A stretch of DNA of 42,643 nucleotides from Solirubrobacteraceae bacterium. Lineage in GTDB: Bacteria; Actinomycetota; Thermoleophilia; Solirubrobacterales; Solirubrobacteraceae. The stretch is taken from contig JBEKRJ010000001.1 of assembly GCA_049518835.1 (NCBI GenBank), positions 1 through 42,643 of the forward strand, given 5' to 3'. Below are positions 1 to 42,643 of the stretch, in pieces; positions within the stretch are counted from its first letter, which is position 1, and each line of letters opens with the position of its first letter. The notes below the pieces were generated by a model. That model was not told where the DNA came from and did not search any database. It saw nothing but the letters and a program-made list of their open reading frames with translations. The translations under genes and the position numbers were made by a program.

Positions 1-703
1 CGCCGCGGGCCCGCGCGGCCGACTCCTCCTCGAGCACCATCACGCCGGCGCCCTCGCCCATCACAAAGCCGTCGCGGCGCGCATCGAACGGCCGCGAGAC
101 GCCGGTCGGCGACAGCGCCTGCATCGAGTTGAAGCACGCAAACCCGAATGCGGTGAGCGTCGCCTCGGCGCCGCCCGCGACCACGGCCTGCGCGTCGCCG
201 CACTGGATCATCCGCGTCGCGGCGCCAAGCGCGTGTGCGCCGCTGGAGCAGGCGGAGACGATCCCGTACGTGTGGCCCTGGAGGCCGAACTTCATCGCCA
301 CCGCGGCGGCGCCGGCATTGGGCATGTACTGGGGGATCCCGAGCGGCGAGACCGACTTCGCGCCACGGTCGCGCATCACGTCGTGCTGGGCCTCGACGGT
401 CTCGATGCCGCCGATCCCGGTCGCGATCACGCACCCGATCCGCAGCGGGTCATATGGCAACCCGTCGCCGAGCGTCGCCTGCGAGAGGGCCTCCTGCGAC
501 GCGACCACCGCCAGCTGCGAGAAGCGGTCCAGGCGCCGGATCTCCTTCACCGAGAGGAACTCCTTGGGCTCGAACTCGCTGCACGAGCCGGCGCCGTCGA
601 CGATCCCGCAGACGCCCTGAGCCCAGCGCTCGTGCAAGGGCCCAACGCCGACGCCCAGCGGCGTCACCGCGCCCAGCCCCGTTATCACGACCTTCGGTTT
701 CAC
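1..703 (-). CDS. fabF: beta-ketoacyl-ACP synthase II, 5' part (runs off the left edge)
   Basis: Manual minus-strand translation from GTG 703: MKPKVVITGLGAVTPLG...RLDRFSQLA; active-site ACAAG region and RPFDARRDGFVMGEGAG. GAGG RBS just after the ACP stop. Not in the ORF track because it is truncated. Confidence 0.93.
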   Translation of the reverse strand, partial: MKPKVVITGLGAVTPLGVGVGPLHERWAQGVCGIVDGAGSCSEFEPKEFLSVKEIRRLDRFSQLAVVASQEALSQATLGDGLPYDPLRIGCVIATGIGGIETVEAQHDVMRDRGAKSVSPLGIPQYMPNAGAAAVAMKFGLQGHTYGIVSACSSGAHALGAATRMIQCGDAQAVVAGGAEATLTAFGFACFNSMQALSPTGVSRPFDARRDGFVMGEGAGVMVLEEESAARARG

Positions 704-714
704 CGGCGCCTCGC

Positions 715-966
715 TCAGCCGGCGCGTTGCACGATCAGGTCGATCGCGTCGCCGACCGTCTTGAGCTCCTTCATGTCCTCGCCCTTGAGCACGACGCCGT
801 ACTCGTCCTCGACGATCTGGGCGAGCTCGACGAGGTCGAGCGAGTCGATGTCGAGCTCCTCGAACGTGGCTTCGCGCGTGATCAGGCTCTCGTCGGGTCC
901 GAAGCTCGCGAGCGCCTCGACGACGCGGGACTCGACCTGCTCTGTGGTGACTGCCGGCATTCTCAT
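715..966 (-). CDS. acpP: acyl carrier protein
   Basis: 83 aa, acidic, LDIDSLDLVEL phosphopantetheine motif; GGAG RBS; alternative start at 960. Confidence 0.95.
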   Translation of the reverse strand: MRMPAVTTEQVESRVVEALASFGPDESLITREATFEELDIDSLDLVELAQIVEDEYGVVLKGEDMKELKTVGDAIDLIVQRAG

Positions 967-995
967 CTACTCCAATTCGTCGTGTTGATCTCAGT

Positions 996-1745
996 TCATG
1001 CAGCCAGACCGCCGTCGACGGTCAAAACTGCGCCGGTTACGTAGCTGGCCTCGTCGGAGGCGAAAAAGCGCACACAGGCGGCGACCTCCTCGGGCGTGCC
1101 CGCACGGCGGGCCGGCACCGCCGACAGCAGGCCCTTATCGACCTGGGCCGTCATCCCGGTCTCGATCCAGCCGGGGGCGACCGCGTTGACGGTGATCCCT
1201 CGGCGCGCGACCTCGACCGCCGCGGTCTTGGTCAGGGCGATCAGCCCCGCCTTCGCCGCAGCGTAGTTGGCCTGGCCCGGATTCGCGCGCAGCCCGACGA
1301 CCGAGGAGATGTTGACGATCCGCCCCGAGCGCGCCTTGAGCATCGGCCCGAGCGCGCGCCGCGTGAGGCGGAAGGCGGCCGTCAGGTCCGTGTCCAGGAC
1401 CGTCGTCCACTCCTCGTCGCCGAGCGTCGGCGTGAGGTCGTCGCGGCTGATGCCGGCGTTGTTGACGAGCACCATCACGCGGCCGCCGAAGTGCGACTCG
1501 AGCGCCGCAAACAGCTCGTTCGGCGCGGTCGGATCGACGATGTCGGCGGCGAGCGCGACCGCGCGACCACCCTCGCGCTCGATCTCCGCCACGACCGCCT
1601 CCGCGCCCGACTTGTCGGCGCGATAGTTGACTCCCACCGGCCAGCCGTCGCGGGCGAGCACGCGCGCGATCGCGGCCCCGATCCCGCGCGATGCACCCGT
1701 CACCAGCGCGCACCCTGACCGCGTCGGCGGTGCGTCATGCACCAC
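996..1745 (-). CDS. fabG: 3-oxoacyl-ACP reductase
   Basis: TGASRGIG, NNAGI, GQANYAAAK, NAVAPG; lies within the fab operon. Confidence 0.92.
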   Translation of the reverse strand: MVHDAPPTRSGCALVTGASRGIGAAIARVLARDGWPVGVNYRADKSGAEAVVAEIEREGGRAVALAADIVDPTAPNELFAALESHFGGRVMVLVNNAGISRDDLTPTLGDEEWTTVLDTDLTAAFRLTRRALGPMLKARSGRIVNISSVVGLRANPGQANYAAAKAGLIALTKTAAVEVARRGITVNAVAPGWIETGMTAQVDKGLLSAVPARRAGTPEEVAACVRFFASDEASYVTGAVLTVDGGLAA

Positions 1746-2793
1746 CGGCGCCTCCCCACTCGATTACCCCCGCACCCCAGGTGAAGCCGGCACCGAACGC
1801 GCACAGCAGCACTCGGGCGCCGGGCCTCAGGCGGCCGTCGCGCTGCGCCGCGGCGAGCGCGAGCGGCACTGTCGCGGCGGAGGAGTTGCCGAGGCGCTCG
1901 ATGCAGTTCACGACCCGCTCGGGCGCCAGCGAGAGCCTGTCGCCGAGCGCCCTGACGATCCGGGCGTTCGCCTGGTGATAGACGAACAGGTCGATCTGAT
2001 CGAGCGTCAACCCCGCCTGGTCGACCGCCGCCAGCGTCGACTCGATCATCCGCGCGACGGCGTGCCGGTAGACCTCGGGGCCGTCCATCCGCAGCTTGCG
2101 GTCGTCGTGGCTGATCTGGATCGTCGCGGCGCCGGAGCCGTCAGAGCCGAGCACGATCGGGCCGACCGCGCCGTATTCGCCGGCGGCGGGAGCGAGCACG
2201 GCGGCAGCGGCGGCGTCGCCGAACAGCGGCGCGGTGCGCTTGTCGTCCCAGTCGGTGAGCCGCGACACGAAGTCCGCGCCGATCAGCAGCACGTTGCGGG
2301 CGCGGCCGCTCTCGATCTGCGCGGCGCCGAGCGCGATCCCCGACAGAAACGCCGTGCACGCGGCGCCAAGGTCGATCGCGCCGGCATGCCGCGCGCCGAG
2401 CTGGTGGGCGACGAGCGGCGCCGTGTTGGGGCTCAGCTCGTCCTGGGTCATCGTCGCGGCGAGCACGAGGTCGAGATCGCCGGGCTCGAGCTCGGCGCGC
2501 TGCAGCGCGATCGCGCCGGCGCGCGCGGCAAAGTCCGACAGCCGCTCGTCGGGGGCGGCGATCGGGCGCTCACGGACGCCCGTGCGCGAGATGATCCAAT
2601 CCTCGGTCACCCCCAGCCGAGGCGCCAGCTCGGCGGTCGTCAGGCGCCCGGACGGCAGCTGCGTGGCAACCGACAGCAGGGCGGCCCGGGCAGCCGGACG
2701 GACCGGCGACGCGACCCGGGGTCGCGGCCTGGTGGCAGCGCGGAGGGGCGACGCGATCTCGGGTCGGGTCCTCGTGATTGCCTGTTCAAGCAT
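1735..2793 (-). CDS. fabH: beta-ketoacyl-ACP synthase III
   Basis: WIISRTGVRER and catalytic ACTAF / HQAN / GNSS; ATG 2793 preceded by GGAG. Confidence 0.92.
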   Translation of the reverse strand: MLEQAITRTRPEIASPLRAATRPRPRVASPVRPAARAALLSVATQLPSGRLTTAELAPRLGVTEDWIISRTGVRERPIAAPDERLSDFAARAGAIALQRAELEPGDLDLVLAATMTQDELSPNTAPLVAHQLGARHAGAIDLGAACTAFLSGIALGAAQIESGRARNVLLIGADFVSRLTDWDDKRTAPLFGDAAAAAVLAPAAGEYGAVGPIVLGSDGSGAATIQISHDDRKLRMDGPEVYRHAVARMIESTLAAVDQAGLTLDQIDLFVYHQANARIVRALGDRLSLAPERVVNCIERLGNSSAATVPLALAAAQRDGRLRPGARVLLCAFGAGFTWGAGVIEWGGAGGA

Positions 2794-2862
2794 TGTCGAG
2801 CTCCAGTGGCACCGTAGGACCGTACGCACGAACGCCGGTTCGGATACAGCCCGCGCACATAG

Positions 2863-2882
2863 TTCCCCCCGTTCGGGGGGAA
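2863..2882. promoter_or_regulatory. perfect palindrome TTCCCCCCG-TT-CGGGGGGAA in the fabH/thioesterase divergent region; putative operator
   Basis: 9-bp perfect arms, directly next to the TACCCT -10 (2884-2889) of the thioesterase gene. Confidence 0.5.
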
Positions 2883-2897
2883 GTACCCTGGCTGCTC

Positions 2898-3677
2898 GTG
2901 CGCCACGACGACTTCACGCCGCCGCCGGCACGCGGGCGGCTGTTCACGTCCGCGATGCGACCCGGCCTGGCCGACTGCGCCCCATCGGGACGGATGCGAC
3001 TGGACGCGCTCGCTCGCTGGCTGCAGGACGTCGCGTATGCGGACGTCGAGGAGGCGGGGGTCGCGGACCGGGCCGTATGGGTCGTCCGCCGCACGCGCCT
3101 GCGCGTCGAGCGCTGGCCGCGGTTCGGGGAGCCGTGCACGGCTTTGACGTTCTGCAGCGGCCTCGGGCGGATGTGGGCCGAGCGGCGCACGGCGATCGCG
3201 CCGGCGCGCGCCGGCAACGCGATCGCGCCGGCGGGTGCGGGCGGGCCAGTGGCGCCGGCGAATGCCGCCACCTCGATCGTGGAGGCGGTCTCGCTGTGGG
3301 TCCATCTCGATCCCGCCAGCCGTCGCCCGACGCCGCTTTCGGACGCCGAGCTGCACCGCTACCGCGAGGCGGCCGGCGAGCGGCGGGTGACGGCCCGGCT
3401 ACGCCACCCCCCGCCCGAGCCCGGCACCCGCAACTGCGCCTGGACGTTTCGCGCGACCGAGTGCGACCTCGCCGGTCACATCAACAACGCCGCGTACTGG
3501 CAGCCGCTCGAGGAGCAGTTGCTGATCGGCCCGGACCCGGAGCGGATCGATGCCGAGATCGAGTTCCGTACGCCGGCCCAGCCCGGGACCAAGATCGTCG
3601 CGCTCGACGGGCGGCGGATGTGGATCGTCGACGATGGCGGCGAAACACACGCCTCGATCTATTTTACACTGGCGTAG
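2898..3677 (+). CDS. acyl-ACP thioesterase (FatA/FatB-like double hotdog)
   Basis: WVVRRTRLRVERWPRFGE and DLAGHINNAAY motifs; GTG start inferred 8 nt after TACCCT. Confidence 0.85.
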   Translation: MRHDDFTPPPARGRLFTSAMRPGLADCAPSGRMRLDALARWLQDVAYADVEEAGVADRAVWVVRRTRLRVERWPRFGEPCTALTFCSGLGRMWAERRTAIAPARAGNAIAPAGAGGPVAPANAATSIVEAVSLWVHLDPASRRPTPLSDAELHRYREAAGERRVTARLRHPPPEPGTRNCAWTFRATECDLAGHINNAAYWQPLEEQLLIGPDPERIDAEIEFRTPAQPGTKIVALDGRRMWIVDDGGETHASIYFTLA

Positions 3678-3691
3678 GAAGTCCCGACCGC

Positions 3692-4510
3692 ATGAGCCTG
3701 CCGCCACCGTCCCCCAGCTCCGCCGCGCTCGTGACCGGGGCGTCGGCTGGGATCGGGAGCGAGATCGCGCGCCAGCTGGCGCGCCGGGGGCACGGCCTCG
3801 TGCTGGTCGCTCGACGCAAGCAGCGCCTCGACGTGCTCGCGGGTGAGCTGACCGCGGAGTACGGGGTCCGCGCCGAGACGATCACCTGCGACGTCGGCAA
3901 GCCGGTCGCGCGCGGGCGGCTGGTGGCGCAAATCACCAAGCTCCGGCTCGCGATCGAGGTGCTCGTCAACAACGCCGGGTTCGCGACCGGCGGGCCGTTT
4001 TACAAATCCGATCCCGACCGCGAGCTCGAGCAGGTGCGGGTGCTCGTCGAAGCGGTCGTCGCGCTGACGTCGGCGTTCGCGCCGGGGATGGTGGCGCGGG
4101 GGCGCGGCGCGATCCTGAACATCGCCTCGACCGCCGGCATGCAGCCGATGCCCTACTCGGCCGGGTACGCGGCGGCGAAGGCGCACGCGCTCGCGTTCTC
4201 CGAGGCGTTGCATTACGAGCTGCGCGGCCAAGGCGTGACGGTCACCGCGCTTGCCCCCGGTCCAGTCGCGACCGACTTCTGGCAGGTCGCGGGGTGGGAG
4301 ACGAACACCGGCAAGTCGTTCGAGCAGGCGCTCCCGCGGCCGGCGATGATCTCTCCCGAGCAAGCCGCGCGCGCGGCCGTCGAAGGGCTCGAGTCGGGCC
4401 GGCGGGTGGTCGTCCCGGGGCTGCCCATCAGGACGGCGATGGAGGCCGCGCGCTACGTCCCAAACGCGCTCAAGCTGCCGGTGATCGAATGGTTCATGCG
4501 CCGCCGCTGA
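3692..4510 (+). CDS. short-chain dehydrogenase/reductase
   Basis: TGASAGIG, LVLVARR, NNAG, YAAAK; 3' part of ORF 2096-4510. Confidence 0.9.
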   Translation: MSLPPPSPSSAALVTGASAGIGSEIARQLARRGHGLVLVARRKQRLDVLAGELTAEYGVRAETITCDVGKPVARGRLVAQITKLRLAIEVLVNNAGFATGGPFYKSDPDRELEQVRVLVEAVVALTSAFAPGMVARGRGAILNIASTAGMQPMPYSAGYAAAKAHALAFSEALHYELRGQGVTVTALAPGPVATDFWQVAGWETNTGKSFEQALPRPAMISPEQAARAAVEGLESGRRVVVPGLPIRTAMEAARYVPNALKLPVIEWFMRRR

Positions 4511-6216
4511 TCGGCTCGCTGCCGCGCTCTCTGCCGCGCTCCGTGTCCCGCTCTGTGCCGCGCTCGATCGGGCGCTACACGCGGGTGGCGCAAGACCTCG
4601 CCGGCGGCGTGACAACGCTCGCGTCGCTCGGCGTCGTCGCGCCGGTGCGCCCTGACCGGCTCGCGCGCGTCGTCCGCGCTCAGCGCCGGTACGGGGTCAC
4701 GCCGGCGTTCGCCGCCGCGGCCGCGGCGGCGCTGCACCCCGGCCGTCCGGCCGTGATCGACGAGCGCGGCGCGCTGACGTTCGCGGACCTGGACGCGCAG
4801 GCGCGGGCGCTCGCCGGCGCGCTGCACCGGTGCTACGAGCTCGGCGCGGGCGATCGCGTCGCGATCATGTGCCGTAACCACCGCGGCTTCGTGCAGGCGA
4901 CCGTCGCCGCTTCGCGGCTCGGCTGCGACCTGGTGCCGCTCAACACCGACTTCGCGGCGCCGCAGCTGGCCGACGTGCTGGCCCGGGAGGCCGTCAGCGC
5001 GGTCGTCCACGACGAGGAGTTCGCGGCGACGTTCGACGACGCCGGCTGCGCGCTGCCACGGGTCGTGGCCTGGCACGAGCGCCCGCTCGCGCAGCTGACG
5101 ATCGACGCGCAGCTGACGATCGACGCGCTGCTGGCGGCCCGGGGGGCGGGCGAGCGCGACGCCCCGGCCCCGCGCGCACATGGGCGCACGATCCTGATGA
5201 CGTCCGGCACCACCGGCACGCCGAAGGGCGCGGTGCGGACGCTGCGGGCGCAGATGCTCGTGTCGCTGGCGGTGGCCGGGCTGATCGACCTCGGTCGGTT
5301 CAAGCCACCGCCGCGCTCCGGCGAGCCGCTCGTGGTCGCGCCGCCGCTGTTTCACCTCTACGGCCAGCTCGCGCTGATGCTCGCGTTCGGGCTCGGCTCG
5401 CCGCTCGTGGTCCGGCGGCGGTTTGACCCCGAGGCGACCCTCGCGCAGATCGACGACCACCACGCCGCCGTCCTGCTGGCGGTGCCGACGATGCTCAAGC
5501 GGATCGTCGACCTGCCACCGGACACCCGCCGCCGCTACGACTGCGGTTCGCTGAAGGTCGTCGCCAGCGGCGCCGCGCCGCTGGCGCCGGAGCTCTGCAC
5601 CGCGGTCATGGACCAGTTCGGCGACGTGCTCTACAACGGCTACGCCTCGACCGAGGTCGGCGCGGTCGCGCTGGCGACGCCGGCCGATCTGCGAACAGCC
5701 CCGGGCACCGTCGGGCGGCCGCTGGCGGGGATCAAGCTCAAGCTCCTCGGCGACGACGGCACCGAGTGCGAGCATGGCGCGGTGGGGCGGATCTTCGTCG
5801 GCAGCCCGTCGCTGTTCGACGGCTATTCGGGGGGCGGCGGCAAGCAGGTGATCAAGGGCTTGATGAGCACCGGCGACGTCGGCCACCTCGACGAGCGCGG
5901 GCGGCTGTTCATCGACGGCCGCGACGACGACATGATCCTGTCCGGCGGCGAGAACGTGTTTCCGCAGGAGGTCGAGGAGCTGCTGTGCAGCCACGACGCG
6001 GTCGCCGACGCAGCCGTGTTCGGCGTCGCTGACCCAGACTTCGGCCAGCGGCTGGGAGCGTTTGTGGTCTGCAAGCCCGACGCCGACGTGTCTGCCGAGG
6101 AGCTCCAGCGCTACGTGCGCGAGCGGCTCGCGCGCTACAAGGTGCCGCGCGAGATCACGTTCGTCGCGCAGGTGCCGCGCACCGCGACCGGGAAACTCCA
6201 GCGCGGCAGGCTATGA
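4507..6216 (+). CDS. AMP-dependent acyl-CoA synthetase (FadD-like)
   Basis: TSGTTGTPKG P-loop, YASTE, TGD, GRDDDMILSGGENVFP, TATGK; start uncertain (CTG 4507 or GTG 4543/4555). Confidence 0.9.
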   Translation: MIGSLPRSLPRSVSRSVPRSIGRYTRVAQDLAGGVTTLASLGVVAPVRPDRLARVVRAQRRYGVTPAFAAAAAAALHPGRPAVIDERGALTFADLDAQARALAGALHRCYELGAGDRVAIMCRNHRGFVQATVAASRLGCDLVPLNTDFAAPQLADVLAREAVSAVVHDEEFAATFDDAGCALPRVVAWHERPLAQLTIDAQLTIDALLAARGAGERDAPAPRAHGRTILMTSGTTGTPKGAVRTLRAQMLVSLAVAGLIDLGRFKPPPRSGEPLVVAPPLFHLYGQLALMLAFGLGSPLVVRRRFDPEATLAQIDDHHAAVLLAVPTMLKRIVDLPPDTRRRYDCGSLKVVASGAAPLAPELCTAVMDQFGDVLYNGYASTEVGAVALATPADLRTAPGTVGRPLAGIKLKLLGDDGTECEHGAVGRIFVGSPSLFDGYSGGGGKQVIKGLMSTGDVGHLDERGRLFIDGRDDDMILSGGENVFPQEVEELLCSHDAVADAAVFGVADPDFGQRLGAFVVCKPDADVSAEELQRYVRERLARYKVPREITFVAQVPRTATGKLQRGRL

Positions 6217-6240
6217 GCGACCACCGGTGAGCAAGCGCCA

Positions 6241-7428
6241 GTGAGCGACACGGACCCCTTCGAGCGCCTCGACGCGCTGATCGCGGTCGGCCTGCGGCTC
6301 GCGCGCTCGGCCCCCAGCGGGCGAGTCGCGCTGGCGCGGGCCGCGGCCGCGCTGCACCCGGCGTGGCTGCCGCGGCCGTGGGGCGACCCGATCGAGGCCG
6401 AGCTGCGCGCCGCTGCGACCGCGGCGGTCACCGACCCGATCGCACCGCGGCGGGTCGAGCGTGTGCTGCGCGACGCGTGGGGCGTGCCGCCGGCCGACGA
6501 GCTCGACGAGCTCGAGCTCGAGCCGGTCGCGGTGACGCCGAGCTCGCAGGTGCACCGCGGCGTCCGCGCCGGCAACCCGGTCGCGATCAAGCTCAGGCGG
6601 CCGGGGCTCGACAAGGCCACGCGCCAGGACCTGGTCTTACTCGAGCGGTTGTCGGCGCCGCTGGCGGCCGCGTTCCCGGCGCTCGACGCCGGCGCGATCC
6701 TCGCCGAGGTGCGCGAGCGGGTGCTCGACGAGCTCGACCTCGAGCACGAGGCGGCCGTCCAGCGCCGGGTGCACCGGGCGTTGCGCGGCCACCCGTTCCT
6801 GACCGTGCCGGCGCCGGTCAGCAGCCTCGCTCGCGACGGCGTGCTGGTCAGCGAATGGATCGACGGCGTCGCGCTGGGCCAAGCCCCGGACGCCGATCAA
6901 GCCGCTGCGCGGCTGGTCGCGTTCGTGCTCGGCGGGTTGACGGCGGGGATCGCGCACGCCGATCCCGACCCAGACGACGTGCTCGTGCTCGCCGACGGGC
7001 GCCTGGCGATACTCGACTTCGGCGCCAGCCGGACCGTCGACGCGCCGCGCGCCGCGCTCACCGCAGCCGTGTTCGACGCGTTCGCCGGCGAGGACGCCGG
7101 CGCGCTCGGCGACGCGACCGCGGCGCTCGGGTGGCTGGCGGCCGACCGGGCGCCGGCGGCGCTGGCGCTGATCCGCCATGCGCTCGCAGAGCTCGCCGGG
7201 CCGTCGCCGTCGCGGCTCGACGTCGACGCCGTGACCGCCGTCCGCGAGCGGCTGCTGGAGGCGCCCGACGAGCTTGCCGCGCTGCTGCGCGCCGGCGCGC
7301 TGGGGCCCCAAGACCTGTGGCCGGCGCGCAGCGTCGCGCAGGCGTTCGGCGCGATCGCGCGCGTCGGGGCGACCGGAAGCTGGGTGCCGCTCGCGCAGGC
7401 CGCGCTACGCGACGGGTGGCGCGCTTGA
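6241..7428 (+). CDS. ABC1/UbiB/AarF-family atypical kinase, degenerate motifs
   Basis: SQVHRG, VAIK, ELDLEHEA, HADP, LDFG; KxGQ not visible. Confidence 0.8.
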   Translation: MSDTDPFERLDALIAVGLRLARSAPSGRVALARAAAALHPAWLPRPWGDPIEAELRAAATAAVTDPIAPRRVERVLRDAWGVPPADELDELELEPVAVTPSSQVHRGVRAGNPVAIKLRRPGLDKATRQDLVLLERLSAPLAAAFPALDAGAILAEVRERVLDELDLEHEAAVQRRVHRALRGHPFLTVPAPVSSLARDGVLVSEWIDGVALGQAPDADQAAARLVAFVLGGLTAGIAHADPDPDDVLVLADGRLAILDFGASRTVDAPRAALTAAVFDAFAGEDAGALGDATAALGWLAADRAPAALALIRHALAELAGPSPSRLDVDAVTAVRERLLEAPDELAALLRAGALGPQDLWPARSVAQAFGAIARVGATGSWVPLAQAALRDGWRA

Positions 7429-7441
7429 CCGCACCCGGGCG

Positions 7442-7498
7442 GAGCCTGGCTGCAAAAACACAAAACACGCCAAATACGGGCGGTTTTGCAGCAGGCTC
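7442..7498. repeat. AT-rich intergenic inverted repeat (bidirectional terminator or REP/MITE-like element)
   Basis: GAGCCTGGCTGCAAAA ... TTTTGCAGCAGGCTC arms (one-base bulge) between convergent genes. Confidence 0.65.
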
Positions 7499-7503
7499 GG
7501 TGG

Positions 7504-8736
7504 TCAGGCTGCCTCCGCCGCCCGCGCCACCGCGCTCGGCGCCGCGACCGCCGGCTCTGGCACTCGACGCGCGGCACGCGCCAGCCGCCGGGCGATCCAG
7601 TCGAGCGCCACGGGGGTGCCGGCAAGCGCGCCGCTGATGTGGTCGAAGCCGCCGCGGGTCACGTACAGCCGCACGTCGGCGCCGAGCGCGCGCCACTCGT
7701 CGCACAACCGCTGGCTTTGCGAGAACGACACGATCTGGTCGCGACGGGCGTGGTGCAGCAGCACCGAGGCGACGGGCGCGGTCTCGCCGAGCCGGTTCTC
7801 GCGCAGGCGCCGGCGCCACTCGGGCAGCGCGAGCACGTTGGGCTCGGACAGGTCGTCCATCCTCGCCCATCGCGGTCCCGACAGCATCGCCTGCACGATC
7901 GAGGACTGGCGCAGCATCGCGATCACCTTGCTCGCCGCGGGCGTCAGGTAGGAGTCGAGGTCGAGCTCGGGGTACGCGGCCGCATAGCCGATCCCGCCGT
8001 AGGCGATGAAGAACGAGAAGAAGCTGCCGTCGAGCGTCGGGCTCGCGAACTCGAGGTTGGCCGCCGCGGCCCCCGCCGCGACCGCGACGAGCGGCACGTC
8101 GGGCGCGTACGCCGGCTGCAGCTGCGCGGCCCATGCGGCGGCCGCACCACCCTCCGAGTAGCCGATGATCGCCGCCGGCCCGTCGGCGGACAGCTCGTCG
8201 GGCGCCAGCGAGCGAGCGGCACGGAGCGCGTCGAGGATGTTGGGGCCGAGCGCCCGACCGACCATGTACGTGTGGTCGCCCGGCGTGCCGAGCCCCTCGT
8301 AGTCGGTGATCGCCACCGCCCACCCTCGGGCCAGCGTCATCGCGATCAGCCCCGCCTCCCAGTCCAGCCCGCGGGCGAGCAGCCGCGACGGCGCGGCGCC
8401 GTCGCCGATCCCGTGCGTCCCGACCGCGTACCCGATCAGCGGGCGCGGCCCGCCGCGCCACCCACAGCGCGGGACCAGCACGGTCCCGGAGACGGCGGTC
8501 GGCTCGCCGGTTGCCGATGTCGAGCGGTACAGGACGCGCCAGCCGCGCGCCTTGAGCCGCACGCCCGGCCACACGTATGCGTCCATCGGCTCGGACCGCA
8601 GAACGTCTCCGGGACGACCGTCCCCGAGCGGCGCCGGCGGCTCGTAGAAATGCTCAGCGCGGGCGGCGCGCCGCCGGGGCGCCGACATTAGCCGCAGCTG
8701 CGCGGTCGTCAGCCGCGCGACCTCAGTAAGAATCAC
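7504..8736 (-). CDS. lipase, secretory-lipase (LIP/CalA-like) alpha/beta hydrolase family
   Basis: YRSTS...VSGTVLVP, TDYEGLGTPGDHTY, nucleophile GYSEGG, DQIV, DH; no obvious signal peptide. Confidence 0.87.
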   Translation of the reverse strand: MILTEVARLTTAQLRLMSAPRRRAARAEHFYEPPAPLGDGRPGDVLRSEPMDAYVWPGVRLKARGWRVLYRSTSATGEPTAVSGTVLVPRCGWRGGPRPLIGYAVGTHGIGDGAAPSRLLARGLDWEAGLIAMTLARGWAVAITDYEGLGTPGDHTYMVGRALGPNILDALRAARSLAPDELSADGPAAIIGYSEGGAAAAWAAQLQPAYAPDVPLVAVAAGAAAANLEFASPTLDGSFFSFFIAYGGIGYAAAYPELDLDSYLTPAASKVIAMLRQSSIVQAMLSGPRWARMDDLSEPNVLALPEWRRRLRENRLGETAPVASVLLHHARRDQIVSFSQSQRLCDEWRALGADVRLYVTRGGFDHISGALAGTPVALDWIARRLARAARRVPEPAVAAPSAVARAAEAA

Positions 8737-8850
8737 CGCTCACCGGCCCCTGCTCCACTCTCTCGCCTTCGTTGGCCCAGTCGATAGCCTACCGGATCAA
8801 CTTCAACCGGAGGGCGATTCTTCCTGCGTAACGAGGAGAAAACGCGACGC

Positions 8851-9477
8851 CTACGCGAGCAAACCGATGCGCTGGGCGCGCTGGACCGCCTCGGCGCGGT
8901 TGCGCGCCCCGAGCTTGCGGTACAGCGCGCTCGTGTGCTCCTTGACGGTGTGGGGCGACAGGTACAGGCGCTCGGCGATCTCGCGGTTGGTCGAGCCGGC
9001 CGCGATCAGGTCGAGCACCTCCCGTTCGCGCTCGGACAGCAGCGGCGCCGGCTGCTCGGCCTTGGGCGCGAACAGCGTCATGCCGAGCCCGACGCGCCGC
9101 ACCGCATTGGCGATCTCGTGCGCCTCCCAGTCCTTGGACACGAACCCCGAGGCGCCGGCGGCGCGCGCCGCCGCCGCCGACATCCGCCCGGCCCCGGAGA
9201 TCAGCAGCACGCGCGTCGTCGGCGAGGCGGCGCGGATCGACTCGCACACGTCGGCTCCCGACTCGCCCGCGAGGAACAGGTCGACGAGCGCCACGTGCGG
9301 GCTGAAGGTGCGCGTCAGCTCGAGCGCCTCGGCGCCGGTGCGCGCGGCCAGGCACCGCGCGACCCACGGCTGCTCACCGAGCAGGACGCGAAAGCCCCAG
9401 TGCACGACGTCGTGATCGTCGACGACGAGCACCCGCAGCCGCCGCTCGCCGAGGCGCCCAGTCGAGGCGTGGCTCAC
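8851..9477 (-). CDS. NarL/LuxR-family response regulator
   Basis: VLVVDDH, phospho-Asp in LVDLFL, FVSK, LSEREREVL...TNREIAERLYLSPHTVKEH; GTG start at 9477 inferred. Confidence 0.93.
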   Translation of the reverse strand: MSHASTGRLGERRLRVLVVDDHDVVHWGFRVLLGEQPWVARCLAARTGAEALELTRTFSPHVALVDLFLAGESGADVCESIRAASPTTRVLLISGAGRMSAAAARAAGASGFVSKDWEAHEIANAVRRVGLGMTLFAPKAEQPAPLLSEREREVLDLIAAGSTNREIAERLYLSPHTVKEHTSALYRKLGARNRAEAVQRAQRIGLLA

Positions 9478-9487
9478 CCCATGCCGA

Positions 9488-10642
9488 TCACCGCACCCCG
9501 GCCTCCTGCTGCAGCGGCACGAGCAGCTTGACGCGCCAGCGGTCCTCGCCGGCGGAGCCGAACTCGACCACGCCGCCGTGCCCGAGCGCCTCGAACGCCG
9601 CCAGCCGCAAGCCCATCCCCGACCCCTCCGCGGAGCCGGCGCCAGAGCCGGGGCCCGAGCGGGCACGCGCGCCGTCGTTGCGGACCTCGAGCGTGAACGT
9701 GTCCAGGTCCCGCGCGACGCGCACGTCGATCCGCGTCGGGGCCGCGTGCTTGCCGACGTTGCGCAGCGCCTCGGCGAGCACCGACTGCGCGAGCGGCTCG
9801 AGGTCAGCCGGGACGCTGACGCCGGCGTCCCAGTCGATCGCGATCGGCGGCCCGGCGGCGGCGCGCAGGCGCACGAGCTCGTCGGCGAGCGTCGTCCCCG
9901 TCTCGGGCGGGAGCGGCGCCAGCGGCCGCTCGAGCGCGCGACGCAGATCGCCGATCGCCTCGGTCAGCTCGACCCGGCAGCGCTCGCGCTCGGCATCCTG
10001 GAGCGGCTGCGCGGCGCCGAGCGCGAGCGACACGCCGAACAGGCGCTGCAGCACGCGCTCGTGGATCTCGCGCGCCAATCCGAGGCGCTCGGCGAGCCGG
10101 CGCGAGCGCTCCTGCTGGCGGGTTGCGTTGCGCGCGGTCGCGACCAGCGCGGCGGTCTTGCCGAGCGTCCACAGCAGGTGGCGCTCGCCGTCGGTGAGCT
10201 CGAAGCGGCCACCGCCGCGGTCGGCGCAGATCACCCCATAAGCGCGTCCGGCGGCGCTCATCGGCGTGCACACGAGCGTCGTGATCCCGAGCACCTGCGC
10301 GTACTCGGGCGGCACCGCCTCCTCGATCCGCTCCGAGACGACCACGACCTCGTCCTCGAGCAGCGCGCGCTGGGCAATCGGGGCGGTCACGAGCGTCGGG
10401 CGCAGCGAGGCCAGCTGCGAGAACGAGGTCCCGTGCGCGCCGACCGCGCGCACCCGCCGCCGGCCGGCGTCGGCGATGAAGATCGCCGCCCGGCGCATCG
10501 TCGTCAGGCGGCAGATCGCCTCGCAGATCCGGTCGTAGAACTCGGTCGACGAGGTGTCGGTGTCGATGTCGGCGAGCAACTCGACGAACACCTCGAGCGG
10601 CTCGACGCCGGCAAACAGCGACGGCGCGCGCTCGAGCGTCAC
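9488..10642 (-). CDS. cytoplasmic GAF-domain sensor histidine kinase (HisKA_3 type)
   Basis: GAF (LVCTPM...YGVI), H-box AREIHE, N-box EALRNVGKHA, NDG, GMGL; no TM segment. Confidence 0.88.
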   Translation of the reverse strand: MTLERAPSLFAGVEPLEVFVELLADIDTDTSSTEFYDRICEAICRLTTMRRAAIFIADAGRRRVRAVGAHGTSFSQLASLRPTLVTAPIAQRALLEDEVVVVSERIEEAVPPEYAQVLGITTLVCTPMSAAGRAYGVICADRGGGRFELTDGERHLLWTLGKTAALVATARNATRQQERSRRLAERLGLAREIHERVLQRLFGVSLALGAAQPLQDAERERCRVELTEAIGDLRRALERPLAPLPPETGTTLADELVRLRAAAGPPIAIDWDAGVSVPADLEPLAQSVLAEALRNVGKHAAPTRIDVRVARDLDTFTLEVRNDGARARSGPGSGAGSAEGSGMGLRLAAFEALGHGGVVEFGSAGEDRWRVKLLVPLQQEAGVR

Positions 10643-10725
10643 GCCGCCGGCTCGCCCACGACCGCTCGCGAACCGCTCACGCCGCCGGCTCCCCCAGGAG
10701 CGCTCGCGAACCGCTCACGCCGCCG
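10639..10725. repeat. 38-bp imperfect tandem repeat (about 2.3 copies) at the fbiC/kinase junction
   Basis: Units start at 10639, 10677 and 10715: TCACGCCGCCGGCTC...CGCTCGCGAACCGC. Confidence 0.85.
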
Positions 10726-12928
10726 CCGCGGGCAGCTGGTAGCGCCGGCGGATCTCGTACAGGGTCGTGCGCTCGGCCGCCGGGCGCCCGGCGCGATGGG
10801 CGGCGGCGATCAGATCGCCGGGCTCGAGCCTGACCCCGTGGTAGCTGCCGGCCATCCGCGAGATCGACTCCTCCATCAGCGTGCCGCCGAGGTCGTTGAC
10901 CCCCCACCGCAGCGCCTCGGTCGCCGCGTCGAGGCCCATCTTGACCCAGCTCGCCTGCAGGTTCGCGACCGTCCGCCCGAGCGCCAGCCGGAACACTGCG
11001 GTGTGCTTGAGGTTCTCCTCGCGCGAGATCTCGGCGATCCCGTGGGTGCGGCCGAGCAGCGTGTGGAACGGGATGAACGACAGCGGCACGAACTCGGTGA
11101 AGCCGCCGGTGCGCTCTTGGAGCTCGCGCACGACGCGCATGTGCTCGGCCAGCTCCCACGGCTCCTCGATGTGGCCGAACATCACGGTCACGGTCGAGCG
11201 CAGGCCCTCCGCGTGCGAGGCCTCGATGATCTCGACCCACCGCGCCACCGGCAGCTTGTTGGGCGAGATCCGCTCGCGCACGCCGTCGTGTAGCACCTCG
11301 GCGGCGGTGCCGGGCGTCGACCCCAGCCCGGCCTCGCGCAAGCGGGCGAACACGGCCCGCGGCGCCAGGCCCGAGACGTCGCACATGTGCGCGACCTCCA
11401 TCGGCGAGTACGCGTGCAGGTGCAGCTCCGGCGCCAGGCGCTTGGCGAACCGCAGCCATTTCTCGTACTCCTCGAGGCCCCAGTCGGGATGAATCCCGGA
11501 TTGGATGCAGATCTCGGTGGCGCCGCACCGGACCGCCTCCTCGACGCGGCGCGCGAACTCCGCCTCCGAATGCTCGTAGGCGTCGGGCGAGCGCCGCGAC
11601 TGCCCGAAGCCGCAGAACGCGCAGCCGACGATGCAGATGTTGGACACGTTGACGTTGCGGTTGACGACGAACGTGACCGTGTCGCCCGCGAGCTCGCGCC
11701 GCAGCTCGTCGGCCGCCGCGCGCAGCTCCTCGATCACCTCCGGCCGCTGCTCGGCGAACAGCGCCGTCAGCTGCGCGGCCGACAGCGCACCGCCGTCGCG
11801 CGCCGCGGCGATCGCGCCCGGCGCGTCCCCGTCGGCAACCCGCACGTCCACGCGTCGCCCTGACCCCCGGCGCGGGATGAACGACCAGTAGCAGCGCTTG
11901 ATCACGTCCATCACCGCAGGCGCGACCCAGTCGGGATCGATGTACTCCGGGTACACGCACAGCCGCTCGGCGAGCGCGATCCCGTCCGCGTGCAGCCGCC
12001 GGCGCACCTGGTTTGGCGACGGGAACGGGTGCTCGGGCGAGATGTGGTCGCCGTTGGCGCTCAGCCCGCCGAGGTCGGTGGCGCCGGCGCGCACGAGCTC
12101 GGGCCACCAGTCAGACAGGTTGGGCGGCACCTGGATCCCGACCCCCGGCAGCAGCCGCCGCGCCTCGGCTACGAGCCGCTTCATGTCATCCAGCGTCACC
12201 GCGCACGCCCACGCCGGCGCGTCGCGCACCGGGCCCTCCCAGACCCCCGTGCGCCAGTACGAACGCGTCGCGGCGTCGGCGATCTGGGCCGGCTCGCGGC
12301 CGTAGTAGCGCTGGTGGGGAACGTAGTTCTGGAGGATCACCTCCTGGATGTGGCCGTAGCGGGCGTGCAGCTGCGCCAGCGCCTCCAGCGCCGCGATCCG
12401 CTCGCCCGAGGACTCGCCGATCCCGACCAGGATCCCCGACGTGAACGGGATCTCGAGCTCGCCGGCGGCCGCGATCGTCTCCAGCCGGCGCGCCGGGTGC
12501 TTGCTCGGCGACCCCTGGTGGACGACCAGCTCGGGGTTGGTCGACTCGAGCATCAGGCCCTGGGAGGCGGTCACCTCGCGCAGCCGCGCGAGGTCGCCGG
12601 CGCCCAGCACGCCGAGGTTCGTGTGCGGCAGCAGCCCGCGCTCCAGCGCCTGCTCGCACGCCCACGCCACGTATCCGGTGAAGTCCTCGAACCCGTACTG
12701 CGCCAACAAGGCCGCGACCTGCGCGTTGACCTCGGGCCGCTCTCCGGTCAGCACCAGCAGCTCCTTGACGCGGTGCTTGGAGACCGCGTCGTCGAGGATC
12801 TGCAACACCTCCGCCGGCGCGTGCAGATGCGCCTGGCGGGTCGCGAACGAGCAGTACTTGCAGTAGCAGCGGCAGGTCCGTGACAGCGACAGCGTCAGGT
12901 TGCGGCTGAAGGTCACCCGTCGTCGCAT
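10715..12928 (-). CDS. fbiC: bifunctional FO synthase CofG-CofH (F420 biosynthesis)
   Basis: Two radical-SAM motifs (CRCYCKYC, CIVGCAFC), GHIQEVILQN, VVNRNVN, PGTAAE, DLGGTLMEESISRMAG. Confidence 0.92.
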   Translation of the reverse strand: MRRRVTFSRNLTLSLSRTCRCYCKYCSFATRQAHLHAPAEVLQILDDAVSKHRVKELLVLTGERPEVNAQVAALLAQYGFEDFTGYVAWACEQALERGLLPHTNLGVLGAGDLARLREVTASQGLMLESTNPELVVHQGSPSKHPARRLETIAAAGELEIPFTSGILVGIGESSGERIAALEALAQLHARYGHIQEVILQNYVPHQRYYGREPAQIADAATRSYWRTGVWEGPVRDAPAWACAVTLDDMKRLVAEARRLLPGVGIQVPPNLSDWWPELVRAGATDLGGLSANGDHISPEHPFPSPNQVRRRLHADGIALAERLCVYPEYIDPDWVAPAVMDVIKRCYWSFIPRRGSGRRVDVRVADGDAPGAIAAARDGGALSAAQLTALFAEQRPEVIEELRAAADELRRELAGDTVTFVVNRNVNVSNICIVGCAFCGFGQSRRSPDAYEHSEAEFARRVEEAVRCGATEICIQSGIHPDWGLEEYEKWLRFAKRLAPELHLHAYSPMEVAHMCDVSGLAPRAVFARLREAGLGSTPGTAAEVLHDGVRERISPNKLPVARWVEIIEASHAEGLRSTVTVMFGHIEEPWELAEHMRVVRELQERTGGFTEFVPLSFIPFHTLLGRTHGIAEISREENLKHTAVFRLALGRTVANLQASWVKMGLDAATEALRWGVNDLGGTLMEESISRMAGSYHGVRLEPGDLIAAAHRAGRPAAERTTLYEIRRRYQLPAAAA

Positions 12929-12971
12929 GCGCACCGCTGATTCTACGAGAGCCCCTATCCTGCCCTCGCTG

Positions 12972-13964
12972 ATGCGACGCGTCCTGCCGCTGCTGATCGC
13001 CGCCGCGATCGCCCTCGCCGGCTGCGGCACCAGCGCCGGCGCCTCGCCCCACGCTCGCAACGCGACGCTGGTGCTCGACTTCACGCCCAACGCCGTCCAT
13101 GCCGGGATCTACACCGCGCTTGCCCGCGGCTATGCCCGCGCCGCCGGCGTGGCGCTGCGGATCATCACCCCGACCGCCTCGACGGACTCGATCAGGCTGC
13201 TCGAGACCGGCCGGGCGAACTTCGCGATCCTCGACATCCACGACCTCGCGATCGCGCGCGAGCGCGGTGCCGACGTCGTCGGGATCATGGCGATCGTCGA
13301 GCGGCCGCTGGCGGCCGTGATCGCCGCGCCGCCGATCACCGACCCACGCGCGCTGGCGGGCAAGACCGTCGGCGTGACCGGCGACCCGAGCGACCTCGCG
13401 GTGCTGCGCTCGGTGATCGCCGGCTCGGGCGGCCACCCGAAGGCCGTCAAGACCGTCACGATCGGCTTCGACGCGGTCGCGGCGCTGCTGTCGGGCCGGG
13501 TCGCGGCCGCGACCGCGTTCTGGAACGACGAGGGGATCACGCTCGCCCACGACCGGCCGGGCTTCCACGTGTTCCGCGTCGATCAGTACGGAGCCCCCCC
13601 GTACCCCGAGCTCGTGCTGTGCGCGACCGGCGCGCAGCTGCGCGGCGACCCCGCGCTCGCGCAGGCGGTCGTCAAGGTGCTGGTGCGCGGCTATCAGACG
13701 GCGCTGGCAGACCCGGCGAGCGCGATCGCGGCGCTCGAGCGCGAGGTGCCCGGGATCGATCGATCGCTGCTCGCGCCACAGCTGCAAGCGCTGCTGCCGG
13801 CGTTCAAGGCGCCCGACGGGCGAATCGGGGACCTGCAGCCAACCGTGCTCGCCGCCTGGGCCCGCTGGGAAGCCAGGTTTGGGATCGTCGCCCGCGCCCC
13901 CGACGTCGCCGCGACGTTTGACCGCAGCTTCGTGGCCGCGGCTACTGCGCCCGCCGGCGCTTGA
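12972..13964 (+). CDS. ABC substrate-binding lipoprotein, NMT1/THI5 (ThiY/RibY-like)
   Basis: Signal peptide with LAGC lipobox; LDFTPNAVHAGIY motif; GAPPYPELV. Confidence 0.85.
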   Translation: MRRVLPLLIAAAIALAGCGTSAGASPHARNATLVLDFTPNAVHAGIYTALARGYARAAGVALRIITPTASTDSIRLLETGRANFAILDIHDLAIARERGADVVGIMAIVERPLAAVIAAPPITDPRALAGKTVGVTGDPSDLAVLRSVIAGSGGHPKAVKTVTIGFDAVAALLSGRVAAATAFWNDEGITLAHDRPGFHVFRVDQYGAPPYPELVLCATGAQLRGDPALAQAVVKVLVRGYQTALADPASAIAALEREVPGIDRSLLAPQLQALLPAFKAPDGRIGDLQPTVLAAWARWEARFGIVARAPDVAATFDRSFVAAATAPAGA

Positions 13965-14304
13965 ACTCCTCGCGCACCGACTCCGGCCGGCCCCACATCT
14001 GCGTCACCTCGACCCGCCCGGTGCGGACCTCGCGGACCGCCAGCTCGCCGTCGATGCCGGCATCGTCGAGCAGCTTCAGCGCGCCGTAGACGGCGGGCGC
14101 GGCGGCGGCGTGGCCGAAGCGGTGCGCGACCAGCAGCCGCCAGTGCCAGTCGTGCTTGGAGTAGGGCTGGGCGTTGCAGATCACGGTCAGGACGGCCGCG
14201 TCGACGTACCGTCGCTCGTCGAAGATCCGCAGATCGAGCTCGAGGTCGGTCCAATCGTCGGGCAGCGAGTCGACGATCTCGGTGAAGGTGTCCGCGAGTC
14301 CCAT
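13942..14304 (-). CDS. hypothetical protein (about 120 aa)
   Basis: Coding-like composition (MGLADTFTEIVDSLPDDW...); fills the gap; no family recognised. Confidence 0.75.
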   Translation of the reverse strand: MGLADTFTEIVDSLPDDWTDLELDLRIFDERRYVDAAVLTVICNAQPYSKHDWHWRLLVAHRFGHAAAAPAVYGALKLLDDAGIDGELAVREVRTGRVEVTQMWGRPESVREEFKRRRAQ

Positions 14305-14345
14305 GCTCGGCATCCGCGCTGCGCAGCGTACCGCGCGACGAGCCC

Positions 14346-14522
14346 TCAATGGCCCAGCGAGACGACGAACACGTACACGACCATCGCACCGAGGACGATC
14401 GAGACCACGCGCAGCGCCCACAGCCCGGCGCGCACGCGGGCGCTCAGGGCTGCGCGCGGCAGCGGGCGCGACCGCTCTGCGACCAGCTGGTCGGGCTCGA
14501 GATAGTGCTCGTGATCGCCCAT
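14346..14522 (-). CDS. small single-TM membrane protein (58 aa)
   Basis: ATG 1 nt after the NRAMP stop; C-terminal hydrophobic helix. Confidence 0.7.
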   Translation of the reverse strand: MGDHEHYLEPDQLVAERSRPLPRAALSARVRAGLWALRVVSIVLGAMVVYVFVVSLGH

Positions 14523-14523
14523 C

Positions 14524-15915
14524 TCAGAGCAGATGGACGGCCTGCAGGAACGAGTCGACCGCGTACGCGCTGCCGCACAGCGAGATGAACGCGACGATCG
14601 CAATCGCGACGCGATTGAGGACGGCGCCGTTGGCCCATCGCCCCATCAGCTGGCGGTCTGACGCGAGCAGGATCAGGAACACCAGCGCGACCGGCAACAG
14701 CACCGTCGCCAGCACGTTGGCGTTGAGCGCGATCGTCAGCAGCGGCACGCCGGGAATCAGGATCACGGCGCCGGCGATCAGCGCCGCGCCGACGTTGGCC
14801 CCCAGGAACACGGCCTCGCCGCCGGCGGTGCTGTTGAGGCTGTGCGGCACGCCGATGCACTCGCCGACCGCGTAGCCGGTGCTGGCCGAGATCGTCAGCA
14901 CCGCGACCGCGCCGGCCTCGATCAGGCCGAGCGCGAACAGGCTCGCGACCACTCGGCCGGACACGTGCGCGAGCGCGCCAGGGAACCCCGCGCCGGCAAG
15001 CCCCTGGATCTGCGCGCCGCCGTGACCGAACAGCGCCGCCCCCGCGACCAGCGCCCCGATTCCGAACAGCGCCGCCATCACCGCGCCGGCGATCGTGTCC
15101 CAGCGGCCGTGGCGCAGGTCGGCGGGCGTCAGGCCTTTGTCCGCCGACGCGCTCTGCTGGAAGAAGATCATCCACGGCGTGACGGTCGCGCCGATCGTCG
15201 AGGCGACCAGCAGCAACAGCGTGTTGACGCTGCCGCCGGGAAGCGGCGAGAAGGTCGCCAGCGAACGCCCCAGCGAGCCCCAGCTCGGGCCGGTGAGGAT
15301 CGCGGCGAGCAGGAACAGGCCGTTGAACAGCGCCATCCCGAGCACGATCCGCTCCCAGCGCCAGTAGCGGCCGCCGCTGAGCGTCAGCACGATCAGCACG
15401 ATCCCGAGCGCCGCCGCCCACACCGCGCTGATGTGGAAGTACGCCAGCCCGACGCGGATCGCGACGAACTCCGCGACCAGCGTCACGAGGTTGGTGAGGA
15501 TCAGGTCGCCGGCGGCAAACCACCCCCACACGCGTCCGAAGCGCTCGAGCACCAGCTGGCCGTAGCCGCGATGCGTGACCGCGCCGACGCGCATGCACAT
15601 CTCCTGGCAGACGAACGCCATCGCGAACGTGACGACGATGAACGGGACGAAGAAGCCGAGCCCGTAGGTCGCGCCGGTGGTGGCATAGGAGATCATGCTC
15701 GGCCCGTCGTTCTCGCCCAGCATCGCGAGGATCCCGGGGCCGACCAGCAGCCACGCCACCAGCCAGCGGCTGCCGTGCCGGCGCGCGTTGTGGACGCGGA
15801 AGCGGTCCTGTGAGCGCGCCAGGTCCTCGGCCGCCAGCGCCGGCGGCAGCGCGATCGAGCCCCCGTCGGCGGCTGCCCCAGCCGGGATTCCAGGGACGGG
15901 AGCCGGCGGCGTCAC
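14524..15915 (-). CDS. NRAMP-family divalent metal transporter, non-canonical motifs
   Basis: About 11 TM; GPGILAMLGENDGPS...GATYG, QEMCMRVGAVTHRG, GATVTPWMIFFQQS; GTGA overlap with the upstream repressor gene. Confidence 0.88.
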   Translation of the reverse strand: MTPPAPVPGIPAGAAADGGSIALPPALAAEDLARSQDRFRVHNARRHGSRWLVAWLLVGPGILAMLGENDGPSMISYATTGATYGLGFFVPFIVVTFAMAFVCQEMCMRVGAVTHRGYGQLVLERFGRVWGWFAAGDLILTNLVTLVAEFVAIRVGLAYFHISAVWAAALGIVLIVLTLSGGRYWRWERIVLGMALFNGLFLLAAILTGPSWGSLGRSLATFSPLPGGSVNTLLLLVASTIGATVTPWMIFFQQSASADKGLTPADLRHGRWDTIAGAVMAALFGIGALVAGAALFGHGGAQIQGLAGAGFPGALAHVSGRVVASLFALGLIEAGAVAVLTISASTGYAVGECIGVPHSLNSTAGGEAVFLGANVGAALIAGAVILIPGVPLLTIALNANVLATVLLPVALVFLILLASDRQLMGRWANGAVLNRVAIAIVAFISLCGSAYAVDSFLQAVHLL

Positions 15916-16595
15916 CGCTCGAGCTCCACGCGCATCGCCTTCGCAAGCGCGCCGCCGAGCACCTGCACGCGATCGACGAAGCGGACGAACAACGGGCCGT
16001 CGAACGGCTGCTTGTCGATCACCTCGAAGCGGTCGCCGGGCGCGATCCCGTGCTCGGCGAGGAACCGCAGCATCTCCGGATCGGCGTCCGAGACGCGCGT
16101 GAACGTGCCGCGGTCGCCGGCCCGCAGCTCGTGCATGCTGGTTGTCTGGCCCTCTTCGATCGTCAGCTCGCGGGTCGGGATCGGATCGCCGTGCGGATCG
16201 ACGGTCGGGTCGCCGAGCTTGGCCGCGATCAGCTCCTCGAGCTCCTCCGAAAGCACGTGCTCGAGCACCTCGGCCTCCTTGTGCACGCGATCCCACGGCA
16301 CCCCGAGGCTCTTGACCAGGTACAGCTCGAGCAGCCGGTGGTGGCGCATCACCTCGAGCGCGACGCGACGGCCGTCGTCGGTCAGCGACACGCCGCGGTA
16401 GGGCTCGTGGCGCACGAACCCGAGCTCGCACAGCCGCTTGACCATCCCGGACGCCGACGCGGCGGTCACGCCGAGCCGCTCAGCGAGGGCGTTGGTCGAG
16501 ACCGCGAGCGCGCCGCGCTGCTGCAGCGAGTAGATCGCCTTGGCGTAGTCCTCGACCGCTGAGGTCCGCGTTGCAGAGTGTTCCTGGCTCGACAT
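15912..16595 (-). CDS. DtxR/MntR-family metal-dependent repressor with C-terminal FeoA/SH3 domain
   Basis: EDYAKAIY, RHHRLLELYL, VHKEAEVLEH, DPHGDPIP. Confidence 0.93.
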   Translation of the reverse strand: MSSQEHSATRTSAVEDYAKAIYSLQQRGALAVSTNALAERLGVTAASASGMVKRLCELGFVRHEPYRGVSLTDDGRRVALEVMRHHRLLELYLVKSLGVPWDRVHKEAEVLEHVLSEELEELIAAKLGDPTVDPHGDPIPTRELTIEEGQTTSMHELRAGDRGTFTRVSDADPEMLRFLAEHGIAPGDRFEVIDKQPFDGPLFVRFVDRVQVLGGALAKAMRVELER

Positions 16596-16602
16596 GAGAA
16601 GA

Positions 16603-16634
16603 ATTATGGTACCCCTAAACCTTGGTTTCGGCAA
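16603..16634 (-). promoter_or_regulatory. sigma70-type promoter TTGCCG-N17-TACCAT overlapped by a putative DtxR/MntR box
   Basis: -35 at 16634-16629 and -10 at 16611-16606; imperfect palindrome TTAGG-GGTAC-CATAA covers the -10. Confidence 0.6.
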
Positions 16635-16656
16635 GTCCGTCCCTATCCTTTAGGCG

Positions 16657-17607
16657 ATGACCTCGCTGAACGCCCTGAGCGGGACCGAATACGAGCTGCT
16701 CGCCGGCGCGTGCGGGCTGCTGGACCGCTCGCAACGCGGCAAGCTGGCGCTCACCGGGCCCGACAAGAAGACCTTCCTGCATGGCCAGGTGACCAACGAG
16801 ATCGAGGCGTTGACGCCCGGCGAGGGCTGCTACGCCGCGTTTTTGACGCCAAAGGGCAAGATGCTCGGCGACCTGCGCGTGCTCGACGCGGGCGACGAGC
16901 TGCTGCTCGACACCGAACGGGTCGCGTTGCAGCAGCTGTTCAACATGATCCGGCGGTTTTGCGTCGGCTACCAGGTCGAGCTGCACAAGCGCACGGTCGA
17001 GTCCGGGCTGCTGGCGCTGATCGGCCCTGCCTCGGCCTCGATCGCCGGCGCCTGCGAGCTGCCCGAGGTCGAGCACGCGCACGGTCCGGTGTCGATCGCC
17101 GGCGTGCCCGCGCGGGCGATCCGCACCGACGTCGGGATCGACCTGCTGTGCGCGACCGGCGAGCTCGAGCCGTTGCGCGCGGCGCTGGTCGCCGGCGGCG
17201 CCGCGCCGGTGTCCGAGGCGGCGGCCGAGTGCGTGCGGATCGAGCACGGGCGCCCTCGCTACGGCGTCGATCTCGACGACACCGTGATCCCGCAGGAGGC
17301 GGGGCTCAACGAGCGCGCGGTGTCGTTCACGAAGGGCTGCTACGTCGGCCAGGAGACCGTCGCGCGACTGCACTACCGGGGCAAGCCCAACCGCCGGCTG
17401 CGGGGGCTGCGGCTGTCGGCGGCGGCCACGGCTGGCGACGAGGTCACGTTCGAGGGCCGCGCGGTCGGCAGCCTGACGAGCACCGCCGTGTCGCCGCGCC
17501 TGGGCCCGATCGCGCTCGCGCTGATCCGCCGCGAGGCGCCCGACGGCGCTCAGGTCGCCGTCGGCGCGGACCTGACCGCCGAGGTCGTCGCGCTCCCGTT
17601 CGACTGA
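16657..17607 (+). CDS. ygfZ: YgfZ/GcvT-family folate-binding Fe-S maturation protein
   Basis: FLHGQVTNE, LTPKGK, signature KGCYVGQE. Confidence 0.92.
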   Translation: MTSLNALSGTEYELLAGACGLLDRSQRGKLALTGPDKKTFLHGQVTNEIEALTPGEGCYAAFLTPKGKMLGDLRVLDAGDELLLDTERVALQQLFNMIRRFCVGYQVELHKRTVESGLLALIGPASASIAGACELPEVEHAHGPVSIAGVPARAIRTDVGIDLLCATGELEPLRAALVAGGAAPVSEAAAECVRIEHGRPRYGVDLDDTVIPQEAGLNERAVSFTKGCYVGQETVARLHYRGKPNRRLRGLRLSAAATAGDEVTFEGRAVGSLTSTAVSPRLGPIALALIRREAPDGAQVAVGADLTAEVVALPFD

Positions 17608-19289
17608 CGTAGCCCCTCAGCGAACGCGAGCAGCGCCTCGCGCTCCGGCAGCGGCTCGAGCGTCAGCTGCGGCGTGTCGGGGTGCGAGGCCAGGTAGGTC
17701 GCGATGATCCGCAGCTCGTCGATCTCGTCCGGCGGCACGTGCGCGCCGAGCTCGCCGGCGCGACCGCCGCGGCGCAGCGCGACCGCGCTGCGCTGCTCGA
17801 GCTCGAGCGCGTCGCACGGCAGCGGCCCCGAGTCCACGAGCCGGCCGCCGACCAGCCAGAAGCCGTCGGCGCCGGCGCCGGTCGGGTGCGCGGCCGCCAC
17901 CAGCCGCGGGCGCGCATGGGTCGCCTCGAGCACCCCCTCGAGCCGGTTGACGATCGTCGTCAGCCGCCGCCAGCGCCGCCGTAGCGACGCCGCCCGCTCG
18001 TAGCGCCGCTGCGCCGCGGCAGCCTGCATCTGGGACTCGACGTGCGCGAGCAGGGCGCCGGCGCTGTCGCGGTTGACGAACAGCGCCAGCGCCTCGTCCA
18101 GCCGCCGGCGATACAGGTTCGGGTCCAGGTCGCCCAGGCACGGCGACAGGCAGCGGCCCATCTGACCGTACGCCGACGGGTACTCGCGCCGCGCCAGCCG
18201 CCGGCCGCAGTGGCGCAGCCCGAACAGCGAGTCGAGTTGCTCGACGAGCTCGTGCGCCAGCCGCTGGCCCTCGAGCGGGCCGATCGTGACGGCATGACCG
18301 GCGGCAGGCTCGGTCGCGACCTCGAGGATCGGGAACGGGATGTCAAGGCGGCAGCGGATGTAGACGAGGCGGTCGTCGCGGCGCGCGAGGCGGATGTTGC
18401 CTGGAGGCTTGAGCTGCTTGATCAGGCGGTTCTCGAGCACGAGCGCGCCGAGCTCCGAGCGCGTCGGGCGGTAGTCGACGATCACCGCGTGCGGCGCCCA
18501 CTGCGCCGGCGGGGACGAGGGCGCGAAGTGCGCCCGCGCACGGCTGCGGATCGAGACCGACTTGCCGACGTACAGCGTCACACCGGCGCCGTCGCGAAAC
18601 AGGTACACGCCGGGATCGCGTGGCAGCTGGCCGAAGTCGAGCTGGGGCAGCCGCGCGCCGGCCGGCGCGGTGGCCCGACGGCGGTGCCCCGTCGGACGCC
18701 GACCGGGACGCTTGGGCTTGAGCAGTGCCACCGCCTCCGCGACCGTGGTCGAGTTCGCGCACAGCCGCGGGAACAGCGCGCACAGGACGCGCGCGCACGT
18801 GTCGGCGTCGGGCAGCGCGCGGTGGACGACCTCGACGTCGATCCCGAGCTTGTCGGCGAGCGCGTGCAGCCGGCGCTCGCGCTGCAGCGGCAGCATCACG
18901 CGTGCCAGCGCCGCCGTGCACAGCACCGGCGGGTCGGGCCAGTCCAGGCCGATGCGGCCGAACGCCTGGCGCAGCACGCGCCGGTCGAACGGGGCGTTGT
19001 GGGCGACCAGCACGCGACCGCGCAGGCGCAGCTCGAGCGCCGCCAGCACGGCCTCGGGCGCCGGAGCGCCGTCGACCATCGCCTGCGTGATCCCCGTGAA
19101 GCGCTGGATCCCGCGCCGCAGCGGCATCGAGGTGCGCACCAGCGAGGACCAGCGGTCGTGCAGCTCGCCGCCGCCGACCAGCACCGCCCCGACCTCGGTC
19201 AGCTCGCAGGCGTCGCCACCCAGGCCATTGGTCTCGGTGTCGACGACGAGGAACTCGGCGGTCGCGATCGGGTGCTCGAGCAACTGCAA
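17550..19289 (-). CDS. DEDDh exonuclease fused to UvrC-type GIY-YIG nuclease and UVR domain
   Basis: VDTETNG, VAHNAPFD, HRALPDA; PGVYLF...LYVGKS; LENRLIK; GRCLSPC; start uncertain (19283/19289/19322). Confidence 0.88.
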   Translation of the reverse strand: MQLLEHPIATAEFLVVDTETNGLGGDACELTEVGAVLVGGGELHDRWSSLVRTSMPLRRGIQRFTGITQAMVDGAPAPEAVLAALELRLRGRVLVAHNAPFDRRVLRQAFGRIGLDWPDPPVLCTAALARVMLPLQRERRLHALADKLGIDVEVVHRALPDADTCARVLCALFPRLCANSTTVAEAVALLKPKRPGRRPTGHRRRATAPAGARLPQLDFGQLPRDPGVYLFRDGAGVTLYVGKSVSIRSRARAHFAPSSPPAQWAPHAVIVDYRPTRSELGALVLENRLIKQLKPPGNIRLARRDDRLVYIRCRLDIPFPILEVATEPAAGHAVTIGPLEGQRLAHELVEQLDSLFGLRHCGRRLARREYPSAYGQMGRCLSPCLGDLDPNLYRRRLDEALALFVNRDSAGALLAHVESQMQAAAAQRRYERAASLRRRWRRLTTIVNRLEGVLEATHARPRLVAAAHPTGAGADGFWLVGGRLVDSGPLPCDALELEQRSAVALRRGGRAGELGAHVPPDEIDELRIIATYLASHPDTPQLTLEPLPEREALLAFAEGLRQSNGSATTSAVRSAPTAT

Positions 19290-19409
19290 CCAGCGCGTGA
19301 TACGCCCGCCGCCGGACGGCATGAAAATCCTCTTGCATGCGCCCGTTCTGTTTGCGACTGCGTCCCGGGGTACCATCGTGGGTGGCAGAGCTAGAGAAGG
19401 AGTCTTGAG

Positions 19410-19625
19410 ATGACCCCGATCGCATCTGACGTTGACGAGCTTCGAGAGCTTGACGAGGGCACGCGTGACGCGTGGCGCACCTACCGCGAGAGCCTGCGCG
19501 ACCTGAGCGCAGCCGAGTACGAGCGGGCAGAGCCCGAATCGTGGACGGCGCTTCAGGAGCAGCTGCGCCGGCTGGAGCGCCGGCGCCAAGCGTTGGTCGG
19601 GCTCGCCCCGCGGGCCCTCAGCTGA
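19410..19625 (+). CDS. small helical hypothetical protein (71 aa)
   Basis: Strong AGAAGGAG RBS; charged, coiled-coil-like sequence. Confidence 0.75.
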   Translation: MTPIASDVDELRELDEGTRDAWRTYRESLRDLSAAEYERAEPESWTALQEQLRRLERRRQALVGLAPRALS

Positions 19626-20020
19626 CCCCTCCGCGGCCAACGATCGCAATCCTGCTCGGCGGGGCGCTTGTCGCGGGCGGCTGCGGCGCGACGAAGTTCG
19701 CCAACGACCCACGCCCGCCGGTCCCGCTCGCGCTCAGCGTCTACATCGCCGGCGGCCGCCTGTCGCTGTCGCCTACCGCGGTCGGCGCCGGGCCGGTGAT
19801 CCTGACGGCCACCAACCAGGCCGGCGGGCCTGAGTCGCTGACGATCGCCCCCGCCGGCGGCGCGCCGCTGGCGAGCAGCGGCCCGATCAGCCCCCAGGCA
19901 ACCGCGCAGGTCCAGGTCGACCTGTCACCGGGCACATACAGGGTCGCCGCCGGCGCCGCCGCGACGCTGCACGTCGGCCGGCCTCGCCCCAGCGCAAGCG
20001 GCGCGCTGCTGCAGCCATAG
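19622..20020 (+). CDS. putative lipoprotein with beta-rich (cupredoxin/Ig-like) domain
   Basis: Hydrophobic stretch plus AGGC lipobox-like site; start apparently CTG overlapping the upstream TGA. Confidence 0.65.
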   Translation: MTPPRPTIAILLGGALVAGGCGATKFANDPRPPVPLALSVYIAGGRLSLSPTAVGAGPVILTATNQAGGPESLTIAPAGGAPLASSGPISPQATAQVQVDLSPGTYRVAAGAAATLHVGRPRPSASGALLQP

Positions 20021-20036
20021 CTGGCACGCTGCTGGA

Positions 20037-20151
20037 TTTGGGGCTCTACCTCGAGGGCCCGCGCCGGCCGCGCAATGTATCGCCGGTGCGGGCCGCCTCA
20101 CCGGCGATACAGGGCGCGACCGGCGTTCGTCCCGCGAGGTAGAGCCCCAAA
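20037..20151. repeat. 115-bp nested foldback element (REP/MITE-like or structured RNA)
   Basis: Perfect 17-bp outer arms (20037-20053/20135-20151), 12-bp middle arms with 1 mismatch, perfect 13-bp inner arms (20076-20088/20099-20111). Confidence 0.8.
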
Positions 20152-20163
20152 AATCAGTTGCGC

Positions 20164-20206
20164 TTGCAAAAACAGAACTTGCGTGCAACACTTGCATGCG
20201 TGCAAG
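20164..20206 (+). promoter_or_regulatory. putative marR promoter (TTGCAA-N17-AACACT) and palindromic operator CTTGCA-TGCG-TGCAAG over the start codon
   Basis: Palindrome 20191-20206 overlaps GTG 20200, as is typical of MarR autorepression. Confidence 0.5.
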
Positions 20207-20676
20207 CAACTGGAGTTGGGACCGACCTCGCGAGCGACCTGTATGCGGTCGTCGTGTACCTGCACAAGAACTGCAACGCCGACCTGTTCGAGGCCGTCGG
20301 CGCGCTCGAGCTGACGCTGACGCAGATCAAGCTCCTGCACCACCTCGAGGACGCCGCCAGCGAGCTGACGCTCAAGGAGGCGGCGGAGCTCGTGCTGATC
20401 TCGCTGCCGGCAATGAGCCGCACCGTCGACGACCTCGTCCGCCGCGGCTTCGTCGCGCGCCAGGAAGACCTCGAGGACCGGCGGATGAAGCGCGTCTCGC
20501 TGACCGATGCCGGGCGCGGCGTGATCCGCCGGCTCAACGGCGCCCGCCTCAGCGGCCTGCGCGAGTTCACCGAGACCTTGACCGAATCGGAGCGTTGCAC
20601 GCTCGCAGCCGCGCTGGCCGCCTTGCTGGAGCGTGCGGACGTCGCCGCCTGCCACCCGGAGGGAGTGACCGAATGA
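20200..20676 (+). CDS. MarR-family transcriptional regulator
   Basis: LTLTQIKLL, SRTVDDLVRRGFVAR, EDRR, LTDAG. Confidence 0.9.
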   Translation: MQATGVGTDLASDLYAVVVYLHKNCNADLFEAVGALELTLTQIKLLHHLEDAASELTLKEAAELVLISLPAMSRTVDDLVRRGFVARQEDLEDRRMKRVSLTDAGRGVIRRLNGARLSGLREFTETLTESERCTLAAALAALLERADVAACHPEGVTE

Positions 20677-22271
20677 CCGACCGCATCCTCGCCCAGCGCC
20701 ACCGCCTCGTCACCGACGACAACCGCCGCTGGTGGACGCTCGGCGCGATGTGCTTCGCGCTGTTCATGGTGATGCTCGACAACACCGTCGTGAACGTGTC
20801 GCTGCCGTCGATCCAGCGCGACCTGCACGCGTCGCTGTCGGCGCTCGAGTGGACCGTCAACGCCTACACGCTGACGTTCGCGGTGCTGATGGTGACCGGC
20901 GGGCGGCTGGGCGACATCTTCGGGCGCCGGCGGATGTTCCTGTTCGGCGTGGTCGTGTTCGGGTTCTCGAGCCTCGCGATCGGGTTCTCGCCCAACGACA
21001 CGGTCCTGGTCGCGTTCCGCGCCGTGCAGGGGATCGGCGCCGCGTTCATGATGCCGGCGACGCTGTCGATCATCACCCAGACGTTCCCGCCCGAGCAGCG
21101 CGGCACCGCGATCGGGACATGGGCGGGGGTCAGCGCGCTGGCGCTCGCGATCGGGCCGGTCGTGGGCGGCTTCCTGACCCAGGACGTGAGCTGGCGGGCG
21201 ATCTTCTTCATCAACCCGCCGATCGCCGTCGGCGCGGTCGCGGTGACGCTGTTCGCCGCCCGCGAGTCACGCGACGAGACCGTCGGCCGGGCGGTCGACA
21301 TCCCCGGGATCGCCGCGCTGACGGCGGGCCTGACGGCGCTCGTGCTGGCGCTCGTGCAGGGCAACGCGTGGGGCTGGCACTCGGTGCGGATCGTGGCGCT
21401 GTTTGCGATCGCCGTCGTCGGCGTCGCCGCGTTCATCCGGATCGAGTTGCGCGCCCGCGCGCCGATGCTGGACTTCTCGTTCTTTCGCACCCGCACCTCG
21501 CTCGGGGTCAACATCGTCGCGTTCATCGTCACGTTCGCGATGTTCTCCCAGTTCTTCTTCATGACGCTGTACATGCAGAACGTGCTGCACTACTCGCCGC
21601 TGGAGACCGGCCTGCGGTTCCTGCCCTCGACGCTCGTGATCATCTTCATGGGCCCGCTCGCGGGACGGCTGACCGACCGCACCGGCCCGCGCGCGCTGAT
21701 GGCGCTCGGGCTGCTGATCGTCGCCGCGGCGATCGGGATCCAGTCGCAGATCACGGTGCACAGCGGCTACGGGCTGCTGCTGCCGGGCTTCGTGCTGATG
21801 GGCGTCGGCATGGGGCTGGTGATGTCGCCGATGAGCACCGCCGCGATGAACGCCGTCGACCGCACGAAGGCCGGCGCCGCATCGGGCGTGCTGTCGATGA
21901 GCAGGATGGTCGGCGCGACGTTCGGCGTCGCGGTGATGGGCGCGCTGGTGACGACGATCGGCCGCGCGAAGATCAACGCGGGTCTCCCCCAGCTGCCGGC
22001 GGGCACCCGGGCGGCGCTCGCCAACACGCTCGGCAGCGGCGGCACCGTCACCGGGCAGCCCGCGCACGTCACCGCGACCGTTCAGGGAGCGTTCGTGTCG
22101 GCGCTCGGCACCGGGTTGACGATCGGCGCCGCGGTCAGCGTCGCGGCGGCGGCGATCGCCTGGGTGCTGATCCAGAACCGGCCGGCGCCGGCGGCGCTCG
22201 CGTCGGCCGCGACCGCCTCGCAGCAGCCGCTCGCCGACGGCGAACAGGCCCGCGAGCTGAGCGCCGCATAA
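20673..22271 (+). CDS. MFS drug/H+ antiporter, DHA2 (EmrB/QacA) family
   Basis: LDNTVVNVSLPSI, GRLGDIFGRRR, WRAIFFINPP; 14 TM; ATGA overlap with marR. Confidence 0.93.
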   Translation: MTDRILAQRHRLVTDDNRRWWTLGAMCFALFMVMLDNTVVNVSLPSIQRDLHASLSALEWTVNAYTLTFAVLMVTGGRLGDIFGRRRMFLFGVVVFGFSSLAIGFSPNDTVLVAFRAVQGIGAAFMMPATLSIITQTFPPEQRGTAIGTWAGVSALALAIGPVVGGFLTQDVSWRAIFFINPPIAVGAVAVTLFAARESRDETVGRAVDIPGIAALTAGLTALVLALVQGNAWGWHSVRIVALFAIAVVGVAAFIRIELRARAPMLDFSFFRTRTSLGVNIVAFIVTFAMFSQFFFMTLYMQNVLHYSPLETGLRFLPSTLVIIFMGPLAGRLTDRTGPRALMALGLLIVAAAIGIQSQITVHSGYGLLLPGFVLMGVGMGLVMSPMSTAAMNAVDRTKAGAASGVLSMSRMVGATFGVAVMGALVTTIGRAKINAGLPQLPAGTRAALANTLGSGGTVTGQPAHVTATVQGAFVSALGTGLTIGAAVSVAAAAIAWVLIQNRPAPAALASAATASQQPLADGEQARELSAA

Positions 22272-22313
22272 GCGGGCAGCGCGGTCGCGCGCTCCAGGGT
22301 ACGATCCTTGTCA

Positions 22314-23564
22314 ATGGCCGTCGATCTGAGTCAAGTTACACACGTTGGGACCGAGCCGGGCGAGCTGCCGCCCACGATGGCCGCCTGGGTGATCCGCGAG
22401 GAGCGCCAAGGCGAGCCGGCCGACGCGTTCCAGCTCGAGGAGATAGAGGTCCCGGAGCCGGGCGCGTTCGAGGTGGTCGTCAGGGTGATGGCCGCCGGCG
22501 TGAACTTCAACAACGTCTGGGCGGCGCTCGGGGAGCCGGTCTCGGTGTTTCGCTACCACCCCGAGGACGATCACCACATCGGCGGCTCCGACGCCTCCGG
22601 GATCGTCTGGAAGGTGGGCGCGGGCGTGACCCGCTGGAAGCCGGGCGACGAGGTCGTGGTGCACTGCAACCAGGCCTCTTACGAGGACGTCGAGGTCCAC
22701 GGCTTCGACCCGCTCGCCGCCCCGAGCCAGCGGATCTGGGGCTATGAGACGAGCTGGGGCTCGTTTGCGCAGTTCTGCAAGGTCCAGGCCCAGCAGTTGC
22801 TGCACAAGCCCAAGCACCTCTCCTGGGAGGACGCTTCCGCGTACGGGCTGACCTACTTCACCGCCTACCGGATGCTGGTCGACCGCTGTGAGCTGCAGCC
22901 CGGCCACCGCGTGCTGATCTGGGGCGCGGCCGGCGGGCTGGGCGTGTTCGCCACGCAGCTGTGCGCGCTGACCGGGGCTGACTCGGTCGGCGTCGTGTCC
23001 AGCGAGGAGAAGGGCAACCTGGTCAAGCAGCTCGGCGCCACCGCCTATATCGACCGCGGCGACTACAGCGCGATGATGCGCCGCGGCGACGAGGACGCCG
23101 ACCAGGAGCGCGCCCGCTTTCGCGAGTCGCGCCGCTTCTGCAAGGCGGTCGAGGAGGCGCTCGGCGCCCCGCCCGACATCGTCTTCGAGCACGTCGGCAA
23201 GGCCACCTTCCCAACCTCCGTGCTGTGCGTCAAGCCGTTCGGCAAGGTCGTGATCTGCGGCGCCACCTCGGGCTATCAGCTCGACTTCGACGTGCGCTAC
23301 CTGTGGATGCGCCAGAAGCAGATCATCGGCTCGCACTTCGCCAACGCGTGGGAGGCGACGAAGGCCAACGAGCTGATCGAGGAGTCGAAGATTCGCCCGG
23401 TGCTGTGGCAGACGATGGGGTTCGACAAGGTCGCCGAGGCGCACCAGCTGCTGCGCGACAACAAGCACCTCGGCAAGATCGCGATCCTCGTCGGCGCGTC
23501 CGAGGAAGGTCAGGGCAAGCATGCAGAGGGGCCCGGCGCGATCCGTGCCGAGGTGGGGGCGTAA
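22314..23564 (+). CDS. ccrA: crotonyl-CoA carboxylase/reductase
   Basis: MAAGVNFNNVW, HIGGSDASG, IWGYET, LIWGAAGGLG, RYLWMRQK, GSHFAN. Confidence 0.93.
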   Translation: MAVDLSQVTHVGTEPGELPPTMAAWVIREERQGEPADAFQLEEIEVPEPGAFEVVVRVMAAGVNFNNVWAALGEPVSVFRYHPEDDHHIGGSDASGIVWKVGAGVTRWKPGDEVVVHCNQASYEDVEVHGFDPLAAPSQRIWGYETSWGSFAQFCKVQAQQLLHKPKHLSWEDASAYGLTYFTAYRMLVDRCELQPGHRVLIWGAAGGLGVFATQLCALTGADSVGVVSSEEKGNLVKQLGATAYIDRGDYSAMMRRGDEDADQERARFRESRRFCKAVEEALGAPPDIVFEHVGKATFPTSVLCVKPFGKVVICGATSGYQLDFDVRYLWMRQKQIIGSHFANAWEATKANELIEESKIRPVLWQTMGFDKVAEAHQLLRDNKHLGKIAILVGASEEGQGKHAEGPGAIRAEVGA

Positions 23565-23570
23565 GCAGCG

Positions 23571-23939
23571 GTGGCTGACGCACCCGGCGTCGTCTGGATC
23601 CCCTGGTACGCCACCGTCCTGCGCCAGGAAGCGTTTGCCGACGCGGTCGTGCAGGTCGCGCCGCTCGTGCTGCGCTACGGCGCGACCCAGTACTCGGTGC
23701 ATCGCTCGCGCGACGACCAGTACAAGATCACGCAGATGGCGTGGTTCTTGCGCAAGGGCGACTGGTACCGCTACTGGGATGGTCCTGAGCTGCGCGAGTT
23801 CCGCGCGCGCAACGCGGGTCGCTACCAGATCCCCGTCGTGTACGTGTGGCACGACGAGCTGACCGCCGGCGCGCTCGGCCCGGAGATCGGGCTCGCTGCT
23901 GTGCCCGAGCCCGAGCTGGTCCCGCCGGCGGTGGCATAG
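23571..23939 (+). CDS. hypothetical protein, possible ABM/dimeric alpha-beta barrel fold
   Basis: 6 nt after ccr; aromatic-rich with a beta-alpha-beta-beta-alpha-beta pattern. Confidence 0.75.
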   Translation: MADAPGVVWIPWYATVLRQEAFADAVVQVAPLVLRYGATQYSVHRSRDDQYKITQMAWFLRKGDWYRYWDGPELREFRARNAGRYQIPVVYVWHDELTAGALGPEIGLAAVPEPELVPPAVA

Positions 23940-24029
23940 CGGGCTCTGGCTCGGCTCGGCGGCGGTGGCGTAGCCGCTCGGCCCGGGCCGGTGGCGTAGC
24001 GGCTGCGCCTGGCGCGGTTCCGGCGCTCC

Positions 24030-25196
24030 TCACGTAACGCTCGGGGGGCTGCAGCGCAGCGCCACCTCGAGCCAGAACCGCTGCTCGGGATCGTCGAGCG
24101 CGACACCGAACAGCTCGCGCAGCCGCGCCAGCCGGTAGCGCGCCGTCTGCGGATGGACGCCGAGCTTGGCGGCGACCGCCGCGAGCCTCCCCTGCTCGGC
24201 CAGCCACGCGCGCAGCGTCTCGGTCAGTCGCTTGCGCGACCCGGCCGACAGCTCCGCGAGCGGCGCGAGCTTGTCGGCGGCGAGCTCGGCCGCGAGGCGC
24301 TGGTCGGCGCGCAGCAGCAGCTCGCCGGCGAGCTCGCGCGCGACGATCAGCGCCGGCGCGCCGTCGGCCAACTCGAGCGCCGCGCGGGCGCGGGCGAAGC
24401 TGACCGCGCCGTCTGACCAGTCGACGGTCGTGCCCAGCCCGGCGGTCGCGCCGGCGCTCACCACGGCCCGCTCGATCGCCGCGCGGCGCCGCGGCGCCTC
24501 GGGGTCGGGCACGAGCGCGCACGCCAGCTCGCCGATCTGGTCGCGGATCGACCCGGCCGGCAGGTGCGAGGCGGCCGCGTCGCGGTGCTCGCCGGCGATC
24601 GCGACGACCGCCAGCGTCCGCGGCAGCGGCCAGCCGGCCTCGGTCGCGGCGACCTCGATCGCGGCGGGGTCCGCGCGCGGCGCGCGGACGAGCATCCGCA
24701 CCAGCCGCCGGCGTCGCAGCTCCGCCTCGCCGGCGGCGGCGGACTGCTCGAGCGCGTAGCCCTCGGCCGACTCGGCCGACAGCGCGTCGATGTAGGCGAA
24801 GATCGACTCCGCCAGCAGGTACAAAGTGTCGGGCTCGAGGCCGGCCTTCACTCCCGCCGCGGCGAACCGCCGCCACGCGACCCGTGCGCCGATCCGGTAG
24901 GCGCTCAGCAGCGACTCGAGGCTGCGCCCCGCGAGCATCTCGCCGCGACCGAGCGTCCGGTAGACATCGGACCTGATGACTGGGCCGCCGGCCTCGATCT
25001 CGGCGAGGAAGTGACGCAGCGCCTCCTGTACGCCGCCGAGAATGCCCTCGCCGAACGGTCCCTCGAGCGGTCGCGCGTACGCGGGCACCGTGCGGACCGC
25101 CTCGATCATCTCGTCGGCGACCTCGGCGAGCCGCGGCCGCAGCACCCGGGCGATCTCCGACGGCAGCTCGTGCCAGGGCTGATCGCCCACGCTCAT
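24030..25196 (-). CDS. PucR/CdaR-family transcriptional regulator
   Basis: LLSAYRIGARVAW, C-terminal HTH LGVHPQTARYRL. Confidence 0.9.
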   Translation of the reverse strand: MSVGDQPWHELPSEIARVLRPRLAEVADEMIEAVRTVPAYARPLEGPFGEGILGGVQEALRHFLAEIEAGGPVIRSDVYRTLGRGEMLAGRSLESLLSAYRIGARVAWRRFAAAGVKAGLEPDTLYLLAESIFAYIDALSAESAEGYALEQSAAAGEAELRRRRLVRMLVRAPRADPAAIEVAATEAGWPLPRTLAVVAIAGEHRDAAASHLPAGSIRDQIGELACALVPDPEAPRRRAAIERAVVSAGATAGLGTTVDWSDGAVSFARARAALELADGAPALIVARELAGELLLRADQRLAAELAADKLAPLAELSAGSRKRLTETLRAWLAEQGRLAAVAAKLGVHPQTARYRLARLRELFGVALDDPEQRFWLEVALRCSPPSVT

Positions 25197-25278
25197 GTCA
25201 AACCTACAAGTTTCACGGCTGCACTACTTACGCTTGGAACAGAAACTTTGTAACAGTGGAACGTATGCTTGGCTTGAG

Positions 25279-26181
25279 ATGACGCTCAAGCACAAGATCG
25301 CGAACCTGATCGGGGTGCCGCTGCCGCTCGTCGGCGTCGTCGTCGCGATCGTGTTGCTGTGGAACCGCGCGATCGGGCCGCTCGAGCTCGGGCTGCTGAT
25401 CAGCTTCTACGTGTTGACCGCGTTTGGCGTCACGCTCGGCTTTCACCGCATGTTCACGCACCGCTCACTGCAGTCGTCGCGGGCGTTCCGGGCGATCTTC
25501 GCCGTGCTGGGCTCGATGGCGGTCGAAGGGTCGGTGATCACGTGGGTCGCCGATCACCGCAAGCACCACGCGTTCACCGACCAGGAGGGCGATCCACACT
25601 CGCCGCATCTGAGCGGCCCCGGCTTCTGGGGCTCGGTCAAGGGCTTGTGGCACGCCCACGTCGGGTGGCTGTTCGAGTCGGTCGGGACGGCCGAACGCGA
25701 GCGGTTCGCCGGCGACCTGGTCAAGGACCGGGTCGTGCGCGCGGTCGACAAGCTGTTCTTGCTGTGGGTGGTGCTCGGGTTCGCGATCCCGTTCGCGCTC
25801 GGCTGGATCGTCGGCGGCGGGCTGGGGACCGCGCTGACCGCGCTGTTGTGGGGCGGGTTCGTGCGCGTGTTCCTGCTGCACCACGTGACCTGGTCGATCA
25901 ACTCCGTGTGTCACTTCTTCGGCCGCCAGCGCTTCGACGTCGAGGACGAGTCGACGAACGTGTTCTGGCTGGCGCCGCTGTCGATGGGCGAGGCCTGGCA
26001 CCACAACCACCACGCGTTCCCAACCTCGGCCTTTCACGGGCTGCGCTTCTGGGAGCGCCTCGCGGACCCGACGGGGCTGCTGATCGCGCTGTTCGAGCGC
26101 CTCGGGATCGTCTGGAACGTGGTCCGCGTCAGCCCCGAGCGCCAAGCCGCCAAGACCCTCCCCCGCTCCCGGGCGGCCTAG
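25279..26181 (+). CDS. acyl-CoA Delta-9-type fatty acid desaturase
   Basis: His boxes HRMFTH, HRKHH, HHNHH; GDPHSP; INSVCH. Confidence 0.93.
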   Translation: MTLKHKIANLIGVPLPLVGVVVAIVLLWNRAIGPLELGLLISFYVLTAFGVTLGFHRMFTHRSLQSSRAFRAIFAVLGSMAVEGSVITWVADHRKHHAFTDQEGDPHSPHLSGPGFWGSVKGLWHAHVGWLFESVGTAERERFAGDLVKDRVVRAVDKLFLLWVVLGFAIPFALGWIVGGGLGTALTALLWGGFVRVFLLHHVTWSINSVCHFFGRQRFDVEDESTNVFWLAPLSMGEAWHHNHHAFPTSAFHGLRFWERLADPTGLLIALFERLGIVWNVVRVSPERQAAKTLPRSRAA

Positions 26182-26193
26182 CTGGCCACGGCG

Positions 26194-26481
26194 TCAGCTC
26201 GGTTCTAGCGGCGCCATCGACAACCCGGCGGCGTCGAGCTGGCCCCAGTAGGCCTCGGCGTCCTCGCGCGAGCCGCTCCAGACGATCGCGCAGCCGGTGT
26301 TGTGGATCCGATCTGCGAACCGGTAGCCCTCGGCGAGCGTGATCCCCGGCAACACGCGCGCCAGCGTCTCGGCGACATGGTCGAACGTGTTGAAGTCGTC
26401 GTTGAGCACCACGACGCGCCAGAGACCGCCGATCGCGCTCCCCGGACCGCCCAGCTTGGGCAGCTCAACCACCTGGGACAT
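26194..26481 (-). CDS. clpS: Clp protease adaptor ClpS
   Basis: VVVLNDDFNTFDHV, IHNTGCAIV. Confidence 0.9.
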   Translation of the reverse strand: MSQVVELPKLGGPGSAIGGLWRVVVLNDDFNTFDHVAETLARVLPGITLAEGYRFADRIHNTGCAIVWSGSREDAEAYWGQLDAAGLSMAPLEPS

Positions 26482-26487
26482 GCACCC

Positions 26488-27327
26488 TCAGGATACTGGC
26501 GCGGAGCGCTTACGCCAGTAGCGTTCCAGGCCGGCGTAGAGCTGCTCGGGCGGCGCCGCCTGCACGTACGTGTCGACAAGCTCGGCGCCGGCGCCGCGCT
26601 CGACGTCGGCGCGCACCGAGGCGATGAACTGGTCGAGATCGAGCTCTCGCGCGCGCTGCGCATGCGCGTCGAGCCGGCTGCCCACCTCGGCGAGCTGCGC
26701 CCCGACGTCGTCGCTGGCGCCGAAGTGCGTCATCGCGAGGCGCTCGGGCGCCCACGCGGCGACGCGCGCCAGCGACTCGTGCCACGCCTCGACGTCGATG
26801 TCGGGCGGCGGCGTCGGCGGGATCACCGGCCCGTAGCGCACGACGCGCACCCCGCCGACGTCGCCGACGTACGCCGTGCGTTCGTGCAGGTAGGAGACGT
26901 GGTGGTAGGCGTGGCCGGGCGTGTAGGCGACCTCGAAGCTGCCGCCGAACAGCCGCTCCCCGCCCTCGAGCACGTGCAGGCGCTGCTCGGGGACCGGCAC
27001 GATCTCGCCCCACAGTCGGTCCATGTCGTCGCCGTACAGGCGGCGCGCGCTGTGCAGCAGCTTCGTCGGGTCGATCAGGTGGGGCGCACCGCGCTCGTGC
27101 ACGTACACCTCGAGCTCGGGCCAGCGGGCGACCAGCGAGCCGCTCGCGCCGGCGTGGTCGAGATGGACGTGGGTCAGCAGCAGCGCGCGCGGGCGGTCGT
27201 CACCGAGCGCGGCGAGCAGCGTTTGCAGGCACGAGCTCGGCCCCGGGTCGATCAGGACGTCGTCGACCTGCCACACGCCGATCACGCGCCGGCGGCCGAG
27301 GTGCTCGAGGTCGATCAGGCGCGCCAC
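26488..27327 (-). CDS. metallo-beta-lactamase-fold hydrolase
   Basis: THVHLDHAG, TPGH, GD, TH. Confidence 0.92.
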   Translation of the reverse strand: MARLIDLEHLGRRRVIGVWQVDDVLIDPGPSSCLQTLLAALGDDRPRALLLTHVHLDHAGASGSLVARWPELEVYVHERGAPHLIDPTKLLHSARRLYGDDMDRLWGEIVPVPEQRLHVLEGGERLFGGSFEVAYTPGHAYHHVSYLHERTAYVGDVGGVRVVRYGPVIPPTPPPDIDVEAWHESLARVAAWAPERLAMTHFGASDDVGAQLAEVGSRLDAHAQRARELDLDQFIASVRADVERGAGAELVDTYVQAAPPEQLYAGLERYWRKRSAPVS

Positions 27328-28121
27328 TACCGCTCGCGGTCCGGGCGGGCGGGCGAGCGGCGCGGCGGCAGGATCATCGTGTCCTCGCGCTCGCTGAAAT
27401 CCTCGCCCGGGTCGAGGTCGTCGCCCTCGTCGAGCTCCCCGTCACCGGCTCGGGCCGGCGCCGCCCGCTGCGCGGCCGGCGTGTGCGGCGCGGCCGGCGT
27501 GTGCGGCGCGACCGGCGTGTGCGGCGCGACCGGCATGGGCGCCGCCGCCCGGGTGCTGGTGACGGCCGGCGCGACCTCGGTCGTGTCGGCATCGGGCGCC
27601 GGCTCGGCCTCGTCTGCCGGCGGGAACCGCGCCGCGGCCGAGTCGGCGAGCTCGAGCAGCTGTCGCGCGAGCTCGCGCGCGTCGTCGACGATCCGCTGGC
27701 GCTCGGCCCAGATGCGGTCGGCGTCCGCGTCGAGGTCCTTAACGCGCTCGCGCGCGTCGGCGGTGATCTCGGCGGCCTCGTCGCGCGCCCGCTCGAGCCG
27801 TTCCTCGGCCTCGCTGCGGGACTGGGCGGTGATCTGCTCGGCGGTGTCGTGCGCGCGCTGCAGGATCCCCGAGATCTGCTCTCCGACCCGTTCGAGCGCC
27901 CGCTTGACGGCGGCCTCGGGCGAGTGGTTGGCTTGGAGCTCGGCGAGCAGCTGACCGGTTCGCTTTACGTACGCGTCGACCGCGGGGCGGTCATAGCCGC
28001 GCAGCACGATCGGGAAGTCAACCGTGAGCCGCTTGAGCTCGGCCTCGGAGACCGTCGCCAGCGGCGCTGTGATCTCCTGCATGATCGCGTGCTCACGGGC
28101 TGCGGAGCTTTGATCTGGCAT
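27327..28121 (-). CDS. DivIVA-domain coiled-coil protein
   Basis: FPIVLRGYDRPAVDAYV DivIVA motif, coiled coil, disordered tail; start 28121 or 28127. Confidence 0.85.
   Translation of the reverse strand: MPDQSSAAREHAIMQEITAPLATVSEAELKRLTVDFPIVLRGYDRPAVDAYVKRTGQLLAELQANHSPEAAVKRALERVGEQISGILQRAHDTAEQITAQSRSEAEERLERARDEAAEITADARERVKDLDADADRIWAERQRIVDDARELARQLLELADSAAARFPPADEAEPAPDADTTEVAPAVTSTRAAAPMPVAPHTPVAPHTPAAPHTPAAQRAAPARAGDGELDEGDDLDPGEDFSEREDTMILPPRRSPARPDRER
27471..27536. repeat. 18-bp in-frame tandem repeat, about 3.5 copies (P[V/A]APHT)
   Basis: CGCG[G/A]CCGGCGTGTGCGG units at 27471, 27489, 27507. Confidence 0.85.
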
Positions 28122-28156
28122 GCTCATCCACCTTACCGGCTCATAGAATGGTTCCC

Positions 28157-30214
28157 ATGTCGGAGTCATTTTCACCGCGCCTGCCCGAGCGCGATCGGCC
28201 GTGGATGATGCGTACCTACGCAGGTCACTCCGACGCCCGGCGCTCCAATGAGCTGTACCGCCGCAACCTCGCCAAGGGCCAGACGGGCCTGTCGGTTGCG
28301 TTTGACCTTCCAACCCAAACCGGCTATGACCCAGATCACGAGCTGGCGCGGGGAGAGGTCGGCAAGGTCGGCGTGTCGGTCGCCCACCGCGGCGACATGC
28401 GCACGCTGCTGGAGGGCATCCCGCTCGACCAGATGAACACCTCGATGACGATCAACGCGACCGCGGCGTGGCTGCTGGCGCTGTACATCGTCAGCGCCGA
28501 GGATCAAGGAGTAGCGGAGCGCCAGCTGCAGGGCACGACCCAGAACGACATCCTCAAGGAGTACCTCAGCCGCGGCACGTACGCGTTCCCGCCGGGCCCG
28601 AGCATGCGCCTGATCGCGGACATGATCGCCTACACGGTGACCAACGTGCCGAAGTGGAACCCGATCAACATCTGCTCCTATCACCTCCAGGAGGCGGGCG
28701 CGACGCCGGTGCAGGAGATCGCGTTCGCGCTCAGCAACGCGATCGCGGTGCTCGACGCGGTCCGCGACCGCTGCGGCCCGGAGCTGATGGGCAACGTGTT
28801 CGAGCGGATCTCGTTCTTCGTCAACGCCGGCGTCCGCTTCGTCGAGGAGCACGCGAAGCTGCGCGCGATGTCGCGCCTGTGGGACGACCTCGGCCGCGAG
28901 CGCTACGGCGTGGAGGACGAACAGCAACGGCGCTTTCGCTACGGCGTGCAGGTCAACTCGCTCGGCCTGACCGAGGCCCAGCCGGAGAACAACGTCTACC
29001 GGATCGCGCTCGAGGCGCTGTCGGTGACGCTCGGCCGTGACGCCCGCGCGCGGGCGCTGCAGCTGCCGGCCTGGAACGAGGCGCTCGGCCTACCGCGGCC
29101 GTGGGACCAGCAGTGGTCGCTGCGCCTGCAGCAGATCCTCGCGTATGAGACCGACCTGCTCGAGTACCCCGACATCTTCGAGGGCTCGAAGGTGATGGAC
29201 GGCCTCGTCGAGGAGCTGATCGCCGGCGCGCGCGACGAGATGGCACGCGTCGCCGAGCTCGGCGGCGCCGTCCAGGCGGTCGACTACATGAAGTCGGCGC
29301 TGGTCGAGTCCCACGGCGAGCGCTGGCGGCGGATCGAATCGGGCGAGCTGACCGTGGTCGGCATGAACCGCTTCGACTCGACCGAGCCCTCGCCGCTGAC
29401 CGCGGACGCCGAGGGCGGGATCTTGCACGTCGACCCCGAGGTCGAGGCCGAGCAGCAGGCGGCGCTGCAGCGCTGGCGCGTGGGGCGCGACCAGGCGGCG
29501 GTCGATGCGGCGCTGGCGCAGCTCGCCCGCGTCGCCCGCGACCACGACGAGAACATCATGCCGGCGACGATCGCGGCGGCGCGCGCCGGCGCGACGACCG
29601 GCGAGTGGTCGCAGACGCTGCGCGACGTGTTCGGCGAGTACCGCGCGCCGACGGGAGTCGGCGAGGCGGCCGGGGGCGCAGCCGCGAGCGAGCAGATCGC
29701 CGAGCTGCGCGACGAGGTCGAGCGCGTCAGCGAGGCGCTCGGGCGACGGCTGAAGTTCCTCGTCGGCAAGCCCGGCCTCGACGGTCACTCCAACGGCGCC
29801 GAGCAAATTGCGGTCCGCGCGCGCGACGCCGGCATGGACGTCGTCTACGAGGGAATCCGGCTGACGCCGGCGCAGATCGCCAACTCCGCTTCCCAGGAGG
29901 GCGTGCACGTCGTCGGGCTGTCGATCCTGTCGGGCTCGCACCGCGAGCTGATCCCGTCGGTGCTCGAAGCGCTCCGCGACGCCGGCGCCGGCGATGTCCC
30001 CGTGATCGTCGGCGGCATCATCCCGGAGGCGGACGCCGACTGGTTGCGTGAGATCGGCGTCGCCGGCGTCTACACGCCCAAGGACTGGCACCTGAACGGA
30101 ATGATGCGCGACATCATCGCGCTCGTCGGCGAGCGGCTGGGCGGCTTGGACGCGGTCCGAGCGGGCGCGGCCGGACGCGCGACCGAGGGCGTCGACACCG
30201 CCGCCCCGGCTTGA
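28157..30214 (+). CDS. meaA: B12-dependent ethylmalonyl-CoA mutase (MeaA/Ecm)
   Basis: DRPWMMRTYAGHS, GLSVAFDLPTQTGYD, QLPAWNEALGLPRPWDQQW, GKPGLDGHSNGAEQIA. Confidence 0.9.
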   Translation: MSESFSPRLPERDRPWMMRTYAGHSDARRSNELYRRNLAKGQTGLSVAFDLPTQTGYDPDHELARGEVGKVGVSVAHRGDMRTLLEGIPLDQMNTSMTINATAAWLLALYIVSAEDQGVAERQLQGTTQNDILKEYLSRGTYAFPPGPSMRLIADMIAYTVTNVPKWNPINICSYHLQEAGATPVQEIAFALSNAIAVLDAVRDRCGPELMGNVFERISFFVNAGVRFVEEHAKLRAMSRLWDDLGRERYGVEDEQQRRFRYGVQVNSLGLTEAQPENNVYRIALEALSVTLGRDARARALQLPAWNEALGLPRPWDQQWSLRLQQILAYETDLLEYPDIFEGSKVMDGLVEELIAGARDEMARVAELGGAVQAVDYMKSALVESHGERWRRIESGELTVVGMNRFDSTEPSPLTADAEGGILHVDPEVEAEQQAALQRWRVGRDQAAVDAALAQLARVARDHDENIMPATIAAARAGATTGEWSQTLRDVFGEYRAPTGVGEAAGGAAASEQIAELRDEVERVSEALGRRLKFLVGKPGLDGHSNGAEQIAVRARDAGMDVVYEGIRLTPAQIANSASQEGVHVVGLSILSGSHRELIPSVLEALRDAGAGDVPVIVGGIIPEADADWLREIGVAGVYTPKDWHLNGMMRDIIALVGERLGGLDAVRAGAAGRATEGVDTAAPA

Positions 30215-31182
30215 ATCGCGGCGCCGCGGCCGACGGGCGCGAGCTCGGCGCACGGCTGCGGGCGCGCGACCTGAGCGCCGCGCCCGCGGTCCTCAATCTC
30301 GTCGAGAGCAACGCGCCGCAGGCCCGCGCGCAGGCGGCGCAGCTGCTCGCCTCGGTGTCCCCCGCCGCGCTCGGCGGCGAGGCGCCCGCGCACGTCGTGG
30401 GCATCACCGGGCCCCCGGGCGTCGGCAAGTCATCACTGTTGTCGCGGCTGGTCGCGCACTGGCGCTCGCTGCAGCGCTCGGTCGCGGTGCTCGCGGTCGA
30501 TCCCAGCTCGCGGCGCTCGGGCGGCGCGCTGCTGGGCGATCGCGCGCGGATCGAGGTCGACCCGCGCGATCGCGCCGTGTTCATCCGCTCGACCGCCGCC
30601 GGTGACCGGCTCGGCGGCCTCGCGCCCGCGACCCGCGCCGCGGCGAGCGCGCTGGCGGCCGCGTTCGACGTGGTCGTGATCGAGACCGTCGGCGTCGGGC
30701 AGTCCGAGACCGATGTGGCCGACGTCGCCGACACCGTCGCGGTCGTCGTCCAGCCCGGCTCGGGTGACGTGCTGCAGTTCCTCAAGGCGGGGATCATGGA
30801 GGTGCCCGACGTGCTCGCGGTGACCAAGGCCGACCTCGGGTCGATCGCGACCCGCGCGGTCGGCGACCTGCGGGCGGCGCTGCGCTCGCTGGGGGCCCGG
30901 GCAACGGCGATCGTCGCGGTCTCCTCGCTGGCGCCGCCGTCTGGGATCGGCGAGCTCGCGCAGGCACTCGACGCGCACCGCGAGTCGTTGTCGCTGGTGG
31001 CGCGGCGGTTGCACGCGCGTCGCATGCACGCGCTCGACGACTTCGTCTGCGAGCACGGGCAGCGTGGGCTGCGCGCGCTCGTGGGCCGGCGCGAGGCCGA
31101 GCGGTGGCTCGCCAGGCAGGACCAGCAGCTCGACGTGCCGGCGCTGGCGACCGCGCTGGAACGCCGCGCCGGAGTCGGCTGA
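30211..31182 (+). CDS. meaB: MeaB/ArgK G-protein chaperone of B12 mutase
   Basis: GITGPPGVGKS, AVDPSS, GGALLGDR, IETVGVGQSE; TTGA overlap with the mutase gene. Confidence 0.92.
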   Translation: MNRGAAADGRELGARLRARDLSAAPAVLNLVESNAPQARAQAAQLLASVSPAALGGEAPAHVVGITGPPGVGKSSLLSRLVAHWRSLQRSVAVLAVDPSSRRSGGALLGDRARIEVDPRDRAVFIRSTAAGDRLGGLAPATRAAASALAAAFDVVVIETVGVGQSETDVADVADTVAVVVQPGSGDVLQFLKAGIMEVPDVLAVTKADLGSIATRAVGDLRAALRSLGARATAIVAVSSLAPPSGIGELAQALDAHRESLSLVARRLHARRMHALDDFVCEHGQRGLRALVGRREAERWLARQDQQLDVPALATALERRAGVG

Positions 31183-31187
31183 CGGCC

Positions 31188-31775
31188 GTGGGCTGGGGCT
31201 CGCCTGCCGCGCGGGCGATCGTGTTGCCCGCAGCCCCGCTCGTGCGCGGCCCGACTGCGCTGCGGCCATGGCGCGACACCGACATCAGTGAGCTGGTCGA
31301 CCTCTGCCAGGACCCCGAGCTGTCGCGCTGGACCCGGGTCCCGTCGCCGTACGGCATCAGCGACGCGCGCGCGTACCTGATGGCGCGCTACGACGCGCTG
31401 TATGCGGGCGTCACGGCGCCGTTTGCGATCGTCGCCGCCGACGACGACGAGCGGTTGCTCGGCTCGACCTCGTTGATGGCGTTGTCATGGGAGCATGCGC
31501 GCGCCGAGATCGGCTACTGGCTCGGGCGCGAGGCGCGCGGCCACGGTCACGCGACCCGCGCCGTGGCGCTGCTGTGCGGATGGGGATTTGAGCACTGCGA
31601 GCTGCAGCGGATCGAGCTGCGCGCGGCGACCGGCAACCTCGCCTCGCAACGCGTTGCGGAGCGGTCGGGGTTCACGCGCGAGGCGATCCAGCGCTCGTAC
31701 TTCCGCGGCCGCGACGGGCGCCAGGACGTGATCGCGTTCGGGCTGCTGCGCGACGAGCGCGATGCGGTTTTGTAG
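31188..31775 (+). CDS. GNAT acetyltransferase, RimJ/RimL type
   Basis: LRPW, AEIGYWL, RGHGHAT, NLASQRVAERSGF; start uncertain (31179/31188/31221). Confidence 0.88.
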   Translation: MGWGSPAARAIVLPAAPLVRGPTALRPWRDTDISELVDLCQDPELSRWTRVPSPYGISDARAYLMARYDALYAGVTAPFAIVAADDDERLLGSTSLMALSWEHARAEIGYWLGREARGHGHATRAVALLCGWGFEHCELQRIELRAATGNLASQRVAERSGFTREAIQRSYFRGRDGRQDVIAFGLLRDERDAVL

Positions 31776-31789
31776 GCTTGGTCAAGTCT

Positions 31790-32785
31790 ATGGATCTCGA
31801 GCCGCTACGCGACGGCCACGGCCGCCTGATCGGCGACGTGCGCGTGTCGGTCACCGACCGTTGCAACTTCCGCTGCCAGTACTGCATGCCCGCGGAGGGC
31901 CTGCCGTGGCTGGAGCGAGCCGAGATCCTCAGCTTCGAGGAGATCGCGCGGCTGATCGGCCTGCTGGCGCGGATGGGCGTCCACGACGTGCGGCTGACCG
32001 GCGGCGAGCCGCTCGTGCGGCGCGAGTTCCCGGTGCTGGCCGCGATGCTCGCGCAGCTCGACGGCGTCGATGACCTGTCGCTGACGACCAACGGCTACCT
32101 ACTCGCGCGCGACGCGGAAGCGCTCGTGCGCGCCGGCGTGAACCGCTTCAACGTGTCGCTGGACTCGCTGCAGCGCGACCGCTTCTACGAGCTGACGCGG
32201 CGCGACGCGCTGCCCCGGGTGCTCGCCGGGCTCGACGCGCTGGCCGCGTTCCCGGAGGCGCATCCGATCAAGATCAACGCGGTCGCGATCCGCGGCTTCA
32301 CCGAGCAGGAGCTGATCCCGTTCGCCCGGCTGGCACGCCGCACCCCCTACGAGGTCCGCTTCATCGAGTTCATGCCACTCGACGCCGATCGCGCCTGGAC
32401 GCCGGCGCAGGTGCTGAGCGGACGCGAGATCCGCGCCGCGATCAGCGAGGTGTACCCGCTTGAGCCCGCGCCGCGCGAGGCGCACGCGACCGCGCGCGTG
32501 TACCGGTTTGCCGACGGCCGGGGGCGGATCGGGTTCATCAACCCGGTCTCCGAGCCGTTCTGCGCCGACTGCAACCGCATCAGGCTGACCGCCGACGGGC
32601 GCCTGCGCACCTGCCTGTTCTCGCTCAACGAGACCGATCTGAGGGCGCCGCTCCGCGCCGGCGCCGACGACGACGAGCTCGAGCAGGTGATCCGTGACGC
32701 GGTCTGGCACAAGGAGCTCAAGCACCACGTCGGCGAGCCCGGCTTCATCCAGCCGCGCCGGACGATGTCCGCGATCGGCGGCTGA
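31790..32785 (+). CDS. moaA: GTP 3',8-cyclase
   Basis: RVSVTDRCNFRCQYCMP, TGGEP, FCADCNRIR...C, C-terminal MSAIGG. Confidence 0.96.
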   Translation: MDLEPLRDGHGRLIGDVRVSVTDRCNFRCQYCMPAEGLPWLERAEILSFEEIARLIGLLARMGVHDVRLTGGEPLVRREFPVLAAMLAQLDGVDDLSLTTNGYLLARDAEALVRAGVNRFNVSLDSLQRDRFYELTRRDALPRVLAGLDALAAFPEAHPIKINAVAIRGFTEQELIPFARLARRTPYEVRFIEFMPLDADRAWTPAQVLSGREIRAAISEVYPLEPAPREAHATARVYRFADGRGRIGFINPVSEPFCADCNRIRLTADGRLRTCLFSLNETDLRAPLRAGADDDELEQVIRDAVWHKELKHHVGEPGFIQPRRTMSAIGG

Positions 32786-32920
32786 CTGACCGAAAGCGCG
32801 GCGACGCGGGCGCGGCAGCCGACCGGAGCCGATCGCGGCAAGGGTGGCGGACGGAGTGCACCCACCGAACTCGTGAATCCTTAATGGTCTCGCAACGTCC
32901 TCGTTGCATCATCGGCACGG

Positions 32921-34705
32921 ATGCTCCTGTTGCTGCTGTTCGCGCTGATCGCCGGCGCCGGCACCGCGATCACGCCGTGCGTGCTGCCGGTGCTGCCGGC
33001 GCTGCTGTCGGCCGGCGCCGCCGGCGGGCGCCGGCGGCCGCTCGGGATCGTGATCGGGCTCGGGCTCGCGTTCACGATCGCGATCATCGCGCTGGCGCAG
33101 CTCGTCAAGGGCGTCGGCCTGGCGAGCGGCGCCGCGCGGACGGCGGCGGTGTTCGTGCTGCTGGCGTTCGGCCTCGTGCTGCTGGTCCCGGAGCTGGCCG
33201 CGCGCGTGCAGGCGCCGCTGTCGCGACTGGCGCGCTTCGGGCCGCGGACGCGCGGCACCGGGTTCTGGTCCGGGCTTGGCGTCGGCGGCGCGCTCGGGTT
33301 CGTGTGCGCGCCCTGCGCGGGGCCGATCCTGGCGGCCGTCACGTCGGTCAGCGCCACCAGCGGCGCGACGGCGAAGGTCGTCGCGGTGGCGGTCGCGTAC
33401 ACGGCCGGCCTCAGCGCGATGATGCTGCTGTACGCGCTCGGGGGGCGCGCGGTGATCGGCCGCATCCGCCGCTCGGCGCGCGGGTACGTCGTCGAGCGCT
33501 CGCTGGGCGTGGTGCTGCTGATCACCGGCCTCGTGATGGCTTTCAACCTCGACGTCCGCTTCGAGGACGCGCTCGCCAGCGACACGAGCTTGCCGGCGAT
33601 TCTGGTCGACCCGACGCGGTCGCTGGAGAACTCCGGCGCGGTCCAGAAGCGGCTCGCGGCGCTGCGACCGCCGTCACGGTTCGCGACCGGCAAGGTCGCC
33701 TCGACGGTGCCTCCGACCGCCTCGATGATCGGCGTTTCGATCCCCGGCGTGCAGACGCCGTCGCTGCCCAATCGGGGCACGGCGCCTGACTTCACCGACA
33801 CGCAGCGGTGGTTCAACACGCCCGGTGACCAGCCGCTGACGATGGCCGAGCTACGCGGGCACGTCGTGCTGATCGACTTCTGGACCTACACCTGCATCAA
33901 CTGCATCCGCACGCTGCCGTTCGTCAAGGGGCTGTACGCCACCTACCACCGCTACGGGCTGGACGTCGTCGGGATCGAGACGCCGGAGTTCACGTTCGAG
34001 CAGGAGGCCGGCAACGTCGCGCAGGCGATCAAGTCAGACGGGATCCGCTACCCGGTCGTACAGGACAACGACTACGGCACCTGGAACGCCTACCAGAACG
34101 CGTACTGGCCGGCCGAGTATTACGTCGACGCCAACGGCGACGTGCGCCACACGCAGTTCGGCGAGGGCGACTACAAGCAGGACGAGGCCGCCGTGCGCCA
34201 GCTGCTCTACGACGCCGGCGCGCGCAGCCTGCCGACGCCGATGACCGCCACCGCGATCATGCCCTCGGCGGCGCTCGGGACGCCGGAGACGTATCTCGAC
34301 GACGAGCGCTCGCAGGGCTACGCGCAGCCGCTGCGCGCCGGCGTGCACTTCTACGCCGGCGTCGACGACCCGGCGATCAACGAGTTCGCGCTGCACGGCA
34401 CGTGGGACGTCGGCTCGCAATCCGCGACGCCCGAGTCGGCTGGCGCGACGATCGAGGGCGGCTTCCAGGCCCAGCACGTGTACCTGGTCCTGACCTCCGC
34501 CGGCAACATCCCGCGCCGGGTGTCGGTGCTGCTCGACGGCCGTCCGATCCCGGCCGCGGACGCCGGCGCGGACGTGCACGACGGCGTCGTCACGGTTGTC
34601 GGCCAGCGGCTGTACTCGCTGGTGTCGCTTCCCGCCGACCAGCAGGACGCGCTGACCGTCGAGGTTCCCGAGGGCGTCAGCGCCTACGACTTCACCTTCG
34701 GGTGA
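32921..34705 (+). CDS. dipZ: DipZ-like CcdA-thioredoxin fusion
   Basis: TPCVLPVLP, APCAGPIL, DFWTYTCINC, ETPEF, C-terminal beta domain ending YDFTFG. Confidence 0.9.
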   Translation: MLLLLLFALIAGAGTAITPCVLPVLPALLSAGAAGGRRRPLGIVIGLGLAFTIAIIALAQLVKGVGLASGAARTAAVFVLLAFGLVLLVPELAARVQAPLSRLARFGPRTRGTGFWSGLGVGGALGFVCAPCAGPILAAVTSVSATSGATAKVVAVAVAYTAGLSAMMLLYALGGRAVIGRIRRSARGYVVERSLGVVLLITGLVMAFNLDVRFEDALASDTSLPAILVDPTRSLENSGAVQKRLAALRPPSRFATGKVASTVPPTASMIGVSIPGVQTPSLPNRGTAPDFTDTQRWFNTPGDQPLTMAELRGHVVLIDFWTYTCINCIRTLPFVKGLYATYHRYGLDVVGIETPEFTFEQEAGNVAQAIKSDGIRYPVVQDNDYGTWNAYQNAYWPAEYYVDANGDVRHTQFGEGDYKQDEAAVRQLLYDAGARSLPTPMTATAIMPSAALGTPETYLDDERSQGYAQPLRAGVHFYAGVDDPAINEFALHGTWDVGSQSATPESAGATIEGGFQAQHVYLVLTSAGNIPRRVSVLLDGRPIPAADAGADVHDGVVTVVGQRLYSLVSLPADQQDALTVEVPEGVSAYDFTFG

Positions 34706-35301
34706 GTCCGCTGGCGGTCCAGCAGCCCGGCGGCCTGGAGGATGTCCTCGGGGGCGTTGACGTTGAACAGCTCATCGGGATCCTCGACCTCCAGCAGCCG
34801 CGGCGAGAGCGCCGCGACGATCTCGGTCAGCGGCGCGTCAGGCGTCTGCGCGGCGGCTCGCAGGGGCCCGAGCGCCCTCCGGTAGTAGCAGCCCAGCAGC
34901 GGCTGCATTGCCCCGCGGCAGCTTGCGATCACCGCCGGCGCCTTGCCCGGATCGGCCTGCGCCAGCCTCGTGATCAGCGCCGGGGAGACGAACGGCAGGT
35001 CCACCGCGCACACCACCACGGGCCTGTCGCCGGCGACCCCGAGCGCCTCGATCAGCCCGATCAGCGGATGGCGCGGCGCGTCGGGCTCGATCCAGACTGT
35101 CACGCCGGGCATGCTCGGCAGCTCGCTGTCTGACTTCGCGATCACCGCGACCTCACGCAGCGCCGCGGCGAGCGCCTCGAGCGGATAGCTGATCAGGGGT
35201 CGGCCGGCAAGCTCGACGATCGCCTTGTCGCCGCCGAGACGTCGCCCCAGGCCACCCGCCAGCACCACCCCGATCGGCTTGCGTCGGCGGCGTATCACCA
35301 T
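34684..35301 (-). CDS. mobA: molybdenum cofactor guanylyltransferase
   Basis: VLAGGLGRRLGGDKA, PLIG, AVDLPFV, FNVNAPED. Confidence 0.88.
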   Translation of the reverse strand: MVIRRRRKPIGVVLAGGLGRRLGGDKAIVELAGRPLISYPLEALAAALREVAVIAKSDSELPSMPGVTVWIEPDAPRHPLIGLIEALGVAGDRPVVVCAVDLPFVSPALITRLAQADPGKAPAVIASCRGAMQPLLGCYYRRALGPLRAAAQTPDAPLTEIVAALSPRLLEVEDPDELFNVNAPEDILQAAGLLDRQRTHPKVKS

Positions 35302-35344
35302 GCCGCCGGATGGTCGCACATTGAGCCATCGTAGAATCAAACCG

Positions 35345-35908
35345 ATGGAGGGCTCAACCGAGGTCAAAAGCTGGCTGCGCTGCTACCGATGCTGGTCGCA
35401 GAATCTCGAGGTACAGGTCCATTACGAGGGAATCCATAAGATCGATCCCGACAGCGGCGAACGCGGCGAGGTCGTCGACGAGATGCAGGAGGCGGTCGTG
35501 CAGTGCCTGGAGTGCATGCACGATCAGCCGCACCTGGGCTTTCACAACGGCCGCGTCGAGCCGATCGAGGATCGCTGGGAGCGGATGATCGCAGGGACGC
35601 CGTGGGTCGCCTCGTGCACGGTGACCGTCGAAGCCGACGATGTCGAGACCTGCTCGGGCCCCGAGGCCGGCGATGCGCTCTCCTACGCCGCCTTCGGCGA
35701 CCACGGAACCCGCGAGTTCTTCACGCATGTGCGCTTTCACAAGCACGACGAGGATCGGATCGTCGTCCACCTGCTGGTCGAGCTGTACGCGCGCTCGGCC
35801 GAGGAGGCAACCGAGGTGCTCGAGGAGGCCGCCCGCGGCGCCCTCGCGATCACATCGCTTGCTGAGGAGTCGCGCCCGCCGGCATCGACCGGCGACGGGC
35901 AGCACTGA
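35345..35908 (+). CDS. hypothetical protein with N-terminal zinc ribbon (CxxC...CxxC)
   Basis: CYRC and CLEC about 37 aa apart; acidic C-terminal domain; TAGAAT 7 nt before ATG. Confidence 0.78.
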   Translation: MEGSTEVKSWLRCYRCWSQNLEVQVHYEGIHKIDPDSGERGEVVDEMQEAVVQCLECMHDQPHLGFHNGRVEPIEDRWERMIAGTPWVASCTVTVEADDVETCSGPEAGDALSYAAFGDHGTREFFTHVRFHKHDEDRIVVHLLVELYARSAEEATEVLEEAARGALAITSLAEESRPPASTGDGQH

Positions 35909-36668
35909 CGCGGTACAGCAGCTCCTCGACGATCAGCGCGAGCGCCACCGGAACCGTCGCCGGCAACTCGCTGACCGCTAGGAACAGAAGATCGAACACG
36001 GCCGCGATCGCCAGCGTCAGCAACGCGGCCCGCCACTGGCGCCGGCGGTCGTGCGCGAGCACCGCGCCGAGCAGGCCGGCGACGAACAGGTCGCCGTAGC
36101 CCATCGAGACGGTTCCGAACAGCTCGCTCTGCAGCTGCGGCAGGCCGCCCCCGGGCGCGGCGGCGATCAGCGTCGCGTTCGGCGCCTGCAGCAGGTCGGA
36201 CACGACCAGCCACGTGTCGGCGCCGGCCATCAGCACGATCCCGACCTTCAGCCAGCTCGGCGGCGTGACCGCCGCCAGCAGCACCCCGAGCGTGACGCAG
36301 CTGAGCGCCGACAGCAGCGCCGCGGCTGCCTCGCCAGCGAGCGACGTACGCGCGGCCCAGGCCAGCACGAACAGCCCGATCGCGGCCACGATCGCGACCG
36401 GCCTGGCTCCACGCGCCGCCCAGCCGAGCGCCGCCGCGGCCAGTGGCGGCACCGCGATCAGCGCCAGGTACGTGAGCCCGGTGGCCGTGTCGGACACGTA
36501 CCGGATCGCGAACACGACCAGCACGATCGACGCGATCGGGACCAGCGCCCAGCCACGGCCGCGCAGCCGAGCCGCAGCCGGGACTCGGCCCACGACGCGC
36601 GGCGAAGCGACGACGCCGGCCTGCAGTGCCAGCAGGCCGGCGTCGGATGGGATGAACGCGAGCGCCAC
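35850..36668 (-). CDS. 9-TM membrane protein, putative presenilin/SPP-like (GxGD) intramembrane aspartyl protease
   Basis: Asp151 in the 6th hydrophobic segment, GYGD193 at the start of the 7th, LPAT at the start of the 9th. Confidence 0.6.
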   Translation of the reverse strand: MALAFIPSDAGLLALQAGVVASPRVVGRVPAAARLRGRGWALVPIASIVLVVFAIRYVSDTATGLTYLALIAVPPLAAAALGWAARGARPVAIVAAIGLFVLAWAARTSLAGEAAAALLSALSCVTLGVLLAAVTPPSWLKVGIVLMAGADTWLVVSDLLQAPNATLIAAAPGGGLPQLQSELFGTVSMGYGDLFVAGLLGAVLAHDRRRQWRAALLTLAIAAVFDLLFLAVSELPATVPVALALIVEELLYRVSAARRRSMPAGATPQQAM

Positions 36669-36689
36669 CCCACCAGGGTACGGATGTCG

Positions 36690-38516
36690 CTAGGCGTGCA
36701 GCCTGGCGTCGAGCGCGTCGAGTTGCGCGTGCAGCTCGGCCGGCAGCTTGACGCCGAACTCGGCGTAGTGCTCGTGCATCTGCGGCAGCTGCTGCTTCCA
36801 GCCGTCGACGTCAACCGCGAGCAGCTGCTCCATCGTCGCGGCGCTGATGCCCAGCCCGCTGACGTCGATCCCGCCCTCGCCGGCCTCCGGCAGCAGCCCG
36901 ATCACGCTCTCGACCGCCTCGGCGCGGCCCTGGCAGCGGCGCACGATCCACTCCAGCACGCGCGAGTTCTCGCCGTAGCCGGGCCACATGAACTTCCCGT
37001 CGGCGTCCTTGCGGAACCAGTTGACGTAGAAGATCTTCGGCAGCCTCGCGCCCTCGTGGCGGCCGATCGCGAGCCAGTGGGCGAAGTAGTCAGCCATGTG
37101 GTAGCCGCAGAACGGCAGCATCGCCATCGGGTCCCAGCGCAGCCGCCCGACCCGGCCCGCCGCGGCCGCGGTCGTCTCCGAGGACATCACCGAGCCCAGG
37201 AACACACCGTGCTCCCAGTCGCGCGCCTCGTGGACGAGCGGCACCACCGTCGAGCGTCGGCCGCCGAACAGGATCGCCGAGATCGGCACGCCGTTCGGGT
37301 CCTCCCACTCGTCGGCGATCGACGGGCACTGCGACGCGGGCGTGCTGAAGCGGGCATTGGGGTGCGCCGCGGGCTTGTCGGACGCCGGCGTCCAGTCGTT
37401 GCCGCGCCAGTCGATCGCGTGCGCCGGCGGCTGCTCGGTCAGGCCCTCCCACCACACGTCACCGTCGTCGGTCAGCGCACAGTTGGTGAAGACCGAGTTG
37501 CTGGCGATCGTCGCGATCGCGTTGGGGTTGGTGATCGCGCCGGTGCCGGGCGCGACGCCGAAGAAACCGGCCTCCGGATTGACCGCGTACAGCTGGCCGT
37601 CGGGGCCGAACTTCATCCACGCGATGTCGTCGCCGATCGTCTCCACCTTCCAGTCGGGCAGCGCCGGAATCAGCATCGCGAGGTTGGTCTTGCCGCAGGC
37701 GCTCGGGAACGCCGCCGCCAGATACTTGACGTCACCGTCGGGCGAGGTCACCTTCAGGATCAGCATGTGCTCGGCCAGCCACCCCTCGTCGCGCGCCATC
37801 ACCGACGCGATCCGCAGCGCGAAGCACTTCTTGCCAAGCAGCGCGTTGCCGCCGTAGCCCGAGCCGAAGGACCAGATCTCGCGCGTCTCGGGGAAGTGGA
37901 CGATGTACTTGTTGTCGGCGTTGCACGGCCACGGCACGTCGGACATGCCGTCGGTCAGCGGCATCCCAACCGAGTGCAGGCAGGGGACGTAGTCGCCGTC
38001 CGCGCCCAGCACGTCGAGCGCGGGCTGACCCATCCTCGTCATCACCCGCATCGACGCGGCGACGTACGCGGAGTCGGTCAGCTGCACGCCGATGTAGGCG
38101 ATGTCAGAGCCCAGCGGGCCCATCGAGAACGGCACCACGTACATCGTGCGGCCGCGCATCGAGCCCTCGAACAGCTCCGTCAGCGCGAGCCGCATCTCCT
38201 TGGGCTCGCGCCAGTTGTTGGTCGGCCCGGCGTCGTCGGGGGTCTGCGAGCAGATGAACGTCCGGTCCTCGACCCGCGCGACGTCGTCGGGATCCGACAA
38301 CGCCAGATAGGAGTTGGGCCGCTTGGCATCCGAGAGCCGCTGGAACGTGCCGGCGTCGACGAGCGTCTGCGCCAGCCACTCGCTCTCCTCGGCGGACCCG
38401 TCGCACCAGTGGACTTCGTCGGGTTGCGTGAGCGCAGCGACGTCCTCCACCCATGCCTGCAGGCGCGCATGGGTCGTCGTTGCTTGGTCGCTCGGGGCCG
38501 TGTGAGCCATGTTCAT
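36690..38516 (-). CDS. pckG: phosphoenolpyruvate carboxykinase (GTP)
   Basis: [39 protein letters not shown]; AAGGAG RBS (start 38510 or 38516). Confidence 0.97.
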
Positions 38517-38614
38517 ACTCCTTTTATTTACGCAGGCGTAGCCAAGGGTATCTCGGAAAACCCCGAATCGGTCTGCGTATAACCACCTGATTGCGTCGGG
38601 CGCTGCTGATGGCG

Positions 38615-39160
38615 CTACTCGACGTTGGACTCGGCCCCGGCGAGCGTTCCGCCCGGCTCCTTGCGCGGCACCAGCACGAGGCGCTTGAACTCCGCCACCA
38701 GCACGCCGTCCTGGTTGAGCACGCGCGTGTGCACCCTGACCGTGCCCCGGTCGAGCTTGGACTGCGACGGCTTGACCTCGAGCACCTCGGACTCGCAGAA
38801 CAGGGTGTCGCCGTGAAACACCGGCGCGGGGTGCTTGAGCTCTTCGGTCGCGAGGTTCGCGATCGCCTTGCCGCTGACGTCCGAGACGCTCATCCCGAGC
38901 GCCAGCGAATACACCAGCGGCCCGACGACGACGTTGCGGCCCTGCTGGGACTGCTTGGCGTAGACGTCGTTGATGTGCAGCGGATGGTGGTTCATTGTCA
39001 GCAGGCAGAACAGGTGGTCGTCGCCTTCGGTGACGGTCTTCGCGGGCCAGTGCTTGTACACCGCCCCGACCTCGAACTCCTCAAGGTAACGGCCGTATGG
39101 ATGCGCGCCGCTGGCCTCGCGAGCGGCTTGCTCGGTCTCGACTCCAGTCACTCCGGTCAC
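38615..39160 (-). CDS. MaoC-family dehydratase, probable beta-methylmalyl-CoA dehydratase (mesaconyl-CoA hydratase)
   Basis: [48 protein letters not shown]; divergent from the malyl-CoA lyase gene. Confidence 0.8.
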
Positions 39161-39329
39161 GTCTGTCTCCTGGTCTGGTGCTTTGTGGTGGCGCCTTTGA
39201 GAATGCCACGGCGTGGCCGCCGCGCGCGGCCGGGTCCACCGGCTGGCAGCGCAGCAGCAATCAGCAGCCGCGCTCGCGCGGCCTCCATCGCGCTAGTTTT
39301 CATCACTAACCGAACAGGAGAACTTAGTC

Positions 39330-40394
39330 GTGCGAAATCCCCGCGTCTTTGGCCAACCACTTGCGATCGGCGCCCCGATGCCACTGCTGGAGGTGCCGTT
39401 CAAGCCCTCCCGGATGATCCATTTCTTCGATCCCAGCAACGCGAAGATGGCGGCCAAGCTTCCCGACCTGGCAGCCCAGTCCGACATCCTGCTGGGCAAC
39501 CTCGAGGACGCCGTGCCGGTCGACCGCAAGATCCCGGCGCGCGAGGGACTGGTCCGGATGGCGAAGGCGACCGACTTCGGCGACACCGCGCTGTGGACGC
39601 GAGTCAACGCGCTCGAGTCGCCGTGGGTGCTGGACGACCTGACGACGCTCGTCCGCGAGATCGGCGACAAGCTCGATGTCGTGATGGTGCCGAAGGTCGA
39701 GGGAGCGTGGGACATCCACTACGTCGACCGGCTGCTGGCGCAACTCGAGGCGAAGGCGGGACTCGAGCGGCCGATCCTCGTGCACGCGATCCTCGAGACG
39801 AGCCTCGGGGTCGTCAACCTCGAGGAGATCGCGACCGCCAGCCCGCGGATGCAGGGGATGAGCCTCGGCCCCGCGGATCTCGCCGCGTCGCGGCGGATGA
39901 AGACGACGCGGATCGGCGGCGGTCACCCCGGCTACCGCGTGATCGGGGACCCCGATCCCGACGACCCCGCGGCGCCGCGGGTGGGCGCCCAGCAGGACCT
40001 GTGGCATTACTCGATCGCCCGGATGGTCGACGCGTGTACGTCGGCCGGGATCCTGCCGTTCTACGGCCCGTTCGGAGACATCCGCGACTCCGAGGGCTGC
40101 GAGGCGCAGTTCCGCGCGGCATTCCTGCTCGGCTGCGTCGGCGCGTGGTCGCTGCACCCGGCCCAGCTGGCGATCGCCAAGCGCGTGTTCAGCCCCGATC
40201 CCGATGAGGTGGCGTTCGCCAAGAAGGTGCTCGAGGCGATCCCCGACGGCCGCGGCGTGCACATGATCGACGGCAAGATGCAGGACGACGCGAGCTGGAA
40301 GCAGTGCAAGGTGATGGTCTCGCTGGCCGAGATGCTCGCGCACAAGGACCCCGAGCTCGCGGCGGCGTACGGGCTCGAGCCAGCGGCCGCTTAG
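39330..40394 (+). CDS. mcl: malyl-CoA/beta-methylmalyl-CoA lyase (CitE/HpcH superfamily)
   Basis: [52 protein letters not shown]; AGGAG RBS. Confidence 0.82.
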
Positions 40395-40402
40395 GCCCCC
40401 GA

Positions 40403-40861
40403 ATGCGGATCTCCGCGAAGGCCGATTATGCGGTCCGCGCCGCGGTCGAGCTGGCGGCGTCGACCGACGACAAGCCGGTCAAGGCAGAACGGATCGCCAC
40501 CGCCCAGGGGATCCCGCTCAACTTCCTCGAGAACATCCTCGGTGAGCTGCGCCACGCCGGCATCGTGCGCAGCCACCGGGGCGCCGAGGGCGGCTTCAGG
40601 CTCGCCAAGCCCTCCGATCAGGTGAGCGTCGCCGACATCATCCGCGCGGTCGAGGGCCCGCTCGCGAGCGTCCGCGGGGGGCCACCCGAGGAGGCCTCCT
40701 ACCCCGGCCCGGCCGAGGCGCTGCTGCGCGTGTGGATCGCCGTGCGCGCGAACCTGCGCAAGGTCGCCGAGCGCGTGACGGTCGCCGACATCGCCGCGGG
40801 GAAGCTGCCCAGCGATATCGACAAGCTCGCCGAGGACCCGGAGGCGTGGGTCACGCGGTGA
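40403..40861 (+). CDS. Rrf2-family transcriptional regulator lacking Cys ligands
   Basis: [37 protein letters not shown]. Confidence 0.92.
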
Positions 40862-41810
40862 GCGCCAGGGGGGCCGCCGGCGACTTGACGTACACGACGT
40901 CGCCGTGCTCGAGCTCGAGCTCGTCGGTCTGCGCTCTGGTCAGCTGAGCCCGCGCGAGCGTCCCGTCCGGCAGCTCGAGCTCGATCCGCACCTCGAATCC
41001 GAGGTGCACGACGCGTGACACCATCGCCTCGATCGCCTCCGGATCCGGGGCGAGGGACACCATCACGTCGTGCGGGCGCACGAGACGGCCGTCGATCTGG
41101 CTGACAGGGCCGAGGAACCCCATCACGAACTCGCTCGCGGGCTTGTCGTAGACCTCCAGCGGCGCCCCGACCTGCTCGACCCGGGCTGTGTTCATGACCG
41201 CGATCGTGTCGGCGACCTCCATCGCCTCCTCCTGGTCATGGGTGACCAGCACAGTCGTCACGTGCTGCTCGTCGTGCAGTCGCCGCAACCAGCGCCGCAG
41301 CTCGGCGCGCACGTTCGCATCCAGCGCGCCGAACGGCTCGTCGAGCAGCAGCACGCGCGGATGCACAGCCAGGGCGCGCGCCAGCGCCATCCGCTGGCGC
41401 TGGCCGCCCGACAGCTGATCGGGCCGCTGGCCGGACCACTTGGTGAGGCCGACAAGGGCCAGCAGCTCGTCGACGCGCTCGCGGATCTCGGCCTTCGGCC
41501 GCTTGCGGATCCGCAACCCGAACGCGACGTTCTCGCGCACGGTCATGTGCGCGAACGCGGCGTAGTGCTGGAACACGAAGCCGATGCAGCGCTCCTGCAC
41601 GCTGGCCGCAGTCACGTCCTTGCCGGCGATCATGATCGAGCCGGTGTCGGGCGTCTCGAGGCCGGCGATGATCCGCAGCAAGGTCGACTTGCCCGAGCCG
41701 CTCGGCCCCAGCAGGGCTGTGAGCGACCCTTCCGGGACGACCAGCGACACACCCTCGAGCGCGGTGAAGTCGCCGAAGCGCTTGGACACGCCTTGGACGT
41801 CGATTCTCAT
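40851..41810 (-). CDS. cysA: sulfate ABC transporter ATP-binding protein
   Basis: [37 protein letters not shown]-terminal TOBE-like region. Confidence 0.92.
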
Positions 41811-42628
41811 TGGCGTTCGCGTCTCCTTGGTCCGAGTAACGTCATCACGAGCAGCACCACGAGCGACATCACCGCCAGCTCGGTCGCGGCCGCGTACGCG
41901 CTGGTGATCGACTGCGAGCCGATCTGCGAGCTGCGCTGATAGACCAGCAGGGGCAGCGTCAGGGTCGAGCCGGCGACGTTCGAGGAAACGACCAAGACGG
42001 CACCGATCTCCCCCAGCGCGCGGGCCGTGGTCAGCACGACGCCGTACGCGACGCCCCACCGAATCGACGGCAGCGTCACGCGCCAGAACGTCTGCCAGCC
42101 CGACGCGCCGAGCGTCGCGGCGGCCTGCTCCTGGGAGTCGCCGACCTCGATCAGCACCGGCGCGACCTCACGCACGACGAACGGCAGCGAGACGAAGATC
42201 GTCGCGAGCACGATCCCGGGGACGGCGTAGATGATCCGGATCCCGTGGTCGACAAACCAGCTTCCAAACCAGCCGCCCTGGCCGTAGACCAGCAGCAACG
42301 CGAGCCCGACGATCACCGGCGAGACGAGGAACGGGAGGTCCAGGAACGCGTCGAGGACGCGACGGCCGCGCCCCTGGCCGCGCACGAGCACGAGCGCGGC
42401 GCCGACGCCGAAGATCGTGTTCAGCGGCACCGCGATCACGGCCACGAGCACCGTCAGCCAGAACGCGCTGACCGCCGCGGGCGTCGTCATCCAGCCCCAC
42501 GCGACCCCGAGTCCGTGCTCGAACGTGCGCGCAAACACGACCGCCAGCGGCAACAGCAGCAGCAGCGTCAGGTACGCGAGCGCCAGCGCCCGCAGCGACA
42601 GCGTCGTGCGCCGGCTAATGCGCAACAC
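41807..42628 (-). CDS. cysW: sulfate ABC transporter permease
   Basis: [57 protein letters not shown]. Confidence 0.9.
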
Positions 42629-42643
42629 GACCCCCGACCCGGC

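Follow-up and report, generated by a model that had tools for sequence, protein, structure and literature searches.

We examined a stretch of 42,643 nucleotides from a Solirubrobacteraceae bacterium (hereafter the window) and focused on a minus-strand ORF of 272 codons, its flanking genes, and the sequence elements within and immediately upstream of it. The features of the locus, in coordinates of the window, are as follows.

35850..36668, minus strand: gene for a nine-helix membrane protein of 272 aa with a predicted presenilin/SPP fold (MEROPS A22-like), based on the ORF, homologues, an AlphaFold2 model, fold matches, and dN/dS
36675..36680, minus strand: TACCCT, a hexamer of the −10 type that precedes the GTG start by 6 nt and is predicted to be a leaderless promoter, based on conservation
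36216..36218, minus strand: codon for Asp-151 of helix 6, predicted to be the first of the two catalytic aspartates and part of an AD and not a YD pair, based on sequence and conservation
36162..36188, minus strand: residues 161–169, a predicted short helix after TM6 and positional equivalent of TM6a of presenilin and PSH, based on the model and on its register relative to PMC10290658 and PMC9282858 (both in excerpt)
36099..36128, minus strand: residues 181–190, a predicted β-hairpin just before GxGD and positional equivalent of the substrate-pairing β1/β2 of presenilin, based on the model and PMC10290658 (in excerpt)
36090..36101, minus strand: GYGD (residues 190–193) with Asp-193, located at the beginning of helix 7 and predicted to be the other catalytic aspartate, based on sequence and conservation
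35949..35966, minus strand: LPATVP (residues 235–240, with Pro-236), the PAL-equivalent motif before helix 9, based on sequence and conservation
36690..38516, minus strand: pckG (GTP-dependent PEP carboxykinase), the upstream neighbour, syntenic in close relatives only and not part of the system
35342..35908, plus strand: gene for an unannotated 188-aa protein with two CxxC pairs, the convergent downstream neighbour

The ORF begins with a GTG codon and has a GC3 of 0.91, and comparison with 80/80 homologous loci by a simple counting method gave a median dN/dS of 0.30 (range 0.22–0.46). A word-indexed search scored 7,998 candidates and identified 5,131 of them as homologues; the top 120 carry no Pfam domain and are either named hypothetical or unnamed, and a scan of the 272-aa protein against Pfam and NCBIfam returned no model over its cut-off. 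We conclude that this unannotated protein is a genuine gene product. A first-pass annotation, made from the sequence alone, had proposed the coordinates of the ORF as well as the positions of the Asp-151 codon, of the GYGD and LPATVP motifs, and of the TACCCT hexamer, and we found each of them where it had been placed.

The hexamer had been taken as the leaderless promoter of the gene, and its conservation supports this. As the −10 count, we scored the 75 of 80 relatives in which a start could be placed: a TANNNT word lies 5–8 nt before the start in 65/75 of them, compared with 0.5% of 20,000 random positions (the control being random DNA, not the starts of other genes), and a Shine-Dalgarno-like word occurs in 2/75. 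Many genes of Actinomycetota are leaderless, and the −10 box, whose conservation fixes the start and supports the promoter, is not unusual in this respect. A consensus promoter scan found no −35/−10 pair. Because no terminator was found between the 272-aa gene and pckG, 21 nt upstream, read-through from pckG may contribute to expression as well. A metatranscriptome contig of 241 nt matches positions 36291–36531 without a difference (depth 3.4, in one run; carry-over of DNA is possible); the RNA data comprise contigs from four runs of one study, which leave much of the gene without cover and do not permit expression levels to be ranked.

We then considered the three motifs on which a protease assignment would depend. 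Asp-151, Asp-193, and Pro-236 are kept in 119/119 close matches. Among representatives of a 50%-identity library (the best 150 of the 540 found at E≤0.001), Asp-151 is kept in 130/132, Asp-193 in 116/122, and Pro-236 in 113/116 of those with a residue in the respective column, and the 11 deviating rows look frameshifted or misaligned as judged by eye. The genome-derived copies agree with this: both aspartates are kept in 31/31 and 80/80 loci and Pro-236 in 30/31 and 80/80. The three residues that the first-pass annotation had singled out are thus near-invariant in homologues (31/31, 31/31, and 30/31 genome-derived copies), and neither Asp fails to be conserved. The same annotation had described the motifs as the YD of TM6 and the PAL of TM9; the Asp and the Pro-Ala positions of that description stand, whereas its Tyr and Leu do not, the protein having AD and PAT at these places. 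Residue 150 is Ala, and among 133 representatives the commonest residues at this position are Ala (49), Val (42), Ile (24), and Leu (10), so that the Tyr of the literal YD signature, as defined for A22 in the available excerpt of PMC2947513, is absent before Asp-151. In the third motif, Ala-237 is kept in 92/119 and the next residue is Thr in 93/118 representatives, giving PAT, not PAL.

An AlphaFold2 model calculated from 124 sequences (pLDDT 94.1, pTM 0.90) contains nine long helices (residues 5–21, 38–57, 60–84, 90–105, 110–134, 137–156, 191–203, 208–228, and 238–259). The nine segments described previously are therefore borne out by the model, although hydropathy alone is uneven, with a weak first segment, and a crude counter gives seven. 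In the model, Asp-151 lies in helix 137–156, Asp-193 at the start of helix 7, and Pro-236 in the loop just before helix 9, which would put the two aspartates on the same helices as the catalytic pair of A22 proteases. When the model was compared with 48,161 chains using VIA-align, there were four matches at Z≥8, all of them A22 proteins: SPPL2a (9k93; Z 18.1, rmsd 3.6, 238 residues aligned, model residues 5–258), PSH (4hyc; Z 11.0), PS2 (Z 10.3), and PS1 (Z 9.6), with the next row at 5.0. A second fold search returned 22 A22 entries at Z 10.0–18.1, among them γ-secretase (9k95_B, Z 17.1; 6iyc_B, Z 17.0) and PSH (up to 12.3), before the first unrelated row at 4.4. The Foldseek ranks 1–14 were all SPPL2a, γ-secretase, or PSH at probabilities of 0.97–1.00, with weak E-values (best 0.014), TM-scores of about 0.5–0.6, and 13–16% identity. 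Only presenilin-family structures match the model over its whole length, and SPPL2a, presenilin, and PSH rank far above any transporter; the archaeal PSH, which had been suggested as a structural comparator, is found both among these Foldseek ranks and at Z 11.0–12.3 in the other searches. No A24 entry was among the 50 matches given in two fold-match listings, in which a family that is not listed may still match. We conclude, on the basis of a model and not of a solved structure, that the protein belongs structurally to the A22 fold, and it is almost certainly a presenilin/SPP homologue. The previous reading of the gene as encoding an A22-like intramembrane protease thus gains support from the conservation of the aspartates and from the predicted fold.

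The segment between the two aspartates was compared with the corresponding segment in proteins of known structure. The model places a short helix at Asp-151 +10 to +18 and strands at residues 181–184 and 187–190, i.e. at Asp-151 +30 to +33 and at Asp-193 −6 to −3. In PS1, TM6a spans Asp-257 +11 to +20, β1 spans +31 to +33, and β2 spans Asp-385 −8 to −4 (PMC10290658, in excerpt); in PSH, TM6a spans Asp-162 +9 to +15 and β2 spans Asp-220 −7 to −3 (excerpts of PMC9282858 and PMC2947513). The TM6a and β elements are described as necessary for substrate binding and cleavage in the excerpted portions of PMC10290658, PMC9282858, and PMC2947513. The TM6a-like helix and the strands predicted between the aspartates are in register with those of presenilin and PSH.

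To orient the protein in the membrane, we counted Lys and Arg residues using loop limits that we set from the AlphaFold2 model. Loops 1–2, 3–4, 5–6, and 7–8 together with the C-terminal tail contain 16, compared with two in the remaining loops, and the bias has the same direction in 35/35 aligned rows (one of them frameshifted). Under the positive-inside rule, according to which positively charged loops remain inside, this bias puts the N terminus and the 6–7 loop outside and the C terminus inside, and we are highly confident of an SPP-type orientation with the N terminus out and the active site facing outward. SPP and SPPL proteases have an N-out topology and cut type II substrates, and presenilin has the opposite topology (PMC7768045, in excerpt). 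An SPP-type orientation would therefore predict type II substrates, for example signal-peptide remnants.

At the level of sequence, the relationship to A22 is much harder to see. The Pfam models PF04258 and PF06550 have no match in this genome, the 272-aa protein lying below the gathering cut-off, and the 25 families shown for the 124 members of the alignment include no A22 Pfam. Family profiles searched against PDB sequences gave nothing at E≤10, and a single-sequence PDB search gave nothing relevant. PF04258 had one weak match over 301 genomes of the phylum and PF06550 two weak matches over 201 genomes of the class, with 0/201 over the cut-off; two of these three matches look like chance (a Nramp-like transporter ORF, judged by eye, and a low-GC non-gene). 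A search with a C-terminal profile as a bridge to A22 had only members of the family among the best 120 listed. In the ESM Atlas, the nearest clusters are unannotated ones from Actinomycetota, followed by the best named cluster, which carries PF04258 Peptidase_A22B on 24% of its members (score 0.91, 211 shared features), and by mostly Bathyarchaeota clusters. The protein is thus not a member of the curated Pfam A22 families and is without the literal YD and PAL signatures.

The family was followed across related genomes. The best 80 named loci belong to Solirubrobacterales, Solirubrobacteraceae, Conexibacteraceae, and unclassified Actinomycetota/Actinomycetes, and include Conexibacter sp. DBS9H8, a named complete genome; the order of these loci is one that we take to belong to the class Thermoleophilia. 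At least 517 of 599 stretches were confirmed in the locus search. The family profile matches at least 30/201 genomes of the class and 4/151 genomes of the phylum, all four inside the class and 0/140 outside it. The family is thus large and patchy, and, in genome searches within the phylum, it is found only in Thermoleophilia. In the nearest families, 8/13 and 5/17 genomes are carriers, and when non-carriers were searched again 22/22 were still negative, indicating that the gene is dispensable.

The surroundings of the gene were examined for possible partners and substrates. pckG and the convergent CxxC gene are each present in 77 of the 80 closest loci. The CxxC gene occurs in 34/34 genomes of the order, including 20 non-carriers; as it is also found where the protease is absent, we rejected it as a partner. 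In 21 wider regions from diverse carriers, in 19 of which our gene caller retrieved the protease gene, the set of neighbours varies and no recurring substrate-like gene was seen, the neighbours being judged by eye from their N-terminal sequences without a family scan. M50 proteases occur in 22/22 carriers and 22/22 non-carriers, and with M50 in 44/44 genomes we rejected a replacement of RseP. S49/SppA was found in 1/46 genomes of the class; because it is missing in carriers and non-carriers alike, a replacement of SppA is not discriminating. Nothing in the gene content, with M50 in both groups and SppA in neither, specifically calls for the protease. Six longer fusion proteins were found, with trypsin, PEPCK, Tim44 (twice), a phosphodiesterase, or no recognisable domain as the partner, and these are too sporadic to guide function.

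From these observations we propose how the protein might act. It is likely an intramembrane aspartyl protease that acts on its own, with Asp-151 and Asp-193 predicted by the model to be carried on helices 6 and 7. By analogy with presenilin, PSH, and SPP, a substrate helix with its N terminus in and its C terminus out would enter the protein; the outer end of the substrate would unwind and pair with the hairpin and with the backbone of LPAT; and the two aspartates would activate a water molecule and cut near the outer leaflet. Given the model, we consider it probable, with good confidence, that the protein is an active, stand-alone, SPP-oriented aspartyl protease. Its role, the weakest step of this proposal, may be low-level membrane housekeeping that overlaps with the M50 (RseP-type) proteases. 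Bacterial signal peptides are degraded by SppA and RseP (PMC9360617, in excerpt), and we see about an even chance that the protein is an active protease with a mainly housekeeping role, clearing signal-peptide remnants or type II stubs. We lean towards this role because the promoter is plain, there is no partner gene, and SppA is scarce.

The same enzyme in the same orientation might instead be dedicated to one or a few type II proteins, such as an anti-sigma factor, a sensor, a peptide precursor, or a surface protein, releasing a signal or a mature product as SPPL2 and SPPL3 do by precedent. Such a role would fit the patchy, dispensable distribution (8/13 and 5/17 genomes in the two nearest families) and the paralogues and motif-shifted clades, which suggest specialisation, and M50 proteases already cover signal-peptide clearing in 44/44 genomes; however, no recurring substrate-like or regulatory neighbour was seen by eye in the 21 regions, what close relatives conserve next to the gene is pckG and a soluble CxxC protein, the latter found with or without the protease, and the promoter is plain, with its conserved −10 box. 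We regard a dedicated role as possible but somewhat unlikely. If, on the other hand, the presenilin fold has become a pseudo-protease that serves as a scaffold or as a conduit for peptides or ions, the aspartates would be used for binding or structure, and we would expect motif erosion of the kind that is seen: the Tyr of YD is lost, PAT stands for PAL, no A22 model matches at the level of sequence, and GxGD is replaced throughout whole subclades by GW[LM]D, DYPD, or E[YW]AD. Among 65 sampled members, 43 have GxGD, 15 have GxXD (13 of which form a GW[LM]D clade with an SH-aLRT of 99 in a quick tree), two have DYGD, and five have neither glycine. This last group includes the genome's own paralogue (on contig C5), which has DYPD and for which a model made without an alignment was uninformative (pLDDT 55). 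Bulky residues at the GxGD glycines virtually abolish γ-secretase activity (PMC10290658, in excerpt), and the eroded clades may for this reason be slow, respecified, or inactive. Yet all 65 sampled members keep both aspartates, as do 31/31 and 80/80 loci, GYGD is intact in this copy, and the TM6a-like helix and hairpin appear to be retained in register, so that a protein without catalytic activity seems improbable to us.

A divergent A24-type (prepilin/preflagellin) peptidase, trimming N-terminal leaders at the cytoplasmic face, would explain the only recurring Pfam match in the family, which is Peptidase_A24, seen below the cut-off in 6/124 full-length members (best E 0.009) and in 10/24 C-terminal halves (best E 0.0022); GxGD and a proline motif near the C terminus are also found in A24 enzymes. 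We read this signal as the shared GxGD context within one clan, in which A22 and A24 are presumably placed together. The Peptidase_A24 matches extend over the GxGD region and the residues that follow it but leave out the first Asp, and with the C-terminal half of the protein PF01478 scores 17.6 bits at best, where 26.5 is the cut-off. An hhalign comparison with the A24 protein of this genome gives a probability of 7% over 39 columns, and that protein is encoded by a separate, bona fide A24 gene (E 1.7e-16). Further, the model has no TM helix between Asp-151 and Asp-193, just the short helix and the hairpin, and the active-site loop is predicted to be outside, whereas TFPPs (A24) have several TM helices between their aspartates (PMC2947513, in excerpt). 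It had been held that A24 enzymes carry GxGDxK and have no PAL; the genome's own A24 peptidase does have GMGDVK, but it also has a C-terminal IPFGP at a similar proline spacing. The motifs by themselves thus draw a less clear line between A22 and A24 than had been supposed, and it is the modelled fold that appears to tell the two apart. We consider an A24-type activity very improbable. Still less weight, practically none, is given to the view that the ORF is not a gene or that the motifs arose by chance in a generic membrane protein or transporter. The missing match to any curated family would suit it, but it runs counter to purifying selection, the GC3, thousands of homologues, and a conserved start and promoter. 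A relaxed pattern (Asp...[GDE]xxD...xP[AGS]x), which we had loosened with the paralogue in mind, matches just 2/364 membrane ORFs of the genome, namely the 272-aa gene and its paralogue, and the best non-A22 fold has a Z of 5.0 compared with 18.1. The fold matches, the conservation of the aspartates, and the dN/dS together refute this view.

The preferred reading, that of an A22-type protease in the SPP orientation, can be set against the known systems. SPP/SPPL (MEROPS A22B, PF04258), represented by human SPPL2a (PDB 9k92/9k93), is the best structural match and covers the whole TM domain. The predicted likeness extends to nine helices, an Asp in TM6, GxGD at TM7, a Pro motif before TM9, and an N-out/C-in topology. 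Unlike SPPL2a, the protein is bacterial, shares only about 12–14% identity with it, has no PF04258 match, and has AD for YD and PAT for PAL; it is 272 aa long, and, because the match starts at SPPL2a residue 168, it has no counterpart of the N-terminal part of SPPL2a. With presenilin-1 and -2 (MEROPS A22A, the catalytic subunit of γ-secretase), the model shares the fold and the register of TM6a and β1/β2, but the predicted orientation in the membrane is opposite, and the aspartates are 42 residues apart here and 128 in PS1. PSH (MCMJR1) of Methanoculleus marisnigri (4hyc/4hyg/4y6k; PF06550) is likewise prokaryotic and stand-alone, a GxGD protein with nine helices and of comparable size, and the fold match to it extends over about 215 residues. 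PSH keeps YD and has proven activity, whereas the present family misses PF06550 and its activity is predicted; the physiological substrate of PSH is given as unknown in the excerpted text of PMC2947513. A24/FlaK (PF01478) resembles the family in its GxGD aspartate, its C-terminal proline motif, and weak sub-threshold profile matches and differs from it in the Lys after GxGDx, which is missing here, in having TM helices between the aspartates, and in that the site here is predicted to face outward.

Bacterial A22 homologues as such are not unprecedented. Raut, Glass, and Lieberman (2021; Proteins 89:232) are said to have predicted A22 homologues in CPR bacteria from sequence, and those homologues reportedly keep YD...GxGD and were found by ordinary homology search. 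The present family, by comparison, occurs in free-living Actinomycetota of soil, and the A22 Pfam models fail to detect it. The fold and the chemistry are already known, and bacterial homologues have been predicted before; what we describe is, judging from the model, likely a bacterial version of the presenilin/SPP proteases and a variant of A22. More tentatively, soil Thermoleophilia may own an active branch of presenilin/SPP proteases, too diverged for standard models to find, that performs regulated intramembrane proteolysis of an aspartyl type on type II membrane proteins alongside RseP and whose eroded subclades show that GxGD, YD, and PAL are not strictly required, an extension that we consider doubtful. 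If it were true, the GW[LM]D and DYPD subclades would be natural experiments on the need for GxGD, YD, and PAL. A 272-residue and probably cofactor-free version in bacteria that are abundant in soil would bring an aspartyl intramembrane protease into the turnover of signal peptides or into signalling in bacteria, give studies of the γ-secretase/SPP mechanism a small scaffold, and provide natural variants of each of the three signature motifs. Because a relative is encoded in the complete genome of Conexibacter sp. DBS9H8, the protein is testable.

Presenilin/SPP proteases have been studied in eukaryotes and in one or two archaea. Our literature search, which left most subscription papers outside its scope, brought up neither a characterised A22 protease from bacteria nor any work on this family. 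In the excerpted part of a review of bacterial regulated proteolysis, the sole A22 example is the eukaryotic presenilin (PMC7593790). TmcP of the TMcin pathway, which we considered, is unrelated, being an S2P metalloprotease (PMC13712780, in excerpt). We also note that the words "bacterial presenilin" occur as a passing phrase in the excerpted text of a lipid review (PMC8396450), where they probably mean PSH.

As we surveyed homologues of the predicted presenilin/SPP-fold protease across sampled genomes of the class Thermoleophilia, we noted that the GxGD motif of the family is not uniform. In a 13-member clade (L017-L024 and L026-L030; class genomes, families f6, f8, and f12), GxGD is replaced by GW[LM]D, and both predicted catalytic aspartates are intact in all 13 members, making this clade a natural test of the need for the GxGD glycines. 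Two further loci of family f2, L041 and L042, carry DYGD, and each adjoins the same three-gene cluster of membrane proteins, which was seen in two related genomes only.

The genome from which the window derives (G000) contains a distant second copy of the family (locus L031, C5:2899-3735, minus strand), which matched the family profile with an E value of 3.4e-58. This copy retains both aspartates and LPATVP, has DYPD where GxGD is expected, and clusters with two further DYPD proteins in the quick tree; a fold predicted from its single sequence was uninformative (pLDDT 55). Near-identical copies were also found in genome G073, at C3:851313-852089 (L037) and 869796-870569 (L012), separated by ~18 kb and by a branch length of 0 in the quick tree. 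These two sequences are placed among those of Solirubrobacterales despite the host belonging to another order, a pattern that suggests a recent transfer and duplication.

As for gene neighborhoods, the family f8 genes at L045 and L048 lie within a glycolysis-type cluster, with a metallophosphoesterase-like gene adjacent and an ECF-sigma-like gene a few genes off, these neighbor labels having been assigned by eye from N-terminal sequences. Six long forms (P0188, P0271, P0272, P0273, P0274, and P0275) are fused to Tim44-like, trypsin, PEPCK, or phosphodiesterase-type parts; they are sporadic and possibly represent read-through due to assembly errors.

The class seems to be largely without SppA, a common signal-peptide hydrolase: an SppA/S49 match, and a weak one, was detected in just 1 of 46 class genomes, with 11 of 14 control genomes positive. 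The true A24 prepilin peptidase of G000 is encoded on contig C617 (L141:1246-2118, minus strand), and its final C-terminal segment of ~38 residues appears twice in tandem; the repeat is either genuine or a product of faulty assembly.

Within the window, the protease gene overlaps by ~59 nt with the 3' end of a convergent gene:

35342-35908, plus strand, unannotated gene for a 188-aa protein with two CxxC pairs

The 188-aa protein had no match in Pfam or NCBIfam, nor, when used as the query, in any of the 12 other class genomes. All 34 of the order's genomes that were searched encode it, at 64-95% identity, and it looks like the product of a core, order-specific gene.
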